From: Octopus sinensis
Lineage: Eukaryota
Direction: 5' to 3'
NCBI RefSeq assembly: GCF_006345805.1
Contig: NW_021834762.1
Coordinates: 1 to 26,502 of the forward strand
DNA length: 26,502 nt
The notes beneath the pieces are model-generated. The model saw only the letters and a list, made by a program, of their open reading frames with translations. It did not search any database and was not told the origin of the DNA. Within the stretch, counting starts at the first letter, position 1, and the number at the start of each line of letters is the position of its first letter. The position numbers and the translations under genes are program-made. This document shows positions 1 through 26,502 of the stretch, piece by piece.

Positions 1-34
1 CAAAATTTGAAAGCATTATTATTATTATTATTAT

Positions 35-245
35 GGCGGCGGCGAACTGGTACAATCATTAGCACGCCGGGTAAAATGCTAAGCGCATTTCGTCAATCTG
101 TACGTCCTGAGTTCAAATTCCACCGAGGCGGACTTTGCCTTTCATTTTTTCAGGGTTAATAAAACAGGTGTCAGTTGAGCACGGGGTCAATGTAATCGAC
201 TTTTCCATCTCAAAATTACTGGCTTTGCGCTAAAAATTAGAACAA
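35..245 (+). mobile_element. tRNA-derived SINE, family F1 (diverged monomer)
   Basis: GGCGGCGAACTGG head, B-box-like GAGTTCAAATTCC, body CCGAGG..GACTTTGCCTTTCAT shared with other copies in the window; followed by an (ATT)n-type tail. Confidence 0.85.
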
Positions 246-246
246 A

Positions 247-328
247 TTATTATCATTACTACTACTACTACTACTACTGCTGCTGCTACTACTACTACGA
301 TTATTATTATTATTATTATTATTATTAT
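247..328. repeat. Compound microsatellite (ACT/GCT)n-(ATT)n
   Basis: Read directly. Confidence 0.95.
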
Positions 329-881
329 TGAGTGAGAGAGCAGTGCATGCCATCAAAGTGACACTGGGGTAAAATATACGAAGCCCAGTATACCCATCAT
401 GACTACACGTCTGATAAGGGTACACCAGGCACATGCATCACAACCATATATGCGTGACATGGTGAGCTCATATCAAGATAAACAGCACATGACCTTGCAG
501 ATAGGGTCCAGTTAAAATTTTCTGCAGGTCGAGTAGCTCATCCCGATCAAAAGGTCCATGAATAAGGGTTGTTTAAGGATGTTGAATGAAACACCCATGT
601 TTCCAGAGGTGAATTATCCAAACCACAAAGTATCCCTCTCAACACAACACGCGCTATGATGCTCCCCCACTACTTCTTCTGCTCGTGATCAGAGATGCAC
701 ATATCGTCAGCCACTAAGGACATGCTCAACTGTTTAAGGTCAAACAACTGACAAGCAAATCTGTGGTATTGAGCAGAATATTTGCTGTAGCCCATCTTTT
801 ATACCAAGACAAAACGATGTACATGATAACACTTCCAATCAGTTGAGATCAGAAGCCACGGGAGCCACTGTCTGGTACTGC
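329..881 (-). mobile_element. Unclassified interspersed repeat bounded by (AAT)n tracts, possibly a non-LTR retroelement 3' fragment
   Basis: Complex sequence between two (ATT)n tracts, ending CTCTCTCACTC-(AAT)n on the minus strand. Resembles a repeat I recall from octopus DNA; single copy here, class not established. Confidence 0.4.
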
Positions 882-1058
<177 letters not shown>

Positions 1059-1177
1059 GATGTACATCTTACCGTGTACATTCGTAAATATTGTTGTACA
1101 TCTAAGTATTAATTTATTGATCATGATTTCAGGAAATCCGATAAAGCTTGTTTAGTTGTGAAGGTATATTGGGACCA

Positions 1178-1578
1178 GTGGAGGCGCAATGGCCCAGTGT
1201 TTAGGGCAGCGGACTCGCGGTCGTAGGATCGCAGTTTCGATTCCCATACCGGGCGTTGTGAGTGTTTTATTGAGCGAAAACACCTAAAAAGCCCCACAAG
1301 GCTCCGGCAGGGGATGGTGGTGATCCTGCTGTACTCTTTCTCACAACTTTCACCACAACTTTCTCTCACTCTACTTCCTGTTTCTGTTGTACCTGTATTT
1401 CAAGGGCCAGCCTTGTCACTCTCTGTGTCACTCTGAATATCCCCGAGAACTACGTTAGGGTGCACGTGTCTGTGGAGTGCTCAGCCACTTACACGTTAAT
1501 TTCACGAGCAGGCTGTTCCGTTGATTCGGATCAACCGGAATCCTCATCGTCGTAACCGACGGAGTGCTTCCATCACCC
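1178..1578 (+). mobile_element. tRNA-derived SINE, family F2, full length with 12-bp TSD
   Basis: A-box TGGCCCAGTG, B-box GTTTCGATTCC, 3' end CGTAACCGACGGAGTGCTTCCA; ATATTGGGACCA repeated at 1166-1177 and 1579-1590. Confidence 0.92.
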
Positions 1579-1737
1579 ATATTGGGACCAAAATGTGTCC
1601 GGGGTTATTTCCCTTACTCGCAGTTATAATTAGTAAAACAACGGTTTCTAATTCAAGCAGAAAGCCAGCAATTTTGATGGGAGTGGTTACTCTAGACGAT
1701 ATGTCATCAAAATCCACTTCTTAGAATAGTTCGTATT

Positions 1738-1874
1738 TTATTTTATCGACCCCAAAAGTATGAAAGGCGAACGTGGCCGCCGGGCGATTTGAACTCAGGA
1801 TGCCAAGAGCCAGAATAAATATTAGCACAAATCATTCCTTTTCAGGCGCCCTAACGATTCTGCCAGCTCACTGC
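1738..1874 (-). mobile_element. SINE F1, diverged partial copy
   Basis: ATCGACCCC..TGAAAGGC..TTTGAACTCAG..CTAACGATTCTGCCAGCTC matches the reverse complement of F1. Confidence 0.75.
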
Positions 1875-2376
1875 TTGGTGAAATATTTAGATTAATAATC
1901 TTGATCTCCAGCTTAAAGTAGAGGTTGTGTTAAAACACAGAATACTGCATTGTTTACCTTGGGAGAATCTCTCATGACACGTGGTGCATAAAAGCACTCG
2001 AAATTATATCGTTGGCAGACGACAGTCGTTTAGTAAGATTGTCGGAACTGCTAAATCACGTTATTTCACCCTGCTATGGGTTCCTCAGTGACAGATGTCT
2101 AGGAGCGCGATAACAGTGGAATCTGTGTCAATCCAGGCACTCGAGTCACAAATGACAAATGGGTTTATTAAAAGATGATCAATAGCTACAGAAGCTGTGT
2201 TAATACAAAAAAAGTAATCTTGATCGCCAACTTAACGTGGATATAGTTATGGAGCAATCTTGTCTTTTCCTCATCGCATAATATTTCTAATGGGCATAAG
2301 ATGTAGATGATTGCGTTAAATATGATAACATTAAGTTAGTTTTCACCGCTGAACATAATTTCTCCCACGGTGTCAG

Positions 2377-2414
2377 AGCTGGAAGATGCAATAAATCAGT
2401 GTTCTGTACAGATG
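2377..2414 (+). CDS. Possible 38-bp micro-exon (xLEDAINQCSVQM)
   Basis: Preceded by tgtcAG and followed by a strong GTGAGT donor; open frame. No homology recognised. Confidence 0.15.
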
Positions 2415-2729
2415 GTGAGTTATCTCTCATTCGCCGCATGCTACGAAAACTGTCGATAAGCTATGGTCCCGTTTAGGATCTCTGTGATTAGGAAGGGATT
2501 AGGTTCGCGTTCCATGAAAGTGTTCACAAAAAAAAAACCCAAAAAACAAAAACAAAAATAACGGAAGCCACAACAACAGAAAAAACAACAGCAGCAAAGA
2601 TGGTAACAACAACAAAAATATAAATACAGTATAATTACTGATTCTCCCCAAGCTAATGAGGACTATCAATTAATTAACGTAAGGAATTAGAAAACACGTG
2701 CCGTATAGGCATCATCCATCGATCCATAC

Positions 2730-2843
2730 GTACATACATACATGCATACAGACAGACAGGCAGACAGACAGACAGACAGACATGCATCATAAATACATAT
2801 CAGCACAAATCTACGCATACATTCACATCTGTACATTATGGAA

Positions 2844-2879
<36 letters not shown>

Positions 2880-2950
2880 CTATATATATATATATATATA
2901 ATATATATATTATATATATTATATATATATAGATAGATAGATAGATAGAT

Positions 2951-2997
<47 letters not shown>

Positions 2998-3067
2998 TGA
3001 AAGATAGATAGGTAGGTTAGGTAGGTAGGTAGGTAGGTAGGTAGGTAGGTGGATGGATGGATGGATG

Positions 3068-3130
<63 letters not shown>

Positions 3131-3131
3131 T

Positions 3132-3187
<56 letters not shown>

Positions 3188-3190
3188 TAG
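2730..3190. repeat. Compound microsatellite (TACA)(CAGA)(TA)(GATA)(GGTA)(GGAT)(GATA)
   Basis: Read directly. Confidence 0.95.
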
Positions 3191-3448
3191 AAGGCAGTAA
3201 GATTCCTTAATTGCCCCAGTGCCAATTAAGACTTTCGTAAAGGTCGCTGTGCCGTGGATGGCATCAATCGATCTCTCCGTGATTCCATTCCATGCTTTCT
3301 AGCAGAGAAATTCCGGAAACAAATCACCGGGTAGCTTCCATTAGAAAGATGCATCTCGATTCTTCGACTCAATGGCTGAATGATCCAGCATGCTGAGATT
3401 TGTCCAGAGGCGGCAACTATTAGGAAGAACTTATGGAAACATCAAAAT

Positions 3449-3463
3449 TGTGTGTGTGTGTGT

Positions 3464-3495
<32 letters not shown>

Positions 3496-3523
3496 GTGTG
3501 TTGTGTGTGTGTGTGTGTGTGTG

Positions 3524-3559
<36 letters not shown>
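3449..3559. repeat. (GT)n microsatellite
   Basis: Read directly. Confidence 0.95.
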
Positions 3560-3562
<3 letters not shown>

Positions 3563-3889
3563 CTAATTAAATATTATAAGTTTCCTAGATAAGAGAGCGA
3601 AATGAGTTCAGAAACATCCACAGGAATCGGATCACAAGATTGTGCTAGATTATAGCGTTGCCCCACTTTCCCATATACTAATAACTATATATGCATATTT
3701 CGTTTTTGGAATTGGTTTCCAAGATTCTTTATGTGAGTTCGTGTGTTGATATATATTTTAAAACTATTGAAAAAGTTGCAAGACGCAACGAATATTTTAG
3801 AAAAATAAAAAAGAAATAAGTGGAAATTTTACGGGTGAGTGTGTTAAATTATAGGCACCAAAAGAGAATGATTCTCCCCAACACAACAG

Positions 3890-3892
3890 TAT

Positions 3893-3923
<31 letters not shown>

Positions 3924-3965
3924 ATTTTCAAGCAGTGACTTATATACACATATGATATATATATG

Positions 3966-4035
<70 letters not shown>

Positions 4036-4156
4036 ATACATATATATATATACATATGTATATATACATTCATATACAAACACTCATATACAAACGTGTA
4101 AAACATATATGCATGTGTGAGTGTGTATGTGTGTGTGTGTGTGTGTGCATATATAT
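3890..4156. repeat. (TA)n/(TG)n microsatellite cluster
   Basis: Read directly. Confidence 0.9.
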
Positions 4157-4157
4157 A

Positions 4158-4564
4158 GGCGCAGGAGTGGCTGTGTGGTAAGTAGCTTGCTTACCAACAA
4201 CATGCTCCCGAGTTCAGTCTAACTGCTTGGCACCTTGGGCGAGTTTCTTCCACTATAACTTCGGACTGGCCAAAGCCTTGTGAGTAGATTTGGTAGACGG
4301 AAACTTGAAGAAGCCCGTCGTATATATACATATGTATATATGTATTTGTATGTGTGTGTATATGTTTGTGTATCTGTGTTTGTCCCCCCGACATTGCTTG
4401 ACAACCAATGCTGGTGTGTTTACGTCCCCGTAACTTAGCGGTTCGGCAAATAGACCGATAGAACAAGTACTAGGCTTATAAAGGATAATTCCTGGAGTTG
4501 ATTTATTCGACTAAAGGCGATGCTCCAGCATGGCCGCAGTCAAATGACTGAAACAAGTAAAAGA
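4158..4564 (+). mobile_element. tRNA-derived SINE, family F3 (CORE-like segment, internal TA/TG microsatellite), full length
   Basis: GGCGCAGGAGTGGCTGTGTGG head, CACCTTGGGCGAG CORE-like motif, tail TGACAACC..GCTCCAGCATGGCCGCAGTCAAATGACTGAAACAAGTAAAAGA; many copies in the window. Confidence 0.9.
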
Positions 4565-4599
4565 TTCCGCTCAAACGTGTTTGTATCTAGTCCTGCAAA

Positions 4600-4860
4600 T
4601 TGTATTTCTATACGACAGACTATGCTGACGAGTTTGCAGATTTCCATGTATCCATATGCGTGGATATTAACAATCGAAACTGATCGGTACATAGGTAATC
4701 GTGATCATTTCGTATATTTTCATTTGTCTTGCTTATTTTTAACACTTTGGTTTGTGCTGAGTTTTTATTTGAGAACACATTCTTCGTGGAAAATAGCGAT
4801 TTTGACGTCTATATCTAGCATGTTGACCGTCCACTTTTTGTGGTCAGTCCTTTAAATTTA
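4600..4860 (+). mobile_element. Diverged copy of hammerhead-bearing repeat H2 (PLE/retrozyme-like)
   Basis: Aligns by eye to 25370-25612 (e.g. TTTGACGTCTATATCTAGCATGTTGAC, ATTTCGTATATTTT). Confidence 0.8.
4620..4694 (+). ncRNA. Type I hammerhead ribozyme motif (H2, diverged copy)
   Basis: Stem I CUAUG(4620-24)/CAUAG(4690-94); core CUGACGA 4625-31; stem II GUUUG/CAAUC (one mismatch) with inner hairpin UAUCCA/UGGAUA; GAAAC 4676-80; stem III with GAUC loop; GUA triplet 4687-89. Confidence 0.85.
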
Positions 4861-5001
4861 TATATATATATATAGATAGATAGATATAGATACATATAGA
4901 TACATACATATAGATATATAAAATCTCTCCCTCTCTCTCACACAGTTACACATACACACACACATATATACATATAACTATGCATATATATATATATATA
5001 T

Positions 5002-5048
<47 letters not shown>

Positions 5049-5559
5049 AACATTTATTCATACATAATGTGTGGGTTTGTGTGTATGTGCTTTTCTCAGT
5101 CTTTGTATGTTTACGGTTTCAAATTATCATACTTGCTTCTTCTCCTCTCTCTCTCTCACTCTCTCTTTCTTTCTTTCTTTTGTCAATCCACAAACAGAAT
5201 TTCCCGCCACCACCACCACCACCAACGACCATCACCATACCCTCAGAAAAATATTCTCCTCTCAATATCCATATACGAAATAAATATAAGGCATAAACAT
5301 GCCATGTTCACCAGGTAGAGCGAAGGGTACCGTAACCCCATACCCCTTCAACAATCGGTGGGAATTTACTGTTCAAGCTTTACGCCTCTTAGGGGCCAGG
5401 TTGTAGTCAAGAATACATTGCGGATAAAGGCGGAGGAGGAGAAGGTAAGAGCAGTTAACGACAAAAGGGTTCCAAGCAAAACGCCTTAGACAGGGTTAAA
5501 TCGGTTAAGCCGTATCCCATATGTATATGAGTGCGTGGGCGAATATACGTACATGCATG

Positions 5560-5635
5560 CATACATACATACATACATACATACATACATACATACATAC
5601 ATACATACATACATACATACATACATACATACATA
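5560..5635. repeat. (CATA)n microsatellite
   Basis: Read directly. Confidence 0.95.
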
Positions 5636-6175
5636 ATAGACCTGACATAGTAATTAGGGATAGAGAAGAGAAATTGTGTACCGTTCACGAAATCGGCTGC
5701 TTGATGGATGTTAACGTAAAGCTGAAGATCAGCGGAAAAGAAAATACCGACGCTGAACTTTTGAGAAATCTGCAGCTATTTTATCCAGATTACACGTAAT
5801 TATTGGAGCATTAGGATTTACAAGGTCTACGTTCTATATATTCCATATTCCACTACGCATGCTCTGTGTTTCATAATTTGTAACACTACTAAGTATAGTT
5901 GTAGTATAGCCACTGAACTGGTAGATGATTGGATGATGATAAACTACGTAGAGCTCTAATGCAGTATTGGATGTGCATCTAACTGGACATGGAAAGCATA
6001 TATATATATATAATACAAATAAGAAAATGGAGAAACAAATTTCCTTTGTTCATCAACTTACGGATATTATAATGTTGGATTATTTATTCATTTTACAAAT
6101 GAGCACATCAAATGCATACAAAATATTATATAAATCAATAGATAAGATAACCCATAACTCCTATCTTACTTTGTG

Positions 6176-6218
<43 letters not shown>

Positions 6219-7146
6219 TATATAGGTTTATTTTGGTCATGTCAGTTTCTTGCTACTCCAAGTTTCGGCTTTGGGTGTATAGGGTCTTCAAGTTAAGAGT
6301 CATAACTTGTCTGAAGGCTTTGTACCCTACAGACTAAATTCAGACTCGAGACACTGAGAAAATACTAAGATACTTAGTAAAGGCGCTGTTTCGTACTTTG
6401 AGAGATGACTTTGCAATGACATAGACAAGTCTTGTGAATAGCTGTTGAGTTACTAAAACAACATTACAGAGGTACCAACGCAGTGAGAACCATTACTGAC
6501 TTGCAGTCTATTGTGTTGTTCGGGGAGGGTGCGAAAGGGCAATGCAAAAGCATAAACCAATGCTAGCTAAACCCCACACATTTGTCTGACTCGAACAAGT
6601 GGATGTGCAAGGAATTCTAAAGAAGTAGCTCCCATAAGGAATAAAGAAGCAAAGCCCCCAACCTTACGGTATGATTTAATTTTGCCAAAAACTGTTCTGA
6701 TTTTTGGAGTGACAGTATCTTGGAAAAAATAAACAGAGTGGGGATATAAAAAGAAGTGGGAGCTTAAAATATTGTCGTATGAAGAAGAGGATATCAGTGC
6801 ACAGTGCTTGCTCTGATTAGAGGTTGGATATCCTGCGTTTGAAATTAATTCATCAATGTCCTAAGTGGATAGCTTGGAACTTAGAAATGGTAGCAGAGCA
6901 GTGATTCAGGAAATGGAATGTGAAGCAGAAAATTCTAACTCTTGGCAATAGCAGAAAAAGACCAAAGATTAGAGAAAATCGAAAAACAAAAGAATAAAAA
7001 AAAGCAAGAAGCAAATTCTTGGTCAGTAAGAAAGGAAGAGATAGTTCTTGGCGGGAATCATCTCTGTTGCACACCATTGTTTGCGATGGCTGTAAGGATA
7101 CCTTCAAAAACCACATTCTAAATCCTAGTCCAATTATAGTCTTAAG

Positions 7147-7548
7147 CAATGGCTTTCGACTATTTTTTCTTCTTTTTACTTCTGGACCCCTTTGGTTACT
7201 ATTTTGCTCAAGTGGGCCCCCATATCCTTTCGATGTTTAAAGCTTAGTTTTAAAGATACTTCTTTCAAAATCCCTATTTTGTTTGTCACACGTTCCCTTG
7301 TTTAATTAAGCTTGCAGCAGAAATCTGTAAAAGAACATATATCCGCGGAGGGAATCACGTTGAATTCTATAAAACATTAGAGACGGGGAACTCAGCCTGT
7401 TTCTTGCAATAAATATAACTAAACAAAAATTTTCATGAGCCCTTAAAGTACAACTGTGTATTTCCAATATATTATTTTGCTTGTATGGTTCCCCCAAAAC
7501 CTTATGTAGACCCTTAGGGATCACATTGACTTTAGCTGAGAAACACTG
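7147..7548. mobile_element. Old hAT-like MITE
   Basis: Degenerate TIRs CAATGGCTTTCGAC / CTGAGAAACACTG resembling the CAGTGGTTCTCAA type; 8-bp flanks GTCTTAAG / GTACGAAG (5 of 8 identical); subterminal GGACCCC / AGACCC motifs. Confidence 0.55.
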
Positions 7549-7635
7549 GTACGAAGAAGTAGAAAATAATCCATGAACTCAAAGACCAGCAACGACATTG
7601 TAATTAATGATTCAGATAAGTGAAGAGAGGCTGGC

Positions 7636-8015
7636 GGAGGTGCAATGACCTAGTGGTTAGGGCAACGGACTCACGGTCGTAGGATCGCGGTTTCGATTCC
7701 CTGAATGGGCGCTGTGAGTGTTTATTGAGCGAAAACACCTAAAGCTCCACGAAGCTCCAGCAGGGGGTGGTGGCGATCCCTGCTGTACTCTTTCACCACA
7801 ACTTTCTCTCACTCTTTCTTCCTGTTTCTGTTGTACCTGTATTTCAAAGGGTCAGCCTTGTCACTCTTTGTGTCACGCTGAATCTCTCCCGAGAACTACG
7901 TTAAGGGTACACGTGTCTGTGGAGTGCTCAGCCACTTGCACGTTAATATCACGAGCAGGCTATTCCATTGATCGGATGAAATGGAACCCACGTTATCGTA
8001 ACCGACGGAGTGCCA
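7636..8015 (+). mobile_element. SINE F2, full length
   Basis: Colinear with 1178-1578; A/B boxes present; ends CGTAACCGACGGAGTGCCA. Confidence 0.9.
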
Positions 8016-8364
8016 CGGATGTTAAATACAGCAAAAACACACCCCATTCACTCAACTGCGAGACACCACCTACCATGAAATGATAAACAATTACCTAACG
8101 ACGAAAACAATGCAGAAACTGAGCCTCTTTGTTCATCTGTACTGTAAGTGTTTGTCTCATAGGGAGGGGGACTACTTAACGTTCGATGTAGGGCACTCGT
8201 TTGACGTAAACAAACCAACACAAGTTGTCAAGCGGTGAGGAACCAGAGGGAGGAGGATCTCGAAGGCTCTGTGAATGATCATGCAGACTGCCTTCCCTCC
8301 TGACTAAAAAGAAACATCACATCAGCATGAGTTAACATGGTCGCTGAAACTACAAAGAGTGTTG

Positions 8365-8570
8365 AGTTCTATATTTAAGAGATGAGGAATTTTGTACATT
8401 ATTAAATTATTTACATTATTTACATTTGACGGATATTTGTCCTCGTCTTGTTTGTTGTTAACACAACGTTTCGGCTGATATACCCTCCAGCCTTCCTCAG
8501 ATGTCTTGCAGAAATTTGGAACCTGCGTTCTCATTACTAAGGTTCTCATTCCTTACCACTACGCCATATG
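8365..8570 (-). mobile_element. Repeat H1, inverted copy with an internal deletion
   Basis: Reverse complement of 8579-8594 joined to the AGGAATGAGAAC..hammerhead..TTAAATATAGAACT part of the family. Confidence 0.85.
8460..8505 (-). ncRNA. Minimal type I hammerhead motif (H1), intact
   Basis: Minus strand reads GACAU-CUGAGGA-A-GGCUG(GAGGGUAUAU)CAGCC-GAAAC-GUU-GUGUU; palindromic AACGUU stem III; stem I GACAU/GUGUU. Confidence 0.85.
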
Positions 8571-8575
8571 TCCGT

Positions 8576-8954
8576 GCGCATATGGCGTAGTGGTTAAGAG
8601 CGCGGGCTACTAATCCCAAGATTCCGTGTTCGATTCCAAGCAGTGTCAGGAACAACAACAACAACAACAACAACAACAATAATAATAAGAAGAAGAAGAA
8701 GAAGAAAGAAAGAAGAAAGAAAGAAGAAAGAAAGAAGAAGAAAGAAGAAAGAAAGAAGAAAGAAAGAAGAAGAAGAGAAGAAGAAGAAGAAGAAGAAGAA
8801 GAATGATAACATCGCAAAATACCTTAGGAATGAGAACCCAGGTTCGAAATTTCCCCAAGACACCTGATGAAGGCTGGAGGGTATATCAGCCGAAACATTG
8901 TGTTAATAACAAACCAGATGAGGACAAATATCCGTCAAGTGTAAATAATGTACA
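8576..8954 (+). mobile_element. Repeat H1: tRNA-like Pol III head, AAC/GAA microsatellite, hammerhead-bearing tail
   Basis: A-box TGGCGTAGTGG 8583-93, B-box GTTCGATTCC 8628-37, microsatellite 8651-8805, hammerhead 8859-8904. Confidence 0.85.
8859..8904 (+). ncRNA. Minimal type I hammerhead motif (H1), one stem III lesion
   Basis: GACAC-CUGAUGA-A-GGCUG..CAGCC-GAAAC-AUU-GUGUU; A at 8897 breaks the AACGUU palindrome. Confidence 0.75.
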
Positions 8955-9289
8955 AAAAGTGTTCATCAATCCTCCTTTGAAGTATCCACTTCTGCTTTGA
9001 TATTAAAAAAAAAAAGAGGGTACGTTGCACAATCTCGTTTCTCGCATAATCTTAACTGGGACGTCTTTGATAATAAATCGATCAGGGGGGATGTGAGGCT
9101 AAATAACGACAACAATAGCAATAACAATAATAAATGATATTAACCGTACAACCACCGCCACCTCCCTATCGCAACCGCTACGACCATCACTATCATTCTC
9201 ATCACAAACATCTTCGACTAGGGATCGCCTAAAATAGCAGCCCTATTGACTTACCGCATTTGTGTAAAAAAACTCAAGATGCCTTATCT

Positions 9290-9695
9290 TTTAGTTGTTT
9301 CGTTTGACTGTGGCCATGCTGGTGCACAGCCTTGAAGAATTTTAGGCGAATGAATCTCCTCCCGTACTTATTGTCTTTTTAAACCCGGCATATATTCTAT
9401 CAGCTAAGTTACGGGGACGTAAACAAAGCAACACCGGTTGTCAAGCGGTGAGGGGACAAACACAGACACAAACATACATACACATACACAAACGCACGCA
9501 CGCGCACGCACACACGCACGCGCACGCACACACGCACACACATACATATATATATACGAAGGTTTCTTTCAGTTTCCATGTACCAGATCCACACGCAAGG
9601 CCCGAGGCTATAGTAGAAGATATACGCTTAGGTGCCAGGCTGTGGGACTGAACCTGGAACCAAGTGGCCGAGAAGCTAGCTTTTTACCGCACACC
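9290..9695 (-). mobile_element. SINE F3, diverged full-length copy
   Basis: Reverse complement of F3 tail, internal CA/CG repeat and head. Confidence 0.85.
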
Positions 9696-9814
9696 AACAT
9701 GTGTTCCTTAAAGTTTTGACCACGGCGGGATTTGAACTCAAGGCGCAGAGAGTTGGAACAAATATGCGAAGCTTTCTAGCCAACATTCTAAAGACTCAGT
9801 CAATTCGCTGCCTT

Positions 9815-9878
9815 TTCGAATAAAGTCATGGCTGGAATAACTTTAATTCGAATAAAGTCATGGCTGGAATAACTTTAA
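9815..9878. repeat. Perfect 32-bp tandem duplication
   Basis: TTCGAATAAAGTCATGGCTGGAATAACTTTAA twice. Confidence 0.95.
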
Positions 9879-9977
9879 TTATTTGTCTAATCAATGATGA
9901 ATGAGTACATGCTAGAAATAATAACCAAAACAAAAACGCACTCAAATCGTACCTTTATAAAAAAAATAAATAAATTT

Positions 9978-10730
9978 GTACTCCGTCGGTTAAGACGATG
10001 AGCGTTCCAGTTGACCCGATCAACGGAACACCTTACTCGTGAAATTAACTTGCAAGTAGCTGAGCATTCCTCATACATGAATACCTATTTCTTTACTACC
10101 CACAAGGGGCTAAACACATAGGAGAGAAACAAAGACAGACAAACGGATTAAGTCGATTACATCGACCCCAGTGCGTAACTGGTACTTAATTCATCGACCC
10201 CGAAAGGATGAAAGGCAAAGTCGACCTCGGCGGAATTTGAACTCAGAACGTAACGGCAGACGAAATACCTATTTCTTTACTGTCCACAAGGGGCTAAACA
10301 CAGGAGACAAACAAGGATAGACAGATGGATTAAGTCGATTATATCGACCCCAGTGCGTAACTGGTACTTAATTTTTCGACCCCGAAAGGATGAAAGGCAA
10401 AGTCAACCTCGGCGGAATTTGAACTCAGAACGTTACGGTAGACGAAATACCGCTAAGCATTTCGCCCGGCGTGCTAACGATTCTGCCAGCTCGCCACCTT
10501 GCATATATGTGTGCCTTCAACGTAGTTCTGAGGGAGATTCAGTGTGACACAGAATGTGACAAGAATGGCCCTTTGTAATTACAGGTACAACACATTTTTT
10601 GTCAGCTCCGTCGACTGGAGCAAGGTAAAATAAAGAGACTTGCTCAAGGATATAGCGCACCGCCGGGGGATCGAACATGAGACGTTACGATCGCAAGCCG
10701 AAAACCCTAATCTCTAAGCCATGCACTTCA
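9978..10730 (-). mobile_element. SINE F4 (tRNA head plus CORE-like CTTGAGCAAG segment) with the F2-type tail, interrupted by an F1 insertion
   Basis: Head about 10730-10592; tail segments 10592-10505 and 10078-9978 match the 3' module of F2. Confidence 0.75.
10081..10498 (-). mobile_element. SINE F1: one head plus two tandem 184-bp bodies
   Basis: Unit marker ATACCTATTTCTTTAC at 10081 and 10265; single head at about 10448-10498. Confidence 0.92.
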
Positions 10731-10735
10731 TAATC

Positions 10736-10875
10736 GTACCCTTCGGATTCCAAGAATGAATACGTATATAGACTATGTCTAATTAAAGACGAGATGGTCA
10801 TTATTGTACCCTTCGGATTCCAAGAATGAATACGTATATAGACTATGTCTAATTAAAGACGAGATGGTCATTATT
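10736..10875. repeat. Perfect 70-bp tandem duplication
   Basis: GTACCCTTCGGATTCC...GATGGTCATTATT at 10736-10805 and 10806-10875. Confidence 0.95.
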
Positions 10876-10949
10876 GGAATGTATGTGATTATAAGTTTGT
10901 TCTGTCAAGAACTGGCAAATATAACCATCAACATCAACATCAACAACAG

Positions 10950-11317
10950 GACGCGCAATGGCTCAGTGTTTAGGGCAGCGGACTCGCGGTCGGAGGATCG
11001 CGGTTTCGATTCCCTGACTAGCCGTTGTGTGTGTTTATTGAGCGAAAACACCTAAAGCTCCACGAAGCTCCGGCAGGGGGTGGTGGCGACCCCTGTTGTA
11101 CTCTTTTGCCCCAACTTTCTCTCACTCTTTCTTCCTGTTTCTTGTTCCCGACTTCCTACGCAACCGCTGAGCCTGGATGCGCAATAATCCATCCGTCGAT
11201 GCTCTCGGTGCCGGGGGGTGACCTGCTTTCTCTTCTGCGGGTCTTACGAATAGCAAAGGACCACGTCCCGGACTTCTCCCACTACAAACATGGGACGAAG
11301 ACAGCTTCGTTCAACAG
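10950..11317 (+). mobile_element. SINE F2 variant with an alternative 3' tail and 15-bp TSD
   Basis: Matches F2 up to CTTCCTGTTTC (11141), then an unrelated tail; CAACATCAACAACAG at 10935-10949 and 11318-11332. Confidence 0.88.
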
Positions 11318-11660
11318 CAACATCAACAACAGCAATCGACAAACATCGTTGTTGCTACTCTAACATAACAAATGCTATCATTAAATCAAACACCATTACA
11401 ATTGCCAACAACAATAAAAACGACAAGAACAGCTTCAACCACAGAAGATGAAAAAAAAATTCTGCATATTAAAACTCCAGCAGTTGTTGGTAGACAGTAA
11501 AAAGCAAAAACAAAAAAAGAAAAAAAAGAAAAAGAAAAAAAAGGAAAGAAAAATAGAATGTAAAGCTGACCTTTTTTTTTTTGAAAACTGTCGAGCTCTT
11601 GAGAGGCTTGGAAGGTATTTGAAAAATTCTATTCACTGTTGGGGGATATCTGGCTTCGTC

Positions 11661-11698
<38 letters not shown>

Positions 11699-11892
11699 AC
11701 CACAGAGAAACATAGATATTTAAATAGATAAACAAATAAATAAACGAACAAAAAAGTGATGTACGAAGAAGTATTTTAAAAAAGAGAATAATAATAATAA
11801 TAATAAATAGATAAGCTTAAATAAGCAAATTAGAAATAATGTGCTGGTAATGATTTCTTAATTGCAGGCATGAAGTGCTTAAAATTACGTTT

Positions 11893-11949
11893 AGTAGTAG
11901 TAGTATAGTAGTAGTAGTAGTAGTAGTAGTATAGTAGTAGTAGTAGTAG
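11893..11949. repeat. (GTA)n microsatellite
   Basis: Read directly. Confidence 0.9.
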
Positions 11950-12282
11950 AAAGGACGGTAACTCGACGATAGAGTGTAGGATAAGTTAAAAATGAAGTGT
12001 GATCATGTGAAGCAACAAAAACAAAATAATAAAAATAATTAAAGAAAAGTCCCCGAAAAGGGAGAGATTTCCCAGGGCTGCCTGTGGAAACCCCACGAAA
12101 TCCACAGTCAACCTGAGATTGCTAAGAACGATGCCCTTTCTTAGCTGTCCATCTTTAACGTAGAGGTGCATGTTCAGAGAAAGCGCCTTTGGGGTCAGAC
12201 CAAGCTCATCAAATCGTGTTCAACAAAGCACTGTGGTCCAGCTTTCAATAAAAACACTGGGAGCCAGCACTTTGCTTTACAT

Positions 12283-12470
12283 CAGGGGTCTCCAAAGTGA
12301 TCGATATCGATCCCTGGGGAGTCAATGGGACTATTCAAGAGGTCGATAAATACACATCTACTTAATTATTATTATTATTTATCTACTTTCTTGTATCTGC
12401 CTGGGGTGTCGATGAGGGATCAAGCATTCTATGAAGGGGGTCGACGGTCTAAAAAGTTTTGGGACCCCTG
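12283..12470. mobile_element. hAT-like MITE (188 bp)
   Basis: TIRs CAGGGGTCTCCAAA / TTTTGGGACCCCTG; 8-bp flanks CTTTACAT / TTTTGCAT (6 of 8 identical). Confidence 0.75.
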
Positions 12471-12527
12471 TTTTGCATCAGCATTTTACTTTAGAAATTG
12501 AACTTGAGAAAATTGATGAGATCTTAG

Positions 12528-12605
12528 CTAAAGAGGAAGGTGTCTGTTTTTATTCCCTTTCTGCCGCGTCCGCCACACAATCTCTATCACCACAGCCATC
12601 AGAAC
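12528..12605 (-). CDS. Possible terminal coding exon VLMAVVIEIVWRTRQKGNKNRHLPL* (hydrophobic helix end followed by a basic tail)
   Basis: T-rich tract plus AG acceptor at 12607-12606 on the minus strand; phase-0 frame open to TAG. No family identified. Confidence 0.2.
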   Translation of the reverse strand, partial: VLMAVVIEIVWRTRQKGNKNRHLPL

Positions 12606-13689
12606 CTTTCAGATAAAAATAAAAATAAATAAATAAATAACTAAATAAAGACGGAATGATTTTCAAAACGGGTTCAGCTGATAACCGGGTTCGTGTTACG
12701 CAAGACAGTTGCCATCTAACAGAACTGCACACGTCAGTAACTCTCAGAAAGACCTGGCTCACGACACTTCCGTGTACACAGAGTTTATCTCGAATCAGCA
12801 ATGGCTCTCGGTAGCACTGCTAGGCTAAGGATATCTAGAAATTATCCATGAGCTCCGGTCCGAAAGCCTTCCGGAACTGGCCAACTAGTTGATTTTCATC
12901 GATGTCTAGAATTTCCATGTCGACGTCGTCTGTTTTACTCGCCACTACTCCACTATAAAGTGTCAACTGGAGTTCCCAGCGACCACATTGCCCGACTTGT
13001 TGAAGACTGTGGCATTCCAGATGCCAATCGCACTCCTTCGATCTTTGTTCGATTTGGGAATGCTTCCCAAACGAGCTGAAGAAAACCGCGTCTGACAAAC
13101 GTTGCCTACAATTGCTCTCCATCAAGGAAGCACCTTAATGTATAACTGCCCATCATCATCCACGGCATGCCTCCTCCTCCTCCTCCTCACGCGCGCACAC
13201 GCACACGTGCAGCATGATTGGCATTCAACCACTTTTCCAGCGTTAGGTGCACGGGTCACCTTGTTAGATCTAATATGCGTGCTCTAAGACAAGAAAGAAC
13301 AGAAGCCATTTGATGGGACAAGATGGTGGAAGTTCGCACGTGTGTGTGTGTGTATGTGTGCGCGCGCGAAAGTGTGTGCATGTGTGTGTGTGTGCGTATG
13401 TGTATGCTTATGTGTATGTGTGTGTATGCTAATACGAGCGTGTGTGAGTGCGTGTGTGTGGCATGCTGTGTGTATTTATTCTGCTCTAAGATTTAAGCTA
13501 CTTCAGATTACGATCCCATTAACTAGCGGTTCGACAAACAGAGATCGATGAAATGCATGCAACACTAACAACACTGAAACATCTACGCATGTCCGTATGA
13601 GAAAATAAATTTTCGGCGGTGGTATCCCCACATCGTCACAGATCAATGACTGGCACATGTATACATATCTTTCAAAATTCTTTCTGGCA

Positions 13690-13930
13690 CTGTCGGTCTC
13701 TTTGACCCAACCGTTAAGTTACGGAGACGTAAACAAACCAACATACATTGCCAAGTTGTGAGGGTGGGACGAACGTAAACTCATAAAACTATGTACTATA
13801 CGGCGTACTTCCACACAGTTTCCGTCTAATGGTCGGTCCAGGGGCTGTAGTAGAAAACACTTGACCAGTGTGTGCCCCGCGGTGATACTAAACTCGAAAC
13901 CCCGTGGCCGCAAAACGAGATTCTTAAATG
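13690..13930 (-). mobile_element. SINE F3, heavily diverged
   Basis: AAGTTACGGAGACGTAAACAAACC and CAGTTTCCGTC..GGCTGTAGTAGAAAACACTTG match the F3 reverse complement. Confidence 0.65.
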
Positions 13931-13971
13931 GCACGTGAATATATACCTAAATAAAAAATAAAATAAAAATG

Positions 13972-14276
13972 AATGACCATGCGGTTGCACCTAAAAAGCT
14001 GCTCTCCGAGGCACAAGTCCAGGCAAGGTTATTTAGGAAAGACCAGTATTCGCCCATGCATACCGGCCCTCTCCTCTCCACGCCATCGATGTTGTCCAAG
14101 CGAAAGGTAAAGGCCGATACAGCTTGGCACCAGTGACGTCACAAATAATTTCTACAGCTGAGTGAACCGGAGCAGCGTAAAATAAAGTGTCTTGCTCAAG
14201 AACACAACACACAGCAGGAATCGAACTCACTACATCATGATTGTGTGCCCAAAATTCTAACCGCTGAGTCATGCGG
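13972..14276 (-). mobile_element. SINE F4 with a different 3' tail
   Basis: AAATAAAGTGTCTTGCTCAAG and ATCGAACTC head shared with 10592-10730; tail unrelated to the F2 tail. Confidence 0.7.
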
Positions 14277-14321
14277 CTACACACACACACATATACAAAT
14301 ATAACTACACATGTACCATAC

Positions 14322-14528
14322 AGTTCTATATTTAAGAGATGAGGAACTATGTACATTATTTACATTATTTACATTTGACGGATATTTGTCCTCATCTTGT
14401 TTGTTGTTAACACAACGTTTCGGTTGACATACCTTCCAGCCTAGTTGTTAAGAGCGCGGGCTACCAAAACAAAGATTCCGAGTTCGATTCCAAGCAGTGA
14501 CCTGAACAATAACAACAACAACAACAAC

Positions 14529-14559
<31 letters not shown>

Positions 14560-14710
14560 TCGAAAAATACCTTAGGAATGAGAACCTAGGTTCGAAATTT
14601 CCCCAAGACACCTGATGAAGGCTGGAGGAGGGTATACTGGCTGAAATGTTGAGTTAATAACAAACAAGATAAGGACAAATATCCGTTAAATGTAAATAAT
14701 GTAAATAATA
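14322..14710. mobile_element. Second H1 locus: inverted truncated arm (14322-14441, minus) plus tRNA-headed copy (14442-14710, plus)
   Basis: B-box GTTCGATTCC 14482-91, (AAC)(AAT) tract, degenerate hammerhead GACAC-CUGAUGA-A-GGCUG..GAAAU-GUU-GAGUU at 14607-14655; the left arm stops at ..CAGCC. Confidence 0.85.
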
Positions 14711-14770
14711 TATACACATGTGCCGTTAGCGATTTCTTCTCTTCCCTCTTTGAACTTTTTCCTTTCTCCC

Positions 14771-14803
14771 TTCCGACGAAGAGCTATGCACGAAACGTCA
14801 AAC
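14771..14803 (+). ncRNA. Degenerate hammerhead-like motif (H5, U4C core variant)
   Basis: CCGACGA-A-GAGC(UAU)GCAC-GAAAC-GUC; palindromic ACGU; stem I only 2 bp. Confidence 0.35.
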
Positions 14804-15014
14804 TCCCCCTTTCACCGAGTGTCAAACTAATACATTTCCTGTGTAATACACGATCGTTGTTTTCCATTTTTTTTCACTTTTTAGTCGTTTATTTGAATTA
14901 TCTACACACACACACACACATATATATATGTAGTCAACTCAAATAAACATAAATACACACAAACATATACGCACGCATGAAAGTTCGCACGCACGCACAC
15001 ACACCATATATAAG

Positions 15015-15227
15015 CCGGTGACAACCGATGTTAGTCTGTTAACGTCCCTGCAACTTATAACAACCAGTAATTTAGTGGTTCAGCAAGAATCCGATAGAAC
15101 AAGTACCAGACTTCCAAAAAGTAAGAACAGTGAGCGATTTCTTCGACTAAAAATTCTTTGAAGAGGTGCTACAGCGTGGCCGTATAAGATACGTGTAAGC
15201 GTGTGTGTGCGTGTGTGTGTTTGTGTG

Positions 15228-15264
<37 letters not shown>

Positions 15265-15480
15265 ATGTGTGTGTGTGTTTGTGTGTCTGTGTTTGTCTCT
15301 CCTAGCATTGCTTGACAACCGATGCTGGTGTGTTTACGTCCCCGTCACTTAGCGCTTCGGCAAAACAGTCCGATAGAATAAGTACTGGGCTTACAAAGAA
15401 TAAGTCCCGGGGTCGATTTGCTCGACTAAAGGTGGTGCTCCAGCATGGCCGCAGTCAAATGACTGAAACAAGTAAAAGAG
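15015..15480 (+). mobile_element. Two headless SINE F3 tail segments (15015-15184 and about 15200-15480, the latter with a GT tract)
   Basis: TGACAACCGATG..CGACTAAA..GGTGCT..GCATGGCCG tail motifs occur twice. Confidence 0.8.
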
Positions 15481-15652
15481 TAAAGAGTATAGCTATGAGA
15501 CAGACAGACAGATAAGCGAATTTGTCAACTGAAGATCAGATGAAGAAGCCTAAACGGCAACAGGTTCTGTAACTCAAAGGGGCCTAGGTGGCAGCACTGT
15601 AGCTGTGCATTTCCAACGCAATGTGTTTGTGTGTAAATAATCTGTGTGTTGA

Positions 15653-16252
15653 GGCGGCGAGCTGGCAGAAACGTTAGCGCGCCGGGCGAAATGCGTAGCC
15701 GTATTTCGTCTGCCGTTACGTTCTGAGTTCAAATTTCGCCGAGTTCGACTTTGCCTTTCATCCTTTCGGGGTCGATACATTAAGTACCAGTTACGCACTG
15801 GGGTCGATATAATCGACTTAATCCATCTGTCTATCCTTGTTTGTCCCCTCTGTGTTTAGCCCCTTGTGGGTAGTAAAGAAATAGGCATTTCGTCTGCTGC
15901 TACGTTCTGAGTTCAAATTCCGCCGAGGTCAACTTTGCCTTTCATCCTTTCGGGCTCGATAAATTAAGTACCAGTTACGCACTGGGGTCGATATAATCGA
16001 CTTAATCCATCTGTCTGTCCTTGTTTGTCCCCTCTGTGTTTAGCCCCTTGTGGGTAGTAAAAAATAGGCATTTCGTCTGCCGCTACGTTCTGAGTTCAAA
16101 TTCCGCCGAGGTCGACTTTGCCTTTCATCCTTTCGGGGTCGATTAAATAAGTACCAGTTACTCACTGGGCTTGATATAATCGACTTAATCCGTTTGTATG
16201 TCCTTGTTTGTCCTTTCTGTGTGTAGCCCCTTGTGGGTAGTGAAGAAATAAG
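15653..16252 (+). mobile_element. SINE F1: one head plus three tandem 183-184-bp bodies
   Basis: ATTTCGTCTGC unit starts at 15703, 15887 and 16070. Confidence 0.93.
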
Positions 16253-16708
16253 TAAATAATATGTGTGTGTGTGAGTGTTTGTGTGTGTTTTTCAAGGACA
16301 TGTCAATCAGACAGTCGGATGTGAGGGGAGCGGGAGTTACCCCACCCACATTGTTTTTTTTGTTTTCAATCTATTGACTTAAGGGTTTTATAATGAATAT
16401 AGAAATGAACCTTAAGACTGGTTTCTGCTCTTTGTTTTATATTATTTTCACTTTTGTTTTTTGTTGCCTTTTTTGTTGCCTTTTGTTTGTATTTCGTTCT
16501 TCACCCTTTCCTTCGTTTTATGCGGATGACGTTATTCGGAGTAACAAGCTAGTGTGTTTGTGGGGGGGGGGAGGTAGGAGAGATTAGTGAATGATATAAC
16601 TGGATGTAGTGATGTTCATCTGTAACTCTTTCGCCTGATGGAGCCCAGCGGTGACGTCATGTAACGGAGACTGAATAAAATGTAAATATAGACAGAAAAA
16701 TTCAAATT

Positions 16709-17110
16709 TGGCGGCGTAGTAAGAAGCTTGCTTAATAACCGCATGGTTCCGGGTTCAGTACCACTGCGTGGCACCTTGGGCAAGTGTTTTCTCCCATAGC
16801 CTCGGGCCGATCAAAGCCTTGCGAGTGGATTTGGTAGACGGAAATTGAAAGAAGCCCATCGTATATATATGCATGTATGTATGTATGTATGTATGTATGT
16901 ATGTATGTATTTGTGTGTCTGTATTAGTTCCACCACTACCATCGCTTGATAACCGTTGTTGGTGAGTTTACGTCCCTGTAATTAAGCGATTCGGGAAAGA
17001 GACCCATAGAATAAATACTAGGCTTACAAGGAATAATTCCTGGGGCCGATCTGTTCAACTGGAGGTGGTGCTCCAGCATGGCCGTAGTCAAATGACTGAA
17101 ACAAGTAAAA
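16709..17110 (+). mobile_element. SINE F3, near full length
   Basis: Head, CACCTTGGGCAAGTG, internal (TATG)n and tail all present. Confidence 0.88.
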
Positions 17111-17180
17111 AAAACAAAAGAATAAAAGAATTGCACAAGTGTATGCATGAGGAATAAAAAGGAGCAAACACACACACACA

Positions 17181-17213
<33 letters not shown>

Positions 17214-17275
17214 TCGCAGACGCACGCACACACACGCTCACACACGCATACACACATACACACGCATGCACATTT

Positions 17276-17582
17276 ACTTGTGTAAAGCCGGAAAAATGCG
17301 AGAAGGTACGAAGTCGACTACAATTTGAAAAGGAAACAACAAAATTGCAGTTTTATTGTGTATTTCTATATTTCGGGGTGAAGACCTCTTCTTCAGGACA
17401 TTCGGAAAAACAGTGTTTGGAACAACACATTTTTTCCAACCAATGCCTTTCAGAATATCCTGAAGAAGAGGTCTTCACCCCGAAATATAGAAATACACGG
17501 TAAAACTGCAACTTTGATCTGTTTTCTTTCCAATTGTAGTCTGCTTTGTACCTCCTCGCATTTTCGCGGCTTTACACAGGTA
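17276..17582. mobile_element. Fold-back repeat H3 (arms about 130 bp, spacer about 47 bp) with a hammerhead motif in each arm
   Basis: Arms 17276-17404 and 17452-17582; 41-bp perfect core 17358-17398 versus 17458-17498. Confidence 0.85.
17455..17494 (+). ncRNA. Minimal type I hammerhead motif (H3); mirror copy on the minus strand at about 17362-17401
   Basis: AUAUC-CUGAAGA-A-GAGGU(CUUC)ACCCC-GAAAU-AUA-GAAAU; palindromic AUAU stem III; stems I and II each pair 4 of 5. Confidence 0.6.
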
Positions 17583-17677
17583 CATTATTAATATATATGT
17601 GTAATATATTATTATATTATATATATATATATTAGATATATATATATATAATATTATGTGTGTGTATGTATGTATAT

Positions 17678-17795
17678 GTTAGTTAGTTAATTTTTTGGCT
17701 CAAAAAGCAAAAAGCAAGGCCATGTAGGGGGACATGGAGTTACGTACAGGGTAGTGTTCATGTAAAGAGTTCAGGCCACTTGAGGTCAAGGGAGA
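17678..17795 (-). mobile_element. Probable LINE 3'-end fragment with a (TAAC)n tail
   Basis: Minus strand ends GAGCCAAAAAATTAACTAACTAAC; resembles a recalled octopus repeat; too short to classify. Confidence 0.35.
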
Positions 17796-17797
17796 CA

Positions 17798-17960
17798 GGC
17801 GTAGGAGTGGCTGTCTGGTAAGTAGCTTGTTTACCAGCCACATGGTTCCAGGTTCAGTTCCACTGCGTGGCACCTTGGGCAAGTGGCTTCTACTATGGCC
17901 TCGAGCCGACCAAAGCCTTGTGAGTGGACTTGGTAGATGGAAACTGAAAGAAGCCCGTCG

Positions 17961-18001
<41 letters not shown>

Positions 18002-18011
18002 ATGTGTGTGC

Positions 18012-18051
<40 letters not shown>

Positions 18052-18110
18052 CTTGTGTATGTCACCCCAACATCGCTTGACAACCGATGCTGGTGTGTTT
18101 ACGCTCCATA
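17798..18110 (+). mobile_element. SINE F3, 3' truncated
   Basis: Near-consensus head and internal TA/TG tract; tail stops at TTTACG(C)TCC. Confidence 0.88.
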
Positions 18111-18113
18111 ACA

Positions 18114-18155
18114 TTAGAATTATACAAATTCGGGAATGAATTTGTATAATTCTAA
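18114..18155. other. Perfect 18-bp hairpin with a 6-nt loop
   Basis: TTAGAATTATACAAATTC-GGGAAT-GAATTTGTATAATTCTAA. Confidence 0.9.
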
Positions 18156-18409
18156 CCCAGAAACGCGTCCACAATTAATCAAAGACGGTTTAATTTCGTT
18201 ATTTTTCTTCTTTTGCCTATGTGGTTTGCAAATTTTGTTATCTGTGGAATAATATCTGTAGTAAGAAGGAATAAACTGTCTTTGGCTGCTATTTCTAAAT
18301 TTTCGGTATATATACTTTTTAAAACGGTCTCGAACCCAAAAGAATTAACAAGAGAGACGGAGACAGGCAGAAACTTGATTTGAACACTATACAAATATTC
18401 TTTTAAAAA

Positions 18410-18568
18410 TAGATAGACAGATAGATAGATAGTTAGATAGATAGATAGATAGATAGATAGAAAGAGAGATAGAGAGAGAGAGAGAGAGATAGATAGATAG
18501 AGAGAGAGATAGAGAGATAGATAAATAGATAGATAGATAGACAGACAGATAGATAGATAGATATATAG

Positions 18569-18611
<43 letters not shown>

Positions 18612-18618
18612 TAGGTAG

Positions 18619-18674
<56 letters not shown>

Positions 18675-18773
18675 GTGGGAAAGAGTGCGCGTGAGTGGAA
18701 AATTAGTTTAGTCAGTAAGCTAGAGAGAGAGAGAGAGAGAGACTGACAGATATGTATATATATATATATATAT

Positions 18774-18816
<43 letters not shown>

Positions 18817-19443
18817 TACATAAATAGATAGATAGGGAAGAGAGAAAGAGAGAGAGAGAGGGATGGAGAGAGAGAGGGAGGGAGAGAGAGAGGGAGAAAT
18901 GCAAGAGACCAAGTTAGCGAGATAGGTTAGTAGCAGTGGTGGGAGAAAAGGATATTAAAGGTGAGGTAGGAGTGAGGTAGAAATGCTGCTAGTGGCGGCG
19001 GCGGTGGTGGTGGTGGTGGCGATGGTGGAGGTGGCGACGGCGGTGGTGATGGTGTTTGACAGGTAAAGTAGGTCGGTCCGTGAGTCGTCGTCGGTAGACC
19101 TGTTGTTTGGTTGGCTGGCTGGCTGGCGGGCTGGCGGGCTGGCTGGTTGGCTGGTTGGTCGGTCGGTCGGTCGGTGAGGACTTCTATACATTCAGAAAAT
19201 GTAATTCAACGTGTGTGTATGAGAGGTTTCTTATGATAAACAAAGATGATACTTTGATTGAGGCCTACGCACACACACACACACACACACACCACACACA
19301 CACACATACGCTCACACTATGTATATACTCTCTCGTATACAGACTGTGTATACCCAAATAAATATATATTCCCACGTATTGCATATACCCACACATACGC
19401 ACATACATTCCTACATAGACACACACACACAAACATATATATA

Positions 19444-19478
<35 letters not shown>

Positions 19479-19595
19479 CATACGAACATATACTTACACA
19501 TATACGTACACACAATGTTAGATAAGCAGGGGAAGAGAAGGGGAGGAAAAGAGGGAGACAGGGAAAGAAAGTGAGAGAGAGAGAGAGAGATAGAG

Positions 19596-19640
<45 letters not shown>

Positions 19641-19727
19641 ACAATACACACAGACCAAGATACAGGCTGGCCGGTAAGGCAGGCGGTCGAGACAGACCAA
19701 GTGACAACAGATAGACAGACGACAACA

Positions 19728-19762
<35 letters not shown>

Positions 19763-19913
19763 AGACAGACAGACGGACGGACAAACAGGTAGGCACGCAG
19801 ACGGATAAGCGAGCAAACCAATATGCAGACAGACAGGCGGTCAGACTGACAGACCAGCAGACGGGCTCGTAGGGTAGGCAGAGGTGAAAGAGGGAGAGAG
19901 AGAGAGAGAGAGA

Positions 19914-19945
<32 letters not shown>

Positions 19946-20035
19946 CAGACAGTGATAGGCAGACGGTCAGACAGACAGACAAGCAGTCAAACGGACTGAC
20001 AGTCAAAGGGATCGAAAGACAGACAGACAGACAAA
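18410..20035. repeat. Long compound microsatellite field (GATA, GA, GGT, GGCT/GGTC, CA, TA, CAGA, CAGG)
   Basis: Read directly; explains the long low-complexity ORFs in the track. Confidence 0.9.
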
Positions 20036-20277
20036 CACAAATAGTTTAAGCGCCGTCTAACGACGTAATTTAGCGTCAGACAAAACACGGAAACAATTAA
20101 TATTATGATACCGGATCTCCGTCGTCAGGCGACGACGATTTGGTAGTAGTTATTCGATCAACTCTAATTAAATATTCGATGGGAGTTTTGCGGTGCGAAA
20201 ACGAATTCGTTAATTGCTAATTACGATCAGTGTTATAATTAGAATTATCTCCCTTCCACGTTGTGTTCGGATTTCAA

Positions 20278-20395
20278 ATGGCCTGCCTCGGTGGTAAGAT
20301 GTTTGTTTCTCAGTCCCATGGTCCTGGGTTCAATCTCACTGCGTGTCACTTTGGGTCGATCAGAGCCTTGTGAATATATTTGGTGGATTGAAACT
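20278..20395 (+). mobile_element. SINE F3 head fragment
   Basis: GTGGTAAGA..GGGTTCAATCTCACTGCGTG..GAGCCTTGTGA..TTTGGTGGA..GAAACT. Confidence 0.65.
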
Positions 20396-20397
20396 TG

Positions 20398-20585
20398 TAC
20401 TTGTTTCGGTTATTGGACCGCTGCCATGCTGGAGCACGGCCTCGATGGGACTTTGTTGAATAAATCGCCCCAGTACTCATTGATAAGCCTTAGTACTTAA
20501 TTTATCGCTCTTCTTTTACCAAACTGCTAGGTTAGGGGATGTAAACAAGTGAAATCGGTTGTCTAGCGATGGGGAGGGGCGACAA

Positions 20586-20636
<51 letters not shown>

Positions 20637-20768
20637 CGGCGGGCTTCTTTCAGTTTCCGTCAACCAAATCCACTCACAAAGCTTTGGTCGGCCCGAGGCT
20701 ATAGCAGAAGGCACTTGCCCATAGTGCCACGCAGCGGGAATGAACCGAGAACTTACCACACAGCCACT
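20398..20768 (-). mobile_element. SINE F3, full length
   Basis: Reverse complement of tail, CA tract and head. Confidence 0.85.
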
Positions 20769-20804
20769 TAAAATTTCTTCTCATATTTTCATCATTAAAT
20801 ATCG

Positions 20805-21012
20805 ATTTCCAATTTAACACAACGCCAGCAAGTTTGGGGGAGAGGATGAGTCAATTACATCGACCCCAGCGCTCAACTGGTACTTGTTTTATCGACTTCG
20901 AAAGAGTGAAAGGCAAAGTCGACCTCGGCGAAATTTGAACTCAGAACGTAAAGACAAACGAAATAGCGCTAAGCATTTCGCCCGGCGCGATAACGTTTCT
21001 GCTAGCTCGCCC
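20805..21012 (-). mobile_element. SINE F1 monomer
   Basis: Body and head match F1. Confidence 0.88.
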
Positions 21013-21029
21013 CTCTCTAGTAAAACATA

Positions 21030-21214
21030 TATTCTTTTCTACTCTAGACACAAGGGCTGAAATTCGGCGGGGGGTGGCAGTCGATTACTTAATTTATCAA
21101 CCTCGAAAGAATGAAAGGCAAAATCGACCTTGGCGGAATTTGAACTCAAAATGTAAAGACGGATGAAATACTGCTAAGCATTTCGTCCGGCATGCTAACG
21201 TTTCTGCCATTTCG
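21030..21214 (-). mobile_element. SINE F1 monomer with a small internal deletion
   Basis: Body and head match F1; adjacent to the previous copy but retains its own head. Confidence 0.85.
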
Positions 21215-21283
21215 TAACCTTATTATTTTATATTATTAAATTTTATCAGGATTTATATTTTTAAAAAGCGATTAAAATATTTG

Positions 21284-21431
21284 CTGTAAGGAGTGGCTGT
21301 GTGGTAAGAAGCTTGCTTCCCAACCACATGGTTCCGGGTTCAGTCCTTGGGCAAGTGCCTACTACTATAACCTCGGGCCGACTAGATCCTTGTGAGTGGA
21401 TTTAGTAGACAGAAACTGAAAGAAGCCCGTC

Positions 21432-21470
<39 letters not shown>

Positions 21471-21850
21471 GAAGCACTCCGTCGGTTACGACGACGAGGG
21501 TTCCGGTTGATCCGCTCAACGGAACAGCCTGCTCGTGAAATTAACGTGTAAGTGGCTGAGCACTCCACAGACACGTGTACCCTTAACGTAGTTCTCGGGG
21601 ATATTCAGCGTGACACAGAGAGTGACAAGGCCGGCCCTTTGAAATACAGGTACAACAGAAACAGGAAGTAAGAGTGAGAGAAAGTTGTGGTGAAAGAGTA
21701 CAGCAGGGATCACCACCATCCCCTGCCGGAGCCTCGTGGAGCTTTTAGGTGTTTTCGCTCAATAAACACTCACAACGCCCGGTCGGGGAATCGAAACCGC
21801 GATCCTACGACCGCGAGTCCGCTGCCCTAACCACTGGGCCATTGCGCCTC

Positions 21851-21897
<47 letters not shown>

Positions 21898-21925
21898 TAT
21901 AATATATATATTATATATATATATA

Positions 21926-21998
<73 letters not shown>

Positions 21999-22194
21999 CT
22001 GATGTGTCTGTGTTGATCAACCCACCATCGCTTGACAACCGATGTTGGCGTGTTTACGTCCTCGTAACTAGGCAGTTCATCAATAGAGAGCCATAGAATA
22101 ACTACTAGGCTTACAAAGAATAAGTCCTGGGGATCGATTTGTTCGACTACAGGCGGTGCTACAGCTTGGCCGCGCCTGAAACAAGTATAAGAAG
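21284..22194 (+). mobile_element. SINE F3 split by an F2 insertion in its internal microsatellite
   Basis: Head 21284-21432, tail about 22000-22194. Confidence 0.85.
21469..21851 (-). mobile_element. SINE F2, near-consensus copy nested in F3
   Basis: Complete reverse complement of F2 from TGGAAGCACTCC to CATTGCGCCTCC. Confidence 0.93.
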
Positions 22195-23399
22195 TAACTT
22201 AAAAGTATAAGCAATACGCTGCTGATAGATTTTATATGAACCCCCACCACCCTGCCAAGGGCTATATAAACTTCGGCTGAGATCCACTGTTCTATGCGGT
22301 TTCCACCCACAGTGGCGTAGCTAAGTTGAGAGCGAGGAGGGCGATTCACCTCGAACGACGCGTTCATGGAAGCGGTGTTTTGAGGCCTGCTCTATAAGTG
22401 TGCATAGTGTCAAGTGCCTGGGGGAGTGACAAACACAAGGGCTGCCCCGGGTGGTAGACGCTCTTCCAACATAACTCCATCTATCCAATTTCACTAGGAA
22501 GTTATAAGGTGGCCCGTGTTATAGAAACCAAAACTTGTCCAATAAAATACGAGCAAGGAATGGTGCAGTTGAGAAACGAGCTTCCCTACAATTCAGCCCA
22601 TACAGCTCCAGTAAAACTAAAAATTAGTGCTAATGACAATTATTTTCAACGTAGGCAAGGTAGAGAACTCTGAAAATTAAGCTAATTAAAAATTAAGTGC
22701 GGGAGGAAAATGTATGTTGTTTTGCTGAGTAGGTGACTACAGCAGTGATATTTTGTTATAACTTGAGTTTCCTCCCTTACACCTCGATTTCAGATTTCAT
22801 CCAGCCATAGAGGAAAGTCTTACGAACAATGTTGTAATCTTTCACAGTCACCAGATGATGAGTGGCACGTGTCAGACTCGACTGTCGTATGTACAACCAT
22901 GTGTGTGTGTTCGATAATTTACGAGAAAATAAGTACTCGATACATAATTTATTTAAGCCGGTCAAATAGCCTCCACTTTGAAGTTTCCACACCCTGCAGA
23001 CTATTCTGACAAGTTACCACAGGAACAGTGAGGACTGGCTTCTATTCATGAACAAACACAATGAAATGTGATTCCTCCAAATAACATGGGATGAAAATTT
23101 CTTATAATAACATGAAATTGCAACATTATCACTAACTTCTTAGTCATGGTTACCACAAGCGAAACCGGTTGACAATGTAAATATTTTATTTCCTATATAT
23201 ATATATGAGAGAAAGAGAGAGAGAGAGGGGGGGAATTTCTGTGAGACTATGTGTGTGTGCATCTATCTATGAATATGTGTGTATTATGTATGGGTGGATT
23301 TACATGCCTTTTCCTCCAATGTCTGTTTTTAGTTTTGACTCACCTTTACAAACCTGTTTTCGTGTACATGTGCCGTAACTTAGAAATCTATCTTTAACC

Positions 23400-23577
23400 T
23401 TCTACCTGTTCCAGTCATCGAACGGCGGCCATGCTAGAACACCACCTTGAAGGGTTTCAGTCAAACAAACCTACATCCCGTACCAGCTTATAAGTCTGGC
23501 ACCTACTCTATCGCTTTCTTTTGCCAAATTACTAAGCAACGTGAACGCTGGTGGGGTGCAACCACAGTCATTGACAG
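23400..23577 (-). mobile_element. SINE F3 tail, diverged
   Basis: CAGTCAT..GCGGCCATGCTAGAACACCACC..CTCTATCG..TTTGCC matches the tail reverse complement. Confidence 0.65.
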
Positions 23578-23639
23578 AAATATATATATAGAGAGATATA
23601 TATAATGTGCAGTGAATATATTAGAATTAATTAGAATTT

Positions 23640-23883
23640 AATTGCAGCGTGGAAGGTGTTTATAAGCCATTTAAGAAACACACAAAAACCGTTAGATTCA
23701 CTTCAGCATTTAAATTTTATTTGTCAAAATATTTTCGTCGCTTTTAGACCACGACCTCTTCACTGACAAATCTTCGTGCTGAATCTGAGAAAATTTTGAC
23801 AAACTACATTTAAAAGTTGAAGTGAATCTAACTGTTTTTGTGAATTTCTTAAATGGCTTATAAACACCTTCCACGCTGCAATT
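23640..23883. mobile_element. Fold-back repeat H4 (arms about 95 bp, spacer about 52 bp)
   Basis: Arms 23640-23736 and 23789-23883; outer 39 bp perfectly complementary (23640-23678 versus 23845-23883). Confidence 0.9.
23720..23770 (-). ncRNA. Hammerhead-like motif with a non-canonical G3 core (H4)
   Basis: UUUGUCA-GUGAAGA-G-GUCG(11 nt)CGAC-GAAA-AUAUUU-UGACAAA; 7-bp perfect stem I; palindromic AAUAUU stem III. G3 with G8 is incompatible in this copy. Confidence 0.55.
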
Positions 23884-24229
23884 GTTTTCGTTGCAGCACA
23901 TGATCTCAGATCAGGTGACTTGCTATGCAAGTACATGTCCGTAATTAAATTTAATCATATTTTAAAATATAGGTATACACTTTACTGGTTTCACATTACA
24001 CTTTCATAGTATATGGCGCTGTATCACGAATTATGTCTACACTGGCCCGCTGCTATGGTAGAAGACATTTACTCAAGGTGCTACACAGAAGAACTAAAAA
24101 AGAAGCCAGATGGCTGGAAGCCGATTGTCTTCACAGCACACCCATGGTTGTGCTTAATTATTATTGTTATTTGGTGCGCACATATAACAACGACAAAGTA
24201 TGTACCATTTTCAGTTGAAGTGTTATTCT

Positions 24230-24350
24230 TTACTTTTATTCTTTTACTTTGAACCGCGGCCATGCTGGAGCACTGCTTTGTAATTATTCTATCGGTTACT
24301 TTTGCAGAACTGCTAAGTTATGGCGACGTAAACACATCGACACCGGTTGT
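24230..24350 (-). mobile_element. SINE F3 tail fragment
   Basis: CGCGGCCATGCTGGAGCAC..TTCTATCGGT..CTAAGTTA..GACGTAAACAC. Confidence 0.75.
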
Positions 24351-24371
24351 TCGCACACACACACACATACC

Positions 24372-24410
<39 letters not shown>

Positions 24411-24657
24411 ATTATTATATTTAGGGTAAAAATTGATATTTATCAATTAAAACGTTGGTCTAGTATATTAAAGAAAGAATCCGAAGATTAAAATATTTAT
24501 ATATACCAATTAAGGACTGAACACGAAAAAGTGGACAGTCAACATGCTAGATATATACGTCAATCGCCATTCTCCACAAAAAGTCTATGTTCTCAGATCA
24601 AACTCAACACAAAATCAAAACAATAAACAAGTGAAAAATATACGAAATAATATTTAC

Positions 24658-24722
24658 CCATGTACTAAATTCAGTTTCGGCTGTTATTTTCCGCAGGAAA
24701 AGTGCAGCCATCATCAGCATGG
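24658..24722 (-). ncRNA. Type I hammerhead motif (H2), minus-strand copy
   Basis: Reverse complement of 25385-25450, with one fewer U in the inner loop. Confidence 0.85.
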
Positions 24723-25384
24723 TCCCATATAAAATGTAATTGCTGTACTAAATGCCAACACGATACCGAAATATCGCGTGCATGGAGTACGGCCTATTAC
24801 ATTTGAAATATATATTTCAAATGTCTCTAATTTTGGCGCGATGAGACCCGAGAAAACCAGCTGCAGCTAATAGTTAGCAGCAGTTTTTATCGGTTAGAGA
24901 ACAAATATTTATATAACATTAAATTTAGGGTAAAAATTGATATTTATCAATTAGAACCAGTGGTCTAGCATATTAAAGAAAGAATCCGAAGATTAAAATA
25001 TTTATATATACCAATTAAGGACTGAACACGAAAAAGTGGACAGTCAACATGCTAGATATAGACGTCAAATCGCCATTCTCCACAAAAAGTCTATGTTCTC
25101 AGATCAAACTCAAGCACAAAACCAAAACAATAAACAAGTGAAAAATATACGAAATAAATATTTACCCATGTACTAAATTCAGTTTCGGCTGTTATTTTCC
25201 GCAAGGAAAAGTGCAGCCTAACTGCTGCTAACTATTAGCTGCAGGCTGGTTTTCTCGGGTCTCATCGCGCCAAAATTAGAGACATTTGAAATATATATTT
25301 CAAATGTAATAGGCCGTACTCCATGCACGCGATATTTCGGTATCGTGTTGGCATTTAGTACAGCAAATTACATTTTATATGGGA

Positions 25385-25450
25385 CCATGCTGATGATGGC
25401 TGCACTTTTCCTTGCGGAAAATAACAGCCGAAACTGAATTTAGTACATGG
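25385..25450 (+). ncRNA. Type I hammerhead ribozyme motif (H2), canonical core
   Basis: CCAUG-CUGAUGA(25390-96)-U-GGCUG[cac UUUUCC(UUGC)GGAAAA uaa]CAGCC-GAAAC-UG(AAUU)UA-GUA(25443-45)-CAUGG. Confidence 0.9.
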
Positions 25451-25601
25451 GTAAATATTCATTTCGTATATTTTTCACTTGTTTATTGTTTTGGTTTTGT
25501 GTGAGTTTGATCTGAGAACATAGACTTTTTGTGGAGAATGGCGATTTGACGTCTATATCTAGCATGTTGACTGTCCACTTTTTCGTGTTCAGTCCTTAAT
25601 T

Positions 25602-25603
<2 letters not shown>

Positions 25604-25635
<32 letters not shown>

Positions 25636-25656
25636 TAGATAGATAGATAGATAGAG

Positions 25657-25737
<81 letters not shown>

Positions 25738-25738
25738 T
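25604..25738. repeat. (TA)n-(GATA)n microsatellite
   Basis: Read directly. Confidence 0.95.
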
Positions 25739-25759
25739 ACAGCATACGCTGTTATAATA

Positions 25760-26151
25760 AACATTTCTACTATAGACACAAGGCCTGAAATTTGGGGGTG
25801 GGGATAGTCGATTATATCGCCCCCATTACGCAACTGGTACTTAGTTTATCGACCCCGAAAGGATGGAAGGCAAAGTCGACCTCGGCGGAATTTAAACTCA
25901 GAACGTAAAGACAGACGAAATACCTATTTCTTTACTACCCACAAGAGACTAAACACAGAAGGTACAAACAAGGACAAACGGATTAAGTCTATAACATCGA
26001 CCTCAGTGCGTAACTGGTACTTAATTTAATCGACCCCGAAAGGATGAAAGGCAAAGTCGACCTCGGCGGATTTTTAACTCAGAACATGAAGACAGACGAA
26101 ATCCCGCTAAGCATTTCGCCCGGCGTGCTAACGTTTCTGCCAGCTCGCCGC
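25760..26151 (-). mobile_element. SINE F1: one head plus two bodies with different tails
   Basis: Head about 26102-26151; junction GAAATACCTATTTC at about 25917-25930; distal unit ends in a CCCCAAATTTCAGGCCTTGTG-type tail. Confidence 0.9.
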
Positions 26152-26502
26152 AGTTAAAATATACCGATAAACATTACGGCGAATTCGTAAATATATCTAC
26201 TAAATATATCAACCTATTTTTTCTTAATCGTTGATATCATGAATGGACAGACGACCGATTCTATACGGTATGTTGTACACGTTACGTCTTGTCGAGGAAG
26301 AGAGAAGCGCTTAACATAGCTATGAAGAGGTTTCTATCGAGATCGGCTGGAGATAATCAACATGGTTTTCAGAATACTGCTTTGTGAATGAAAAACAACG
26401 GTTAAAAATGGCGTGTGACAAAACCCGTTATCTGTTGCAGAAGGATTGTTGCACAGACACACGCACTGGCGTATATATCTATTTCTCTCTCTCTCTCTCC
26501 TC

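What the first reader, a model, noticed from the sequence alone, without database searches (positions are those of the whole stretch)
4620..4694. Compensatory covariation between two diverged H2 hammerheads (4620-4694 versus 25385-25450)
Seen: the flanks are visibly diverged, yet each helix is kept through paired changes. Stem I changes CCAUG/CAUGG to CUAUG/CAUAG. Stem II changes GGCUG/CAGCC to GUUUG/CAAUC (C-G to U-A, plus one mismatch). The inner hairpin changes UUUUCC/GGAAAA (loop UUGC) to UAUCCAU/GUGGAUA (loop AUGC). The stem III loop changes AAUU to GAUC and stays palindromic. The core differs only at the free N7 position (U to C), and GAAAC and the GUA triplet are invariant. Inference: selection acted on RNA folding and on the dimer-competent loop while the subfamilies were replicating, so the ribozyme mattered for transposition. 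The stem II extension (internal loop plus hairpin) could be a tertiary-contact or RT-recognition element.
Basis: partly seen in the sequence, partly recalled or inferred. Interest (0 to 1): 0.85.

Follow-up and report, generated by a model that had tools for sequence, protein, structure and literature searches.

The report
Covarying hammerhead ribozymes in retroelement copies
Two diverged copies of a short mobile element in an animal genome each carry a complete hammerhead self-cleaving RNA motif whose helices were kept by paired mutations; this is real, but it is the pattern already described for Penelope-like elements and animal retrozymes.

Summary
The two motifs exist at the stated coordinates. 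They are complete type I hammerheads. A helix-aware descriptor finds only these two and a near-identical inverted twin at 24658-24722(-), against 0.007 expected per random window.

The claimed compensatory changes in stems I and II are correct. Three details are wrong or incomplete:
- Copy B has an extra unpaired U between A9 and G10.1, so the cores differ at more than N7.
- The inner hairpin proposed for copy A is not the homologous or the stable one. A keeps B's UUUUCC/GGAAAA pairing as AUUUCC/GGAUAU and extends it through an insertion in the loop.
- A distal helix I beyond a conserved NNGA/GUAA internal loop was missed. It adds three more compensatory pairs.

Over 25 homologous pairs, 18 sites changed, 7 pairs changed on both sides, and 23 pairs still pair (P about 1e-4 to 1e-3). 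Selection on the RNA fold is therefore supported, although from only two lineages.

The host is a 0.4-0.5 kb non-coding element. It ends at (TA)n and sits in an inverted plus partial-tandem cluster typical of Penelope-like insertions. No external relatives were retrievable and Rfam models do not score it. I file it as a new member of a known kind. A role in transposition is not shown.

The parts
4611..4703 (+). Copy A, extended type I hammerhead. Helix Ib is 4611-4615 / 4699-4703. The internal loop is CAGA 4616-4619 / GUAA 4695-4698. Helix Ia is 4620-4624 / 4690-4694. The core CUGACGA is 4625-4631. Helix IIa is GUUUG 4632-4636 / CAAUC 4671-4675, with a U.U mismatch. Helix IIb is AUUUCC 4640-4645 / GGAUAU 4662-4667, extended by 16 nt at 4646-4661 in place of B's 4-nt loop. 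GAAA is 4676-4679. The helix III palindrome ACUGAUCGGU is 4679-4688. A17 is 4689, so cleavage would fall at 4689/4690.
25377..25458 (+). Copy B3, extended type I hammerhead. Helix Ib is AUAU 25377-25380 / 25455-25458. The internal loop is GGGA 25381-25384 / GUAA 25451-25454. Helix Ia is 25385-25389 / 25446-25450. The core CUGAUGA is 25390-25396. The extra unpaired U is 25397. Helix IIa is GGCUG 25398-25402 / CAGCC 25425-25429. The internal loop is CAC 25403-25405 / UAA 25422-25424. Helix IIb is UUUUCC 25406-25411 / GGAAAA 25416-25421, with loop UUGC. GAAA is 25430-25433. The helix III palindrome ACUGAAUUUAGU is 25433-25444. A17 is 25445.
24658..24722 (-). Copy B1, a complete hammerhead. It is identical to B3 except for a 1-nt shorter loop II (UGC). 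A17 is at 24663.
25165..25218 (-). Copy B2, a 5'-truncated hammerhead. It starts exactly at G10.1 and lacks the stem I 5' strand and CUGAUGA-U, so it is not self-cleaving on its own. A17 is at 25171.
4566..4858 (+). A-type element copy. It is homologous to the B element from about 45-55 nt upstream of the ribozyme to the shared 3' end (...GTCAGTCCTTTAAATT). A (TA)n(GATA)n array follows it, and an unrelated SINE-like repeat (4400-4565) precedes it.
25220..25603 (+). B3 element copy. Its 3' end is ...TCAGTCCTTAATTGG, followed by (TA)n(GATA)n up to about 25738. Its 5' end abuts the inverted truncated B2 head-to-head, with one base between them.
24401..25218 (-). Partial tandem on the minus strand with a 509-nt period. 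It reads B2 core 25218->25011, a short (TA)n, an extension 25002->24886, B1 core 24885->24506, a short (TA)n, and an extension 24497->24401. The 508-nt cleavage-to-cleavage unit (25170->24663) folds at -135 kcal/mol, with z = -4.7 against shuffles.
4801..4839 (+). The most conserved block of the element, TTTGACGTCTATATCTAGCATGTTGAC(C/T)GTCCACTTTTT. It is 38/39 identical to 25545-25583. It is also present in B2 (25069-25043, minus) and in B1 (24563-24538, minus, 1 mismatch).

Best explanation
H2 is a type I hammerhead ribozyme carried by a short (about 0.4-0.5 kb), non-coding, AT-rich retroelement of the kind mobilised by Penelope-like elements. In other words, it is an animal 'non-LTR retrozyme' or pLTR-derived non-autonomous element.

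Shown here:
- Both diverged lineages, A and B, keep an intact catalytic core and five helical segments through six compensatory double substitutions.
- The helix III segment is a 10-12 nt palindrome. The predicted two-copy fold extends it between the molecules, as in a double hammerhead.
- The B locus has the inverted, 5'-truncated plus partial-tandem insertion architecture, and (TA)n flanks it on both sides.

Inferred from the described biology of these families:
- Read-through or multimeric transcripts are cut after GUA (4689, 25445, 24663 on the minus strand). The cut is made mainly by the dimeric form, because the monomer has a weak helix III and a competing fold.
- Unit-length RNAs with 5'-OH and 2',3'-cyclic phosphate ends are circularised by a host ligase.
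- A Penelope-type RT/GIY-YIG enzyme encoded elsewhere in the genome copies them into AT-rich or (TA)n DNA.

The paired changes between A and B were fixed while the two source lineages were active. The copies in this window are most likely inert fossils of those lineages.
For: - The motif is far beyond chance: 3 complete hits against 0.007 expected.
- For B the hammerhead fold is the minimum-energy fold. The homodimer cofold gives a 12-bp intermolecular helix III at -47.0 kcal/mol, against 2 x -17.7 for two monomers.
- Covariation is supported and by the simulations (P about 1e-4 to 1e-3).
- The 13 core and cleavage-site positions are unchanged, although 24% of aligned ribozyme positions differ.
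- G.U pairs occur in helices III and Ib, which makes the sense-strand RNA the constrained molecule rather than duplex DNA.
- Architecture: B2 is truncated and inverted against B3, and B2 to B1 form a tandem with a 509-nt period. All copies end at ...CAGTCCTT(T)AA(A)TT followed by TA-rich repeats: (TA)n(GATA)n in A and B3, a short (TA)n in B1 and B2.
- The unit RNA is strongly self-paired, z = -4.7, and has 34% GC.
- There is no coding capacity.
- Inverted 5'-truncated copies, partial tandems and (TA)n targets are described for Penelope-like elements (PMC8557442).
- Retrozymes have been proposed as Penelope-like derivatives (PMC7229834; bioRxiv 10.64898/2026.07.22.740005).
Against: - Only two independent lineages were available, and helix Ib was defined after looking at the folds.
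- No Rfam hammerhead model scores either copy, even at E <= 10 on 141-nt slices.
- Copy A has a U.U mismatch next to G10.1-C11.1. Its non-ribozyme fold is 7 kcal/mol better than the best core-free fold, so A itself may be inactive.
- No reverse transcriptase or GIY-YIG remnant is in the window.
- No relatives were found in any searchable collection.
- Only one intact ribozyme lies in the tandem, so this locus cannot release a unit RNA by itself.
- The A and B copies span the cleavage site, so they were not copied from simply cleaved linear monomers.
- Cleavage, circular RNA and mobilisation are all untested here.
Confidence: 0.75

Rival explanations
1. The fold is conserved for a non-catalytic job. 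It could be a recognition, priming or packaging structure for the mobilising RT/endonuclease, or a transcript-stability element. Self-cleavage would then be dispensable for spread.
For: - Catalytic hammerhead mutants do not change in vitro insertion by a Penelope-like enzyme, and no RNA-seq reads end at the cleavage site (PMC11167929).
- Hammerhead-less Naiads outnumber hammerhead-bearing elements (PMC8557442).
- Penelope-like hammerheads cleave poorly in vitro (PMC4209133).
- Here, covariation proves helices, not catalysis.
- The best-conserved part of the element is a 39-nt 3' block, not the ribozyme.
Against: - All 13 catalytic-core and cleavage-site positions are unchanged between A and B, although 24% of aligned ribozyme positions differ. 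At per-site divergences of 13-29%, P is 0.01-0.16. A mere hairpin scaffold would not require that.
- The palindromic helix III matches the known dimer-activation design (PMC4209133).
Confidence: 0.15
2. The paired changes are chance plus ascertainment. Both copies would be neutrally decaying relics, picked out because they still look like hammerheads.
For: - There are only two lineages.
- Two of the 25 pairs are broken in A.
- A's minimum-energy fold is not the ribozyme.
- Double transitions (C-G to U-A) keep pairing automatically.
- AUAU/AUAU in B is low-complexity sequence.
Against: - A was also found by homology alone, as the only non-B relative of the element in the window, and it has the full motif.
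- Seven of the 18 changed sites' pairs are double hits (P = 0.0013), and 23 of 25 pairs stay canonical (P <= 2e-4) even with 67% transitions.
- Slid-partner controls drop to 32-50% pairing.
- Three of the compensations are in a helix whose sequence is otherwise unrelated between the copies.
Confidence: 0.07
3. The B cluster (three near-identical copies in inverted and tandem order) is an assembly artefact of a single insertion, so it says nothing about the insertion mechanism.
For: - Arms 24740-24861 and 25245-25366 are 100% complementary.
- Complex Penelope-like insertions are known to cause assembly problems (PMC8557442).
Against: - The copies differ by about 2%, including a loop II indel. 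They have different 5' ends and different 3' continuations, which collapsed or duplicated reads would not produce.
- This rival does not touch the A-versus-B comparison.
Confidence: 0.1

Closest known systems
Hammerhead ribozymes of Penelope-like elements (min-HHRs and variants with a small palindromic helix III; Cervera & de la Pena 2014, PMC4209133; Lunse, Weinberg & Breaker, RNA Biol 2016/2017, as cited in PMC6765202)
   Same: - Type I topology.
- Proximal helix I of 5 bp.
- Long helix II.
- An unpaired nucleotide between A9 and G10.1 (copy B).
- A conserved G10.1-C11.1 pair.
- A palindromic 15.2-16.2 pair and loop III, implying dimeric action.
- Families rich in compensatory changes.
- Single, opposite-strand and tandem genomic copies.
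- AT-rich or microsatellite insertion sites.
   Different: - H2 has a real helix III (3-4 bp plus a tetraloop) rather than the bare ACGU.
- Helix I continues past a conserved 4x4 internal loop.
- Helix II is interrupted by a conserved 3x3 internal loop.
- Copy A lacks the extra nucleotide.
- No RT/GIY-YIG ORF or pLTR-ORF-pLTR structure is present in the window.
Animal non-LTR retrozymes (Cervera & de la Pena 2020, PMC7229834; Li, Clavereau & Pollet 2026, bioRxiv 10.64898/2026.07.22.740005)
   Same: - A short non-coding unit with low GC (34-38%) and a type I hammerhead.
- Tandem repetition (509-nt period).
- A strongly self-paired unit RNA.
- A proposed dependence on Penelope-like elements.
- A U.U mismatch at the base of helix II has a precedent in axolotl HHR_Amex2.
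   Different: - Only about 1.7 tandem units are present, with a single intact ribozyme.
- The other copies are solitary or inverted.
- The unit is longer than the monomer sizes I recall for these elements (about 170-400 nt; from memory, not checked in the papers read here).
- Circular RNA was not tested.
Classical metazoan type I hammerheads of repetitive DNA (newt satellite 2, Schistosoma Sm-alpha SINE-like elements; Rfam Hammerhead_1 RF00163)
   Same: - The catalytic core and the GUH site.
- A weak helix III with a palindromic loop, and activity as dimers.
- Residence in dispersed or tandem repeats.
   Different: - The Rfam models do not score H2 at all.
- H2 has no closed loop 1 or loop 2 at the canonical positions and has internal loops instead.
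- No pol III-type head was recognised in H2.

Membership tests
Hammerhead ribozyme, type I | Catalytic core C3 U4 G5 A6 N7 G8 A9 ... G12 A13 A14, plus A15.1-U16.1 and a non-G residue at position 17 | tested here: met
   All are present in A, B3 and B1. B has one extra U after A9, a variant reported in natural hammerheads (PMC4209133, citing De la Pena & Flores 2001).
Hammerhead ribozyme, type I | Three helices around the core, G10.1-C11.1, and open ends in helix I | tested here: met
   The descriptor hits. The fold of B equals its minimum-energy fold. Helix IIa of A has one U.U mismatch.
Hammerhead ribozyme, type I | Helices supported by covariation | tested here: met
   Six compensatory pairs in helices Ib, Ia, IIa and IIb, from two lineages only. 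Helix III shows only one-sided G.U-type changes. These also fit an alternative pairing with the core CUGA.
Hammerhead ribozyme, type I | Score at or above the gathering threshold of an Rfam hammerhead covariance model | tested here: not met
   No hammerhead match at the gathering threshold or at E <= 10, for the whole window and for 141-nt slices. The likely causes are the long interrupted stem II and the extra U. That attribution is my inference.
Hammerhead ribozyme, type I | Site-specific self-cleavage giving 5'-OH and 2',3'-cyclic phosphate ends | not testable with these tools
   This needs in vitro transcription and end mapping.
Penelope-like-element hammerhead | Short helix I, long helix II, unpaired nucleotide 5' of stem II, palindromic 15.2-16.2 pair and loop III | tested here: met
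   The unpaired nucleotide is present in B1, B2 and B3 but not in A.
Penelope-like-element hammerhead | Location in the pLTR of an element encoding RT and GIY-YIG endonuclease | tested here: not met
   No ORF of 90 aa or more with protein-like content, and no relevant Pfam hit among 10 candidate ORFs. The whole window was not scanned in six frames, because the tool refuses translations that contain stops.
Penelope-like-element insertion | Partial tandem plus an adjacent inverted 5'-truncated copy, with an AT-rich or (TA)n target | tested here: met
   The B locus, compared with the description in PMC8557442.
Non-LTR retrozyme | Head-to-tail tandem repeats, each with a functional type I hammerhead | tested here: inconclusive
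   About 1.7 units with a 509-nt period, but the upstream ribozyme (B2) is truncated.
Non-LTR retrozyme | Expression as unit-length circular RNA | not testable with these tools
   No transcriptome data were available. Only the predicted compact fold, z = -4.7.

The most novel reading that the evidence does not exclude
H2 may represent an undescribed architectural variant of the type I hammerhead. In it, both helix I and helix II continue past internal loops placed 5 bp from the core (NNGA/GUAA and CAN/UAA) that are largely conserved between A and B. These loops would replace the usual loop 1 / loop 2 tertiary contact.

H2 would belong to a lineage-specific family of Penelope-dependent retrozymes in a host group for which the searched literature reports no hammerheads. 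The repeat landscape reminds me of cephalopod genomes, from memory only. Current Rfam models would miss this family entirely.
Probability: 0.25. Interest if true: 0.45.

Novelty: new member of a known kind. Interest (0 to 1): 0.3.

Why it matters
The finding adds a clean, internally controlled example of purifying selection on a retroelement hammerhead. The same element appears in two diverged versions in one window, with helices rewritten and the core untouched.

It also shows that curated covariance models miss such copies, so genome annotation under-counts them.

It does not change the picture. Families of Penelope-like and retrozyme hammerheads rich in compensatory changes, and acting as dimers through a palindromic helix III, have been described since 2014. 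Whether cleavage is needed for transposition is the open question, and sequence alone cannot address it.

The conserved internal loops and the 39-nt 3' block are concrete targets for anyone who does test that question.

Tried and rejected
- Rfam was run at the gathering threshold and at E <= 10, on the whole window and on two 141-nt slices. There was no hammerhead hit. The many miRNA-like hits are microsatellites.
- I searched for relatives in order to build a family alignment:
  - Two patterns were tried: the 24-nt conserved block and a degenerate 3'-half ribozyme pattern.
  - Both were run against metagenome, viral and prokaryote-genome contigs.
  - There were no matches except two chance hits, L001 and L002, which lack CUGANGA.
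- I used the spurious 111-aa ORF across copy A as a protein proxy. Nothing was found.
- Full-text search for the SINE sequence, to identify the host, returned nothing.
Ten selected ORFs gave nothing relevant.
- A covariance model built from A, B1 and B3 found no further copies in the window. It gave only a weak 11-12 bit echo at the H1 motifs.
- I rejected H1 as a standard type I hammerhead with a helix III. It fits the helix-III-less 'min-HHR' layout instead.
- I considered that inverted copies truncate at the base of stem II as a rule (B2, and the H1 copy at 14442). The H1 case looks like an internal deletion of a composite repeat, so I dropped this as evidence.

Full report
**What is at the coordinates.** Each is a complete type I hammerhead:
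- a 5-bp helix I with open ends;
- CUGANGA;
- a hairpin-closed helix II that starts with G10.1-C11.1;
- GAAA;
- a short helix III that starts A15.1-U16.1 and C15.2-G16.2;
- a GUA triplet, then the 3' strand of helix I.

I wrote a descriptor that demands the core and all three helices. It finds three hits in the 26.5-kb window: A (4620-4694), B3 (25385-25450) and B1 (24658-24722, minus strand). It finds 0.007 hits per first-order Markov random window. A looser core-only pattern gave 6 matches against 0.66 expected. The motif is therefore real.

Rfam does not recognise it. No hammerhead model scored at the gathering threshold or at E <= 10, on the full window or on 141-nt slices.

**How many copies, and what carries them.** Self-BLAST and a covariance model built from the three ribozymes show four copies in all: one A-type and three B-type.

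The B copies are 98-99% identical to each other and form a compact cluster:
- On the minus strand, B2 runs 25218->25011. It is 5'-truncated exactly at G10.1, so it lacks CUGAUGA-U and the stem I 5' strand.
- B2 is followed by a short (TA)n, a roughly 115-nt extension, then full B1 (24885->24506), again a short (TA)n, and the same extension (24497->24401).
- This gives a 509-nt period.
- B3 (25220-25603, plus strand) abuts B2 head-to-head, with one base between them.
- TA-rich microsatellites flank both outer ends of the cluster.

Copy A (about 4566-4858) shares with B the region from some 45-55 nt upstream of the ribozyme to the common 3' end. That end is ...CAGTCCTT(T)AA(A)TT, followed by (TA)n(GATA)n.

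Nothing in the element or in the window looks coding.

An inverted 5'-truncated copy next to a partial tandem, at a (TA)n site, is the published signature of Penelope-like element insertions (PMC8557442). Pairs of such hammerheads on opposite strands, 100-700 bp apart, were noted in the original description (PMC4209133).

The 508-nt cleavage-to-cleavage RNA (25170->24663, minus strand) is predicted to be unusually self-paired: -135 kcal/mol against -105 +/- 6 for shuffles, z = -4.7. Its GC content is 34%. This is as described for animal retrozymes (PMC7229834).

Correct:
- Stem I changes CCAUG/CAUGG to CUAUG/CAUAG, a C-G to U-A change.
- Stem II changes GGCUG/CAGCC to GUUUG/CAAUC, one C-G to U-A change and one G-C to U.U change.
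- Loop III changes AAUU to GAUC and stays palindromic. More to the point, the whole helix III segment is self-complementary: ACUGAAUUUAGU in B and ACUGAUCGGU in A.
- Cofolding two B ribozymes yields the textbook double hammerhead with a 12-bp intermolecular helix III (-47.0 kcal/mol, against -35.4 for two monomers).

Wrong or incomplete:
1. B carries an extra unpaired U (25397) between A9 and G10.1 and A does not, so the cores differ at more than N7. An unpaired nucleotide at this place is one of the four recurrent traits listed for Penelope-like hammerheads (PMC4209133).
2. The inner hairpin assigned to A (UAUCCAU/GUGGAUA) yields a ribozyme fold of only -3.8 kcal/mol.
   - With the core held single-stranded, the best fold is -13.2 kcal/mol.
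   - That fold pairs AUUUCC (4640-4645) with GGAUAU (4662-4667), the positional homologues of B's UUUUCC/GGAAAA.
   - One pair is compensated (U-A to A-U) and one is lost (U-A to U.U).
   - The 16 nt at 4646-4661, which replace B's UUGC loop (12 extra alignment columns), extend the hairpin.
3. A's unconstrained minimum-energy fold (-20.4 kcal/mol) pairs core nucleotides, whereas B's minimum-energy fold is the ribozyme. This particular A copy may be a poor or dead ribozyme.

- Folding the ribozymes with 10 nt of flank shows, in both copies and in the same register, a 4x4 internal loop followed by a distal helix.
- The loop is CAGA/GUAA in A and GGGA/GUAA in B.
- The distal helix is UACGA/UCGUG in A (4611-4615 / 4699-4703) and AUAU/AUAU in B (25377-25380 / 25455-25458).
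- Three of its pairs differ on both sides and stay paired: A-U, G-C, C-G in A against U-A, A-U, U-A in B.
- Helix I and helix II therefore each carry an internal loop 5 bp from the core that is largely conserved between A and B (NNGA/GUAA and CAN/UAA; two and one letters differ).
- That placement looks right for a helix I / helix II tertiary contact. This is my inference and I did not test it.

**Is the covariation more than chance?**
- On the extended alignment (A, B3, B1; 25 pairs), 94.7% of cells pair and six pairs change on both sides while staying paired.
- Only 1 of 500 column shuffles reaches this. Sliding the 3' partners by 1-3 columns drops pairing to 32-50%, with 0-1 compensatory pairs.
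- RNAalifold, given no structure, recovers helices Ib, Ia, IIa and IIb with the same six compensations.
- In my own simulation the 18 observed changes were placed at random on the 50 paired sites of B.
  - At least 7 doubly hit pairs occurred with P = 0.0013.
  - At least 23 canonical pairs occurred with P = 4e-5 at 50% transitions and 2e-4 at 67% transitions.
For helices I and IIa, P is 0.003 for the double hits and 0.03 for retention. For all 20 pairs without helix Ib, P is 0.004-0.017 for retention.
- The ribozyme as a whole is no better conserved than its flanks: 76% substitution identity, against 71% upstream and 87% downstream. Its 13 core and cleavage-site positions are nevertheless all unchanged.

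Caveats:
- There are only two independent lineages.
- I found helix Ib after looking at the folds.
- B's AUAU/AUAU is low-complexity sequence.
- Helix III shows only one-sided changes through G.U pairs. These fit equally well an alternative pairing of its 3' strand with the core CUGA, which RNAalifold actually prefers. Such a competing inactive monomer fold would fit dimer-dependent cleavage (my reading).

**What it most likely is and does.** The best-supported reading is as follows.
- H2 is a hammerhead of the Penelope-like / retrozyme kind. It sits in a non-autonomous element that depends on a reverse transcriptase/endonuclease encoded elsewhere.
- The paired changes show that the RNA fold was under selection while the A and B source lineages diverged.
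- The later steps are inferred from the literature, not shown here (PMC4209133, PMC7229834, PMC6765202, bioRxiv 10.64898/2026.07.22.740005). These steps are cleavage after GUA (mainly as a dimer), ligation to circles, and reverse transcription into (TA)n DNA.
  - catalytic mutants of a Penelope-like hammerhead do not affect in vitro insertion (PMC11167929);
  - hammerhead-less Naiads thrive (PMC8557442).
- A structural, non-catalytic role remains a live rival.

**Relatives elsewhere.** None could be retrieved.
- Exact and degenerate DNA patterns against metagenome, viral and prokaryote-genome contigs gave nothing except two chance hits.
- An ORF-proxy protein search gave nothing.
- Full-text searches found no paper on hammerheads in cephalopods or octopus beyond a passing mention of Naiad elements. 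The window's repeat landscape reminds me of those genomes, from memory only.

**Verdict.**
- The object is a new member of a well-described kind. Compensatory-change-rich families, the extra nucleotide before stem II, the G10.1-C11.1 pair and the palindromic helix III are the four hallmarks already listed in 2014 (PMC4209133).

Noticed in passing
It fits the Penelope-like 'min-HHR' layout: a 5-bp helix I (GACAY/GUGUU), CUGANGA, an unpaired A, stem II GGCUG/CAGCC (the same stem as H2-B), GAAAC, and no helix III, only the ACGU palindrome. Only the 8460-8505 copy is intact. In 8859-8904 the CpG of ACGU has decayed to ACAU, and in 14607-14655 to AUGU. My H2 covariance model hits two of the copies at 11-12 bits only.
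   Followed up: partly
window 8407-8960 and 14353-14708: The H1 copies come as head-to-head inverted pairs in both loci. Between the arms lie a tRNA-like fragment (about 8583-8650 and 14443-14510, with box A/B-like GTGGTTAAGAG...GTTCGATTCC) and an (AAC)n/(AAG)n/(AAT)n array. ARAGORN calls no tRNA. This may be one composite repeat, a Sm-alpha-like SINE with a hammerhead, or a Penelope-style inverted insertion.
   Followed up: partly
window 4801-4839, 25545-25583, 25043-25069 (-), 24538-24563 (-): A 39-nt block, TTTGACGTCTATATCTAGCATGTTGAC(C/T)GTCCACTTTTT, is 38/39 identical between the A and B elements. It is far better conserved than the ribozyme (76%) and lies about 20-60 nt from the 3' end. 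It is a better candidate for an RT- or endonuclease-recognition or initiation site than the stem II extension.
   Followed up: partly
window 25390-25393 with 25441-25444; 4625-4628 with 4685-4688: The 5' strand of helix III repeats the core's CUGA. The 3' strand of helix III can therefore pair with the core instead, extending helix I. RNAalifold prefers this inactive conformer in all copies. It may act as a monomer-off / dimer-on switch.
   Followed up: partly
window 25213-25228: The B2/B3 head-to-head junction forms a small hairpin, GCAGC-AGTTAG-GCTGC. B3's 5' end (AACTGCTGC) and B2's truncation point in stem II (GGCTGC) share GCTGC. This may be microhomology at a template switch.
   Followed up: no
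window 24740-24861 and 25245-25366: These inverted arms are 122 nt long and 100% complementary, within copies that otherwise differ by about 2%. Possible causes are a very recent event, gene conversion or an assembly effect.
   Followed up: no
window 4400-4565, 15314-15479, 16948-17110, 22034-22192, 20390-20563 (-), 9286-9442 (-), and weaker copies: An abundant SINE-like repeat of about 165 nt (...GGCGATGCTCCAGCATGGCCGCAGTCAAATGACTGAAACAAGTAAAAGA) directly abuts the 5' side of copy A. There are ten or more copies at 65-89% identity.
   Followed up: no
window 10080-10510, 15650-16255, 20814-21230, 25771-26162: Another repeat family with a roughly 182-nt tandem period occurs in direct and inverted orientation at 75-93% identity. 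One copy starts right after the (GATA)n tail of B3.
   Followed up: no
window 3895-4170, 5519-5620, 9481-9551, 16865-16935, 19444-19511 and others: All sub-threshold Rfam matches (mir-297, mir-466, mir-3149, mir-1277, SCARNA7) lie on (TG/CA)n, (TA)n, (GATA)n or (CATA)n microsatellites. They are composition artefacts.
   Followed up: yes
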